From assembly GCA_000004985.1 (NCBI GenBank), contig GG738852.1: 64,000 bases of DNA; one strand, written 5' to 3'. This DNA comes from Naegleria gruberi. Lineage: Eukaryota. The position numbers and the translations under genes are program-made. The notes under the pieces are model-generated. The model was not told where the DNA came from. It did not search any database and worked only from the letters and a program-made list of their open reading frames with translations. Below are positions 1 to 64,000 of the stretch, one piece after another (position 1 is the stretch's first letter; each line of letters starts with the position of its first letter).

Positions 1-981
1 AGTAGAAGGTAAATTATTTAAATATGGATCAAAAACAAAAGTTCCAATTACAATACTGCTTGAAATTGAATAAGTTCTCTCAATATTTGTAAGAAGCAAA
101 CCGAGTTGATCAAATACAGAGTAAGAAACAGGTACTTTTAAGGAGTATTGAGATGCTTCCACAATGCTAGTGGTGAGGGATCCAGTATATTGGGAGGCAA
201 AATTATTGGTAAATCTGAATATCTGCTTGCCATAGAGTTGTGTTGACGTGTATGCTAAACTTCCTTCAAATACATTTTGTAAAGTTGTGCCTTGTGTTGG
301 TACATTAAATTCAATGACACATGTTTGACCAGCACATGTATAACCTCCTGATTGTAAACCAGATACTAGCTCAAAGTTTTGATGAGTTGATACTGTATCA
401 ATGGAATATTTCTGAGAGGTAGTATAGGTGTTATATGAATTAGAACTGGTTAATGAGACGTTGAGTACCTTTGAATTTCCTTCCATGGAGGAAATAGAAT
501 TTAGGTAATTGGTTGGAATGATGACAACAGGATTGTTTGTGTTATTTAGAAATAGAGACTGAATTTGTGAAGGACAATTATTGCAATTCCAAACTTGTGA
601 AATGGACTTGAAACCATAGAATAGATTACTAGTACTTGATCTTACTATGAGTGGCTGATTGAGTGTTAGTGGTGACAGGACACTATTAAGGGAACTTCCA
701 GATGCTGTCGATAGAATAGAAATTGCACCCATTGCATTCACTTGTAACACCACATTACTTGGTATTAGATTCAATGTTGTTCCGTGCGTTATAGAATGAT
801 TGAAACCAAGATAAATTCTCAAGCCTTGAGAAGTGAAATCACAACTAACCATGGAAGAATCTCCAAAGGATAAAATATCATTTTGTGAGAAGAAATCTTG
901 ACAATATTTGGTACTAGATGGTATGTATGCCAGTATTGGAGGATGGTATGGCCAGAATTGTGAGATCACAAGATGTTTCAA
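1..981 (-). CDS. Partial coding exon(s): Ser/Thr/Asn-rich extracellular-type protein segment; open frame runs off the left window edge (3' end outside window)
   Basis: Hand translation of the minus strand gives an uninterrupted frame of about 327 codons from 981 down to position 1 (...TKYCQDFFSQNDILSFGDSS...GYTCAGQTCVIEFNVPTQGTT...). In roughly 35% GC DNA the chance of this many codons without a stop is about 1e-10. It is not in the supplied ORF track because it has no stop inside the window. Composition (S/T/N-rich, many N-x-S/T sequons) fits a secreted or cell-surface protein. It may be the downstream exon of the NHL/EGF gene (possible acceptor at 915/914) or a separate gene. Confidence 0.45.
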   Translation of the reverse strand, partial: MKHLVISQFWPYHPPILAYIPSSTKYCQDFFSQNDILSFGDSSMVSCDFTSQGLRIYLGFNHSITHGTTLNLIPSNVVLQVNAMGAISILSTASGSSLNSVLSPLTLNQPLIVRSSTSNLFYGFKSISQVWNCNNCPSQIQSLFLNNTNNPVVIIPTNYLNSISSMEGNSKVLNVSLTSSNSYNTYTTSQKYSIDTVSTHQNFELVSGLQSGGYTCAGQTCVIEFNVPTQGTTLQNVFEGSLAYTSTQLYGKQIFRFTNNFASQYTGSLTTSIVEASQYSLKVPVSYSVFDQLGLLLTNIERTYSISSSIVIGTFVFDPYLNNLPST

Positions 982-1225
982 TTATTCCAGTAATGAATCT
1001 GCTGTTTGTTCAGGAAGGGGAAAGTGTTCGAATTATAATTTATGTTCCTGCAATACAGGATATACTGGTCCAAATTGCGATATTGCTATTTGTTATGGAA
1101 AATTGCAAAATGACACCACCGTTTGTTCCTCTTTTGGTGATTGTATTTCCTATAACAACTGCCAATGCAAACTTGGATATAGAGGAAACCAATGTCAATT
1201 TCTGCAAATGGCAGATATCAGGTGA
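908..1225 (+). CDS. EGF/tenascin-type cysteine-repeat ORF on the plus strand; an inverted paralogue of the EGF module of the convergent minus-strand gene; status uncertain (terminal exon, nested gene or conserved inverted duplicate)
   Basis: The 105-codon ORF has a perfectly periodic Cys pattern (C-x-C-x2-G-Y-x-G-x2-C, CSGRGKCSNYNLCSCNTGYTGPNCDIAICYGK...), about 50% identical to the minus-strand module encoded at 1240-1600 but in opposite orientation. Its start is TTG (alternative start of the ORF caller) and it is preceded by a stop at 899-901, so no upstream continuation is visible. It ends in ...cagGTGAGAt (donor-like) with the TGA stop at 1223-1225. Confidence 0.35.
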   Translation: MVLDGMYASIGGWYGQNCEITRCFNYSSNESAVCSGRGKCSNYNLCSCNTGYTGPNCDIAICYGKLQNDTTVCSSFGDCISYNNCQCKLGYRGNQCQFLQMADIR

Positions 1226-4200
1226 GATACATAACCCATTTGAGCTACAAATATTACTGTTGTTTGAGGCTACATCATTACAGATAGTATATTGGCAATT
1301 ACTTCCAACATATCCTAAATTACATGAACATAAATTTGGACCTACACAAGTTCCATTACCACAACCGAGCCCGAATAATGCATTTCCCACTGTGTTTTTA
1401 ACACCTGCACACAAATATGATTGACACTCTGAGTCAAAATATCCTGCATTACAAGTACAATTATTAGAACTTAAACAGGCTCCTTTTCCAGAGCAAACGT
1501 TGGAAGATGCTGATGATTTTCCAAAGCATGCTGTAATTTGACATTCAGTTCCAGTATACCCATTCGAGCATGAGCATGTGTTGGGGAGAGAGCAGTTTCC
1601 CCTACCTGAACACACATTTGAATCATTAGAATATTTACCATAGCAGATGGCAAGTTGACAATTAAGCCCAGAAAATCCATTGAAACAGGTACAATTATTT
1701 GGAGAGTTACACAATCCATGGCCACTGCAAGTGGTAAGCTCATTAGAAACTCCAAAACAGGAGGCAATACATTGAGTGAAATTCCCATTAAGCCCATAAC
1801 CACTCGGACAGTAAGGAGCCAATCTTCTTATTCTGTTGTTCCCTTTATCGCTGATTAGTATTTCTCCACTATTGGCAATAAAAGTTGTTTGATATAAATA
1901 GTTGAATAAGGCACTTGTAGAGTTGCCTATGTCACCATATAATCCATTAATTGAATCATCTCCTCCAACAGCATTAATATTTCCATCAGGACCAATAACC
2001 CGAATCGAATGTTCATTAGTATAGTAAATAAAATCTCCATTCTTAGAAACAGCTACACTAGTCGTGTGCATACAGGCACCAATAGCTGGAACTCCAATAG
2101 CAAATTCATCACAGGAGCTAGTTGACCCACCAACAGTACTAATAATTCCAGTGTCTGCTGAAACTTTTCTTATTCTAAAATTTTCAGATATAAAAATATC
2201 ACCCAAACTACTAATTGCCAATGAGGAAGTGTATTGTAATTGAGCAGATGTGGCCAGAACATTGTTTCCATAAGTTCCACTTACTCCAGTTCCTGCAACC
2301 GGGTACACAGTTCCGCTCAGTGTTATTTTGTAAAGTCTTGGATTGGCAGATGTAAGAACAAGAATTTCACCAGTTATTGGTGATAGAGCAATACATTGAA
2401 CATCCAATGGAGCATTGATTGCTAGTGTTCCATCAGGGACAATGTTTTTGTCTCCATTTCCAGCTGTTGTTAAATGTGAGTTCACCAAAGCAAACAATTC
2501 CACTTACCAATTGTAGTTATTATTCCATTCGTTGAAACCTTGCGAACTCGGGAATTCATAGAATCTGCAATATAGACCTCACCTGAGCCACTGACTGCCA
2601 CACAACGAGGAGAGTTTAATTGGGCATTAATTGCCAAACCCCCATCTCCACTAAATCCACTTGTGCCATTGCCCGCAAATGTTACTATAGTATTATTAGG
2701 ATATAAAATTCGTATTCTGTCATTGAAGGTGTCTGATAACATTATTAAGCTTGATAATTTTTACAATTTAAAACTTACCAGCAATATATATTTCCCCAGT
2801 ATTAGCAGCTACTGCATGTTGTGGTTGTGCTAATTGAGCATTTATTCCCAATCCACGATCTCCAGAAAATGAGCCACCATGACCTGCAATAGTTGTAATA
2901 ATTCCTGAGCTATAAGAAACAAGTCTCACTCTGTTATTGTATTGATCTATTTAAGAATACTGTGTTAATTAAAGAGTAACAAAAGAATACGTACCTACAA
3001 TATATAAATCTCCAGAGGTATAATTGGCTGTGAGGGAAAATGGTTTAATTTGTACATTCTTTGCTAGCCCACCATTTCCAAGATCACCAATTACTGGAGA
3101 AACAGGACATATTCCATTTCCTGTTATAGTTGAAATAATTCCATTCGAATCTATTTTCCTTACAACACATTCACCATCAGAAGAAAAGAAAATATCACCC
3201 TTAGAAGTGGTGGTAATTGAAAATGGATATGATATCAATGCATTGATGGCCAACCCTCCATCTCCTGAGTTCATTATTAATTTTCTAATATTAAAAACGA
3301 AACAAACCTGAATAGCCAGCAGTGCCTGATCCTGCTATTGTAATAATTGTAGAATTGGATTTAAAAATTCTTCTAATTCTATGAGTTTCATAGTCAGCAA
3401 TAATAAAGTCACCATTTGATGCTATAGCAAAGGAGCGAAAACGACTAAGATAACTTGAAGTTGCAATAACGTTATCTGAATTGTATCCACAGAATCCATA
3501 AACTCCAGCTTTACAAAATTAATTCATTGTCCTTAATAACAATACTTACCAATGGTTGAAATAATTCCATTAGCGCCTATTTTTCTAAGTAAACAATTAA
3601 AAGAATCAGCAAAGTAAACAGTTCCATCATTTGCAACATTAATACCAAAAGGAAATCTCAAGTTGGAATTAATTGCCAATTGACCATCTTTTTGTTTTAA
3701 AATCAAAAAGAAAACTCAATACTTACCAGCACTGTACCCTTCGGTTCCATAAACCCCAGCAACAGTAACAATAGTTCCATTAGTGAATATCTTTCTAATT
3801 CTATGTTTTTCAGCTTCTGTGAGATACAAATCCCCATTAGCACTGAATGATATTCCCATCGGATTCATTAACATGGCATTAATAGCCAATGCTCCATCGC
3901 CATAATTTGAACTGGCAAAACCAGTTCCTGCATACGTTGTAACAATTCCATTCGCAATCTTTCGAATGAATGCACCATATGAAAGAGGATTGAAAAAAGA
4001 TCCGAATAAAGTATTTTCAGCAATGTACACATGTTGAGTAATTGGATGTATAGCAACTGCACTTGGTGAGTAAAGAGAGACACGTAAAGGATCATATCCC
4101 TCTCCCTTTACATTCAATCCACCAGCAATGGTAGAAACATTATAGCTTGGATAGAATGGTGTTGTTACTCCTGCAACAGCATGTGGTTGGTTACAAACAA

Positions 4201-4249
4201 TTGAGAGTGCAACCACCACAGCAAAAAGAATCGATACCAAAGTGTGCAT
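1040..4249 (-). CDS. Secreted NHL-repeat (six-bladed beta-propeller) plus tandem EGF/tenascin-type repeat protein (teneurin/TRIM-NHL-like extracellular architecture); 7 exons
   Basis: Model: join(4249..3727, 3687..3550, 3508..3308, 3264..2995, 2946..2779, 2732..2508, 2463..1040). ATG at 4249 is followed by a signal peptide (MHTLVSILFAVVVALSIVC). Every exon junction is phase 1 and regenerates the NHL motif (e.g. ...DLYIV|D QYNNRVRLV...). Introns are 39, 41, 43, 48, 46 and 44 nt with GTAAGT/GTACGT/GTTTGT donors and AG acceptors. The last exon carries five or more EGF-like repeats. Its 3' end is uncertain: the final approximately 57 codons (1040-1225) are low-complexity and antisense to the plus-strand EGF ORF. 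A splice from around 1240 to the acceptor at 915/914 into the 1..981 open frame is an alternative. Confidence 0.7.
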
Positions 4250-4848
4250 GAGGTTGCTGTTTGGTTTTTTTCTTTCTCTGAAACCAAAAGACACTATTAC
4301 CCGTGTATGTCATGATGACATTAGGGGTTCATTTGGGAACTTGCCTTGACCTGTCATTCTGGAACAAGAAGGTAATGAATATTATTATGAACCTCAAAAT
4401 CGGGAATTTTGAAACAAGAAGTAATAATAACTATCATTTTTGAAGCATGAATCCTTACCAGCAAAATTGTATTTTTTATATAAAATTAAAAATTAAATAT
4501 TAAAAATATTGGCGTCCAGGCATTAAGGGAGCATACTTGATAACGGGTAAAAGAAGCGGAATATCATGAATGTAATCATGGTGTATATGAATTTGGTGTG
4601 CCTTTTCGTTCATGTGCGTTAGTAGAGGAACTTTTAATAGGCTGAATCACTCGGAATGCTACAGGGGTTCATTTCCAGAATTTTATTGATTGGTTATTTC
4701 AATTTCTCGAATTAAGAGAAATATCTACAGAACCATCTCTTGACCACTTGTCTCGGTCGTTTGTACGTGTTTCGAATAATAAACTTATATTGAATTTTCT
4801 TAATAATAATATCTGATAGTTGGTAGCAATAAAAACACAACCCAAAAA

Positions 4849-5172
4849 ATGCTTCGAGAGGCTAGAGTTTCAGATAAAGAGAAAAAGAGAATTGTTGATG
4901 AATTTCTTCACCTTATTACCAATAGCAAGGCTTTCGATAGCAAGTGTCTTAATACGGAAACAATCGATTGTTTTGTTCTCCCATTCTTTGAGTGGAATGG
5001 CGTAACTTTAACGATGGAACTTTTGAAAAAGGCTAATTATCAAGAGTTGATTGCCAAGTTGGAACAATCGCCAATATTCTATCCTATATTAGTTAGTTCA
5101 ATCTTTTTTCATTTTGGAATGGCTTATCAATGGAAGAAGAACTCAAACTCAAACTTAGAAATTCCAAGATGA
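4849..5172 (+). CDS. Hypothetical protein (107 aa)
   Basis: ATG-initiated ORF with an AT-rich upstream region. It is immediately followed, in the +1 frame, by the ORF 5174..5644 (frame switch at 5156-5176), so either there are two small genes or one gene with a frameshift. Confidence 0.3.
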   Translation: MLREARVSDKEKKRIVDEFLHLITNSKAFDSKCLNTETIDCFVLPFFEWNGVTLTMELLKKANYQELIAKLEQSPIFYPILVSSIFFHFGMAYQWKKNSNSNLEIPR

Positions 5173-5173
5173 G

Positions 5174-5644
5174 TTGCAAGGAAGAAGCTTTACTAATCAA
5201 GAGAAATTGAACATGGAAAGTATTCAACCAATCATCAAAAGTGAATTCCTTAAAGAAGCTGCCAGAATTGTTTCCAAATCACATCAAGAGAAAATCCCAA
5301 GCCCTCCTTCCCTTATTGTCCTTCATGAACTTGAAAAAATGGACCTAGATACTGCTGTTAAAGCCATGTTCAATATTGAGCAAAATTTAATGCTCAAACT
5401 AGCTGAACAAAAGGATGAAACAAACGAATTGGTTACGGCCATTGGGCAATTAATGGTGGAAACAAACAAATTGGTTAAGGCCACTGAGCAAAATTTCATG
5501 AGCAAACTTGATGAACTAAAGGTGGAAAATAGCAAATTGATGAAAGAAATTAAAAGTTGGAAGGATGAAAAGGCGTATAAGAAATGTGATTGTGATTGTT
5601 TGGGTTGCAAGGATTGTTCCAAGAAGACGAATCACTGTAAATAA
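5174..5644 (+). CDS. Hypothetical coiled-coil protein with a C-terminal Cys-rich tail (CDCDCLGCKDC); first internal ATG at 5213
   Basis: ORF-track ORF; heptad-like K/E-rich region; no recognisable family. Confidence 0.3.
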   Translation: MQGRSFTNQEKLNMESIQPIIKSEFLKEAARIVSKSHQEKIPSPPSLIVLHELEKMDLDTAVKAMFNIEQNLMLKLAEQKDETNELVTAIGQLMVETNKLVKATEQNFMSKLDELKVENSKLMKEIKSWKDEKAYKKCDCDCLGCKDCSKKTNHCK

Positions 5645-5839
5645 ATGAATCTTGATACTGCCATGTTCAACATTGATTATCATCATTCTTTCTTCTTCTG
5701 CGAACATAAAGTTGCATTGCACTAAAATTATGTTTGAGAATCTCATTTTGTATTAATATTCAATCTTTTTCAATTTTGATTGAGTGAGATATTCAAATAG
5801 TCTCCCTAAGCCAATCAAAAAATCAAAAAAAAGAACATA

Positions 5840-6331
5840 ATGCAAACCATTAACAATACAATAGAAAACTCCACAGAACATGTTCGGAACAATATTTCCA
5901 TACTCCATTCAATATGGTTTTTAATCATCCAACACCCATTCATCATGTTTCTAATGGATTTAATTCAAGTCTTTAGAGAACTCGATTCTGAATTGAGATT
6001 CAGTGGATTTTCTCAAATATTAATAGCTTGCTTACTGACCAAACATTTTCATCAGCATTCAGAAGCTTTCTTATCAGTAGTGTGGCGACTTTTATTCTCA
6101 TCACAAGAGAAACTGTGTGGCGACTCTATTTGTCTCACACTCGATAAATGTCATGAAGAATCAAGGGTTGAACTCTTCCAAACTTTATTCACATCAAAAT
6201 GTGTTTTGGCAGACTTACAACACGCACACATTCATCACATTCTGAATTTATTACAGCCCTACCTTTCAGAAAGAGAAATATTCATAGCAATTTCAATGAT
6301 GAGGCCATTTCTTGCCTCCCCTACTTCTTAG
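5840..6331 (+). CDS. Hypothetical protein (163 aa)
   Basis: ATG-initiated ORF in a gene-dense context; no recognisable domain. Confidence 0.3.
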   Translation: MQTINNTIENSTEHVRNNISILHSIWFLIIQHPFIMFLMDLIQVFRELDSELRFSGFSQILIACLLTKHFHQHSEAFLSVVWRLLFSSQEKLCGDSICLTLDKCHEESRVELFQTLFTSKCVLADLQHAHIHHILNLLQPYLSEREIFIAISMMRPFLASPTS

Positions 6332-6433
6332 TTTCTAAAAATTCTTCATTAACCATTGTGAGACACTGTAAATAATTTTAATTGGTGGAATGTTTAGCTC
6401 TGCACTGCGCTTGGATCTGAACATGTGGATGAA

Positions 6434-6483
6434 GGAAGGAATTCTTTTTTGGAGTGGTTACATAACCAAAAAAGAATTCCTTC
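6434..6483. repeat. Perfect 18-bp inverted repeat (hairpin) with a 13-nt loop; GAATTC in both arms
   Basis: ggaaggaattcttttttgg (6434-6452) / loop agtggttacataa / ccaaaaaagaattccttc (6466-6483), read directly. It lies 87 bp upstream of the serpin ATG and downstream of ORF 5840..6331. Confidence 0.8.
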
Positions 6484-6569
6484 ATGAGGTATGTAACACC
6501 ACCAACAAACTCTTTAAATTTCTCTTCAATTAATTTCACTCAACTGAAAAAATATCTTTAAACCTAATC

Positions 6570-7721
6570 ATGGGACAATATCAATCAACATTAATCACCT
6601 CTCATAACAAGTTTGCTTCTTCCTTGTTTCAATCAATTACCACCAAAAACAAGCAAACTAATATAATCTTCTCACCAATTTCCATTTATTTAACTGTATT
6701 GATGGCCACCGGTGGTTCTAATGGCCAAACATTGTCAGAGTTTGGCAAGGGTATTTTCCTTGATCAATCACCATCCACTGTTGAAGTGTTTAGACTCATT
6801 ATCGAACCATTTGCTTCCAATTTCTTTGATAATCTCAACACCTCAATCATCAATGTTGCTAACAATGTCTTTGTTGAGAGAAATGCCATTTTGAATGAAA
6901 ATTACAAGGAACATGTTCAAAAGGCCTTCCAAGTCAATGTTGAACAATGTGATTTTGCAGGAAATGCCAATGGTGAAGCTGTGAATATTAATCAATGGGT
7001 TTCTTCACATACCAATCAAAAGATTAATAATTTAATTCCACCTAATCACCTTAATTCTCTCACACGATTAGTTCTCGTCAATGCAGTTCATTTCCTTGGA
7101 AAATGGAAGGAAGTTTTCAACATTTCTAATAGTTATACGACCACATTCCATGGCGCTGGTGGTGACAGCACTTGTACTATCATGCAAAAAGAAAGAACCA
7201 AAGAACAATATGGTGCTGAAGGTCTCTATCATTGGGTCACCATGTCATTCAATGATGCCAAGTATAAGCTGACCATTGTTGCTGTCAAAGATAACTCACA
7301 TCAAACAACTTTCGATGATTGGTTCTCTAAGAAATTGAGTCAAGGATTCGAAAGTGGCTTCCCTACCAGAGAAACTCAAATGCACTCGTGTGGCTTCCCA
7401 AGATTTGAACTCGAACAAGGAATGGAATTGAATGAAATTTTACAAGCTTCTCCATTCAACATTCAAAAAGCATTTACAACTAATGCTGATTTCTCAAATT
7501 TGATCGTCAATGATCAAATTCATATCAATGCTGTCATTCATAAGGCCTATATTAAGGTGAATGAAAACGGTGCTGAGGCAGGAGCTGCTCTTAGTATGGA
7601 TTGTGCTACTTTTAGTATTGTGAAAAATCCAGAATTTCTGGTCACCTCACCATTTGCTTTCATCCTTACTGATGATTCTACCAAGTCAATTCTATTTGCT
7701 GGTAAGGTTAACACATTGTAA
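6570..7721 (+). CDS. Serpin (serine protease inhibitor), intracellular type; single exon, 383 aa
   Basis: Serpin fold signatures throughout: hinge-like ...NENGAEAGAALSMD..., C-terminal ...SPFAFILTDDSTKSILFAGKV. No N-terminal signal peptide. Confidence 0.85.
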   Translation: MGQYQSTLITSHNKFASSLFQSITTKNKQTNIIFSPISIYLTVLMATGGSNGQTLSEFGKGIFLDQSPSTVEVFRLIIEPFASNFFDNLNTSIINVANNVFVERNAILNENYKEHVQKAFQVNVEQCDFAGNANGEAVNINQWVSSHTNQKINNLIPPNHLNSLTRLVLVNAVHFLGKWKEVFNISNSYTTTFHGAGGDSTCTIMQKERTKEQYGAEGLYHWVTMSFNDAKYKLTIVAVKDNSHQTTFDDWFSKKLSQGFESGFPTRETQMHSCGFPRFELEQGMELNEILQASPFNIQKAFTTNADFSNLIVNDQIHINAVIHKAYIKVNENGAEAGAALSMDCATFSIVKNPEFLVTSPFAFILTDDSTKSILFAGKVNTL

Positions 7722-7959
7722 AAGAGTAAGGTTTGGATGGAGTTGTTCGAATAGCTCAATCTTCCTTAATTACTTTCGAATAGAACAACATCCTCAATAA
7801 ACTATTCCTTTCAACCAATGTACCTCATAATACTATTAATAATATTTTAAAAATAAACCATTTATTTTCCTCATCACCCAACAGGACTCCGTACCAATTA
7901 AACTTTTTTAAAACTGCAACCTAAAAATTGAAGAATTTGATTTTAAAAAAAACATAAAA

Positions 7960-8214
7960 ATGGCCTACTATGATGAGATTGAAATTGAGGACATGATCTT
8001 CAATGAGGAGGAAGGTTCCTACTATTATCCTTGTCCTTGTGGTGATATCTTTTCAATCACATTGCAAGAATTGTATAATGGTGATGAAATTGCTCACTGT
8101 CCAAGTTGTTCACTTGTTATTAGAGTAATTTATGATCCCGAGGATTTTAAACAAGAAGAGGAAGGTGCTGCCGATGATACTGAAGGTGCTGCGGAGGAAA
8201 TTGAAACACAATAA
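7960..8214 (+). CDS. DPH3: Diphthamide biosynthesis protein 3 (DPH3/Kti11, CSL zinc finger), 84 aa
   Basis: YDEIEIEDM..YYYPCPCGDIFSIT..HCPSCSLVIRVIYD matches the CSL-type zinc-finger consensus of DPH3/Kti11 almost residue for residue, followed by an acidic tail. Confidence 0.85.
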   Translation: MAYYDEIEIEDMIFNEEEGSYYYPCPCGDIFSITLQELYNGDEIAHCPSCSLVIRVIYDPEDFKQEEEGAADDTEGAAEEIETQ

Positions 8215-8427
8215 TTTTAATAATATTATATATATTTATAATATTTACTAAATTACTCTCTAACCGACACTTCAATGCGAAAATTAGATTAAAAGGAGAG
8301 CACAAACTCTAACACTAGGAAATTAACGATACTAATAATTAATTCGATATTATCATCATTTAAATGAAATTAATTATCCAATTAATTAAATAATAATATA
8401 CAAGTAATAAATTAATTTATAAACCAT

Positions 8428-9137
8428 TTAGAGGAGAGTGAGCATATTTTCAGCAGTTGTCTTTTCCAATTGACCTGGAGAATCTTCAACGAACAATTCC
8501 TTAACTTTACCATTTTCAATAAGCATACTGAAACGCTTAGATCTCTTTCCCAAACCAGCGGCAGTCAAATCGACTTCAAGACCAACTTGTCTAGTGAATT
8601 CACCCAATGGATCAGCAATGAATTCAATTTCTTCATTACCAGAAGCAACCTTTTCCTTCCAGGCCTTCATGACAAAACTATCATTGACACTGAGGCAGAT
8701 AATCTTGGAAATACCCTTTTCCTTCAATGCTTTAGAATTGTTAAGGTAACTTGGAACGTGCTTGTTTGAACAGACTGGAGTGAAAGCACCCTATTATTAT
8801 ATAATTGTTGTGTGATGTAATAATAATGGATATATAATTAATTCCGATCATTCCGATCAATTAATTCCAAAAATATTAAAATTATTATAAAATTGTTATC
8901 AAACAAGAAGAATACATTAGTAAATTCTAACGAAATGATACTTACTGGGACACCAAAGACAATAACCTTTCCAGAAGTGAACAAATCATCAGTAGTAACA
9001 GCTTCATTGGTAACCTTGAAGAGTTTAACTGGAGTGGATGGCTTGACTTCAACATTGGTGTGGGCAGATCTGAATGAAACAACAGTTGATCCAATCAATG
9101 ATTGTTTTTTGAAGAGAGGAATGGTCTTACGGAGCAT
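8428..9137 (-). CDS. Peroxiredoxin, PRDX5/atypical 2-Cys (AhpC-TSA/redoxin) type, with an N-terminal presequence; 2 exons
   Basis: Model: join(9137..8946, 8790..8428). Exon 1 ends ...KVIVFGVP and exon 2 begins GAFTPVCS... (peroxidatic Cys motif GAFTPxC). Intron 8791..8945 (155 nt, very AT-rich, GTAAGT...AATAG). The N-terminus MLRKTIPLFKKQSLIGSTVVSFRSA looks like a mitochondrial presequence. Confidence 0.8.
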
Positions 9138-9355
9138 TTTGTTCTGATTTTTTTGAAACTTTAATATTAATAAATATTCAATCATGCAAATGTTTGGGAT
9201 TCTCAAGCCAATATTCATCTTGTCTTTTAGTTAAGAATCTTCAAAAATACGCACTCCTTAAACTCTCATTCATTGGTTAGATTGGTGAAGAGAATATTAA
9301 ATTGATTTTCAAATGAGTTAAATTTTATTAAAAACTACTAAGGATGTGAATCAAT

Positions 9356-12300
9356 TTACTTCTTAATGGTCACTTCACTGGCTGCACATGGAGAGAATTT
9401 AATGTAAACTTCACCCATGGCTGGAGTGGCAAGAGCAGAATCTTTCTTACTGCCAATTAATTTACCTTCCTTGGCTTTCCAATATTCAGCTTCTCTGAGG
9501 ATAAATCTTCTCTCACGTCCAATATTGTGTAAACGAAGGAGGTCTCCAACTTTGACTCTGAATTCACCCATATATTGATCTCTTGTCTTTTGATAGTCCA
9601 TACATTTGACAATTAAATAATCTTCATAATCAAAGATGTGAATAGTATGTGGTTCATGCCAATCAGGATTGACAGTTCTATTGACAATCTTGGTTCTAAC
9701 CTTTTGTTTCTTAGAACCCTTTCTGGTATTCTTTTCATTCAATTTAACTCTGAGGTAAGGATCTGCTGAGCCATGGTCAACCGGTAATAAATTTCTACCT
9801 CTGGAAACTTCCATTTTGAGACCTTCAGGTTTTGGTGCAATATATTTTGGAATGAGATTTACAATATTCTTTTCACCACATCCAACAATCTTCCATCCAC
9901 CCTTGTATAATTCAATGACACACATTGTTACAATAATGTCATTATCACTTTCATCAGCACTATCGTAACCATCCTCATTGACTTCATACTTTTCTTCCTT
10001 CTTAGTATACTTGTCAAGGAAAACACTTCCTGCAGTTTGAACACGAATAATTTCTTGACCTGTTCTCATGCCAACAACACGGCAGTAAACTTGTGAATTT
10101 TCATTGAGGACACTTCTTGATTTGACTTCAATATTTGCAACAATGTATTTGACATTGGAGCTTTCAACAAGATCACGAACACGAACGTCGAATTGTTCTT
10201 CATCATCTTGAGTATAGATGGTTAAAAAGTTAATTGGACGATGCTTGAGTTTGGCATCCATATCACTATATCCATCAAAGACTTTACCAATATATCTTCC
10301 AAAGTGATCATAGAGTTCAACTTCTGCATTGAGAATATGCTTCTGACCACCATTACCAACTACACCGAAACCAAGAACCAAATCTCTCTTATCCTTGACA
10401 AAGTCCTTTGAAACTGAAGTTGTTTCCTTTGCTGGAACTCTGAAAATATCATTAGATGGTTCACTGATATCAAATTGGCACTTTTGCAAGATGGATCTCA
10501 AATATTTACGAGCTGGTGATTGGAATTCTATGATTTCATCCAAAACTTCAATGAACCATTCGTCTCTTTGACCTCCACGATAAGCAATGACAGCCAAATT
10601 GGCATGTTGATGACAATTGAATACTTCCAAAGCATCTGTTGAACCATCAACATTGTAAACATTTCTCATTTTGGCAATACACATGTCAACCTTTTCGTCA
10701 ACATTCCACAATCTGAATGCATTGATTTGCTTTTCAGGAATGAGTGAATAATCCAAACCTTCCTCTTCTTCATTTCCAGAAATATCCTTGAATTTCAACA
10801 AGAAGCACATAAAGTATGGAGCATGAGGTTCCTTGCTATAGTTCAAATCAACACGGTGGAATGAGGACAAACTTTGCAACATTTGATCTTGTCTTGGAAG
10901 TTCATGTTCTTCATCCTCATCTTCTTCTTTGAGAACAAATGAACCAGTCATTTGAATATCACTGTTAGAGTCATTCTTTTTTGAAAGGGCAAGTTTTCTC
11001 TTTCTCAAATCATTTTCTTCATTGACCATGATTGGCTTAGCTCCTGTTAAGAGTTTACCATATTGTGAGAATTCTAACACTTGGAGAGCATCTAAGTTCT
11101 TTACAGTTGAAAAATCGAATCCAACAGTTCTGACTTCTTGCTTTGAGATACGGAAACAACGTGGTTTTTCTTTCTTTTCTTCTGACTTTTCTTCCACAAC
11201 AATCAAATCCAAGTCATCACCAACAGAAACAACTTCTTCAACATTTTCCTTCTTTTCTTGAGGCTTTTCAGCATCACTGGCCTTGTCTTGTTCTGCTAAC
11301 AACTTTTCTGCCTCTCTTTCACGTTCTTCTTCCTCAATTTCTGCCTGTGTTGTCAATTCAATACAAGGAGGTAAATCAATTGTGGTAACATAGGATTGAA
11401 TTTGAGCTTTCAACTTTGGATCGATAAGTGGATGGACACCATATGAATATTCGCCAATATTGCTAATCTTCCATTTGGTAAGTCCAATAAATGATCCAGA
11501 AGATACCATCGAGTTGATTTGATTCTTCTTTGAGGTAAAGTTAATTCCTGAAGATTCATTTGGATTTCTCAAACAAGTCAACTTGCAAGCAATGAAACTT
11601 TGGTGAGCCTTATCAGCAGTGTTCAATTGATATCTGTACAAGTCACCAACTGATGGAGTGGAAATCTTAACAAATGGATCTTTGAGTTCTTGGAAGCCAG
11701 AATCTTGAGCATTGGAAGAAGCAGTCACAACAACCATGATGGAGTGGACAGATTTTGGAAGACGACTCAAATCAATTTCTGCACACAAATCATTTTCCTT
11801 TCCAGACTCGAAGAGATTGTCCTTGTAGAATACAGCTGCAGGAGTTGGTTTGATGGCATGTGAAGAGGTTGACAAGTTATTACTTGAAGCTGTGTTAGAT
11901 GTGGCATTTCTAGGAGAATTGTTTCCAACACTTGGCTTATCGTTAGCAATTGATGAGCTTGAATTTCCAGCAGTAGAAGCTGTATTGGTATGATTTTCAA
12001 TTCTAGCAAGTGAGAGCTTTGGTGTGTATTGATCAATGTGACCAAGACGAGTTCCATATTTACCAAAGAATAGTACTGTAGTTGTTAAATAATATCTAGA
12101 GTATGATCTTCCTGAAAGGGCTTGCCATCCAATGAAAATCTTGACACGATCCTCATTGAAAGTGTAGCTCTTTTGCATGGAAATTTGTGATGCAATGGAT
12201 GGCTTTTCACTTTCCTTCTTTTCATTTTCATCGTAAGGATTTACATCCTTCTTGGCATTGATTTCTTGAAGGAGAGCTTCATCTTTCAAGGTTGGAATGA

Positions 12301-13654
12301 ATGGTGGTTTTTCAGCACTCACTTGAACAGATGACAAATATTTGTGAACCTCTTCAACAATCAATTGATCGATCAAAATCGATCCAGTCAATTCAGAATA
12401 GACACGAACAATATATTCTTCATCATCATCATGATCATCATCTTTGAGTAAATTAGCAATGGCCATATTTTCCTTATTCAAATTCTTCTTTTCCTCCTGA
12501 CGAAGGTGAATAATATAAGTTAAACGATTCTTCATGGAAATGAAAATATTCTCTGGCAATACATCCTTACACATGGCATACATGAAAGCATCAATAAATC
12601 TCTCATTGTGTCCAATATCTACTTGTTTTGAGACAATTTGCCAATAATAACTTGAATTTACACTTGCAGATGTTTCATCTTCTTGGGTAGTTTCATCATT
12701 TTCTTGTTCTGCTGGTTTCAAGTGACTGGAATTTCCAGGACTTTGTGAAATTGATGAATTATCCATAGCTGATCCTTCATCATCGTCATCATCCTTATTG
12801 GTATTCTCTTTTTCCTTTCCAGGTACCACAGATGTTGAAATAACTTCAGCATCTCCTCCTCTCAATTGAATAATTGCAAAAACTTGACCACTGACATCTC
12901 TTTGATTATCAAGTTTTGAAGAAATGGCAAGTTTCAATTCTTGATCATTAACATATTGATACAAATTACAACTAGCAAATGACAGTTCCGATAAAACTGT
13001 TCCAGCATAACAAGAAGCAAGGAAAACAATACAACGAACTTCTTGATCAACTTGTGAAAGATCCAATTCAATATATTCATTGCTATCAGAAATAGCTTTT
13101 TCAAGAGGAATTGTGTCATCTTTCAATTGTTCCTTCCTATTGTTGTTTTGATTAATATAGTTCAATTAGTTTTGTTATTATTTTAGAATAATAATATTGT
13201 AATTTGTTATATGAACATGTTAATATCTAAATAAACATAAGAAGAATACATACATTCTATTAGAATCTAGATTTTTAAATCCATTTCTATCATCACCACT
13301 ATGTTTTAATCCCTTCACTTGATCCAAGTTATTGAAAAAACAAACATCATGAATACCACCATATTTGTTTAAAAGAATGGCAACTAAATCAACATCGTGT
13401 GTTAGTGTAGATTTTGATTTCCATTGTAAAGTTGCTATAAATCGTGTATTAGAAATATTGGATGTGGCTAATGATGGACTTGTTGATGATTCCGTATTTT
13501 GTTGTGGATTGATTGGTGGTAAATTAAAGACAAAATTATGACTGTTTTTAAAGGGAAAAGTTGAGAATGTTGTAGGATTTGTTGTGCTGTGGGTGATGGA
13601 AAGAGGTGAATTTGGAGGTGAGAGAGCAGCAGCAAGTTTGGTTTTATTTAACAT
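9356..13654 (-). CDS. Large (about 1393 aa) protein with two N-terminal TerD-like domains and a C-terminal C2 domain; 2 exons
   Basis: Model: join(13654..13254, 13136..9356). Exon 1 contains a TerD-like segment (...THDVDLVAILLNKYGGIHDVCFFNNLDQVKGLKHSGDDRNG...). The intron is 117 nt (GTATGTA...AATAG) and the junction is in-frame (...DSNR|M KEQLKDD...). The large exon begins with a second TerD-like segment (...DQEVRCIVFLASCYAGT...VFAIIQLRGG...) and ends with a C2 domain (...GSADPYLRVKL...VNPDWHEPHTIHIFDYEDYLIVKCMD...). Total CDS is 4182 nt, divisible by 3. Confidence 0.6.
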
Positions 13655-14067
13655 TTTTTTATGATTGTTTATTGAAGAACGTTGATGGATGACATGACAA
13701 GTTTTTATCTACAGTTTGATTTTTCTTAAATCTTCTGATTGAAACTTTCCTTAAAACTTATTTCTCCCTAACAAACGTTTTTTCAAAATTATCATCACTT
13801 CAAGGTAACAACAACAATTTTCAAACTACAATTTTGGCGGTCAAATTCATTTCTTATTATTCGTTGAGCAAAAATCAAAAGAAGAGAGAACTGCTTTTGC
13901 TATCTATTTTCATAACTTGGAAAACTTTCAAAAAATTAAAAGAAAAAATTTAATGCTTCTTGTGTTGGATAACAGTGTTGCAGCGGTTCGATAGTAAGAA
14001 GAAGACTTGAACACAATTCTCTCTCTTGTTATCACTTACAACATTTAATTCTTTTTCTCTCTACAAA

Positions 14068-17000
14068 ATGCCTCCTAATCAAAGTAGTAGCAGCTCTAGT
14101 AACAGTCCCTATATGATACCTCCTCATTTAGCTACGCCCTCTCATCATCATGAAAGACATTCATCAGAGTATTCGGAAGAGTCAACCATTTTGACTACAC
14201 GAGGAGATAATCATTTTAGAAATAATTCTCAACCTGCATCATTTACTACAAATAATTTGGCATCTAGATCAAAATCTAATCCACCTGTAGGAACCAAAAT
14301 ATATGGACAAGGAATGCCAATACCTTTTGGAGTCCTTGATAGTTATACACCACCTCCTTTGAAATCTAGTAATAGTACTTCAAATGTAAATACAAAATCA
14401 CCATCCATCCCTCCTTCATCTCCATCAACAATAGGAAAAAACAAAAAAGAAGAAATACAAATTAATAATACATCGGAATGGTTTACATTGACAACACAGA
14501 ATCATGATTCTTTATTTCCTCTGGAAGGTCATCAAATTTTCTACTGGGAACAATGTTTGGAGGATGAAGATGATTTGACGAGTAGTGTTGAATCGACATC
14601 AATTTTCAATAGGTCACTCAACATGATTGTATTATTTGGAGGAACAGGTCCTATTCGTGGTAATACTAATCAAATATATTGTATGGTACAAAAACATTCG
14701 AGTATCAATTCAAAGCCAACTACTAATATTTCAAATTCTCAAAGTTGTTCACACCAATGGATTCCAGTCCCAAGTCATTATATTCCAAATTATTTTCCAC
14801 CTTCTCTCACTAGTGCCAGTAGTAATGATATTGAGAAATTAGAAAGAAAATCCTCCAAATCTAATATTTTGAGTAATTCTAACCAAGGTGCATCATCTCC
14901 AAGACGTTCATCATTCGAATTATCTTCAATTGCAGAGGATGGATCAACTGAAATACCACTCTACAAATCAAGATATGACCACTCATTAGTATTATGTGGA
15001 AATAATAAGGCTTACCTGTTTGGTGGAAGAAATGGCATGTTCACCAAGACTCCACTTCAAGACTTTATTCTCTACTCTCTTGATATGGATATTTCCAATC
15101 AATTCACATGGGAGATGGCCCACATCCCACCAAAGAATGATAGAGACCCATCAATATTGAAACAATCTCAAAGAGGGTTGGACGATTTATACAACAGAGA
15201 GTCACCAATTCCAAGATATGGACATTCATGTTGTGCTGTAAATCAAAAACAATCGGTACTCCAACGATCTAATAGTACTAACACAGGAAGCTCTCAAGCT
15301 ATCATAGAATTGAATTCTGAATCTGATACACTCTCTGATTTATCTATTGGAGGTTTAAATAACAATTTTGAAAGCAATTCTTCAAGTGCCAGTACTGGGT
15401 CAACCAGATTTAACACTGATGGAGGTGTTGTTTTAGATTGTGCAATGCTTCTCTTTGGAGGAGTAGCATTCACAGATTATTCTGGCTCTAAAAAATGTAA
15501 AGAAACTAACGATTTTTGGATGTTTAATTGTAAGGAACGAAAATGGCTTTCTTATCCAAGCATTATTCAGAGATACTTTAAAAATTCTTCTAGCATTTTA
15601 CAATTCAAAACTGATGACAAGTATATGCAAGAAATTTCTCTCTCCTCTTCAGCAAGTGGAACAAGCTCTTCCAATAGCGAGAGTAGAAAACAAACCAAAA
15701 AACCAGCAAACAATAATATTATTTCAATCCACAGCTCATTCGTACCAGAGGCCAGGTATGGCCATCAGATGTGTGTTGTATCCAACTCGTTGATTTTCGT
15801 AATTGGTGGAGCGACACTAAATAAGGACGCCATGTACAAAGATGTTTGGGTTCTTTCGCTTAGTACTTTCGAATGGAGAAAGGTAAATTTGCTTCACAAT
15901 AAGAATAATGAACAGTTTATCAATAAGATACCTATTCGTTACGCTTCTCACGTAGTTGTTGGTAGAAGAATATTACTCTATGGAGGACAGTTATCATACA
16001 AAACTGGTGATTATCTGACAGAGCTTCTTTGTTTTGATACTGAAACCTATAGATTTTCAATAATTGAAAACAGTATTTCTCCAAAATTTGATACTGGCCT
16101 TGTAAAGGCAACTATGATTCTTTACGGAATTGATCTTTTAATTATTGGAGGTAAAAGAGGTGTTAGCTCATATAGATATAACGATAGTGTTCAGGCATTC
16201 TCTTTCAAATTGCATTCCATATCCAAAACTAATCAAAAATTTATTAGAGAAAACACTAAAATGAAAAAATCTAATCAAATTCTGACTCCTAACGAAATTA
16301 CATTTGAGATACCTACATTTGGAGATGAAGATGATGAGTTTGATATTGCTAATTCTGTTAAAATTGATTTAATATCTCAAATTCTATTAAGTGAAATGTC
16401 AAGCAGTGATTTCTCAAGAAAAGAGGCTCTTAAATACCTTTCAGAAGTGAAGCAAATAGATATTGTAAAACAATTATTTAGAAACAATTCCATTCACAAA
16501 GCTCTATCGATAATTATGCAATCGGGATCCAAGTCTGATATCAGACAGACTGCCAAAGTTTTAATCAGATACTTTAAAGATACTGACCAAGGTACACTAC
16601 CATTTATCATTGCTCGACAAGTACTAAAATTCATTGAAAGCTATTTGACCTTGATTAACACCCTTATCAAACTTCGAGAACCAATCAGCCAAACATTACA
16701 TTTAGATTATCTTAATTTATTCCACTTAATGTGTCAAAATTTTGAATATTATGAATCTCTATCAAAGGAGCTCATTTCAGTGTTTCAACAATGTTTCAAG
16801 TTGAGTGATCCATTATCAAAGGCATCCCTAGATATTTTACAACTAGCCGTTTCATCTGTTGAGTTCTTATCACTTAATGCAATGCATTTCGCATCAAAGT
16901 GTGATAAGGAAACAAGTATAATATTTAGAGATTTTATAACTCTTTGCAACGAGGCTAAATCCAAGACAGCTAAAAACTTGGAAGATAATCCAATAGAAAT

Positions 17001-17142
17001 GCAAGGATCTATCCTTAAGCTTGATGAATTGGTAAACAAACTTCGCCAATCCCTCTTCAGACTTTCATCAAGAAGCAAACCAATCAAAAAATACCTTGGA
17101 AAATTACTGAAACGAAGTGAAGAAGATGATGATGATATGTAA
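14068..17142 (+). CDS. Kelch-repeat protein with an alpha-helical (ARM/HEAT-like) C-terminal region; single exon, about 1024 aa
   Basis: Repeated Kelch signatures (...SRYDHSLVLCGNNKAYLFGGRNG..., PRYGHSCCAV, ARYGHQMCVVSNSLIFVIGGA...WVLSLSTFEWRKV, RYASHVVVGRRILLYGGQ). First ATG at 14068 (MPPNQSS...); S/N/T-rich N-terminus. Confidence 0.75.
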   Translation: MPPNQSSSSSSNSPYMIPPHLATPSHHHERHSSEYSEESTILTTRGDNHFRNNSQPASFTTNNLASRSKSNPPVGTKIYGQGMPIPFGVLDSYTPPPLKSSNSTSNVNTKSPSIPPSSPSTIGKNKKEEIQINNTSEWFTLTTQNHDSLFPLEGHQIFYWEQCLEDEDDLTSSVESTSIFNRSLNMIVLFGGTGPIRGNTNQIYCMVQKHSSINSKPTTNISNSQSCSHQWIPVPSHYIPNYFPPSLTSASSNDIEKLERKSSKSNILSNSNQGASSPRRSSFELSSIAEDGSTEIPLYKSRYDHSLVLCGNNKAYLFGGRNGMFTKTPLQDFILYSLDMDISNQFTWEMAHIPPKNDRDPSILKQSQRGLDDLYNRESPIPRYGHSCCAVNQKQSVLQRSNSTNTGSSQAIIELNSESDTLSDLSIGGLNNNFESNSSSASTGSTRFNTDGGVVLDCAMLLFGGVAFTDYSGSKKCKETNDFWMFNCKERKWLSYPSIIQRYFKNSSSILQFKTDDKYMQEISLSSSASGTSSSNSESRKQTKKPANNNIISIHSSFVPEARYGHQMCVVSNSLIFVIGGATLNKDAMYKDVWVLSLSTFEWRKVNLLHNKNNEQFINKIPIRYASHVVVGRRILLYGGQLSYKTGDYLTELLCFDTETYRFSIIENSISPKFDTGLVKATMILYGIDLLIIGGKRGVSSYRYNDSVQAFSFKLHSISKTNQKFIRENTKMKKSNQILTPNEITFEIPTFGDEDDEFDIANSVKIDLISQILLSEMSSSDFSRKEALKYLSEVKQIDIVKQLFRNNSIHKALSIIMQSGSKSDIRQTAKVLIRYFKDTDQGTLPFIIARQVLKFIESYLTLINTLIKLREPISQTLHLDYLNLFHLMCQNFEYYESLSKELISVFQQCFKLSDPLSKASLDILQLAVSSVEFLSLNAMHFASKCDKETSIIFRDFITLCNEAKSKTAKNLEDNPIEMQGSILKLDELVNKLRQSLFRLSSRSKPIKKYLGKLLKRSEEDDDDM

Positions 17143-17639
17143 CAATAATTCATAAATGAAAGTAATAATCTGAGTAGATTGGGTATTATGTTTTTTTCTG
17201 GGACAATCATCAATTATCATTGGCCAATTAGAAGACATGTCAATTTACACATTGACATTTAAAAATTAATTATAGCAAGTCTTTTGCCATCGTATCGCTT
17301 ACCAAATATATATCTGTATGTACATTGCTGGTTGAGTTGACTTACTGAGCAACACCATAACATATCAGCTGGAATAGTTCATTTAACTACAGTACAAACG
17401 TTTCTAATAATGCTTTACATACCAACACTAGTCATTTCCCTCCATATTTAAAAACCCTTTCGTTATCTAAATGATCGGCAGCACTAAGGTGTCAGTGGCT
17501 TGTATTAGAACAAATAAGCTGTAGCCTTCCAAATATTAACAAGAAAACCCGACATATTATTTGAACGTTAAAGTGCACTCACCATCTATCGATTATGCCA
17601 CAAGCTGCATTGCAACATTATTAAAAAAACAATTTAAAG

Positions 17640-18938
17640 ATGTTCGACACCTCGGTACTAGAAGAACCAATAGATCTCTACTCAATATTGATGCTCCAGC
17701 AAAGCAATACCACCACTACCAACTCAACCACAACAAATTCTACCGTTACGCATGCTAGCATCGCAGCAACTTTCCCACAAATGATGGAGAATGCTCTCTC
17801 AATCTCCAATTCAATCTTGTACATTATCATCTACTCTATTCTCATGGCTATCATGACTGGTTTCCTCATCAAATACAAGCAAGACATGAAGAGAAACCAG
17901 AAAATTCTCTATGGTCTTGTCTTTTTATGTATTCTCACACAATATTTTGGTTTAATTTTCAGATTAGTTTACAATGGTGAAGCCCTATGGATGAACATGA
18001 CATTTCCTGATTATTCGAAATCATTGACCCAAATCAACTACTACAAGACTGTTCTCTATGTATTTTCATTCCTTGAAAATTTGTTTGTTGTCTTTCAGAC
18101 TGTTAATATTATCATTGTGATTTGTTTTATGCAGAACTTGTTGTAAGTATTTTCTGATATGATTATTTAAACATTACATCATGTTAGTTTGAATACTGTC
18201 AAATTGTCAGGTGCTATGACCAATGGAGTTTATAAAGGGTTGAAGTGGACTATTAACATTGTGAGCTTACTTTGTGCTGTCATCATGAGTATTATGGTCA
18301 TTTTGAATAGTGCCATTGGATTAATATCTAAAATGCAGGTTGCCAACTTGAATACCCTTCCAATTATTGTTACCATCTTTTTAATTTTCCTAGCAACTGT
18401 CATTGTTGAAACTGTATTGTTCCTTGCCTTGGGTATTCGTTTATTGTTAGTTGTGAGAAAGAACAGTCTCAATATTTCACAAGCTAAGGACAAGATTTCA
18501 TTCCTTCAAAGACCTGAAGTCAGAATTAGTGGATTAATTATTGGAATGTTAGTCAGTGCCTATATCCAAGTATTGGCAGCTGTTGTATCTGTTTTCACTA
18601 CTTCCTATGCCTCCTATTTGCACATTTTTGATTACTTTTTACAAGCTTTTGGTATTCTAGTTTTTGCAGTATTCGTCTTGCTTCTCTACAATCCATTGGT
18701 TTCGTATAGTGTTTCCTCTAAATCTTCAACATCAAGCCAAGCTCTCGATGATGTCAAGACCCACAGTGAAAGAACTGACTCTGCACACAACAGAAGACTC
18801 TCCTCTGCTCGAAGTGCCATCAACAAACAAACCAGTAATTTGAGTGATGCCTATGAGAAGGTACTTTCTCCTTCCACAACTACATCTACTTCGGTCTCTT
18901 CTCCCATCGGAAACAATGATTCTTTCACTAAGGTGTAA
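17640..18938 (+). CDS. Seven-transmembrane receptor-like protein (paralog A), 417 aa; 2 exons
   Basis: Model: join(17640..18142, 18188..18938). Intron 18143..18187 (45 nt, GTAAGT...TTAG), phase 2. Seven hydrophobic helices, an N-glycosylated Thr/Asn-rich N-terminus and an S/T-rich C-terminal tail. Confidence 0.7.
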
Positions 18939-19159
18939 ATAAACCCACAACAACAGATTCAATTTTTACACCTTTTAAAAGACCGTTCGTTATGTGGTTT
19001 TATGGCGTACAATTTACAAATGAAATCCAAGTCAAATTGCCAAACAGAGAAATTTACAAAACCAAACAGAGATATGAGTGAGGGTTTCTAAATCCCTACC
19101 CATCAATAACAATGTTGAAAGATGGCAACAACAAGATTCAAAAAAAAAGTTAAGAACAA

Positions 19160-20491
19160 ATGTTTTGGGACAATCGACATCATTTTCACACTTTCAATAG
19201 TGGTTCTCTGCAAACATCATCAACAACAACACTTCTCTCCACAACAGCAACATCAACAACAAATACTTCATCAACAAACACAACAACAGATTACTCCAAA
19301 ATAATTCCTCAGCTGACAGAGAATGCATCGTCAATAGCAAATTCCATATTCTTTATTATTATTTATTCGATTCTGTTGGCATGTATTTTGGCTTTTTATA
19401 TTAAATCGAGAAAGCAAATGAAGAGGAATCAGAAAATTCTCTTTCTATTGGTTGGAATTTGTATTATTGTGCAATATTTGGGTTTAGTTTGGAGATTAGT
19501 TTATAATGGAACAGGTCTACACATTAACATTAATTATTCTGACTATTCTGAAATTACCAATTTCGAAGAGTATTTAATTGTACTCTATGTTTCATCAACT
19601 TTTGAGAATGCACTCGTATTGAGTCAGGTGATTAATATTATTATTGTCACTTGCTTTATTCAGAACATGTTGTAAGTAATTTTGTGACACAAATTCCACA
19701 ATATTGACATTCACAGTTTGAGAACTGTTGAGAATGCTGGAGCTATGAGTAAGAAAGTCTACAAGATTTTGAAATATCTCATCAATATCGCTAGTATATT
19801 ATTTGCAGTACTTGTCACACCACTTATCATTCTCAATTCTTCCATTAATTTGGCAACCAAAATGCAAGTTGTGAAATTTGACGTTACACCAATCATTGTG
19901 GTTATTGTAGTCACATTTGTCTTGGTAATATTTGGAGAATTAACAATATTTATTACATTAGGAGCCAGATTATTGTACGTTGTAAAACAGAACTCTCTCA
20001 AAATATCACAAATGAAACATAGTGAACAAGCAACTTTGAAAGAGATTCTTCAAAGACCTTATTCGAAAATTGTTGGACTTATCCTTGGAATTTTATTGAG
20101 CTCACTGCTCCAATTTATTGCTGGAATTATTTCGTTTTTGACCTCAAACTATGCTTCATATTTACATATATTGGATTATTTCTTACAAGCTTTTGGAATT
20201 TTACTGTTTGCAGTTCTGGTCTTGCTTGTTTACAATCCATTGGTACTTTCACATAATAGTATTGGAAGCTCAACTGTGAATCCAAATGATGAGCCACCTT
20301 CTCAGATTTCCAGTGCCAGACTACCATCCTCAAAAAGAAAAACCATGAGTACAAAGAGTATGGAATTGAGACACTCACCAAAGAATCAAACTACAAGTCA
20401 ACATGAAAAGGAGGAACACATTGATGAAAGTGTCTCTACTCGCAATGATGGTGAGCAACCAATCTCCACTCCAGGTGAATCTCAAGTTTAA
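19160..20491 (+). CDS. Seven-transmembrane receptor-like protein (paralog B, tandem duplicate of paralog A), 428 aa; 2 exons
   Basis: Model: join(19160..19671, 19717..20491). Intron 19672..19716 (45 nt, GTAAGT...CACAG) at the identical position and phase as in paralog A. About 45-50% identity to paralog A across the TM core. Confidence 0.7.
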
Positions 20492-20621
20492 TACCAATTG
20501 GAATAAACCAGAGTGCACCAATTCCATCACAACAAAACCAACTTTCTAATAATGTGATTCTAAACAAACTAATCTCATAATCTCATTCAGTTGATCATTT
20601 AATTTGAATACACTAAAAAAA

Positions 20622-21863
20622 ATGCCTTGTTCCACTAATAACGATCCCAATGCGTTATTTTACGACTTGACTGATTCCTTCAGTGCAGAGAGACAATTAT
20701 TTACTCACTGCATTCAAAATGATGAAATTTTAAATAATCTCATAATGTTTTCCTCCATTGGACAAATTGTTCCGAATCTTTATATTGGATATGAACAGTC
20801 AGATCATACTAGATATCCAAAAGATGAAGATGATATTTATAATGATATTTTGGATATGGATGGTCTCAAGAGTATTCGAGTGAAATTGAAAAATGTCAAG
20901 TTGGTGCCTGATGATGGTTTAGTGGTGCGTTCTTGCAATGGCTATAGTACCATTCAATTTAATCCATTAGAAATACACGAAAAAGAATTGACAGAATTTG
21001 AATTTGAAAAGAAGGGAAAAGTCCCGATCATGATTGAATTCAAGAAGGAAAATACCCAAATTCATGCACTTAATCAAGATTTACTATGCTACTTGTTCCA
21101 GTTTGTTGACACTAAGAGTTTACTTGCAAATTACTCTCAAGTCTGTTCGAATTGGTTCAGAATGATCTATTTTGATAAATCAAATGCAATGAATTATCTA
21201 TTCGAGAATAGGACAGTTTCTTTCTTTGAGAAGAGAGGTGCAAGCTCTGAAACAATTCACACCTTGAAAAGATTGAACGAAAGATATCAACTAGATTGGT
21301 TGGAAACATACATGATGAGTGGAATGTTTCATTTTGAAATGGATGGAGAGGAAATTATGGACGAATTACAGACTCTGCTAGTATATTCTAGTGAGGAAAA
21401 ATCATTTTTCTACACTTCAATTATCTTGGATCCACTTCAATATTTAAGAGATGTTATAACAGAGGATCACATCTTGTTCGAGAAACTTTCCAAACATACT
21501 CGTAAAGTAGTTTCAGTTTCAAAGAATTGTATCAGTTCAGCCATTGATCAACATATTCTAAATGGATTTGTCTCCAATTTGGTTGGTTTGGACTCCACTG
21601 ATGATAATGTGTTATCAATTGTGGAGAGAATCTTACTCTCCCCATGCACAACCCCTCTCGCAAAAGATCAATTATCAATTGATATTAAAAAGTCAATCCC
21701 TTTCTACATTGACTTTTTAAGAGAATTGAGTGTTAAATTGCAACCTTTACTTGCCCAAACTCAATATATGCACACTAAATCACCCGAAAGAGCAGAGGCA
21801 ATATATTGGATTAATGCTTGTTTAATTCGAATGAGGGAAAAAGCTCATCATTTCCTTTGCTAA
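20622..21863 (+). CDS. F-box-like domain protein (hypothetical), about 413 aa
   Basis: F-box-like segment LNQDLLCYLFQFVDTKSLLANYSQVCSNWFRMIYF. First ATG at 20622. Ends at 21861-21863, then an open +1 frame begins (ORF 21886..22401). Confidence 0.5.
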   Translation: MPCSTNNDPNALFYDLTDSFSAERQLFTHCIQNDEILNNLIMFSSIGQIVPNLYIGYEQSDHTRYPKDEDDIYNDILDMDGLKSIRVKLKNVKLVPDDGLVVRSCNGYSTIQFNPLEIHEKELTEFEFEKKGKVPIMIEFKKENTQIHALNQDLLCYLFQFVDTKSLLANYSQVCSNWFRMIYFDKSNAMNYLFENRTVSFFEKRGASSETIHTLKRLNERYQLDWLETYMMSGMFHFEMDGEEIMDELQTLLVYSSEEKSFFYTSIILDPLQYLRDVITEDHILFEKLSKHTRKVVSVSKNCISSAIDQHILNGFVSNLVGLDSTDDNVLSIVERILLSPCTTPLAKDQLSIDIKKSIPFYIDFLRELSVKLQPLLAQTQYMHTKSPERAEAIYWINACLIRMREKAHHFLC

Positions 21864-21885
21864 TGAGTACAAACATACAAGTGGA

Positions 21886-22401
21886 TTGTGTAATTTAGAA
21901 CCTCTTAATTTTGGAAAATTATTGGAAAACAGGAAACTTTACAACTCATCAAATGAATCATCATTGGAAAATGTTGATTCTTACTTGCCAGCAACATATA
22001 GGGTTGATTTGATGCACTTGTTGTTGAATGGAAAGAAGGGCAATACTGAAAGTGAACCACTTAGTTTGGTAGATCCCCACCTATTTCTACAACCAATTCA
22101 TGCCATTCAATTTTTAAAAGAACATATCATTGATTTGAGTAAGGTTATGGACACAGCCACAACAGAAATTGAACGTTCTGAATGGATTGATAAATACAGT
22201 GAGGAATATAGAATATTCATATCAACAATTCATGAAAAATCAATCACTCCACCAAAGCAAGTAGACCTCTTCTTCCATTTACACATGTTGCACCCAAACA
22301 ATTTCATTCAAGATTGTCAAAGATTGGCCAAATCCATTAAGGAACACCAATTTAATTTTGAATGGCAGAAAAACGAAGCTTCTCGGGAGTATGATGAATA
22401 A
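21886..22401 (+). CDS. ORF in the +1 frame immediately after the F-box ORF; either the C-terminal continuation (frameshift or unrecognised splice) or a separate small gene (first ATG about 22012)
   Basis: ORF-track ORF. Its frame opens at 21833, overlapping the last 30 nt of the upstream ORF. I could not build a canonical GT-AG intron linking them. Confidence 0.3.
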   Translation: MCNLEPLNFGKLLENRKLYNSSNESSLENVDSYLPATYRVDLMHLLLNGKKGNTESEPLSLVDPHLFLQPIHAIQFLKEHIIDLSKVMDTATTEIERSEWIDKYSEEYRIFISTIHEKSITPPKQVDLFFHLHMLHPNNFIQDCQRLAKSIKEHQFNFEWQKNEASREYDE

Positions 22402-22499
22402 GCCATCATCTCATTAAATTCTTCTCCATTATCATCAACTCTTGAATATTTAATTAAAATTAATATTTTAAAATTTTGTATTAAAAAAATTAAAAAAAA

Positions 22500-23918
22500 A
22501 TGGCGCGTATTGAAAATGTGCAATCAGCATTCACCTCTAGTTTTCAACAAATTCTCGAGATGGGCAATATAAAAGATCCCAATCTGGAGAGGGCTCTTGA
22601 GTTGTTGCGAGAAAAAATTATTCTTCAAGGATTACCTTCGGAATCATTGGTAGGTTGTTTTCCGATGATGATTTGTTATTTAATAATCGGAAAGAAACAC
22701 AAAGATGCCATCTTGTTGGGAAAGTATGATGAAAAGTGTGAGGATTGTACTCTGAGATTCATGTTGGAAAAGTGTGATTATAAACGTGTTTTGGAATGTG
22801 AGGAAAAAGGTGATACAACAGAATTGTTGGAGAGTATTAAAAATTTTGAAAGGAAGAGATTTCAATATGAAGATGAATGGGATAAGGAAATGGAAAATAA
22901 TACATGTTTTAAATGTCAAAAATTAATTGCTGATAATAGTATTAGAAGAAGAGTGTGGCTTGCTTTATTACGGATAAAACAAGTTGATTTGGATCATTAT
23001 GTGACACTTGTAAAACAAGGATCACAAGCTGAGGACTATGAATCTTTCTTGAGAGATGTTGATAGAACTATTGGATATTTTCCTGTATGTACAATATATT
23101 TGGAGAATGTTCTGACATAATATTCATTTGTGAAACTTAGCATTTAAAAAGAAGTGGAATTTCAAAAAATAGACAAGAAACACTCAAATATGTATTATAT
23201 AAGAAAATGAAAAGAGTTATCAATAGTTTCCTCCTAACATACGGACACAAGTTTAGTTTTATTCAAGGAATGACTGTTATTTGTACATTTTTGCTCATGC
23301 ACATGTCAGAAGTGGAAGCCTTCTATTTCTTTGAGAGATTGATCACTAAAGTTTTTCCAACGTATGTGAATCCAGCTCAAAGAGTGGGCAATTCTTCAGG
23401 TAATAGTGCTGAGAAGGGTATTGAAGGAGTTTATGCTGCCTGTTACTTACTTGATCAATTGATGAAAGATCATGATCCAGAGCTTTTCAAAATTTTATCT
23501 CCATCCAAATTATGGGCTTTTGCATGTAAGTTGAAATGCTTATTAATTGGAATTCAAGTCTAAATGTTTTTTATTAGATATTAAGGCAATAATGTGTGCT
23601 ATGAGTGACGTACAAAAAACAGCAGTGTATTGGGATTTCTTCATGGCAACAGGTTTTCATATGATTGTATTGTGTGTTTTTGGCATGGTGAAAGTTGAAC
23701 GAGAAAAAATCATTGCTCATTTCAAAAAAGAGAAGGACTCTATGAAAACTATTACATTTATCAAAGATGAAATCATTCCAAACTCTGACCCACAAAAGGT
23801 GATAACAGAGGCTTGCAATACCATGGAGTGTGTGAGTGAAAATTTTTACGATCTTCTTGTGCGTCATACTACAGACCTAGCTCTTTGTATTGACCTGAAA
23901 AACAAAACTGTTAAATAA
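22500..23918 (+). CDS. TBC-domain Rab GTPase-activating protein, about 415 aa; 3 exons
   Basis: Model: join(22500..23084, 23204..23525, 23578..23918). Arg-finger motif ...IRRRVWLALL...RDVDRT... is in exon 1 and the Gln-finger ...YGHKFSFIQGM... in exon 2. Introns are 119 nt (GTATGT...TATAAG) and 52 nt (GTAAGT...TTATTAG). The ...VYWDFFMATG... TBC C-lobe is in exon 3. Confidence 0.7.
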
Positions 23919-23922
23919 ATTA

Positions 23923-25050
23923 TTATTGGTCAATTTCCTTTAAAATCTTATCAATTTGTTGTGTTTCAGAGGAGGCATCACCGAGTAAGTCATCTTCATC
24001 GTCATTATTTTCATTATCGCTCATTTCTCCAAATTCATCATCTGAGGAAAATTCTTTCAGATCACTTGTCTTTTCACTTGGGGAAATAAGCTCCTCATCT
24101 ACAAGTCCCAATTTCTTCTTTCTATATTCTTCTAATTTCTTCATTTCTGCTTTGGTTAACTCTTTAATCTTGGTCAATTTTTCTTTCACTTCACTTGACA
24201 TTTCACTCTCCTCACAAAAGAAATTTTCAAAAATGATATGTCTGAAACATTGTAACAGAATCATCTTATCTTGTGAAATTTCTTGTGTCAGCAAGTTTTT
24301 GATTAATGATTTCGATCTCATTTCCTCACCTTCTTCATCATTGTCATCTCTCTTATCCTTTTCAATACCCATAACTTTGAGAAGTGATTTTACCTTTTCA
24401 GAGGCACCTACAATAATTTCACCTTTTTGTCTTCTCTCAGCAAGTACCTTTTCCTTTTCAATAATATGCTTTTTAGTTGGAAAGTTCTTTCTACGTTCCT
24501 CTCTATACTTTTCAATATCCTCTGGTGTTTCCATTGGTTTTTTGTAAAGCATTGAAAAGATTGGATTCTTGTAATTCTTTTTGTAATCTTGCAAAAATTT
24601 GATATATTCAGGAATATTTTCCTCATTCAAATCACCCTTATTTCCATCCTGTGAATCATGTTCATTATTTTCTGAAGAGGAGGAAGAGGCAGTTGCAACT
24701 TCATTTTCAATTTTTGGTTCCTTTGACTTGTTTTCCTCAGAATCATCCTCTGCAACCACTTCAGAAGCGTCTCTTTTTCTGTAATTATCTCTTGGTTTAT
24801 AGTGCCCTCCACGTCCTCCTCCGTGATGATGATGATTATTTCCTCTGTAGTGTCCTCCTCTTCCATTGCCTCTGTATGAATGACCACCTCCACGTCCACC
24901 ACCACCTCGAGCTAAACCTCCTCTTCCTGCACTATACATTGCTTGTAACCATGCTTGAGGATGTACCTTTTTTCCTTCCGAAGAAGCATTGCTTGATGAT
25001 GCTGATTCGGATGTCGTCTTGTTTGTTGAATTTGGTTTTTGTTCACTCAT
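23923..25050 (-). CDS. RGG-box / acidic nuclear protein; possibly NUFIP1/Rsa1-like box C/D snoRNP assembly factor (weak call), 375 aa
   Basis: ATG at 25050. N-terminal RGG/GGR repeats with His run (GGRGGGHSYRGNGRGGHYRGNNHHHHGGGRGGHY), motif ...EDIEKYREERRKNFPTKK..., acidic Ser-rich C-terminus. The NUFIP assignment rests on motif memory only. Confidence 0.55.
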   Translation of the reverse strand: MSEQKPNSTNKTTSESASSSNASSEGKKVHPQAWLQAMYSAGRGGLARGGGGRGGGHSYRGNGRGGHYRGNNHHHHGGGRGGHYKPRDNYRKRDASEVVAEDDSEENKSKEPKIENEVATASSSSSENNEHDSQDGNKGDLNEENIPEYIKFLQDYKKNYKNPIFSMLYKKPMETPEDIEKYREERRKNFPTKKHIIEKEKVLAERRQKGEIIVGASEKVKSLLKVMGIEKDKRDDNDEEGEEMRSKSLIKNLLTQEISQDKMILLQCFRHIIFENFFCEESEMSSEVKEKLTKIKELTKAEMKKLEEYRKKKLGLVDEELISPSEKTSDLKEFSSDDEFGEMSDNENNDDEDDLLGDASSETQQIDKILKEIDQ

Positions 25051-25150
25051 TTTTTTATTTGAAGTTTTTCATATAATTGAGTTTATTGCTAATGCTCTGA
25101 ATTAATGTTGATTTTAATAAATTGAAAATTAAATTACATTTATTCTTGTA

Positions 25151-28100
25151 TTAGTACAACTTAGAGAATAAACCCTTTTTAACAGGTATTCTATTATTAT
25201 TACTTGCTGATCCAGGTGTTTGAGAACTCATTGGTCTTGCCTTTTGGATAGGACTGGGGGTGTCTCTACTGAAAGAGATGTTATCAAGTGGTGAGGCTGT
25301 CAATGAGGATGTGTTTAATCCAGGTGATCTTGGTGACATTACTGGTATTCCGTCAACCAAAGACTTGCTCATATCCATGCTTGAACTAGATACATTCATT
25401 GGTCCAGCAGAGAATACACCGGTAATCTTTTGTTTGAGTTTTTGAAGTTGGTATTCATACTCTTCTTGTTCCTTCTTATTAACAAGATAATCTTGTTGCA
25501 ATTGAGCTTTTTGTTCCAGTTTGGTATTTTGGAATTTCTTGTTCAAATCCTCCGATTCGATTTGAAGTTGTCTTTCCATTTCCCACATTTGTCTTTCGTA
25601 TTCTAAACGCTTAGATCTTTCCTTCTTTTCATTATCAACTTCTCTCCATATTTCTCTCGATTTTTCATTTCTAATCTTTTGAAGCAATGTCTTTCTAATT
25701 TCTTCTCTTCTCTTTTCCTTATCAACCTCCCATTGCAAGTGAGCTTGCTTTTCGATGACTTGAACCTCTTCTTCTTGCTTCTTTTGGAGGAGTTTTCTCT
25801 TTTGTTGCTCCAAATACTCTTTTTTACATTGGATCATATCATCTTTTTCTGCTCTTATCAATGCCTTTCTAGCAATTGCTTTCTTTTCTCTATCATACAT
25901 TAAGACAGCCTTCTTGAGATGTTGTTGTTGCTTGACTTTTTCAGATTCTTCAACCTTTCTGAGCTTTTGCTTCTCCAGCTCCTTCTTAAAGAGTTTTTGT
26001 TGCTCTTCCCTTAAAATTTCTTGCATAATACTTTCCCATTGTTTCTTTTCCCAATCAAGTCTCTCTTGCTCTAACTTGATACGAGCAGTTTCTGCTACTC
26101 GGAGAAGATCTTGATCCTTTTGTTGCTTGGATTTTTTCTCAAGATCGAGTTTTTCAACAGCAGATTGTTTTCTCTTTTCTGCTTCAAGTTCAACTCTTTC
26201 CTTTTCTCTTCTTCTTGCCTCCATTTGTTCCCTTCTTTCTTGGATACGTTGTTGTTTCTCAACTGCCAATCTTTGATTTTCTCGTTCAATAAGACTGGCC
26301 TTTCTTCTCTCGAGCTCTTCTTTGAGGAGAGCCTTTCGTTCTTCCTCCATCTTGATACGTTCCTTTTCTTGTTGCTCCTTCTCTGCTCTTTCCTTTTCTA
26401 ATTTTTCTCTTTCAATTCTTTGGAGTTCAAGCATTCTTTCCTTTTGCTTGGCTTTAAGGATTTCGAGCTTTCTCTTTTCCAACTCCTTAGCTTCTCTCTT
26501 TTCTCTTTCAATCTTTTCTTGCTCCACACGAAGTTTTTCAATTCGTTCTCTTTCTTCTCTTTCTTTTTCTTCTCTTTCTCTTCGCTCTTTTTCCTCCTTT
26601 TCTCTCTTTTCTTGTTCTATCTTTTCTCTTTCCTTCTTGTCTTGCAAGATTCTCTCAAAGATTTCCTTATTCTTCTCGTATTCTTCCTTCTCTTTCTTAA
26701 TTCTAATCTGTTCTCTAATCTTTCTAGCGACACATCTTCCAAGGAAACCTCTGCCAACTCTTTGCATTTTTATAATGTACTTTTCAAGCTTTTTGTTTCT
26801 TGCTGATTCTAACATTTTGTAAGTATCCGACTTTAAAAATACCTTAGTCTTACCGACTTGGACCTTGTCCTTTCCAAGACTTAAAGAAGAAATAATCTTT
26901 TCTGATGAACTCTTAAAATCAGTACTGGATCCCTCTCCAATAATAACATTATACTTATTAAAGAAGAGTTCATGAGGAATTCTCACACTGTAACCTTCCT
27001 TTCTAATTCTAATAGTTTCCAAAACACCAGACGAGTTCAATTGTTTGACAACTTCTGCATTGCTGAACAATCCAGGTTTCTTAGCAGGGTGAGGTTTGAT
27101 GGTTCTGATCCAATGTGGAGAGGTACTATTAATCAAGTCTAGCAATTCGATCAATTGCTTCTTGAAAGATCCAGTTACGGTAGATGGTTTCTTGTCCTTC
27201 TTATTGGAAGTGAAATCCTTCTTTTCTGGACAAATAGTCTTTGCAACAAACTCAATCTTACTTTGACTAATGATATCAATAATGTCATCTCTCAAAATAT
27301 CCTTATTTTTTTCAATCCAATCCTTAATATTATATTTAACTTCTCCAGCATAGTGCTTGACTGCGAATTCTTCTTTCCACAATGGTGCATGAATAAAGTA
27401 CTCGTGTGATTTGTAAGTTTGAGTAATCATTTCAAAAAATTTCTGATCTGTTGCTGACTGAAGTGCACTTTGGTCGTCAAGTACCTTCAAAATACCAGAC
27501 TTTGAACCTTGAATCATATCGAGACAAGGTTGATTATCCTTAAAGGTGACTTCTGTGACATCGATTCCTTCATTTTCACATTCCTTCTTATCTCTTTTAA
27601 ATGTGTAAGAGTTGTAGTGAGCTTGAAGTGCTTCATTGGCAAAATTGATACAAAATTGTTCGAATGTGTTGAATTCAAACTTTTCAAACCCAAAGATATC
27701 CAACAAGCCAATAAAGCTGGTGTAATCATTAGAGTTGGTATTGTCGTTAATTTTTGCAACCAACCAATCAAACATATTAGAATATAAATTTTTGGATAAG
27801 GCATCTCTCGAATCAGAGGCAGCTTCTGGGGTGAGTGGAGACTCGAAAATTTTAGCCATGACAGCATAAGTCTTGACTGTTAAGGCCTTCTTCAAAGCAG
27901 CAGGTTCAATTTGTAACAATGTACAAGCTTTCTTGAGAGGCTCATCATTTTCCAAGGTTGATCCAGTGTCTTCATTTGGAATTTTGACAAATTTGATATT
28001 TTGAAGATGTAAAATTGCAGCACACACTTTAAAAACAGTATCTCTAATCTCATCCTCAAACCCAATGACCTTAAAGGCGTTTACCATGGCATGAAAATCA

Positions 28101-29167
28101 GAAACATCGTCAATAGTGTCCACTTTGAAACAATTTCCTTTCATGATACTGTCATAATCTTGAGCTTTAGTTAAGAAGAGTTCCTTCTTTTTTGCTTCAT
28201 CCATACCAGCAAGCATTTGATAGAAAATGTGATATGATCTTTCATTAGGTCCCTGCTTCATTAAACGGGATTTTTCCAACAAGTCTATTTCCATGTTAAT
28301 TAATTGAATCCAAACCAAACTTACAGTTTTCTGTGACGGCACCCTTAATGATACCATGTGAGTCAAATTGAAGTTTAATAAATTTACCAAATCTAGAAGA
28401 GTTATCATTGTTCTTTGTTTTAGCGTTACCAAAAGCTTCTAGAATTGGAGAAGCTTGTTGAATTTTAGAACTCATCCCATCCGCCACACTCTTAACATTA
28501 GGATCGTTTGTCATTGTTGATGAAAGTTTACATAAATATTTGATAACAGATTTACAGGCCTCAGTTTTACCTATTAAATTTGATATTAAAAGTGATCAAA
28601 ATACTTAATGAAAAATTAAAACTTACCAGCACCACTTTCACCTGAAATTAGCAAGGTTTGATTTCCTTCCCCTCCTTTCATTGCTCTGTAGGCTCGGTCG
28701 GCAATTTGCCAACAATGTGGATTTAAGCCCTTCTTTCTCTCGACGTAATTAATCATGAATTCATCCTTACAGTATGGGATGGTCCACTTGAACGGATTGA
28801 GGGAGATGATAAGACCTCCAATAAATGTATAAATTTTGTCTTCCTTGAAACGGTTTTGAACACAATACAGCAATGATGATTCGTTAAGTTCAATCAAATC
28901 CAGCAAGTCATCATTCACTGCAGTTAATATATCTTCTTTGTACATGTTGAGATCACTTTCGGTAACCCAGGCATCTTCAACACCTTGCGATGAGCAAAGG
29001 TAAGGCGTTGGAATTTTGTTTGTTTGCTTCTTTTCATCAATATCCTTAATATTACCTATAACCCATGAGTGAACAGGATGATTAAATAAAACCTTAGCAC
29101 CCTTTTCCCAACTTGTGGATTTTGCAGCAGCAGGTTTTGCTACTAATGTTGAAGCCCTAGGTGGCAT
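25151..29167 (-). CDS. Unconventional myosin heavy chain (about 1306 aa): motor domain, one IQ-like motif, about 480-aa ER/K-rich single alpha-helix region, Ser/Thr-rich tail; 3 exons
   Basis: Model: join(29167..28627, 28570..28325, 28284..25151). P-loop GESGAG|KT is split by a 56-nt intron (28571..28626). Switch [12 protein letters not shown] is in exon 2. A 40-nt intron (28285..28324) splits ...VTEN|YLLEKSR. Switch [10 protein letters not shown] is in exon 3. Then an IQ motif ([22 protein letters not shown]) and a long [18 protein letters not shown]... tract. Total 3921 nt, divisible by 3. Confidence 0.8.
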
Positions 29168-29371
29168 TAAATATTTTTTCTTTGATAAATAATAACTGTA
29201 AAACCGTTACATTTATCAAAAAGAAGCGATCCGATTTACAGTTTAAATCTAAAACTACTAGTATGTAAGTGTAACGAGATCTGTTTATGAAAAGAAAAAA
29301 CCACAAATCCTGTTTTGATTCTTGTTCAATTATTGATTTCAATTTAAAATTAATTATTCAAGAATAAAAAA

Positions 29372-30151
29372 ATGAATTGTTTACATTCTCTAGTGTCGTC
29401 AGCATCATCAGATCAGGATTGTTATCATGGCAATGATGATCATCATAGTGGAATGATAACTCTGAGGTTTGGAAAGGATTATTTTTTAGATTGCAATAAA
29501 GAATCAACATTAGAACCAATTTTAAACGAATTGTGTAAATTAATTGTAAATTTAGAATCGGGACTTGGTGATGACAACAAGAATAATTTAATTAATATTG
29601 TCAGGGAACAATCTTTTTATTTTGCACACCTGCCACAAAAACCACTCAGAACAAATATTCCAATTTATCATTATTTGGATGGATTTAATTTGGAATTTGT
29701 GGAATTACGTAGTTTTTATTTGGATGGATTATTTGGACTTGTTGGTGGTAAAGGTGGTTTCGGAAGTTTGCTTAGGCAACAAAAGTCAAAGAAGAAAACC
29801 ACCAATTTCAGTGCCATGAGAGATTTGAGTGGCAAAAGATTTAAACAAGTAACTGATAGATTGAAATTGAAATCATGGACTGAATTAATGGAAAAGAGAA
29901 AACAAGAATTTAAGGAAAAGAAAGAAAAGGAAAGAGCTGAAAAGATGGAAAAACTTAGAGAAAAACTCAATGAGCAAAGATTACTCATTCGTGAAAAGGA
30001 GGAACAAGTAGCATCAGCTGTTAAAATTGCACTTGCTGAACAATCAAAAGTGGTATCAGGTCAATCGAAAGCTCCAGCCACAACAGCTAATAAGAGAAAG
30101 TCCAAATTTGATCACGATTTGGGTTCTGATGACTCTGATGAAGAAATATAA
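29372..30151 (+). CDS. SDE2: SDE2 homolog (ubiquitin-like N-domain, conserved GG^KGGFGS processing site, SDE2 helical/basic domain), 259 aa
   Basis: ...GLVGGKGGFGSLLRQQ...TTNFSAMRDLSGKRFKQV...EKRKQEFKEKKEKERAEKMEKL aligns by eye with human SDE2 ...LCGGKGGFGSMLRALG...TTNREACRDLSGRRLRDV.... Confidence 0.8.
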   Translation: MNCLHSLVSSASSDQDCYHGNDDHHSGMITLRFGKDYFLDCNKESTLEPILNELCKLIVNLESGLGDDNKNNLINIVREQSFYFAHLPQKPLRTNIPIYHYLDGFNLEFVELRSFYLDGLFGLVGGKGGFGSLLRQQKSKKKTTNFSAMRDLSGKRFKQVTDRLKLKSWTELMEKRKQEFKEKKEKERAEKMEKLREKLNEQRLLIREKEEQVASAVKIALAEQSKVVSGQSKAPATTANKRKSKFDHDLGSDDSDEEI

Positions 30152-30176
30152 ATGCAATTGTGGATAATGTGATATT

Positions 30177-31982
30177 TTACTTTCTCTTCTTCTTTTCTGT
30201 TAACATTTCAATCTTATCCTTTTGTCTTTGTTCCTTAATTGACAAGTCTCCATGAGACTTGGTTGAGAGATCACGTAATTTCACAAGTTTGTCAGGTACG
30301 TCTTGTTCAGCTTCTTCCAAAACCTTGATAAGAGGAGTACACAATTGAACATCTTCTGGTGTGAAGAATGAAACAGAGTTACCTTCCTTTCCAGCTCTAC
30401 CAGTTCTACCAATTCTATGGATATATGAGTCAATTTCGTGTGGCATATCATAATTGATAACATATTTCACATTTTCCACATCCAAACCTCTAGCAGCAAC
30501 ATCAGTGGCGACGAGAATAGGTGTCTTTCCACTTCTGAATTCTTCCAAAACCCATTCTCTTTCTTCTTGCTTTCTTTCACCGTGAATACTGAGTGATGGC
30601 CACCCAGCTTCTCTCAATCTCTCTGTCACAACATCAGTTCTCTTCTTTGTTTTACAAAATACTAATGTTCTGCAATCCTCTGGATTCTTAATTAATTTAT
30701 CTAATAAATCTGTCAATCTGGCAATCTTGTCTGATTCTTGAATAAATAAAAATGATTGTTTAACTCTGTGATTTGCTGATGTTTCTATGGAACCTATATT
30801 TACAATAAAATGTGGCTCTGCCTTACTAACATATGACATGGCCATGGATTGGACAGATCTATTCCAAGTAGCACTGAAAAATAATGTTTGTCTATCTGGA
30901 GTAACTTGAGATGTAATTTGTGAAATTTGTGGATTGAAACCCATATCCAACATTCTATCAGCTTCATCCAAAACAAGATATGAGCATCGTTTCATGTTTG
31001 TAATACCTGCCTGTAAAAAGTCAAGAAGTCTACCAGGTGTAGCAATGATAACTTGTGGTTTGGATCTACATTCCTTGATTTGAGTCTTTCTAACTTCACC
31101 ACCATAGAGACAGGCAATTTTCAAAGCTCTATCCTTACTATCTGGAACGAAAGCATTGCAAAAGTTTTCACAAGCTCCATGAATTTGGATGGCCAATTCT
31201 CTGGTTGGTGTCAAAATAACCATAATTGGTCCATCTCCTTTCTTTAATTCCTTTTGTGCCAAAACATGCATCAAACCTGGTAATAAAAAGGCCAATGTTT
31301 TACCACTACCTGTTTCAGCAAGACCAATCATATCATTTCCACTCATAACAATTGGCCATGCTTGTTTTTGAATAGCTGTTGGTTCTTTGAAATTCATTTC
31401 CTTAAATTGATTTTGAATAAAGTGTGGGAAATTGATATGATTAAATTGTGTAATTGGCTTTGGAATTGGAGCACCTTTACGTGAGCAGAATGCTTTAATA
31501 TCTTCCTTGTTTCTAATTTCATCTTCATTAGTCATTTTCTTAATATCTGGATGTTCAACATATGGAATTTTAACAATATTCAAATCTTCAAAATCTGTTG
31601 GAGTTTCCAATTCAAAATTATAAAAATTATTTAGTAAATCCTCCTTCTTTTTTGTTGGTTTTGATTTAGATTCTCCTAATTGTGCAAGAAATTCTTCATC
31701 TTGTTCAATTGTGTCTTCAACAACTTCCTTTTGTTTTTCCTCCCTTTTTAGCTTTTTGGATTTTTTCTTTTCCTTCCTATCCTTCCTTTTTGGTTTAGCT
31801 TTTTCTAATTGTTCTTGTTCTTGTTGTTGCTGTTGTTGTATTTGTTCAGGAGTCATCAGTGATTTGAATTCCTTTGGTGGGTTTTTCTCTACCACTACTG
31901 GTTCTTCATATTCTTCCGATTTTCTCTTTCCGAGCAAGGAACGAGCTGATGATAATTTTTCCTTTAGTTTTTGGCTTTTCAT
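30177..31982 (-). CDS. DEAD-box ATP-dependent RNA helicase, DDX5/Dbp2 (p68) subfamily; single exon, about 601 aa
   Basis: Complete motif set: Q motif, AETGSGKT (I), PTRELA (Ia), DEAD (II), SAT (III), HRIGRTGRAG (VI). K/E/Q-rich N-terminal extension. First ATG at 31982 (the ORF track starts earlier at a TTG). Confidence 0.85.
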   Translation of the reverse strand: MKSQKLKEKLSSARSLLGKRKSEEYEEPVVVEKNPPKEFKSLMTPEQIQQQQQQEQEQLEKAKPKRKDRKEKKKSKKLKREEKQKEVVEDTIEQDEEFLAQLGESKSKPTKKKEDLLNNFYNFELETPTDFEDLNIVKIPYVEHPDIKKMTNEDEIRNKEDIKAFCSRKGAPIPKPITQFNHINFPHFIQNQFKEMNFKEPTAIQKQAWPIVMSGNDMIGLAETGSGKTLAFLLPGLMHVLAQKELKKGDGPIMVILTPTRELAIQIHGACENFCNAFVPDSKDRALKIACLYGGEVRKTQIKECRSKPQVIIATPGRLLDFLQAGITNMKRCSYLVLDEADRMLDMGFNPQISQITSQVTPDRQTLFFSATWNRSVQSMAMSYVSKAEPHFIVNIGSIETSANHRVKQSFLFIQESDKIARLTDLLDKLIKNPEDCRTLVFCKTKKRTDVVTERLREAGWPSLSIHGERKQEEREWVLEEFRSGKTPILVATDVAARGLDVENVKYVINYDMPHEIDSYIHRIGRTGRAGKEGNSVSFFTPEDVQLCTPLIKVLEEAEQDVPDKLVKLRDLSTKSHGDLSIKEQRQKDKIEMLTEKKKRK

Positions 31983-32125
31983 TTTTTTTTTGAAGTTCAA
32001 TACAAATTTATTTCACAACAGTTGCCAATAGCTATAGAAAGCTGGCAAAATGATAATAAAATTATTTTCGTATTGATTGGTGTCACTACAATTATTTACA
32101 ATCTCATCCTGCCACATTATTATAA

Positions 32126-33448
32126 TTACAATAAATGAACAATGACAAGGAATAAAGAAATTACCAAATAAATGGATAGAGAACTATGAGAAGCATTGGA
32201 ATAGGTGAATGGAACAACTGCTGAAATTAAGTCATCTTGCAGAGTTGAATCAAAATCAAGAACTGTCCTAGTATTGTAATATGCTTCAACAATTGAAGAT
32301 GAATTGAGCACATCAGTTTTTGTAACAAATGGATTCTTTTTCTTGTTATCTTCAGTAATAAGCATCAATGAAAGTGAGCTAGCCTCTCTTGTATTAAACG
32401 TTACCAAACCAATTGAGTTTCCATACATCATGGAGAAGAAACGGAGAGTATATGCTTTGGTGGAAACACTAGCAGTAACTAAACTGGTTCCTGTCCAATA
32501 AAATCTTTGATGTTCGTTAGTTACATCACATTCAGCGAAACCAATCTCATATAACTTGTCAATTTGATTGTATTGCTCAAATCTCTTGATACAAAGTCCA
32601 AAAACCTCACTTACAACATACACACCAAATCCTGATGGGTGATTGTAAATTCTGAAATAATAATTGATATCACTAAGGATAAAATTTGAAGCATCTGTTG
32701 CACTCATATAGTACATTGTTGTGGTATTTGGAATCAAATACTGTTGACCATTCGATGACAAGTAGTTATACAGAGTGGAGGAAACATTTTGCTTTGAACA
32801 ACTCATTGCAAATTTCTCATTCACAATTGCAAATAATTGACCTGAAAATGCTTCAGGCAAATTACCTGGAATTGTAATCTTGAAGGAAGCAATACTATTC
32901 AAACTAGGCTCAACCTTTGATGATGTGTCGACTTGAATTACATTGTACCCATCCCATAGTACATAAAACACTTTCGATAATTTGTCCACAATACAAATTT
33001 CCTTCCTATAATCAATTTCAGTTTCATTTTGATAAGGAACAGTACACCACGTGGAACGGTATTGGGCAGCCATCTGCTTTTTCCTCAACTTGACTTGCAC
33101 AGTTGAATTGTCTGTAACGTTCTTTAAAAAGATATCATAGGTTCCTATTCTTCCTCCATACGAGTATGTTATATCAGACCTATTTGTAACATTCTTCTTT
33201 GTTACTCTCCTTAAAACAAGAGCTGCTGCCTCATCCACATTCAAAACCATCATCCACCCTAGTATTATTATTATCATCGCTATAAGATAGGCATTTCTTC
33301 TCGTGGAGGAATAAGATCCCTTCCTATTCTCCAATGATATTGTACATTGTTTCATGGTATTATTATTAATTGATGATGATGATGGTGCCATTATCGTTCG
33401 TAACGTTGATTCCAAAACCTTATGATCGTTATTAAGGAAAAGAGTCAT
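32126..33448 (-). CDS. Hypothetical N-glycosylated membrane protein (N-terminal signal-anchor AYLIAMIIIILGWMMVL, C-terminal hydrophobic segment), 440 aa
   Basis: ATG-initiated 440-codon ORF; many N-x-S/T sequons; no recognisable family. Confidence 0.5.
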   Translation of the reverse strand: MTLFLNNDHKVLESTLRTIMAPSSSSINNNTMKQCTISLENRKGSYSSTRRNAYLIAMIIIILGWMMVLNVDEAAALVLRRVTKKNVTNRSDITYSYGGRIGTYDIFLKNVTDNSTVQVKLRKKQMAAQYRSTWCTVPYQNETEIDYRKEICIVDKLSKVFYVLWDGYNVIQVDTSSKVEPSLNSIASFKITIPGNLPEAFSGQLFAIVNEKFAMSCSKQNVSSTLYNYLSSNGQQYLIPNTTTMYYMSATDASNFILSDINYYFRIYNHPSGFGVYVVSEVFGLCIKRFEQYNQIDKLYEIGFAECDVTNEHQRFYWTGTSLVTASVSTKAYTLRFFSMMYGNSIGLVTFNTREASSLSLMLITEDNKKKNPFVTKTDVLNSSSIVEAYYNTRTVLDFDSTLQDDLISAVVPFTYSNASHSSLSIYLVISLFLVIVHLL

Positions 33449-33644
33449 TTTTTTTGGACTTGGAACTCTTGAAATTGAACGGTTCTTCTAACATCTTGTT
33501 TGGATATAATTTCGTTAAGAAGCATAGAAGAAGGAATTGTGTTGATTTTTCACACCTGCATGAATCATATATTAATTTCAACAATTGTTTTTTTAAAAAG
33601 GGTAATGCACAATTACATTTTATATCATGTTGTTTTGTTGAAAT

Positions 33645-35204
33645 TTAGAACAACAAGAAGGAGAGGATAGTAAGGATCATCAAAACCAAAGAGTAGGTAA
33701 CAGTATTAGAACCAGAGAGAATCTTTGGCAAGATAACATTTGGAGTTGGAGTACCAGTAAATGAGAAACCATCAATATCAGCAGCAGTCCACTTGTCAGA
33801 ATTTCCATTATACAAACATCTCATCAAATTGGTATAGTATGATCCACAGGTCTTATAGAGGGAACTTTCAGTATCAAGGAATGGAGAATCAACATCAGCT
33901 CTAGACAAGGAGAGTAAGCTTGCGATTAATGGATCAGTAAGACTTGAAACAAAGTTATTGTAAACACAGAATTGGAGATCCATGAGATAACCTGGACAAT
34001 TGGTGGCAACGTTATGGAGACAGACACCAGCAGTATCAGTACCCTTATTACAAATACAATTTGGACAAGTGTTAACAGAGGTGACACCATCACAAGAAAC
34101 AGCTGGAGCAGTCTTACAGACACCTTCAGAAGGATGGCAATAACCAGAGTGACAATTGGCATCCTTTTCACATTTTTGACCATTGATGATACCATATTGA
34201 CGAACGCATCTTTGATTGGCACAAATAACCAATTCTGTTGACACTATACTTCCACCAATTGCAAAGGCCGAGTTCAAATAGCAATCCGAATCAGCTGCAC
34301 AATAATCACTCAAAGCAGCTGGTGTTTGACAGACACGAGATGCCTTTGGAGCAGATGAACGACAAGTCAAAGTGTTGGTACACTCAACAATAGCTTGACA
34401 AGTGTCACCAGATTTCTTCAAAGTAGTACAGACATTATTGAGACAGTCGCCACTCTTACATTGAGCGTGAGTATCACAATAGGATCCATCAGCCAATTTA
34501 GCAACACAAATTCCAAGAGTTGAATTACAGAACATTTGACTGTTATCTTCACAGGTATCATAAGTTCTAGTAGTATTATCAGTGGTGATACAAGATTTAC
34601 CAAGAGCAACAGTTTTTGGAGCATAACAATAACTAAAGCTAGAAAAGGTGGTACCAGTTTGAATTCTTTCAGGGAGACATCTGAGATTAGAGTCCTTCTT
34701 ACAAGTAACAGTTAAACTATCAAAGGTAACTCCACAACGTTCTCCTTGAGAGGCAGTATATAAGACATTTGTGATACACTTATTGGTATTCAAATCACAT
34801 CTACCACCAAGACATTGGTTGCCATAATCACAACTGTCGCCTGGCAATCTTGTACCATAACGAATGCAACGACCAGAAAAACATTGGGCTCTCAACTTGC
34901 TGAAATAAGAAGTTGTACCATCCATATTGGAAACATAACAATCAGCATCGGTACGACAAGCTTGTTTCTTATTGATTGGAGTGATCATATCATTGACCTT
35001 TCTACAGACGAAGGTCTTGGTTGGTGGTGTAGCAAAGTCGGTAACTTGTGTATTAACATAACCAATTGGGCAAAGATAGGTACTAGTGGTTGGAGAGAGA
35101 CCTGCTTGATCTGTACATGCCTGACCTTCAGCAAATAAAACAAGAGCTGAGAGTATTAGACCAACAATGAGCAAATAGTTGGCAAGTGATGATGGTGGAG
35201 ACAT
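33645..35204 (-). CDS. Cysteine-rich secreted protein with predicted GPI-anchor signal (signal peptide MSPPSSLANYLLIVGLILSALVLFAEG; C-terminal hydrophobic tail), about 519 aa
   Basis: ORF 33645..35390 trimmed to the ATG at 35204 that begins a canonical signal peptide. Repeated C-x-D-x-D/S-C...C-x-S-G-x-C spacing resembles Dickkopf-N / disulfide-knot type repeats. C-terminus ...SGSNTVTYSLVLMILTILSFLLF. Confidence 0.6.
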   Translation of the reverse strand: MSPPSSLANYLLIVGLILSALVLFAEGQACTDQAGLSPTTSTYLCPIGYVNTQVTDFATPPTKTFVCRKVNDMITPINKKQACRTDADCYVSNMDGTTSYFSKLRAQCFSGRCIRYGTRLPGDSCDYGNQCLGGRCDLNTNKCITNVLYTASQGERCGVTFDSLTVTCKKDSNLRCLPERIQTGTTFSSFSYCYAPKTVALGKSCITTDNTTRTYDTCEDNSQMFCNSTLGICVAKLADGSYCDTHAQCKSGDCLNNVCTTLKKSGDTCQAIVECTNTLTCRSSAPKASRVCQTPAALSDYCAADSDCYLNSAFAIGGSIVSTELVICANQRCVRQYGIINGQKCEKDANCHSGYCHPSEGVCKTAPAVSCDGVTSVNTCPNCICNKGTDTAGVCLHNVATNCPGYLMDLQFCVYNNFVSSLTDPLIASLLSLSRADVDSPFLDTESSLYKTCGSYYTNLMRCLYNGNSDKWTAADIDGFSFTGTPTPNVILPKILSGSNTVTYSLVLMILTILSFLLF

Positions 35205-35412
35205 CTTGTTGACGTTTTTTTTGAAAGATGAATGCAAACGTTCTGTGAAAAGCAACAGCCAATGTGATTCTCTTCTAGAACACGCTTGATGATGGATGAC
35301 AGTCATGAGGGTGTTGATCTGTGTGTTGGGTAAATTGGTTACCCGATCTATCAACAACATGTTTATTGTAAACAATTTTCTATCAGTCAATTGGATGAAA
35401 AGGAGAATAAAA

Positions 35413-36522
35413 TTATTCAGAAAGAATGGTGCTCTTTGAGACCAATGTGGATATTAATTGTTGAGATAGTTCTTCTCCTCTAACTGTTGAAAATTGACAT
35501 ACATAGTACGAATCAGTTTCTTGTAACTTTCCAGAGTTGAGCAAGAGTTCTGCCTTTTCTTTTGGAAGAATTGAGTGGATACATTCTTTGGCAATATTCA
35601 TTTGTTTGATTGGAAGGAGAAGACGAGTAGTGCTGGTAATGAAAACTTCCTCAAATTCCAATAAATTTGCCAAGTTAGGAGCTGTAATTTCGTATTGATC
35701 TTGATTGAGGAGAGTGTTCATATCAGTTTCCAATTTCAAATCTAGAGAATCCTCTACTGGACCAGGAATTACTGCAGCTCTAGTAGAACCAATTAAAACT
35801 CCTTCATTAGCTGTTTGTGTTTTTCCATTTGATTTGAGAATGGCAAAAAAGTTTGATGAAATTCCCTCTCTCAGAGAGCCATCTTCTTCACACATGATAA
35901 CTTCATTCGAAGTTTTAAGCTTCTTATGACCTAATTGACTTCTTTCAATTGCCCAATAAGTATCCTTGACATTTCCCCAATGAAATCTACTTCCTGGATG
36001 AACATCTACATGAATGGTTTTTGGAGTATTTGGCATTGGACACAAGTGAAGATAAATATTATATTTCGATGACGAATCTTGAATGGATTCACGATTAATA
36101 CTTTCAGGATATGAGTATCTATTTGGAAAAACAATCACCAATGTGATTTTGAATTCCAAATTTTCATCTTTGAATTGGTAGAAATCCTTCAATTTTTCAA
36201 TTCCTGCCTTGGTCATTTCTCTAATGGTTTGTGTGAATGATTCGAGTTGGAATAAGTCTTTCAATGGATAGTGACCTTCCTCCTGTGCAAACTCATCAGT
36301 ATTGGCATTCAAATTGGATTTAAAATGTTGCAACATTTTCAAAGAGGTGTAAATTAATCTATGAATATGAAAAGCAAACTCGAATACTGCCTTTCCATTG
36401 AGGGTACTTCTTGCAGTTGTGTAGGCTCCTCTCATCATTTGAAGTAGATCATGAGCTGAGTACGGAACAGATTTGCATTCTGCAATAATTCCGTTCTTGA
36501 TGAGAAGGTTCTGGCTTTCCAT
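35413..36522 (-). CDS. Class IV (fold-type IV) PLP-dependent aminotransferase-like protein (BCAT/ADCL family), about 369 aa
   Basis: Fold-type-IV-like segments ...MMRGAYTTARS..., ...EGVLIGSTRAAV..., ...EVFITSTTRLLLPIKQM.... First ATG at 36522 (the ORF track starts at an upstream TTG). Confidence 0.6.
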   Translation of the reverse strand: MESQNLLIKNGIIAECKSVPYSAHDLLQMMRGAYTTARSTLNGKAVFEFAFHIHRLIYTSLKMLQHFKSNLNANTDEFAQEEGHYPLKDLFQLESFTQTIREMTKAGIEKLKDFYQFKDENLEFKITLVIVFPNRYSYPESINRESIQDSSSKYNIYLHLCPMPNTPKTIHVDVHPGSRFHWGNVKDTYWAIERSQLGHKKLKTSNEVIMCEEDGSLREGISSNFFAILKSNGKTQTANEGVLIGSTRAAVIPGPVEDSLDLKLETDMNTLLNQDQYEITAPNLANLLEFEEVFITSTTRLLLPIKQMNIAKECIHSILPKEKAELLLNSGKLQETDSYYVCQFSTVRGEELSQQLISTLVSKSTILSE

Positions 36523-36675
36523 GATGTGTAAATGCAACTTTGCAGATTGTGGTAATTTTTTTTATGAAAGACCAAAACAAATCAAAACAACGAAAAGACA
36601 GCCGTGGTTTATTTGGTATTCTTCTTTTACAGTTGCTTTATTTCAGCTTACCAAAAGCAAAAAGGAAGCAAAATT

Positions 36676-36766
36676 TGATGAGTGTGGGATTTGAACCCAC
36701 GCCCTTGCGGAACACGGTATTAATCATACCTTAACGTGTCGTCTTAGACCACTCGACCAACTCACC
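36676..36766 (-). tRNA. tRNA-Leu (anticodon AAG), class II with long variable arm, containing an 11-nt intron 3' of anticodon-loop position 37
   Basis: The reverse complement folds as a cloverleaf. Acceptor stem GGTGAGT/ACTCATC (one G-U pair), D-stem GTC/GAC with a GAGTGGTCTAA loop, and a T-arm GTGGG-TTCAAAT-CCCAC. The anticodon stem ACACG/CGTGT is separated by 18 nt, which reads as loop TTAAGG, then the intron TATGATTAATA, then C. The variable arm is 11 nt. An AATTTT Pol III terminator lies just downstream on the minus strand. Confidence 0.75.
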
Positions 36767-36938
36767 ATCGATTACGTATAAAATTATTTTCATAATATCA
36801 TCAAGCGTTGAAAAACAAATAATTCCTTTGGGGTACTGTTTAAAATCTTGGTTCTATTGTTTTAAATTTAAATACCAAACACTAATTTATTTATTGAAAA
36901 ATCAATTATTTAATTAAATAATAAAAAATATTCTCATC

Positions 36939-37163
36939 ATGTTCTTCAAGAGTACAGGTTCAGCAGTCTTTAAGGCCACCAGAAAGGCTTGTTCATCAAT
37001 TAAAATCAACAACGGAATGAGTGCCAATCGCATGTTCTCTACATCATGTGTTGCCAACAAGACCTTCTCTCTCACCAATTCTACCACTAGTAATAACGGA
37101 GTTGTTTTCTCTGGAAGCTCTATGAAGTTTAACAACTTGTGTATTAAAGGATTAAATCAAAAT
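36939..37163 (+). CDS. Putative short exon / small ORF (MFFKSTGSAVFKATRKACSS..., presequence-like), followed by a GTATGT donor-like site at 37164; weak
   Basis: ATG with an AT-rich upstream region; ORF-track ORF 36939..37319 becomes low-complexity after 37164. No downstream plus-strand exon could be found before the next minus-strand gene. Confidence 0.2.
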
Positions 37164-37519
37164 TGGTATGTAATAATCACTCTATCAATATATTTAATAA
37201 TTATAATAGTACAATTGCCCAACAAGAACTCTTCCTTTCTCTTGATGATGATGATGCGTAATTTTCATTCAATTTTATATATAAATTCATTACTTTATTC
37301 TCTCGACCTAGATTCCTAACAATAGTTCATAATTTGATTGCATTTGAATGTACTCAAACTGTGGTGGCTAATAAAACTCTAATAATTTATTCATAATGCA
37401 TCGAGAAGATTAAATCTATATAAATCTAATATATTTGATATTAAGAATATACCCTAATGAAGAATAATTTCTTATTAGAATGTGAATAGTGTGGAAAAAT
37501 GAAAACGAAATAACATCAT

Positions 37520-38110
37520 TTATGATTTCACTTGACAGAACAAGTCCTTTCCAAATATTACCATTAAAATAATGAGGATTGCAACCAAAAGTAGTATTGG
37601 AATGATGATTGCTGCTACTATACAAAAAACTTGTCTCTTCCCACAACCAACACTTTGTTTCGCTTTTTTACACTCGTTCAATTCATTTTCGAGAGCCTTA
37701 TTCTTTTCCTTGAGTTGGATTATTTCAGATTTTAATGAACTCACAAAAGAGTCGACTTCCTTTAAAATTTCTTGTTGCTTTTCTATAAAACTGTTCCTGT
37801 ATCTGAGAGCCTGCTGCAGAGCATCAGAGGCAGTTTGTACAGTCGAGATATTTGTCATGTAGGATGGAGTTGTGCTGGAACTATTTGAAGATTTCCCCAA
37901 CAAGTAGTCACTCTCCGAAATTGTTATTGATTTATTGTCAACAACTGCAGGAAGAGGTTCCTTTCTTTGCACACCTTGTAAGGTATATTGAAAATTTGCT
38001 CTGCTCCTATTCTCATAATATATAGAGTCGTCTTCTTCCGCATCAATTTCCTCTCTCGTAGTCTTGCTTAACAAGGGTTGTTTAAGGCTCATTTTTTTAA
38101 GGAGTTGCAT
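37520..38110 (-). CDS. Tail-anchored coiled-coil membrane protein (SNARE-like topology: heptad region followed by a single C-terminal TM helix)
   Basis: ORF 37520..38203 (starts at a TTG). First ATGs are at 38110 (MQLLKK) and 38092 (MSLKQPLL). C-terminal ...CIVAAIIIPILLLVAILIILMVIFGKD TM anchor preceded by ...LKSEIIQLKEKNKALENELNECKK. Confidence 0.45.
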   Translation of the reverse strand: MQLLKKMSLKQPLLSKTTREEIDAEEDDSIYYENRSRANFQYTLQGVQRKEPLPAVVDNKSITISESDYLLGKSSNSSSTTPSYMTNISTVQTASDALQQALRYRNSFIEKQQEILKEVDSFVSSLKSEIIQLKEKNKALENELNECKKAKQSVGCGKRQVFCIVAAIIIPILLLVAILIILMVIFGKDLFCQVKS

Positions 38111-38269
38111 TTCATATTTTTCAGCGCTCAGTGAAGGTGGTCGAGTGCAATATATTGGATTGGTAGTTCTTGCTCTGAAACTATTTACGACGATATCAGT
38201 CAACTGTAATGATAATAAAATTAAATTGTTTATCTATGTACAAATATTGTCAAAATTGAAACGAGCATT

Positions 38270-38825
38270 TTAAACTGATTGAGATCCGCCTCTAGAGAAC
38301 ATACTTTCAGTACTAAATACTTTAGATAAAATAGTTTGAAGTAATCCTCTTTCAATAATAAAGTTCTTCAATTCACCACTAGTGTCAATTCTAGAACACT
38401 TGACGAATCCATAGAGTTGAATACATGTCAGAACCAATGCAAAAAGTACAACAATAATCCATTGGAAATTAAATCTAATAAAGCACACAAGTGAAAGTAA
38501 GATCCAAATTACTGGCTGAGCATAGAGTGATGTCCAGAAAATATACTTATCCAACTTGTGAATATTCTTCGAGTCGGATTTGTTTTCAAATCTCCAAACA
38601 CTTGTTCCATCGTCCTTAATGTCATTCCACCATCTAAGAGCAACAAGAATTCTTCCTGTAACGTTTTTAACTGTCCAAAAATCAAATGAAAGTAAAAGTA
38701 CAACTAGAACAAATACTAGTACAAAGTTATCAGTAAAAATCGTCAAAAACAAATAACAGAGAAGAGCAGCCACTTTAAAGAATAAATGGAAAAAGCAAAT
38801 GATTGGATGTCCACATGGGCAACCT
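38270..38825 (-). CDS. TVP23: Golgi membrane protein TVP23/FAM18 homolog (main exon); the 5' exon is uncertain
   Basis: ...GCPCGHPIICFFHLFFKVAALLCYLFLTIFTDNFVLVFVLVVLLLSFDFWTVKNVTGRILVALRWWN... matches the TVP23 core. The frame is open upstream to a TAA at 38838 with an acceptor-like TAG at 38828-38826. A tentative 11-nt first exon (ATGAACAATTT, 38913..38903; 77-nt intron) abuts the N-gap 38914-38963, so the true 5' end may lie in the gap. Confidence 0.7.
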
Positions 38826-38913
38826 CTACTCCAAAGTTATTAAATGATAGTTAATAGTAATATTAAATCAATACAAGTTTCCAAGAATTGTTGACTTTGT
38901 ACAAATTGTTCAT

Positions 38914-38963
38914 NNNNNNNNNNNNNNNNNNNNNNNNNNNNNNNNNNNNNNNNNNNNNNNNNN
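38914..38963. other. Assembly gap (50 N)
   Basis: Run of n read directly. Confidence 1.
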
Positions 38964-39268
38964 TGCATTTCAGATGATAAATGGAATGTAATTCAACAAG
39001 TAGTTTCAAATGTTTTACCACCTTGAGGTTGACTATGCAATATATTACTATGCACCATTTAAACAGTGATATCTTCATAAATGTCAAAATGACCAAATTG
39101 GTTACTATTGAAGTATCTTATTATTTAGCATGGAACTCCTTGTAATGCAATATTTTATTTTATTGGCTTATCTTGAATGGAAACCATAAAGAGTCTCATC
39201 AGCATGCTGCGAGGCTTCTCAAGGTTTCAAAGCCAATTTCAAACAATAAAAACAAGGCTTGCAAAAAA

Positions 39269-40000
39269 ATGTTCAATTCAACCAGACGTCAATTGATTCG
39301 TAGCATTAAATCTTCTTCTATTGCATCATCATCATCATCAACAACAACATCATTGAAGAGAGGATATGCTATTACTAAAATTCCATTACCTTCTCTTTCA
39401 CCAACAATGACTTCGGGTGAAATTGTCCAATGGTTGAAGAAGGAAGGTGATAAAATCTCTGTTGGTGATTCCTTGTGCGAAATCAGAACAGATAAATCAG
39501 TATTGGATTTTGAATCAACTGAAGAAGGTATTTTGGGTAAAATTATCATTCCTGGTGGAACAAAGAATATTGAAATGGGTGCAACTATTGGCTATCTTGT
39601 TGATAAATTGGATGAAATTAAGAACATTCCTACAACATCTACTCCTGTTAGTAGTACTCCTGCTAGTACTCCAACAACAACAACAACCTCTACTACACCA
39701 GCCAGTACTTCTACTACTTCATCAAGTGCTTGTAGTAATTGGAAGGATAGAATGAATCACTCTGCTCCATTGTGTCCATCTGTTCTTCGTATTTTGAATG
39801 AAAACACTTGGATTCATGTAAAGGATATTAAAGCAACTGGTAGAGGAGGTAGACTTACCAAGACTGACTTGATTAATTATATGAATAATAGATCATGCTC
39901 TTCAAACAATGCTATTGATGCTTCTCCAAGAATTACTATTAACACAACATCAACTCCACAACCAACCACAACTACTACTGCCACTCCAACTCCTCAATCC
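39269..40000 (+). CDS. Pyruvate dehydrogenase complex lipoyl protein (E2 dihydrolipoamide acetyltransferase or E3-binding protein), 5' part: presequence, lipoyl domain, Thr/Pro/Ser linker, peripheral subunit-binding domain; truncated by gap
   Basis: ATG at 39269. ...LPSLSPTMTSGEIVQWLKKEGDKISVGDSLCEIRTDKSVLDFESTEEGILGKIIIPGG... (lipoyl-Lys in the TDK motif, P-x-LSPTM signature of PDH E2/protein X). ...PSVLRILNENTWIHVKDIKATGRGGRLTKTDLINYM (PSBD/E3-binding). The frame is still open at 40000 where the N-run begins. Confidence 0.75.
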
Positions 40001-43000
40001 NNNNNNNNNNNNNNNNNNNNNNNNNNNNNNNNNNNNNNNNNNNNNNNNNNNNNNNNNNNNNNNNNNNNNNNNNNNNNNNNNNNNNNNNNNNNNNNNNNNN
40101 NNNNNNNNNNNNNNNNNNNNNNNNNNNNNNNNNNNNNNNNNNNNNNNNNNNNNNNNNNNNNNNNNNNNNNNNNNNNNNNNNNNNNNNNNNNNNNNNNNNN
40201 NNNNNNNNNNNNNNNNNNNNNNNNNNNNNNNNNNNNNNNNNNNNNNNNNNNNNNNNNNNNNNNNNNNNNNNNNNNNNNNNNNNNNNNNNNNNNNNNNNNN
40301 NNNNNNNNNNNNNNNNNNNNNNNNNNNNNNNNNNNNNNNNNNNNNNNNNNNNNNNNNNNNNNNNNNNNNNNNNNNNNNNNNNNNNNNNNNNNNNNNNNNN
40401 NNNNNNNNNNNNNNNNNNNNNNNNNNNNNNNNNNNNNNNNNNNNNNNNNNNNNNNNNNNNNNNNNNNNNNNNNNNNNNNNNNNNNNNNNNNNNNNNNNNN
40501 NNNNNNNNNNNNNNNNNNNNNNNNNNNNNNNNNNNNNNNNNNNNNNNNNNNNNNNNNNNNNNNNNNNNNNNNNNNNNNNNNNNNNNNNNNNNNNNNNNNN
40601 NNNNNNNNNNNNNNNNNNNNNNNNNNNNNNNNNNNNNNNNNNNNNNNNNNNNNNNNNNNNNNNNNNNNNNNNNNNNNNNNNNNNNNNNNNNNNNNNNNNN
40701 NNNNNNNNNNNNNNNNNNNNNNNNNNNNNNNNNNNNNNNNNNNNNNNNNNNNNNNNNNNNNNNNNNNNNNNNNNNNNNNNNNNNNNNNNNNNNNNNNNNN
40801 NNNNNNNNNNNNNNNNNNNNNNNNNNNNNNNNNNNNNNNNNNNNNNNNNNNNNNNNNNNNNNNNNNNNNNNNNNNNNNNNNNNNNNNNNNNNNNNNNNNN
40901 NNNNNNNNNNNNNNNNNNNNNNNNNNNNNNNNNNNNNNNNNNNNNNNNNNNNNNNNNNNNNNNNNNNNNNNNNNNNNNNNNNNNNNNNNNNNNNNNNNNN
41001 NNNNNNNNNNNNNNNNNNNNNNNNNNNNNNNNNNNNNNNNNNNNNNNNNNNNNNNNNNNNNNNNNNNNNNNNNNNNNNNNNNNNNNNNNNNNNNNNNNNN
41101 NNNNNNNNNNNNNNNNNNNNNNNNNNNNNNNNNNNNNNNNNNNNNNNNNNNNNNNNNNNNNNNNNNNNNNNNNNNNNNNNNNNNNNNNNNNNNNNNNNNN
41201 NNNNNNNNNNNNNNNNNNNNNNNNNNNNNNNNNNNNNNNNNNNNNNNNNNNNNNNNNNNNNNNNNNNNNNNNNNNNNNNNNNNNNNNNNNNNNNNNNNNN
41301 NNNNNNNNNNNNNNNNNNNNNNNNNNNNNNNNNNNNNNNNNNNNNNNNNNNNNNNNNNNNNNNNNNNNNNNNNNNNNNNNNNNNNNNNNNNNNNNNNNNN
41401 NNNNNNNNNNNNNNNNNNNNNNNNNNNNNNNNNNNNNNNNNNNNNNNNNNNNNNNNNNNNNNNNNNNNNNNNNNNNNNNNNNNNNNNNNNNNNNNNNNNN
41501 NNNNNNNNNNNNNNNNNNNNNNNNNNNNNNNNNNNNNNNNNNNNNNNNNNNNNNNNNNNNNNNNNNNNNNNNNNNNNNNNNNNNNNNNNNNNNNNNNNNN
41601 NNNNNNNNNNNNNNNNNNNNNNNNNNNNNNNNNNNNNNNNNNNNNNNNNNNNNNNNNNNNNNNNNNNNNNNNNNNNNNNNNNNNNNNNNNNNNNNNNNNN
41701 NNNNNNNNNNNNNNNNNNNNNNNNNNNNNNNNNNNNNNNNNNNNNNNNNNNNNNNNNNNNNNNNNNNNNNNNNNNNNNNNNNNNNNNNNNNNNNNNNNNN
41801 NNNNNNNNNNNNNNNNNNNNNNNNNNNNNNNNNNNNNNNNNNNNNNNNNNNNNNNNNNNNNNNNNNNNNNNNNNNNNNNNNNNNNNNNNNNNNNNNNNNN
41901 NNNNNNNNNNNNNNNNNNNNNNNNNNNNNNNNNNNNNNNNNNNNNNNNNNNNNNNNNNNNNNNNNNNNNNNNNNNNNNNNNNNNNNNNNNNNNNNNNNNN
42001 NNNNNNNNNNNNNNNNNNNNNNNNNNNNNNNNNNNNNNNNNNNNNNNNNNNNNNNNNNNNNNNNNNNNNNNNNNNNNNNNNNNNNNNNNNNNNNNNNNNN
42101 NNNNNNNNNNNNNNNNNNNNNNNNNNNNNNNNNNNNNNNNNNNNNNNNNNNNNNNNNNNNNNNNNNNNNNNNNNNNNNNNNNNNNNNNNNNNNNNNNNNN
42201 NNNNNNNNNNNNNNNNNNNNNNNNNNNNNNNNNNNNNNNNNNNNNNNNNNNNNNNNNNNNNNNNNNNNNNNNNNNNNNNNNNNNNNNNNNNNNNNNNNNN
42301 NNNNNNNNNNNNNNNNNNNNNNNNNNNNNNNNNNNNNNNNNNNNNNNNNNNNNNNNNNNNNNNNNNNNNNNNNNNNNNNNNNNNNNNNNNNNNNNNNNNN
42401 NNNNNNNNNNNNNNNNNNNNNNNNNNNNNNNNNNNNNNNNNNNNNNNNNNNNNNNNNNNNNNNNNNNNNNNNNNNNNNNNNNNNNNNNNNNNNNNNNNNN
42501 NNNNNNNNNNNNNNNNNNNNNNNNNNNNNNNNNNNNNNNNNNNNNNNNNNNNNNNNNNNNNNNNNNNNNNNNNNNNNNNNNNNNNNNNNNNNNNNNNNNN
42601 NNNNNNNNNNNNNNNNNNNNNNNNNNNNNNNNNNNNNNNNNNNNNNNNNNNNNNNNNNNNNNNNNNNNNNNNNNNNNNNNNNNNNNNNNNNNNNNNNNNN
42701 NNNNNNNNNNNNNNNNNNNNNNNNNNNNNNNNNNNNNNNNNNNNNNNNNNNNNNNNNNNNNNNNNNNNNNNNNNNNNNNNNNNNNNNNNNNNNNNNNNNN
42801 NNNNNNNNNNNNNNNNNNNNNNNNNNNNNNNNNNNNNNNNNNNNNNNNNNNNNNNNNNNNNNNNNNNNNNNNNNNNNNNNNNNNNNNNNNNNNNNNNNNN
42901 NNNNNNNNNNNNNNNNNNNNNNNNNNNNNNNNNNNNNNNNNNNNNNNNNNNNNNNNNNNNNNNNNNNNNNNNNNNNNNNNNNNNNNNNNNNNNNNNNNNN

Positions 43001-46000
43001 NNNNNNNNNNNNNNNNNNNNNNNNNNNNNNNNNNNNNNNNNNNNNNNNNNNNNNNNNNNNNNNNNNNNNNNNNNNNNNNNNNNNNNNNNNNNNNNNNNNN
43101 NNNNNNNNNNNNNNNNNNNNNNNNNNNNNNNNNNNNNNNNNNNNNNNNNNNNNNNNNNNNNNNNNNNNNNNNNNNNNNNNNNNNNNNNNNNNNNNNNNNN
43201 NNNNNNNNNNNNNNNNNNNNNNNNNNNNNNNNNNNNNNNNNNNNNNNNNNNNNNNNNNNNNNNNNNNNNNNNNNNNNNNNNNNNNNNNNNNNNNNNNNNN
43301 NNNNNNNNNNNNNNNNNNNNNNNNNNNNNNNNNNNNNNNNNNNNNNNNNNNNNNNNNNNNNNNNNNNNNNNNNNNNNNNNNNNNNNNNNNNNNNNNNNNN
43401 NNNNNNNNNNNNNNNNNNNNNNNNNNNNNNNNNNNNNNNNNNNNNNNNNNNNNNNNNNNNNNNNNNNNNNNNNNNNNNNNNNNNNNNNNNNNNNNNNNNN
43501 NNNNNNNNNNNNNNNNNNNNNNNNNNNNNNNNNNNNNNNNNNNNNNNNNNNNNNNNNNNNNNNNNNNNNNNNNNNNNNNNNNNNNNNNNNNNNNNNNNNN
43601 NNNNNNNNNNNNNNNNNNNNNNNNNNNNNNNNNNNNNNNNNNNNNNNNNNNNNNNNNNNNNNNNNNNNNNNNNNNNNNNNNNNNNNNNNNNNNNNNNNNN
43701 NNNNNNNNNNNNNNNNNNNNNNNNNNNNNNNNNNNNNNNNNNNNNNNNNNNNNNNNNNNNNNNNNNNNNNNNNNNNNNNNNNNNNNNNNNNNNNNNNNNN
43801 NNNNNNNNNNNNNNNNNNNNNNNNNNNNNNNNNNNNNNNNNNNNNNNNNNNNNNNNNNNNNNNNNNNNNNNNNNNNNNNNNNNNNNNNNNNNNNNNNNNN
43901 NNNNNNNNNNNNNNNNNNNNNNNNNNNNNNNNNNNNNNNNNNNNNNNNNNNNNNNNNNNNNNNNNNNNNNNNNNNNNNNNNNNNNNNNNNNNNNNNNNNN
44001 NNNNNNNNNNNNNNNNNNNNNNNNNNNNNNNNNNNNNNNNNNNNNNNNNNNNNNNNNNNNNNNNNNNNNNNNNNNNNNNNNNNNNNNNNNNNNNNNNNNN
44101 NNNNNNNNNNNNNNNNNNNNNNNNNNNNNNNNNNNNNNNNNNNNNNNNNNNNNNNNNNNNNNNNNNNNNNNNNNNNNNNNNNNNNNNNNNNNNNNNNNNN
44201 NNNNNNNNNNNNNNNNNNNNNNNNNNNNNNNNNNNNNNNNNNNNNNNNNNNNNNNNNNNNNNNNNNNNNNNNNNNNNNNNNNNNNNNNNNNNNNNNNNNN
44301 NNNNNNNNNNNNNNNNNNNNNNNNNNNNNNNNNNNNNNNNNNNNNNNNNNNNNNNNNNNNNNNNNNNNNNNNNNNNNNNNNNNNNNNNNNNNNNNNNNNN
44401 NNNNNNNNNNNNNNNNNNNNNNNNNNNNNNNNNNNNNNNNNNNNNNNNNNNNNNNNNNNNNNNNNNNNNNNNNNNNNNNNNNNNNNNNNNNNNNNNNNNN
44501 NNNNNNNNNNNNNNNNNNNNNNNNNNNNNNNNNNNNNNNNNNNNNNNNNNNNNNNNNNNNNNNNNNNNNNNNNNNNNNNNNNNNNNNNNNNNNNNNNNNN
44601 NNNNNNNNNNNNNNNNNNNNNNNNNNNNNNNNNNNNNNNNNNNNNNNNNNNNNNNNNNNNNNNNNNNNNNNNNNNNNNNNNNNNNNNNNNNNNNNNNNNN
44701 NNNNNNNNNNNNNNNNNNNNNNNNNNNNNNNNNNNNNNNNNNNNNNNNNNNNNNNNNNNNNNNNNNNNNNNNNNNNNNNNNNNNNNNNNNNNNNNNNNNN
44801 NNNNNNNNNNNNNNNNNNNNNNNNNNNNNNNNNNNNNNNNNNNNNNNNNNNNNNNNNNNNNNNNNNNNNNNNNNNNNNNNNNNNNNNNNNNNNNNNNNNN
44901 NNNNNNNNNNNNNNNNNNNNNNNNNNNNNNNNNNNNNNNNNNNNNNNNNNNNNNNNNNNNNNNNNNNNNNNNNNNNNNNNNNNNNNNNNNNNNNNNNNNN
45001 NNNNNNNNNNNNNNNNNNNNNNNNNNNNNNNNNNNNNNNNNNNNNNNNNNNNNNNNNNNNNNNNNNNNNNNNNNNNNNNNNNNNNNNNNNNNNNNNNNNN
45101 NNNNNNNNNNNNNNNNNNNNNNNNNNNNNNNNNNNNNNNNNNNNNNNNNNNNNNNNNNNNNNNNNNNNNNNNNNNNNNNNNNNNNNNNNNNNNNNNNNNN
45201 NNNNNNNNNNNNNNNNNNNNNNNNNNNNNNNNNNNNNNNNNNNNNNNNNNNNNNNNNNNNNNNNNNNNNNNNNNNNNNNNNNNNNNNNNNNNNNNNNNNN
45301 NNNNNNNNNNNNNNNNNNNNNNNNNNNNNNNNNNNNNNNNNNNNNNNNNNNNNNNNNNNNNNNNNNNNNNNNNNNNNNNNNNNNNNNNNNNNNNNNNNNN
45401 NNNNNNNNNNNNNNNNNNNNNNNNNNNNNNNNNNNNNNNNNNNNNNNNNNNNNNNNNNNNNNNNNNNNNNNNNNNNNNNNNNNNNNNNNNNNNNNNNNNN
45501 NNNNNNNNNNNNNNNNNNNNNNNNNNNNNNNNNNNNNNNNNNNNNNNNNNNNNNNNNNNNNNNNNNNNNNNNNNNNNNNNNNNNNNNNNNNNNNNNNNNN
45601 NNNNNNNNNNNNNNNNNNNNNNNNNNNNNNNNNNNNNNNNNNNNNNNNNNNNNNNNNNNNNNNNNNNNNNNNNNNNNNNNNNNNNNNNNNNNNNNNNNNN
45701 NNNNNNNNNNNNNNNNNNNNNNNNNNNNNNNNNNNNNNNNNNNNNNNNNNNNNNNNNNNNNNNNNNNNNNNNNNNNNNNNNNNNNNNNNNNNNNNNNNNN
45801 NNNNNNNNNNNNNNNNNNNNNNNNNNNNNNNNNNNNNNNNNNNNNNNNNNNNNNNNNNNNNNNNNNNNNNNNNNNNNNNNNNNNNNNNNNNNNNNNNNNN
45901 NNNNNNNNNNNNNNNNNNNNNNNNNNNNNNNNNNNNNNNNNNNNNNNNNNNNNNNNNNNNNNNNNNNNNNNNNNNNNNNNNNNNNNNNNNNNNNNNNNNN

Positions 46001-49000
46001 NNNNNNNNNNNNNNNNNNNNNNNNNNNNNNNNNNNNNNNNNNNNNNNNNNNNNNNNNNNNNNNNNNNNNNNNNNNNNNNNNNNNNNNNNNNNNNNNNNNN
46101 NNNNNNNNNNNNNNNNNNNNNNNNNNNNNNNNNNNNNNNNNNNNNNNNNNNNNNNNNNNNNNNNNNNNNNNNNNNNNNNNNNNNNNNNNNNNNNNNNNNN
46201 NNNNNNNNNNNNNNNNNNNNNNNNNNNNNNNNNNNNNNNNNNNNNNNNNNNNNNNNNNNNNNNNNNNNNNNNNNNNNNNNNNNNNNNNNNNNNNNNNNNN
46301 NNNNNNNNNNNNNNNNNNNNNNNNNNNNNNNNNNNNNNNNNNNNNNNNNNNNNNNNNNNNNNNNNNNNNNNNNNNNNNNNNNNNNNNNNNNNNNNNNNNN
46401 NNNNNNNNNNNNNNNNNNNNNNNNNNNNNNNNNNNNNNNNNNNNNNNNNNNNNNNNNNNNNNNNNNNNNNNNNNNNNNNNNNNNNNNNNNNNNNNNNNNN
46501 NNNNNNNNNNNNNNNNNNNNNNNNNNNNNNNNNNNNNNNNNNNNNNNNNNNNNNNNNNNNNNNNNNNNNNNNNNNNNNNNNNNNNNNNNNNNNNNNNNNN
46601 NNNNNNNNNNNNNNNNNNNNNNNNNNNNNNNNNNNNNNNNNNNNNNNNNNNNNNNNNNNNNNNNNNNNNNNNNNNNNNNNNNNNNNNNNNNNNNNNNNNN
46701 NNNNNNNNNNNNNNNNNNNNNNNNNNNNNNNNNNNNNNNNNNNNNNNNNNNNNNNNNNNNNNNNNNNNNNNNNNNNNNNNNNNNNNNNNNNNNNNNNNNN
46801 NNNNNNNNNNNNNNNNNNNNNNNNNNNNNNNNNNNNNNNNNNNNNNNNNNNNNNNNNNNNNNNNNNNNNNNNNNNNNNNNNNNNNNNNNNNNNNNNNNNN
46901 NNNNNNNNNNNNNNNNNNNNNNNNNNNNNNNNNNNNNNNNNNNNNNNNNNNNNNNNNNNNNNNNNNNNNNNNNNNNNNNNNNNNNNNNNNNNNNNNNNNN
47001 NNNNNNNNNNNNNNNNNNNNNNNNNNNNNNNNNNNNNNNNNNNNNNNNNNNNNNNNNNNNNNNNNNNNNNNNNNNNNNNNNNNNNNNNNNNNNNNNNNNN
47101 NNNNNNNNNNNNNNNNNNNNNNNNNNNNNNNNNNNNNNNNNNNNNNNNNNNNNNNNNNNNNNNNNNNNNNNNNNNNNNNNNNNNNNNNNNNNNNNNNNNN
47201 NNNNNNNNNNNNNNNNNNNNNNNNNNNNNNNNNNNNNNNNNNNNNNNNNNNNNNNNNNNNNNNNNNNNNNNNNNNNNNNNNNNNNNNNNNNNNNNNNNNN
47301 NNNNNNNNNNNNNNNNNNNNNNNNNNNNNNNNNNNNNNNNNNNNNNNNNNNNNNNNNNNNNNNNNNNNNNNNNNNNNNNNNNNNNNNNNNNNNNNNNNNN
47401 NNNNNNNNNNNNNNNNNNNNNNNNNNNNNNNNNNNNNNNNNNNNNNNNNNNNNNNNNNNNNNNNNNNNNNNNNNNNNNNNNNNNNNNNNNNNNNNNNNNN
47501 NNNNNNNNNNNNNNNNNNNNNNNNNNNNNNNNNNNNNNNNNNNNNNNNNNNNNNNNNNNNNNNNNNNNNNNNNNNNNNNNNNNNNNNNNNNNNNNNNNNN
47601 NNNNNNNNNNNNNNNNNNNNNNNNNNNNNNNNNNNNNNNNNNNNNNNNNNNNNNNNNNNNNNNNNNNNNNNNNNNNNNNNNNNNNNNNNNNNNNNNNNNN
47701 NNNNNNNNNNNNNNNNNNNNNNNNNNNNNNNNNNNNNNNNNNNNNNNNNNNNNNNNNNNNNNNNNNNNNNNNNNNNNNNNNNNNNNNNNNNNNNNNNNNN
47801 NNNNNNNNNNNNNNNNNNNNNNNNNNNNNNNNNNNNNNNNNNNNNNNNNNNNNNNNNNNNNNNNNNNNNNNNNNNNNNNNNNNNNNNNNNNNNNNNNNNN
47901 NNNNNNNNNNNNNNNNNNNNNNNNNNNNNNNNNNNNNNNNNNNNNNNNNNNNNNNNNNNNNNNNNNNNNNNNNNNNNNNNNNNNNNNNNNNNNNNNNNNN
48001 NNNNNNNNNNNNNNNNNNNNNNNNNNNNNNNNNNNNNNNNNNNNNNNNNNNNNNNNNNNNNNNNNNNNNNNNNNNNNNNNNNNNNNNNNNNNNNNNNNNN
48101 NNNNNNNNNNNNNNNNNNNNNNNNNNNNNNNNNNNNNNNNNNNNNNNNNNNNNNNNNNNNNNNNNNNNNNNNNNNNNNNNNNNNNNNNNNNNNNNNNNNN
48201 NNNNNNNNNNNNNNNNNNNNNNNNNNNNNNNNNNNNNNNNNNNNNNNNNNNNNNNNNNNNNNNNNNNNNNNNNNNNNNNNNNNNNNNNNNNNNNNNNNNN
48301 NNNNNNNNNNNNNNNNNNNNNNNNNNNNNNNNNNNNNNNNNNNNNNNNNNNNNNNNNNNNNNNNNNNNNNNNNNNNNNNNNNNNNNNNNNNNNNNNNNNN
48401 NNNNNNNNNNNNNNNNNNNNNNNNNNNNNNNNNNNNNNNNNNNNNNNNNNNNNNNNNNNNNNNNNNNNNNNNNNNNNNNNNNNNNNNNNNNNNNNNNNNN
48501 NNNNNNNNNNNNNNNNNNNNNNNNNNNNNNNNNNNNNNNNNNNNNNNNNNNNNNNNNNNNNNNNNNNNNNNNNNNNNNNNNNNNNNNNNNNNNNNNNNNN
48601 NNNNNNNNNNNNNNNNNNNNNNNNNNNNNNNNNNNNNNNNNNNNNNNNNNNNNNNNNNNNNNNNNNNNNNNNNNNNNNNNNNNNNNNNNNNNNNNNNNNN
48701 NNNNNNNNNNNNNNNNNNNNNNNNNNNNNNNNNNNNNNNNNNNNNNNNNNNNNNNNNNNNNNNNNNNNNNNNNNNNNNNNNNNNNNNNNNNNNNNNNNNN
48801 NNNNNNNNNNNNNNNNNNNNNNNNNNNNNNNNNNNNNNNNNNNNNNNNNNNNNNNNNNNNNNNNNNNNNNNNNNNNNNNNNNNNNNNNNNNNNNNNNNNN
48901 NNNNNNNNNNNNNNNNNNNNNNNNNNNNNNNNNNNNNNNNNNNNNNNNNNNNNNNNNNNNNNNNNNNNNNNNNNNNNNNNNNNNNNNNNNNNNNNNNNNN

Positions 49001-52000
49001 NNNNNNNNNNNNNNNNNNNNNNNNNNNNNNNNNNNNNNNNNNNNNNNNNNNNNNNNNNNNNNNNNNNNNNNNNNNNNNNNNNNNNNNNNNNNNNNNNNNN
49101 NNNNNNNNNNNNNNNNNNNNNNNNNNNNNNNNNNNNNNNNNNNNNNNNNNNNNNNNNNNNNNNNNNNNNNNNNNNNNNNNNNNNNNNNNNNNNNNNNNNN
49201 NNNNNNNNNNNNNNNNNNNNNNNNNNNNNNNNNNNNNNNNNNNNNNNNNNNNNNNNNNNNNNNNNNNNNNNNNNNNNNNNNNNNNNNNNNNNNNNNNNNN
49301 NNNNNNNNNNNNNNNNNNNNNNNNNNNNNNNNNNNNNNNNNNNNNNNNNNNNNNNNNNNNNNNNNNNNNNNNNNNNNNNNNNNNNNNNNNNNNNNNNNNN
49401 NNNNNNNNNNNNNNNNNNNNNNNNNNNNNNNNNNNNNNNNNNNNNNNNNNNNNNNNNNNNNNNNNNNNNNNNNNNNNNNNNNNNNNNNNNNNNNNNNNNN
49501 NNNNNNNNNNNNNNNNNNNNNNNNNNNNNNNNNNNNNNNNNNNNNNNNNNNNNNNNNNNNNNNNNNNNNNNNNNNNNNNNNNNNNNNNNNNNNNNNNNNN
49601 NNNNNNNNNNNNNNNNNNNNNNNNNNNNNNNNNNNNNNNNNNNNNNNNNNNNNNNNNNNNNNNNNNNNNNNNNNNNNNNNNNNNNNNNNNNNNNNNNNNN
49701 NNNNNNNNNNNNNNNNNNNNNNNNNNNNNNNNNNNNNNNNNNNNNNNNNNNNNNNNNNNNNNNNNNNNNNNNNNNNNNNNNNNNNNNNNNNNNNNNNNNN
49801 NNNNNNNNNNNNNNNNNNNNNNNNNNNNNNNNNNNNNNNNNNNNNNNNNNNNNNNNNNNNNNNNNNNNNNNNNNNNNNNNNNNNNNNNNNNNNNNNNNNN
49901 NNNNNNNNNNNNNNNNNNNNNNNNNNNNNNNNNNNNNNNNNNNNNNNNNNNNNNNNNNNNNNNNNNNNNNNNNNNNNNNNNNNNNNNNNNNNNNNNNNNN
50001 NNNNNNNNNNNNNNNNNNNNNNNNNNNNNNNNNNNNNNNNNNNNNNNNNNNNNNNNNNNNNNNNNNNNNNNNNNNNNNNNNNNNNNNNNNNNNNNNNNNN
50101 NNNNNNNNNNNNNNNNNNNNNNNNNNNNNNNNNNNNNNNNNNNNNNNNNNNNNNNNNNNNNNNNNNNNNNNNNNNNNNNNNNNNNNNNNNNNNNNNNNNN
50201 NNNNNNNNNNNNNNNNNNNNNNNNNNNNNNNNNNNNNNNNNNNNNNNNNNNNNNNNNNNNNNNNNNNNNNNNNNNNNNNNNNNNNNNNNNNNNNNNNNNN
50301 NNNNNNNNNNNNNNNNNNNNNNNNNNNNNNNNNNNNNNNNNNNNNNNNNNNNNNNNNNNNNNNNNNNNNNNNNNNNNNNNNNNNNNNNNNNNNNNNNNNN
50401 NNNNNNNNNNNNNNNNNNNNNNNNNNNNNNNNNNNNNNNNNNNNNNNNNNNNNNNNNNNNNNNNNNNNNNNNNNNNNNNNNNNNNNNNNNNNNNNNNNNN
50501 NNNNNNNNNNNNNNNNNNNNNNNNNNNNNNNNNNNNNNNNNNNNNNNNNNNNNNNNNNNNNNNNNNNNNNNNNNNNNNNNNNNNNNNNNNNNNNNNNNNN
50601 NNNNNNNNNNNNNNNNNNNNNNNNNNNNNNNNNNNNNNNNNNNNNNNNNNNNNNNNNNNNNNNNNNNNNNNNNNNNNNNNNNNNNNNNNNNNNNNNNNNN
50701 NNNNNNNNNNNNNNNNNNNNNNNNNNNNNNNNNNNNNNNNNNNNNNNNNNNNNNNNNNNNNNNNNNNNNNNNNNNNNNNNNNNNNNNNNNNNNNNNNNNN
50801 NNNNNNNNNNNNNNNNNNNNNNNNNNNNNNNNNNNNNNNNNNNNNNNNNNNNNNNNNNNNNNNNNNNNNNNNNNNNNNNNNNNNNNNNNNNNNNNNNNNN
50901 NNNNNNNNNNNNNNNNNNNNNNNNNNNNNNNNNNNNNNNNNNNNNNNNNNNNNNNNNNNNNNNNNNNNNNNNNNNNNNNNNNNNNNNNNNNNNNNNNNNN
51001 NNNNNNNNNNNNNNNNNNNNNNNNNNNNNNNNNNNNNNNNNNNNNNNNNNNNNNNNNNNNNNNNNNNNNNNNNNNNNNNNNNNNNNNNNNNNNNNNNNNN
51101 NNNNNNNNNNNNNNNNNNNNNNNNNNNNNNNNNNNNNNNNNNNNNNNNNNNNNNNNNNNNNNNNNNNNNNNNNNNNNNNNNNNNNNNNNNNNNNNNNNNN
51201 NNNNNNNNNNNNNNNNNNNNNNNNNNNNNNNNNNNNNNNNNNNNNNNNNNNNNNNNNNNNNNNNNNNNNNNNNNNNNNNNNNNNNNNNNNNNNNNNNNNN
51301 NNNNNNNNNNNNNNNNNNNNNNNNNNNNNNNNNNNNNNNNNNNNNNNNNNNNNNNNNNNNNNNNNNNNNNNNNNNNNNNNNNNNNNNNNNNNNNNNNNNN
51401 NNNNNNNNNNNNNNNNNNNNNNNNNNNNNNNNNNNNNNNNNNNNNNNNNNNNNNNNNNNNNNNNNNNNNNNNNNNNNNNNNNNNNNNNNNNNNNNNNNNN
51501 NNNNNNNNNNNNNNNNNNNNNNNNNNNNNNNNNNNNNNNNNNNNNNNNNNNNNNNNNNNNNNNNNNNNNNNNNNNNNNNNNNNNNNNNNNNNNNNNNNNN
51601 NNNNNNNNNNNNNNNNNNNNNNNNNNNNNNNNNNNNNNNNNNNNNNNNNNNNNNNNNNNNNNNNNNNNNNNNNNNNNNNNNNNNNNNNNNNNNNNNNNNN
51701 NNNNNNNNNNNNNNNNNNNNNNNNNNNNNNNNNNNNNNNNNNNNNNNNNNNNNNNNNNNNNNNNNNNNNNNNNNNNNNNNNNNNNNNNNNNNNNNNNNNN
51801 NNNNNNNNNNNNNNNNNNNNNNNNNNNNNNNNNNNNNNNNNNNNNNNNNNNNNNNNNNNNNNNNNNNNNNNNNNNNNNNNNNNNNNNNNNNNNNNNNNNN
51901 NNNNNNNNNNNNNNNNNNNNNNNNNNNNNNNNNNNNNNNNNNNNNNNNNNNNNNNNNNNNNNNNNNNNNNNNNNNNNNNNNNNNNNNNNNNNNNNNNNNN

Positions 52001-55000
52001 NNNNNNNNNNNNNNNNNNNNNNNNNNNNNNNNNNNNNNNNNNNNNNNNNNNNNNNNNNNNNNNNNNNNNNNNNNNNNNNNNNNNNNNNNNNNNNNNNNNN
52101 NNNNNNNNNNNNNNNNNNNNNNNNNNNNNNNNNNNNNNNNNNNNNNNNNNNNNNNNNNNNNNNNNNNNNNNNNNNNNNNNNNNNNNNNNNNNNNNNNNNN
52201 NNNNNNNNNNNNNNNNNNNNNNNNNNNNNNNNNNNNNNNNNNNNNNNNNNNNNNNNNNNNNNNNNNNNNNNNNNNNNNNNNNNNNNNNNNNNNNNNNNNN
52301 NNNNNNNNNNNNNNNNNNNNNNNNNNNNNNNNNNNNNNNNNNNNNNNNNNNNNNNNNNNNNNNNNNNNNNNNNNNNNNNNNNNNNNNNNNNNNNNNNNNN
52401 NNNNNNNNNNNNNNNNNNNNNNNNNNNNNNNNNNNNNNNNNNNNNNNNNNNNNNNNNNNNNNNNNNNNNNNNNNNNNNNNNNNNNNNNNNNNNNNNNNNN
52501 NNNNNNNNNNNNNNNNNNNNNNNNNNNNNNNNNNNNNNNNNNNNNNNNNNNNNNNNNNNNNNNNNNNNNNNNNNNNNNNNNNNNNNNNNNNNNNNNNNNN
52601 NNNNNNNNNNNNNNNNNNNNNNNNNNNNNNNNNNNNNNNNNNNNNNNNNNNNNNNNNNNNNNNNNNNNNNNNNNNNNNNNNNNNNNNNNNNNNNNNNNNN
52701 NNNNNNNNNNNNNNNNNNNNNNNNNNNNNNNNNNNNNNNNNNNNNNNNNNNNNNNNNNNNNNNNNNNNNNNNNNNNNNNNNNNNNNNNNNNNNNNNNNNN
52801 NNNNNNNNNNNNNNNNNNNNNNNNNNNNNNNNNNNNNNNNNNNNNNNNNNNNNNNNNNNNNNNNNNNNNNNNNNNNNNNNNNNNNNNNNNNNNNNNNNNN
52901 NNNNNNNNNNNNNNNNNNNNNNNNNNNNNNNNNNNNNNNNNNNNNNNNNNNNNNNNNNNNNNNNNNNNNNNNNNNNNNNNNNNNNNNNNNNNNNNNNNNN
53001 NNNNNNNNNNNNNNNNNNNNNNNNNNNNNNNNNNNNNNNNNNNNNNNNNNNNNNNNNNNNNNNNNNNNNNNNNNNNNNNNNNNNNNNNNNNNNNNNNNNN
53101 NNNNNNNNNNNNNNNNNNNNNNNNNNNNNNNNNNNNNNNNNNNNNNNNNNNNNNNNNNNNNNNNNNNNNNNNNNNNNNNNNNNNNNNNNNNNNNNNNNNN
53201 NNNNNNNNNNNNNNNNNNNNNNNNNNNNNNNNNNNNNNNNNNNNNNNNNNNNNNNNNNNNNNNNNNNNNNNNNNNNNNNNNNNNNNNNNNNNNNNNNNNN
53301 NNNNNNNNNNNNNNNNNNNNNNNNNNNNNNNNNNNNNNNNNNNNNNNNNNNNNNNNNNNNNNNNNNNNNNNNNNNNNNNNNNNNNNNNNNNNNNNNNNNN
53401 NNNNNNNNNNNNNNNNNNNNNNNNNNNNNNNNNNNNNNNNNNNNNNNNNNNNNNNNNNNNNNNNNNNNNNNNNNNNNNNNNNNNNNNNNNNNNNNNNNNN
53501 NNNNNNNNNNNNNNNNNNNNNNNNNNNNNNNNNNNNNNNNNNNNNNNNNNNNNNNNNNNNNNNNNNNNNNNNNNNNNNNNNNNNNNNNNNNNNNNNNNNN
53601 NNNNNNNNNNNNNNNNNNNNNNNNNNNNNNNNNNNNNNNNNNNNNNNNNNNNNNNNNNNNNNNNNNNNNNNNNNNNNNNNNNNNNNNNNNNNNNNNNNNN
53701 NNNNNNNNNNNNNNNNNNNNNNNNNNNNNNNNNNNNNNNNNNNNNNNNNNNNNNNNNNNNNNNNNNNNNNNNNNNNNNNNNNNNNNNNNNNNNNNNNNNN
53801 NNNNNNNNNNNNNNNNNNNNNNNNNNNNNNNNNNNNNNNNNNNNNNNNNNNNNNNNNNNNNNNNNNNNNNNNNNNNNNNNNNNNNNNNNNNNNNNNNNNN
53901 NNNNNNNNNNNNNNNNNNNNNNNNNNNNNNNNNNNNNNNNNNNNNNNNNNNNNNNNNNNNNNNNNNNNNNNNNNNNNNNNNNNNNNNNNNNNNNNNNNNN
54001 NNNNNNNNNNNNNNNNNNNNNNNNNNNNNNNNNNNNNNNNNNNNNNNNNNNNNNNNNNNNNNNNNNNNNNNNNNNNNNNNNNNNNNNNNNNNNNNNNNNN
54101 NNNNNNNNNNNNNNNNNNNNNNNNNNNNNNNNNNNNNNNNNNNNNNNNNNNNNNNNNNNNNNNNNNNNNNNNNNNNNNNNNNNNNNNNNNNNNNNNNNNN
54201 NNNNNNNNNNNNNNNNNNNNNNNNNNNNNNNNNNNNNNNNNNNNNNNNNNNNNNNNNNNNNNNNNNNNNNNNNNNNNNNNNNNNNNNNNNNNNNNNNNNN
54301 NNNNNNNNNNNNNNNNNNNNNNNNNNNNNNNNNNNNNNNNNNNNNNNNNNNNNNNNNNNNNNNNNNNNNNNNNNNNNNNNNNNNNNNNNNNNNNNNNNNN
54401 NNNNNNNNNNNNNNNNNNNNNNNNNNNNNNNNNNNNNNNNNNNNNNNNNNNNNNNNNNNNNNNNNNNNNNNNNNNNNNNNNNNNNNNNNNNNNNNNNNNN
54501 NNNNNNNNNNNNNNNNNNNNNNNNNNNNNNNNNNNNNNNNNNNNNNNNNNNNNNNNNNNNNNNNNNNNNNNNNNNNNNNNNNNNNNNNNNNNNNNNNNNN
54601 NNNNNNNNNNNNNNNNNNNNNNNNNNNNNNNNNNNNNNNNNNNNNNNNNNNNNNNNNNNNNNNNNNNNNNNNNNNNNNNNNNNNNNNNNNNNNNNNNNNN
54701 NNNNNNNNNNNNNNNNNNNNNNNNNNNNNNNNNNNNNNNNNNNNNNNNNNNNNNNNNNNNNNNNNNNNNNNNNNNNNNNNNNNNNNNNNNNNNNNNNNNN
54801 NNNNNNNNNNNNNNNNNNNNNNNNNNNNNNNNNNNNNNNNNNNNNNNNNNNNNNNNNNNNNNNNNNNNNNNNNNNNNNNNNNNNNNNNNNNNNNNNNNNN
54901 NNNNNNNNNNNNNNNNNNNNNNNNNNNNNNNNNNNNNNNNNNNNNNNNNNNNNNNNNNNNNNNNNNNNNNNNNNNNNNNNNNNNNNNNNNNNNNNNNNNN

Positions 55001-58000
55001 NNNNNNNNNNNNNNNNNNNNNNNNNNNNNNNNNNNNNNNNNNNNNNNNNNNNNNNNNNNNNNNNNNNNNNNNNNNNNNNNNNNNNNNNNNNNNNNNNNNN
55101 NNNNNNNNNNNNNNNNNNNNNNNNNNNNNNNNNNNNNNNNNNNNNNNNNNNNNNNNNNNNNNNNNNNNNNNNNNNNNNNNNNNNNNNNNNNNNNNNNNNN
55201 NNNNNNNNNNNNNNNNNNNNNNNNNNNNNNNNNNNNNNNNNNNNNNNNNNNNNNNNNNNNNNNNNNNNNNNNNNNNNNNNNNNNNNNNNNNNNNNNNNNN
55301 NNNNNNNNNNNNNNNNNNNNNNNNNNNNNNNNNNNNNNNNNNNNNNNNNNNNNNNNNNNNNNNNNNNNNNNNNNNNNNNNNNNNNNNNNNNNNNNNNNNN
55401 NNNNNNNNNNNNNNNNNNNNNNNNNNNNNNNNNNNNNNNNNNNNNNNNNNNNNNNNNNNNNNNNNNNNNNNNNNNNNNNNNNNNNNNNNNNNNNNNNNNN
55501 NNNNNNNNNNNNNNNNNNNNNNNNNNNNNNNNNNNNNNNNNNNNNNNNNNNNNNNNNNNNNNNNNNNNNNNNNNNNNNNNNNNNNNNNNNNNNNNNNNNN
55601 NNNNNNNNNNNNNNNNNNNNNNNNNNNNNNNNNNNNNNNNNNNNNNNNNNNNNNNNNNNNNNNNNNNNNNNNNNNNNNNNNNNNNNNNNNNNNNNNNNNN
55701 NNNNNNNNNNNNNNNNNNNNNNNNNNNNNNNNNNNNNNNNNNNNNNNNNNNNNNNNNNNNNNNNNNNNNNNNNNNNNNNNNNNNNNNNNNNNNNNNNNNN
55801 NNNNNNNNNNNNNNNNNNNNNNNNNNNNNNNNNNNNNNNNNNNNNNNNNNNNNNNNNNNNNNNNNNNNNNNNNNNNNNNNNNNNNNNNNNNNNNNNNNNN
55901 NNNNNNNNNNNNNNNNNNNNNNNNNNNNNNNNNNNNNNNNNNNNNNNNNNNNNNNNNNNNNNNNNNNNNNNNNNNNNNNNNNNNNNNNNNNNNNNNNNNN
56001 NNNNNNNNNNNNNNNNNNNNNNNNNNNNNNNNNNNNNNNNNNNNNNNNNNNNNNNNNNNNNNNNNNNNNNNNNNNNNNNNNNNNNNNNNNNNNNNNNNNN
56101 NNNNNNNNNNNNNNNNNNNNNNNNNNNNNNNNNNNNNNNNNNNNNNNNNNNNNNNNNNNNNNNNNNNNNNNNNNNNNNNNNNNNNNNNNNNNNNNNNNNN
56201 NNNNNNNNNNNNNNNNNNNNNNNNNNNNNNNNNNNNNNNNNNNNNNNNNNNNNNNNNNNNNNNNNNNNNNNNNNNNNNNNNNNNNNNNNNNNNNNNNNNN
56301 NNNNNNNNNNNNNNNNNNNNNNNNNNNNNNNNNNNNNNNNNNNNNNNNNNNNNNNNNNNNNNNNNNNNNNNNNNNNNNNNNNNNNNNNNNNNNNNNNNNN
56401 NNNNNNNNNNNNNNNNNNNNNNNNNNNNNNNNNNNNNNNNNNNNNNNNNNNNNNNNNNNNNNNNNNNNNNNNNNNNNNNNNNNNNNNNNNNNNNNNNNNN
56501 NNNNNNNNNNNNNNNNNNNNNNNNNNNNNNNNNNNNNNNNNNNNNNNNNNNNNNNNNNNNNNNNNNNNNNNNNNNNNNNNNNNNNNNNNNNNNNNNNNNN
56601 NNNNNNNNNNNNNNNNNNNNNNNNNNNNNNNNNNNNNNNNNNNNNNNNNNNNNNNNNNNNNNNNNNNNNNNNNNNNNNNNNNNNNNNNNNNNNNNNNNNN
56701 NNNNNNNNNNNNNNNNNNNNNNNNNNNNNNNNNNNNNNNNNNNNNNNNNNNNNNNNNNNNNNNNNNNNNNNNNNNNNNNNNNNNNNNNNNNNNNNNNNNN
56801 NNNNNNNNNNNNNNNNNNNNNNNNNNNNNNNNNNNNNNNNNNNNNNNNNNNNNNNNNNNNNNNNNNNNNNNNNNNNNNNNNNNNNNNNNNNNNNNNNNNN
56901 NNNNNNNNNNNNNNNNNNNNNNNNNNNNNNNNNNNNNNNNNNNNNNNNNNNNNNNNNNNNNNNNNNNNNNNNNNNNNNNNNNNNNNNNNNNNNNNNNNNN
57001 NNNNNNNNNNNNNNNNNNNNNNNNNNNNNNNNNNNNNNNNNNNNNNNNNNNNNNNNNNNNNNNNNNNNNNNNNNNNNNNNNNNNNNNNNNNNNNNNNNNN
57101 NNNNNNNNNNNNNNNNNNNNNNNNNNNNNNNNNNNNNNNNNNNNNNNNNNNNNNNNNNNNNNNNNNNNNNNNNNNNNNNNNNNNNNNNNNNNNNNNNNNN
57201 NNNNNNNNNNNNNNNNNNNNNNNNNNNNNNNNNNNNNNNNNNNNNNNNNNNNNNNNNNNNNNNNNNNNNNNNNNNNNNNNNNNNNNNNNNNNNNNNNNNN
57301 NNNNNNNNNNNNNNNNNNNNNNNNNNNNNNNNNNNNNNNNNNNNNNNNNNNNNNNNNNNNNNNNNNNNNNNNNNNNNNNNNNNNNNNNNNNNNNNNNNNN
57401 NNNNNNNNNNNNNNNNNNNNNNNNNNNNNNNNNNNNNNNNNNNNNNNNNNNNNNNNNNNNNNNNNNNNNNNNNNNNNNNNNNNNNNNNNNNNNNNNNNNN
57501 NNNNNNNNNNNNNNNNNNNNNNNNNNNNNNNNNNNNNNNNNNNNNNNNNNNNNNNNNNNNNNNNNNNNNNNNNNNNNNNNNNNNNNNNNNNNNNNNNNNN
57601 NNNNNNNNNNNNNNNNNNNNNNNNNNNNNNNNNNNNNNNNNNNNNNNNNNNNNNNNNNNNNNNNNNNNNNNNNNNNNNNNNNNNNNNNNNNNNNNNNNNN
57701 NNNNNNNNNNNNNNNNNNNNNNNNNNNNNNNNNNNNNNNNNNNNNNNNNNNNNNNNNNNNNNNNNNNNNNNNNNNNNNNNNNNNNNNNNNNNNNNNNNNN
57801 NNNNNNNNNNNNNNNNNNNNNNNNNNNNNNNNNNNNNNNNNNNNNNNNNNNNNNNNNNNNNNNNNNNNNNNNNNNNNNNNNNNNNNNNNNNNNNNNNNNN
57901 NNNNNNNNNNNNNNNNNNNNNNNNNNNNNNNNNNNNNNNNNNNNNNNNNNNNNNNNNNNNNNNNNNNNNNNNNNNNNNNNNNNNNNNNNNNNNNNNNNNN

Positions 58001-61000
58001 NNNNNNNNNNNNNNNNNNNNNNNNNNNNNNNNNNNNNNNNNNNNNNNNNNNNNNNNNNNNNNNNNNNNNNNNNNNNNNNNNNNNNNNNNNNNNNNNNNNN
58101 NNNNNNNNNNNNNNNNNNNNNNNNNNNNNNNNNNNNNNNNNNNNNNNNNNNNNNNNNNNNNNNNNNNNNNNNNNNNNNNNNNNNNNNNNNNNNNNNNNNN
58201 NNNNNNNNNNNNNNNNNNNNNNNNNNNNNNNNNNNNNNNNNNNNNNNNNNNNNNNNNNNNNNNNNNNNNNNNNNNNNNNNNNNNNNNNNNNNNNNNNNNN
58301 NNNNNNNNNNNNNNNNNNNNNNNNNNNNNNNNNNNNNNNNNNNNNNNNNNNNNNNNNNNNNNNNNNNNNNNNNNNNNNNNNNNNNNNNNNNNNNNNNNNN
58401 NNNNNNNNNNNNNNNNNNNNNNNNNNNNNNNNNNNNNNNNNNNNNNNNNNNNNNNNNNNNNNNNNNNNNNNNNNNNNNNNNNNNNNNNNNNNNNNNNNNN
58501 NNNNNNNNNNNNNNNNNNNNNNNNNNNNNNNNNNNNNNNNNNNNNNNNNNNNNNNNNNNNNNNNNNNNNNNNNNNNNNNNNNNNNNNNNNNNNNNNNNNN
58601 NNNNNNNNNNNNNNNNNNNNNNNNNNNNNNNNNNNNNNNNNNNNNNNNNNNNNNNNNNNNNNNNNNNNNNNNNNNNNNNNNNNNNNNNNNNNNNNNNNNN
58701 NNNNNNNNNNNNNNNNNNNNNNNNNNNNNNNNNNNNNNNNNNNNNNNNNNNNNNNNNNNNNNNNNNNNNNNNNNNNNNNNNNNNNNNNNNNNNNNNNNNN
58801 NNNNNNNNNNNNNNNNNNNNNNNNNNNNNNNNNNNNNNNNNNNNNNNNNNNNNNNNNNNNNNNNNNNNNNNNNNNNNNNNNNNNNNNNNNNNNNNNNNNN
58901 NNNNNNNNNNNNNNNNNNNNNNNNNNNNNNNNNNNNNNNNNNNNNNNNNNNNNNNNNNNNNNNNNNNNNNNNNNNNNNNNNNNNNNNNNNNNNNNNNNNN
59001 NNNNNNNNNNNNNNNNNNNNNNNNNNNNNNNNNNNNNNNNNNNNNNNNNNNNNNNNNNNNNNNNNNNNNNNNNNNNNNNNNNNNNNNNNNNNNNNNNNNN
59101 NNNNNNNNNNNNNNNNNNNNNNNNNNNNNNNNNNNNNNNNNNNNNNNNNNNNNNNNNNNNNNNNNNNNNNNNNNNNNNNNNNNNNNNNNNNNNNNNNNNN
59201 NNNNNNNNNNNNNNNNNNNNNNNNNNNNNNNNNNNNNNNNNNNNNNNNNNNNNNNNNNNNNNNNNNNNNNNNNNNNNNNNNNNNNNNNNNNNNNNNNNNN
59301 NNNNNNNNNNNNNNNNNNNNNNNNNNNNNNNNNNNNNNNNNNNNNNNNNNNNNNNNNNNNNNNNNNNNNNNNNNNNNNNNNNNNNNNNNNNNNNNNNNNN
59401 NNNNNNNNNNNNNNNNNNNNNNNNNNNNNNNNNNNNNNNNNNNNNNNNNNNNNNNNNNNNNNNNNNNNNNNNNNNNNNNNNNNNNNNNNNNNNNNNNNNN
59501 NNNNNNNNNNNNNNNNNNNNNNNNNNNNNNNNNNNNNNNNNNNNNNNNNNNNNNNNNNNNNNNNNNNNNNNNNNNNNNNNNNNNNNNNNNNNNNNNNNNN
59601 NNNNNNNNNNNNNNNNNNNNNNNNNNNNNNNNNNNNNNNNNNNNNNNNNNNNNNNNNNNNNNNNNNNNNNNNNNNNNNNNNNNNNNNNNNNNNNNNNNNN
59701 NNNNNNNNNNNNNNNNNNNNNNNNNNNNNNNNNNNNNNNNNNNNNNNNNNNNNNNNNNNNNNNNNNNNNNNNNNNNNNNNNNNNNNNNNNNNNNNNNNNN
59801 NNNNNNNNNNNNNNNNNNNNNNNNNNNNNNNNNNNNNNNNNNNNNNNNNNNNNNNNNNNNNNNNNNNNNNNNNNNNNNNNNNNNNNNNNNNNNNNNNNNN
59901 NNNNNNNNNNNNNNNNNNNNNNNNNNNNNNNNNNNNNNNNNNNNNNNNNNNNNNNNNNNNNNNNNNNNNNNNNNNNNNNNNNNNNNNNNNNNNNNNNNNN
60001 NNNNNNNNNNNNNNNNNNNNNNNNNNNNNNNNNNNNNNNNNNNNNNNNNNNNNNNNNNNNNNNNNNNNNNNNNNNNNNNNNNNNNNNNNNNNNNNNNNNN
60101 NNNNNNNNNNNNNNNNNNNNNNNNNNNNNNNNNNNNNNNNNNNNNNNNNNNNNNNNNNNNNNNNNNNNNNNNNNNNNNNNNNNNNNNNNNNNNNNNNNNN
60201 NNNNNNNNNNNNNNNNNNNNNNNNNNNNNNNNNNNNNNNNNNNNNNNNNNNNNNNNNNNNNNNNNNNNNNNNNNNNNNNNNNNNNNNNNNNNNNNNNNNN
60301 NNNNNNNNNNNNNNNNNNNNNNNNNNNNNNNNNNNNNNNNNNNNNNNNNNNNNNNNNNNNNNNNNNNNNNNNNNNNNNNNNNNNNNNNNNNNNNNNNNNN
60401 NNNNNNNNNNNNNNNNNNNNNNNNNNNNNNNNNNNNNNNNNNNNNNNNNNNNNNNNNNNNNNNNNNNNNNNNNNNNNNNNNNNNNNNNNNNNNNNNNNNN
60501 NNNNNNNNNNNNNNNNNNNNNNNNNNNNNNNNNNNNNNNNNNNNNNNNNNNNNNNNNNNNNNNNNNNNNNNNNNNNNNNNNNNNNNNNNNNNNNNNNNNN
60601 NNNNNNNNNNNNNNNNNNNNNNNNNNNNNNNNNNNNNNNNNNNNNNNNNNNNNNNNNNNNNNNNNNNNNNNNNNNNNNNNNNNNNNNNNNNNNNNNNNNN
60701 NNNNNNNNNNNNNNNNNNNNNNNNNNNNNNNNNNNNNNNNNNNNNNNNNNNNNNNNNNNNNNNNNNNNNNNNNNNNNNNNNNNNNNNNNNNNNNNNNNNN
60801 NNNNNNNNNNNNNNNNNNNNNNNNNNNNNNNNNNNNNNNNNNNNNNNNNNNNNNNNNNNNNNNNNNNNNNNNNNNNNNNNNNNNNNNNNNNNNNNNNNNN
60901 NNNNNNNNNNNNNNNNNNNNNNNNNNNNNNNNNNNNNNNNNNNNNNNNNNNNNNNNNNNNNNNNNNNNNNNNNNNNNNNNNNNNNNNNNNNNNNNNNNNN

Positions 61001-64000
61001 NNNNNNNNNNNNNNNNNNNNNNNNNNNNNNNNNNNNNNNNNNNNNNNNNNNNNNNNNNNNNNNNNNNNNNNNNNNNNNNNNNNNNNNNNNNNNNNNNNNN
61101 NNNNNNNNNNNNNNNNNNNNNNNNNNNNNNNNNNNNNNNNNNNNNNNNNNNNNNNNNNNNNNNNNNNNNNNNNNNNNNNNNNNNNNNNNNNNNNNNNNNN
61201 NNNNNNNNNNNNNNNNNNNNNNNNNNNNNNNNNNNNNNNNNNNNNNNNNNNNNNNNNNNNNNNNNNNNNNNNNNNNNNNNNNNNNNNNNNNNNNNNNNNN
61301 NNNNNNNNNNNNNNNNNNNNNNNNNNNNNNNNNNNNNNNNNNNNNNNNNNNNNNNNNNNNNNNNNNNNNNNNNNNNNNNNNNNNNNNNNNNNNNNNNNNN
61401 NNNNNNNNNNNNNNNNNNNNNNNNNNNNNNNNNNNNNNNNNNNNNNNNNNNNNNNNNNNNNNNNNNNNNNNNNNNNNNNNNNNNNNNNNNNNNNNNNNNN
61501 NNNNNNNNNNNNNNNNNNNNNNNNNNNNNNNNNNNNNNNNNNNNNNNNNNNNNNNNNNNNNNNNNNNNNNNNNNNNNNNNNNNNNNNNNNNNNNNNNNNN
61601 NNNNNNNNNNNNNNNNNNNNNNNNNNNNNNNNNNNNNNNNNNNNNNNNNNNNNNNNNNNNNNNNNNNNNNNNNNNNNNNNNNNNNNNNNNNNNNNNNNNN
61701 NNNNNNNNNNNNNNNNNNNNNNNNNNNNNNNNNNNNNNNNNNNNNNNNNNNNNNNNNNNNNNNNNNNNNNNNNNNNNNNNNNNNNNNNNNNNNNNNNNNN
61801 NNNNNNNNNNNNNNNNNNNNNNNNNNNNNNNNNNNNNNNNNNNNNNNNNNNNNNNNNNNNNNNNNNNNNNNNNNNNNNNNNNNNNNNNNNNNNNNNNNNN
61901 NNNNNNNNNNNNNNNNNNNNNNNNNNNNNNNNNNNNNNNNNNNNNNNNNNNNNNNNNNNNNNNNNNNNNNNNNNNNNNNNNNNNNNNNNNNNNNNNNNNN
62001 NNNNNNNNNNNNNNNNNNNNNNNNNNNNNNNNNNNNNNNNNNNNNNNNNNNNNNNNNNNNNNNNNNNNNNNNNNNNNNNNNNNNNNNNNNNNNNNNNNNN
62101 NNNNNNNNNNNNNNNNNNNNNNNNNNNNNNNNNNNNNNNNNNNNNNNNNNNNNNNNNNNNNNNNNNNNNNNNNNNNNNNNNNNNNNNNNNNNNNNNNNNN
62201 NNNNNNNNNNNNNNNNNNNNNNNNNNNNNNNNNNNNNNNNNNNNNNNNNNNNNNNNNNNNNNNNNNNNNNNNNNNNNNNNNNNNNNNNNNNNNNNNNNNN
62301 NNNNNNNNNNNNNNNNNNNNNNNNNNNNNNNNNNNNNNNNNNNNNNNNNNNNNNNNNNNNNNNNNNNNNNNNNNNNNNNNNNNNNNNNNNNNNNNNNNNN
62401 NNNNNNNNNNNNNNNNNNNNNNNNNNNNNNNNNNNNNNNNNNNNNNNNNNNNNNNNNNNNNNNNNNNNNNNNNNNNNNNNNNNNNNNNNNNNNNNNNNNN
62501 NNNNNNNNNNNNNNNNNNNNNNNNNNNNNNNNNNNNNNNNNNNNNNNNNNNNNNNNNNNNNNNNNNNNNNNNNNNNNNNNNNNNNNNNNNNNNNNNNNNN
62601 NNNNNNNNNNNNNNNNNNNNNNNNNNNNNNNNNNNNNNNNNNNNNNNNNNNNNNNNNNNNNNNNNNNNNNNNNNNNNNNNNNNNNNNNNNNNNNNNNNNN
62701 NNNNNNNNNNNNNNNNNNNNNNNNNNNNNNNNNNNNNNNNNNNNNNNNNNNNNNNNNNNNNNNNNNNNNNNNNNNNNNNNNNNNNNNNNNNNNNNNNNNN
62801 NNNNNNNNNNNNNNNNNNNNNNNNNNNNNNNNNNNNNNNNNNNNNNNNNNNNNNNNNNNNNNNNNNNNNNNNNNNNNNNNNNNNNNNNNNNNNNNNNNNN
62901 NNNNNNNNNNNNNNNNNNNNNNNNNNNNNNNNNNNNNNNNNNNNNNNNNNNNNNNNNNNNNNNNNNNNNNNNNNNNNNNNNNNNNNNNNNNNNNNNNNNN
63001 NNNNNNNNNNNNNNNNNNNNNNNNNNNNNNNNNNNNNNNNNNNNNNNNNNNNNNNNNNNNNNNNNNNNNNNNNNNNNNNNNNNNNNNNNNNNNNNNNNNN
63101 NNNNNNNNNNNNNNNNNNNNNNNNNNNNNNNNNNNNNNNNNNNNNNNNNNNNNNNNNNNNNNNNNNNNNNNNNNNNNNNNNNNNNNNNNNNNNNNNNNNN
63201 NNNNNNNNNNNNNNNNNNNNNNNNNNNNNNNNNNNNNNNNNNNNNNNNNNNNNNNNNNNNNNNNNNNNNNNNNNNNNNNNNNNNNNNNNNNNNNNNNNNN
63301 NNNNNNNNNNNNNNNNNNNNNNNNNNNNNNNNNNNNNNNNNNNNNNNNNNNNNNNNNNNNNNNNNNNNNNNNNNNNNNNNNNNNNNNNNNNNNNNNNNNN
63401 NNNNNNNNNNNNNNNNNNNNNNNNNNNNNNNNNNNNNNNNNNNNNNNNNNNNNNNNNNNNNNNNNNNNNNNNNNNNNNNNNNNNNNNNNNNNNNNNNNNN
63501 NNNNNNNNNNNNNNNNNNNNNNNNNNNNNNNNNNNNNNNNNNNNNNNNNNNNNNNNNNNNNNNNNNNNNNNNNNNNNNNNNNNNNNNNNNNNNNNNNNNN
63601 NNNNNNNNNNNNNNNNNNNNNNNNNNNNNNNNNNNNNNNNNNNNNNNNNNNNNNNNNNNNNNNNNNNNNNNNNNNNNNNNNNNNNNNNNNNNNNNNNNNN
63701 NNNNNNNNNNNNNNNNNNNNNNNNNNNNNNNNNNNNNNNNNNNNNNNNNNNNNNNNNNNNNNNNNNNNNNNNNNNNNNNNNNNNNNNNNNNNNNNNNNNN
63801 NNNNNNNNNNNNNNNNNNNNNNNNNNNNNNNNNNNNNNNNNNNNNNNNNNNNNNNNNNNNNNNNNNNNNNNNNNNNNNNNNNNNNNNNNNNNNNNNNNNN
63901 NNNNNNNNNNNNNNNNNNNNNNNNNNNNNNNNNNNNNNNNNNNNNNNNNNNNNNNNNNNNNNNNNNNNNNNNNNNNNNNNNNNNNNNNNNNNNNNNNNNN
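40001..64000. other. Assembly gap / padding (24 kb of N)
   Basis: Run of n read directly. Confidence 1.

Follow-up and report, generated by a model that had tools for sequence, protein, structure and literature searches.

TerD domains are widespread in bacteria and hardly known outside the stress operons of these organisms. A locus in Naegleria gruberi raises the question of whether such domains are genuinely joined to a C2 domain in one eukaryotic protein, and what a protein of this kind might do. The window, that is the whole stretch of DNA analysed, covers 64,000 nucleotides of contig GG738852.1 (assembly GCA_000004985.1). Two minus-strand open reading frames in it, 13220..13654 and 9356..13165, are united by removal of an intron (13253..13137 in the direction of the gene), which gives an in-frame coding sequence of 4182 nt in two spliced exons and the product of 1393 aa that the first-pass annotation had claimed. 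The parts of the gene are:

13254..13654, minus strand: exon 1, aa 1-133 and bases 1 and 2 of codon 134, with the ATG at 13654; it codes for the N-terminus, rich in S/T/N/P, and for the first half of TerD domain 1
13137..13253, minus strand: spliceosomal intron of 117 nt, GTATGT...AATAG, phase 2, with the GT donor at 13253
9356..13136, minus strand: exon 2, aa 134-1393 and the stop codon at 9356-9358

The 1393-residue product comes from a real two-exon Naegleria gene. Pfam returns one TerD match, aa 61-193, which crosses the exon junction at aa 134 and follows profile positions 12-132 in strictly rising order; positions 12 to about 90 fall within exon 1, and hhalign agrees on one TerD domain across the junction. 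The TerD modules described for exon 1 and for the beginning of exon 2 each make up half of a single domain. The intron sits in a variable loop of this domain, and the annotated genes of N. lovaniensis and Willaertia magna carry an intron (298 and 133 nt, respectively) within the equivalent loop. It is very improbable that the gene model is an artefact in which the 144-aa frame 13220..13654 would be a small TerD-like gene of its own and the large frame would have an independent start. Such a reading could draw on two database models, P0002 and P0003, which are without a proper exon 1. However, neither frame alone holds a complete TerD domain, and the profile positions follow in order once the two are joined; the NCBI models of three species unite the equivalent exon 1 and exon 2 parts, with the intron in the equivalent loop; and the whole homologous TerD domain is encoded unbroken, without an intron, in P0129, a protein from a second clade of the family (clade B, described below). 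The neighbours of the gene in the window encode a Kelch-repeat protein, a Redoxin and a serpin; synteny with N. lovaniensis extends to the Kelch-repeat gene.

Pfam searches on the spliced product gave 69.6 bits for TerD (PF02342) and 61.2 bits for C2 (PF00168), the gathering thresholds being 25.3 and 22 bits. The core idea of the first-pass annotation, a eukaryotic protein with bacterial-type TerD and a genuine C-terminal C2 domain, is upheld. The proposed layout of TerD, TerD, linker and C2 had to be replaced by six parts in the following order, from the N-terminus.

12818..13459, minus strand: TerD domain 1, aa ~66-240, interrupted by the intron
12263..12670, minus strand: helical module, family not assigned, aa ~290-425, conserved
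11393..12175, minus strand: TerD domain 2, aa ~455-715, carrying two S/T/N-rich insertions that are specific to the lineage
10523..11155, minus strand: unassigned module, aa ~795-1005, conserved in both clades
9860..10396, minus strand: TerD domain 3, aa ~1048-1226, divergent, with the DDEEQ part of the motif kept and an acidic insertion
9359..9820, minus strand: C2 domain, C-terminal, Pfam match at aa 1240-1334, last strands to about aa 1385

The supposed acidic, low-complexity linker of about 1000 residues does not describe aa 240-1235, which hold TerD domains 2 and 3 along with the helical and the unassigned module. Only 163 of these 996 residues (16%) lie in low-entropy windows, D+E make up 16.7% versus 12.0% for K+R, and identity with the Willaertia orthologue is 50-70% in most of the 50-residue blocks. 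The protein, of about 160 kDa, is of the soluble type and lacks a signal peptide and a transmembrane segment; it is read as soluble because the highest 19-residue hydropathy is only 1.59, in a segment located within a TerD strand. The partner domains vWA, SMP and DysF/FerI gave no Pfam match at E values up to 10.

Profile evidence shows three TerD-family domains in the Naegleria protein. The comparison set consisted of 12 diverse TerD-family sequences from plasmid ter operons; it replaced an E. coli TerD sequence, which as a query returned only near-identical enterobacterial matches and was useless as a profile. Domain 1 (aa 1-260 alone) scored 40.1 bits with Pfam, matched the TerD structure 3ibz in the PDB at a phmmer E value of 0.0025, and aligned with the 12 bacterial sequences at an hhalign probability of 97-98% (P 6e-11 to 3e-14; z 39.8 versus column shuffles). 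Domain 2 alone scored 32.1 bits. Domain 3 alone stayed below the Pfam threshold (11.4-11.8 bits); in profile-profile comparison it reached an hhalign probability of 94.8% (P 5e-8, z 12.9), and the PDB profile search with aa 1045-1228 returned only a non-significant PI3K fragment (E 0.1). Further TerD matches in the searches would fit this third domain. The hhalign comparison among the protein's own segments, made with alignments too shallow for the purpose, gave no similarity, even between the two Pfam-positive TerD domains. A TerD β-sandwich fold was found in the fold analysis, which covered segments outside domain 1; the two structure models of protein segments are of low confidence (pLDDT 45.5 and 47.2).

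Solved TerD was called Ca2+-binding by its depositors (title of 2kxt), and the full acidic motif of bacterial TerZ/D/E/X, GDN(R/L)TG(E/A)GDGDDE, is present in none of the three Naegleria domains. Remnants of it are GDDRNG and, after an insertion of about 25 residues at the place of the bacterial EGDGDDE stretch, SNE in domain 1; KDNLFESGKEND in domain 2, which retains little of the acidic motif; and TQDDEEQ in domain 3. The full motif is also missing from some bacterial members of the family, namely the N-terminal domain of TerA and a small Pseudomonas TerD protein, and it therefore defines Ca2+ binding rather than family membership. Members of both clades share GDDR.G in domain 1 and D(D/x)EQ in domain 3, which suggests that an acidic site has been retained.

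Two modules lie between the TerD domains. The helical module has many invariant columns in the family alignment (A1), and helices are predicted in it, though at low pLDDT; it gave no Pfam match and no hhalign similarity to TerD or C2. The module at aa ~795-1005, TerD-like by eye, was considered as a fourth TerD domain and rejected for want of statistical support. It gave no Pfam match in any of six members, its hhalign probability against TerD was 0.1-0.2% whether its insert was kept or removed, its global score fell below that of shuffles (z -0.9), and the PDB profile search returned only spurious matches to a repeated short LRR-like motif.

The C-terminal domain, judged by its sequence, is a C2 domain of the PKCα/synaptotagmin type. 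Pfam gave 65.4 bits on aa 1225-1393, and the profile matched many solved C2 domains, among them synaptotagmin-7 (2.5e-12) and PKCα (6.6e-11), so that the description as a bona fide C2 domain proved sound. Conventional PKC and synaptotagmin C2 domains are its best matches of solved structure, and the likeness includes the loop-1 Asp pair, the first loop-3 Asp and the basic β3-β4 region, which here carries the polybasic stretch KNTRKGSKKQKVRTK. In the alignments to PKCα and synaptotagmin-7, D1254, D1259 and D1314 fall at ligand positions. In contrast to those domains, the fourth ligand position is Q1316 (E in the orthologues) and the fifth is Q1321, with an Asp one residue earlier (D1320); three of the five canonical Asp are present and two are absent. 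Within the Naegleria/Willaertia clade, D1254, D1259, D1314 and D1320 do not vary. The C2 domains of clade B keep the K-rich stretch and are more degenerate, having lost a loop-1 or loop-3 Asp (P0007 reads LNPY and has no loop-1 Asp), and Ca2+ dependence would therefore not be family-wide. The Ca2+/membrane function proposed earlier is accordingly plausible for the C2 domain and weak for the TerD domains, because none of them holds the full bacterial Ca2+ motif.

Orthologues were identified in N. fowleri (FDP41_005727), N. lovaniensis and Willaertia magna, and the best database matches are from Naegleria and Willaertia, on which ground an origin of the sequence from a dictyostelid is rejected. 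These proteins are named only 'hypothetical protein' or 'C2 domain-containing protein', with automatic Pfam matches to TerD and C2. Within this clade (clade A) identity is 48-68%; clade B, from metagenome-derived eukaryotes of SRR22388312, SRR29605903, SRR29605815 and the JGI samples 3300062347 and 3300057222, is collinear with it at 29% identity. Conservation spans the entire length in two eukaryotic clades, and these values point to selection over the full length. The exhaustive search of 1.84 billion proteins yielded four matches at E <= 0.001 and nothing beyond. A metagenome scan with clade A patterns gave no match; a second scan added one partial family member (L014) and generic TerD loci. 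The literature covered, from which the comparative Ter-system paper PMC4104200 was absent, contained no report of a TerD and C2 combination, also when searched with Naegleria and locus tags, and none on any orthologue. The first-pass statement that the architecture was not recognised as described holds for the publications covered, but the family was already in databases. The family is rare and uncharacterised, and it is a new combination of known domains.

Bacterial TerD, TerZ, TerE and TerX (PF02342; 2kxt, 2qz7, 3ibz) are matched by the three Naegleria domains in HMM and profile searches, which keep the acidic-motif fragments GDDRNG and DDE; the bacterial proteins have the complete GDN.TG.GDGDDE. 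Bacterial TerD proteins have a single domain of about 190 aa and are encoded in ter operons beside TerA/B/C and vWA proteins; the Naegleria protein, in contrast, is a eukaryotic protein of 1393 aa that combines three diverged copies with large insertions and a C2 domain. Its gene contains a spliceosomal intron and is not surrounded by the TerB, TerC and vWA partners of a terZABCDE-type operon. Since no bacterial TerD was found at E 0.001 in the 1.84-billion-protein search, the gene is not a recent transfer. The CABP1-type proteins of Dictyostelium are likewise eukaryotic cytosolic TerD proteins, but they are small and without C2, a distinction made here by description; they are absent from the four matches at E <= 0.001 and are therefore not close relatives. 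In PKC and synaptotagmin the partner of C2 is a kinase, another C2 domain or a transmembrane anchor; in the Naegleria protein it is TerD. Copines/BONZAI, ferlins, extended synaptotagmins and MCTPs also combine several Ca2+-type β-sandwiches in one membrane-associated protein; unlike them, the Naegleria protein is without vWA, SMP, DysF and a transmembrane segment, and it has one C2 domain and TerD as its repeat unit. The adjacency of bacterial TerD and vWA genes may parallel the C2-vWA layout of copines.

The most likely function would be that of a cytosolic protein docked through its C2 domain on acidic membranes, possibly modulated by Ca2+. In its fuller form, to which we give about an even chance, the protein would be a Ca2+-modulated peripheral membrane scaffold. 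The conserved polybasic β3-β4 region of the C2 domain would dock it on membranes rich in PS or phosphoinositides, and in the Naegleria/Willaertia clade docking would also use the partly intact Ca2+ site (three of five canonical Asp, Q or E in fourth place, and an Asp one residue off the fifth). Sensing or effector functions would fall to the TerD array together with the modules at aa ~290-425 and ~795-1005; these parts may weakly bind Ca2+ or another small ligand, or they may bind partner proteins. Such a scaffold would be analogous to the multi-β-sandwich C2 proteins, yet made from TerD domains.

Two other readings have to be weighed against this. The scaffold could be independent of Ca2+, with the C2 domain constitutively on acidic membranes via the polybasic patch and the TerD domains serving as structural or protein-interaction β-sandwiches that have lost metal binding. 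We regard this as a possible though doubtful explanation: the lack of the full acidic motif in every TerD domain, the Q at the fourth ligand position and the loss of Asp but not of the K-rich stretch in clade B all agree with it, but the four invariant Asp of the Naegleria/Willaertia clade and the motif remnants shared by both clades in domains 1 and 3 argue against it. A role in nucleotide or cyclic-nucleotide signalling, in which TerD would bind a nucleotide-like ligand and C2 would place the activity at the membrane, is improbable. Binding of cAMP has been claimed for Dictyostelium CABP1, and on two clade B contigs (L006 and L007) a class I cyclic-nucleotide phosphodiesterase gene lies next downstream on the same strand. 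However, in eukaryotes little can be concluded from neighbouring genes, the two contigs may just derive from species related to each other, no phosphodiesterase gene adjoins the Naegleria and Willaertia loci, and no nucleotide-binding motif was identified in the protein. In the broadest proposal TerD, triplicated in a few amoeboid eukaryotes and joined to C2, would have founded a separate Ca2+- or small-ligand-sensing class of peripheral membrane proteins, comparable to copines, ferlins and extended synaptotagmins but based on TerD; the two modules would be new folds or effectors, and clade B might have a cyclic-nucleotide link through the adjacent phosphodiesterase. We consider this unlikely as a whole.

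The practical value of the finding is modest, as the domains are known and automatically flagged in databases and no phenotype has been linked to the gene so far. It gives Naegleria a further candidate Ca2+/membrane protein, as yet uncharacterised, that has an orthologue in the pathogen N. fowleri and no counterpart in animals. Three TerD domains ahead of a well-understood membrane-targeting C2 domain offer a different context for asking what TerD binds.

The TerD-C2 gene lies in the 40,001 real bases of the window (34% G+C), the remainder of which, 40002-64000 (~24 kb), is a run of N. Two open reading frames (ORFs) cover the gene and are listed here with its neighbors.

Features of the window
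6570-7721, plus strand: full-length serpin (Pfam Serpin, 246.6 bits)
8428-9218, minus strand: Redoxin (peroxiredoxin-like) gene, apparently intron-split, just downstream of the TerD-C2 gene
9356..13165, minus strand: 1269-aa ORF, downstream of the 144-aa ORF
13220..13654, minus strand: 144-aa ORF, upstream of the 1269-aa ORF
14026-17142, plus strand: Kelch-repeat protein, 1038 aa, S/N-rich N-terminus; divergent upstream neighbor
23923-25050, minus strand: gene for an R/G-rich, acidic protein, adjoining the myosin gene
25151-28432, minus strand: gene for a myosin heavy chain whose E/K/R-rich helical tail is very long

This myosin gene, with its long tail, explains the strong purine skew seen at 24-28 kb (AT skew about -0.3).

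Joining 13654..13254 to 13136..9356 removes a 117-nt intron (GTATGT...AATAG) and gives an in-frame 4182-nt CDS encoding 1393 aa, exactly the two-exon join proposed in the first-pass annotation. This model is supported by several observations. A single Pfam TerD match (aa 61-193) covers profile positions 12-132 in order and spans the junction at aa 134; in hhalign, exon 1 aligns with TerD columns 22-90 and the beginning of exon 2 with columns 91-143, and neither ORF taken singly contains a complete TerD domain. The annotated genes of N. lovaniensis and Willaertia magna each have one intron (298 and 133 nt, respectively) in the same variable loop, the distant relative P0129 encodes the entire TerD domain 1 within one unbroken ORF, and local synteny is conserved, since the Kelch-repeat neighbor is also present in N. 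lovaniensis. The window gene is, as judged from sequence, a single conserved two-exon gene, and a split-gene artefact is very improbable. In a metagenomic contig of the distant clade (L001:1-210, SRR22388312), TerD domain 1 is likewise intron-split (GTATGT...TACTAAC...TAG), at a different position: before the HSGDDR motif there, after it in Naegleria.

The TerD call itself is confirmed by the Pfam score of the whole protein (69.6 bits, cut-off 25.3), but what had been described as one TerD-like module per exon is actually two halves of one intron-split domain. To locate TerD domains, the family alignment was cut into segments, and each was compared with a 12-sequence alignment of diverse bacterial TerD-family members from plasmid ter operons (TerZ, TerD, TerE, TerX, both halves of TerA, and a small Pseudomonas TerD protein). 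The controls were reversed and column-shuffled versions, and global scores were set against 60 column shuffles.

Segments compared with bacterial TerD (local hhalign probability; global score)
aa 66-240: 97-98%, P 6e-11 to 3e-14; z 39.8
Helical segment, aa 290-425: 0.1%; z 1.6
aa 455-715 (local run without insert): 94.8%, P 5e-8, TerD columns 22-186; 1 of 60 column shuffles scored higher
aa 795-1005: 0.1-0.2%; z -0.9
aa 1048-1226 (local run without acidic insert): 94.8%, P 5e-8, columns 92-181; 146 columns, z 12.9
C2 segment: 0.1%; z 1.8
Reversed controls: at most 1.3% in every case

These segment-by-segment results support a predicted order of TerD1 (intron-split), helical module, TerD2, module aa 795-1005, TerD3 and C2, and the number of recognizable TerD domains is three. 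The module at aa 795-1005 was expected to be a fourth and was dropped after failing all tests. The ~1000-residue acidic, low-complexity stretch reported earlier is absent as described: between the first TerD and the C2 (aa 240-1235), low-entropy windows cover only 163 of 996 residues, D+E amounts to 16.7% vs 12.0% for K+R, and most 50-residue blocks share 50-70% identity with the Willaertia orthologue and 20-38% with the much more distant clade. Low-complexity sequence is limited to a handful of lineage-specific insertions (aa ~250-290, 505-565, 730-790 and 855-885).

The C-terminal C2 domain noted at first pass is real (Pfam C2, 61.2 bits, cut-off 22, aa 1240-1334), and its closest relatives of solved structure are synaptotagmin-7 (2.5e-12) and then PKCα C2 (6.6e-11). 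No signal peptide or transmembrane segment was found in the 1393-aa protein, which has a single PKCα/synaptotagmin-type C2 and is predicted to be soluble. When the C2 alignments are projected onto the canonical PKCα Ca2+ ligands, D1254, D1259 and D1314 occupy three of the five positions, the fourth is Q1316 (E in orthologues) and the fifth Q1321, directly preceded by D1320. A strongly basic stretch (KNTRKGSKKQKVRTK) marks the β3-β4 region, a character retained in the distant clade although more Asp ligands are lost there. Regarding the TerD domains, the motif common to bacterial TerZ/D/E/X is GDN.TG.GDGDDE. Domain 1 retains GDDRNG, followed by an insertion of ~25 residues that holds the intron, domain 3 retains DDEEQ, and domain 2 has only scattered acidic residues left; GDDR.G (domain 1) and D.EQ (domain 3) are kept in both clades.

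In a word-indexed search, 5.8 billion protein clusters yielded five relatives: N. lovaniensis C9374_011244 (65% identity), three further assemblies (63-66%), one of which groups with N. fowleri FDP41_005727, labeled "C2 domain-containing protein", and Willaertia magna ABK040_000967 (48%). These matches place the window in a Naegleria species; its own protein was not among the clusters. Exhaustive phmmer with aa 135-1234 against 1.84 billion representatives (E <= 0.001) gave only four proteins, among them P0007 (29% identity, collinear, with Pfam TerD and C2), through which P0129 and P0130 were reached (46-51% identity to P0007). These three, from JGI metagenomes and SRA assemblies, belong to the distant clade, whose contigs are AT-rich (36-41% G+C), carry a spliceosomal intron and have eukaryotic neighbors (RCC1, DnaJ, WD40, aldehyde dehydrogenase); two scans of metagenomes yielded a single extra, partial member, L014. 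The family is therefore small, comprising heteroloboseans and a second eukaryotic clade known from metagenomes. No bacterial TerD close to the family appeared in these searches, and on this sequence evidence recent transfer from bacteria is excluded.

Each assigned domain belongs to a known family, within domain-specific limits, and Pfam TerD and C2 matches are already attached automatically in databases. The literature search, with the main comparative study outside its reach, found no description of the TerD and C2 combination. Copines, ferlins and extended synaptotagmins resemble the protein in logic only, as it has none of their signature domains. On three bacterial plasmids (L002, L003 and L004), TerD-family genes adjoin vWA-domain genes (TerF/TerY-like), an adjacency comparable to the C2-vWA arrangement in eukaryotic copines.

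The degenerate acidic motifs favor a Ca2+-independent scaffold, a function that is possible but less probable than the main reading below. A cyclic-nucleotide link is unlikely. It draws on two points: Dictyostelium CABP1 is reputed to bind cAMP, and in two contigs of the distant clade (L006:9991-12075 and L007:3694-5835) the TerD-C2 gene is directly followed, in the same orientation, by a class I cyclic-nucleotide phosphodiesterase gene (PDEase_I). No phosphodiesterase adjoins the gene in Naegleria or Willaertia. An even chance is given to membrane placement through the C2 domain: its polybasic face would position the protein on acidic membranes, probably aided by Ca2+ in Naegleria and Willaertia, and the TerD array together with the two other conserved modules may detect Ca2+ or a small ligand, or may bring in partners.
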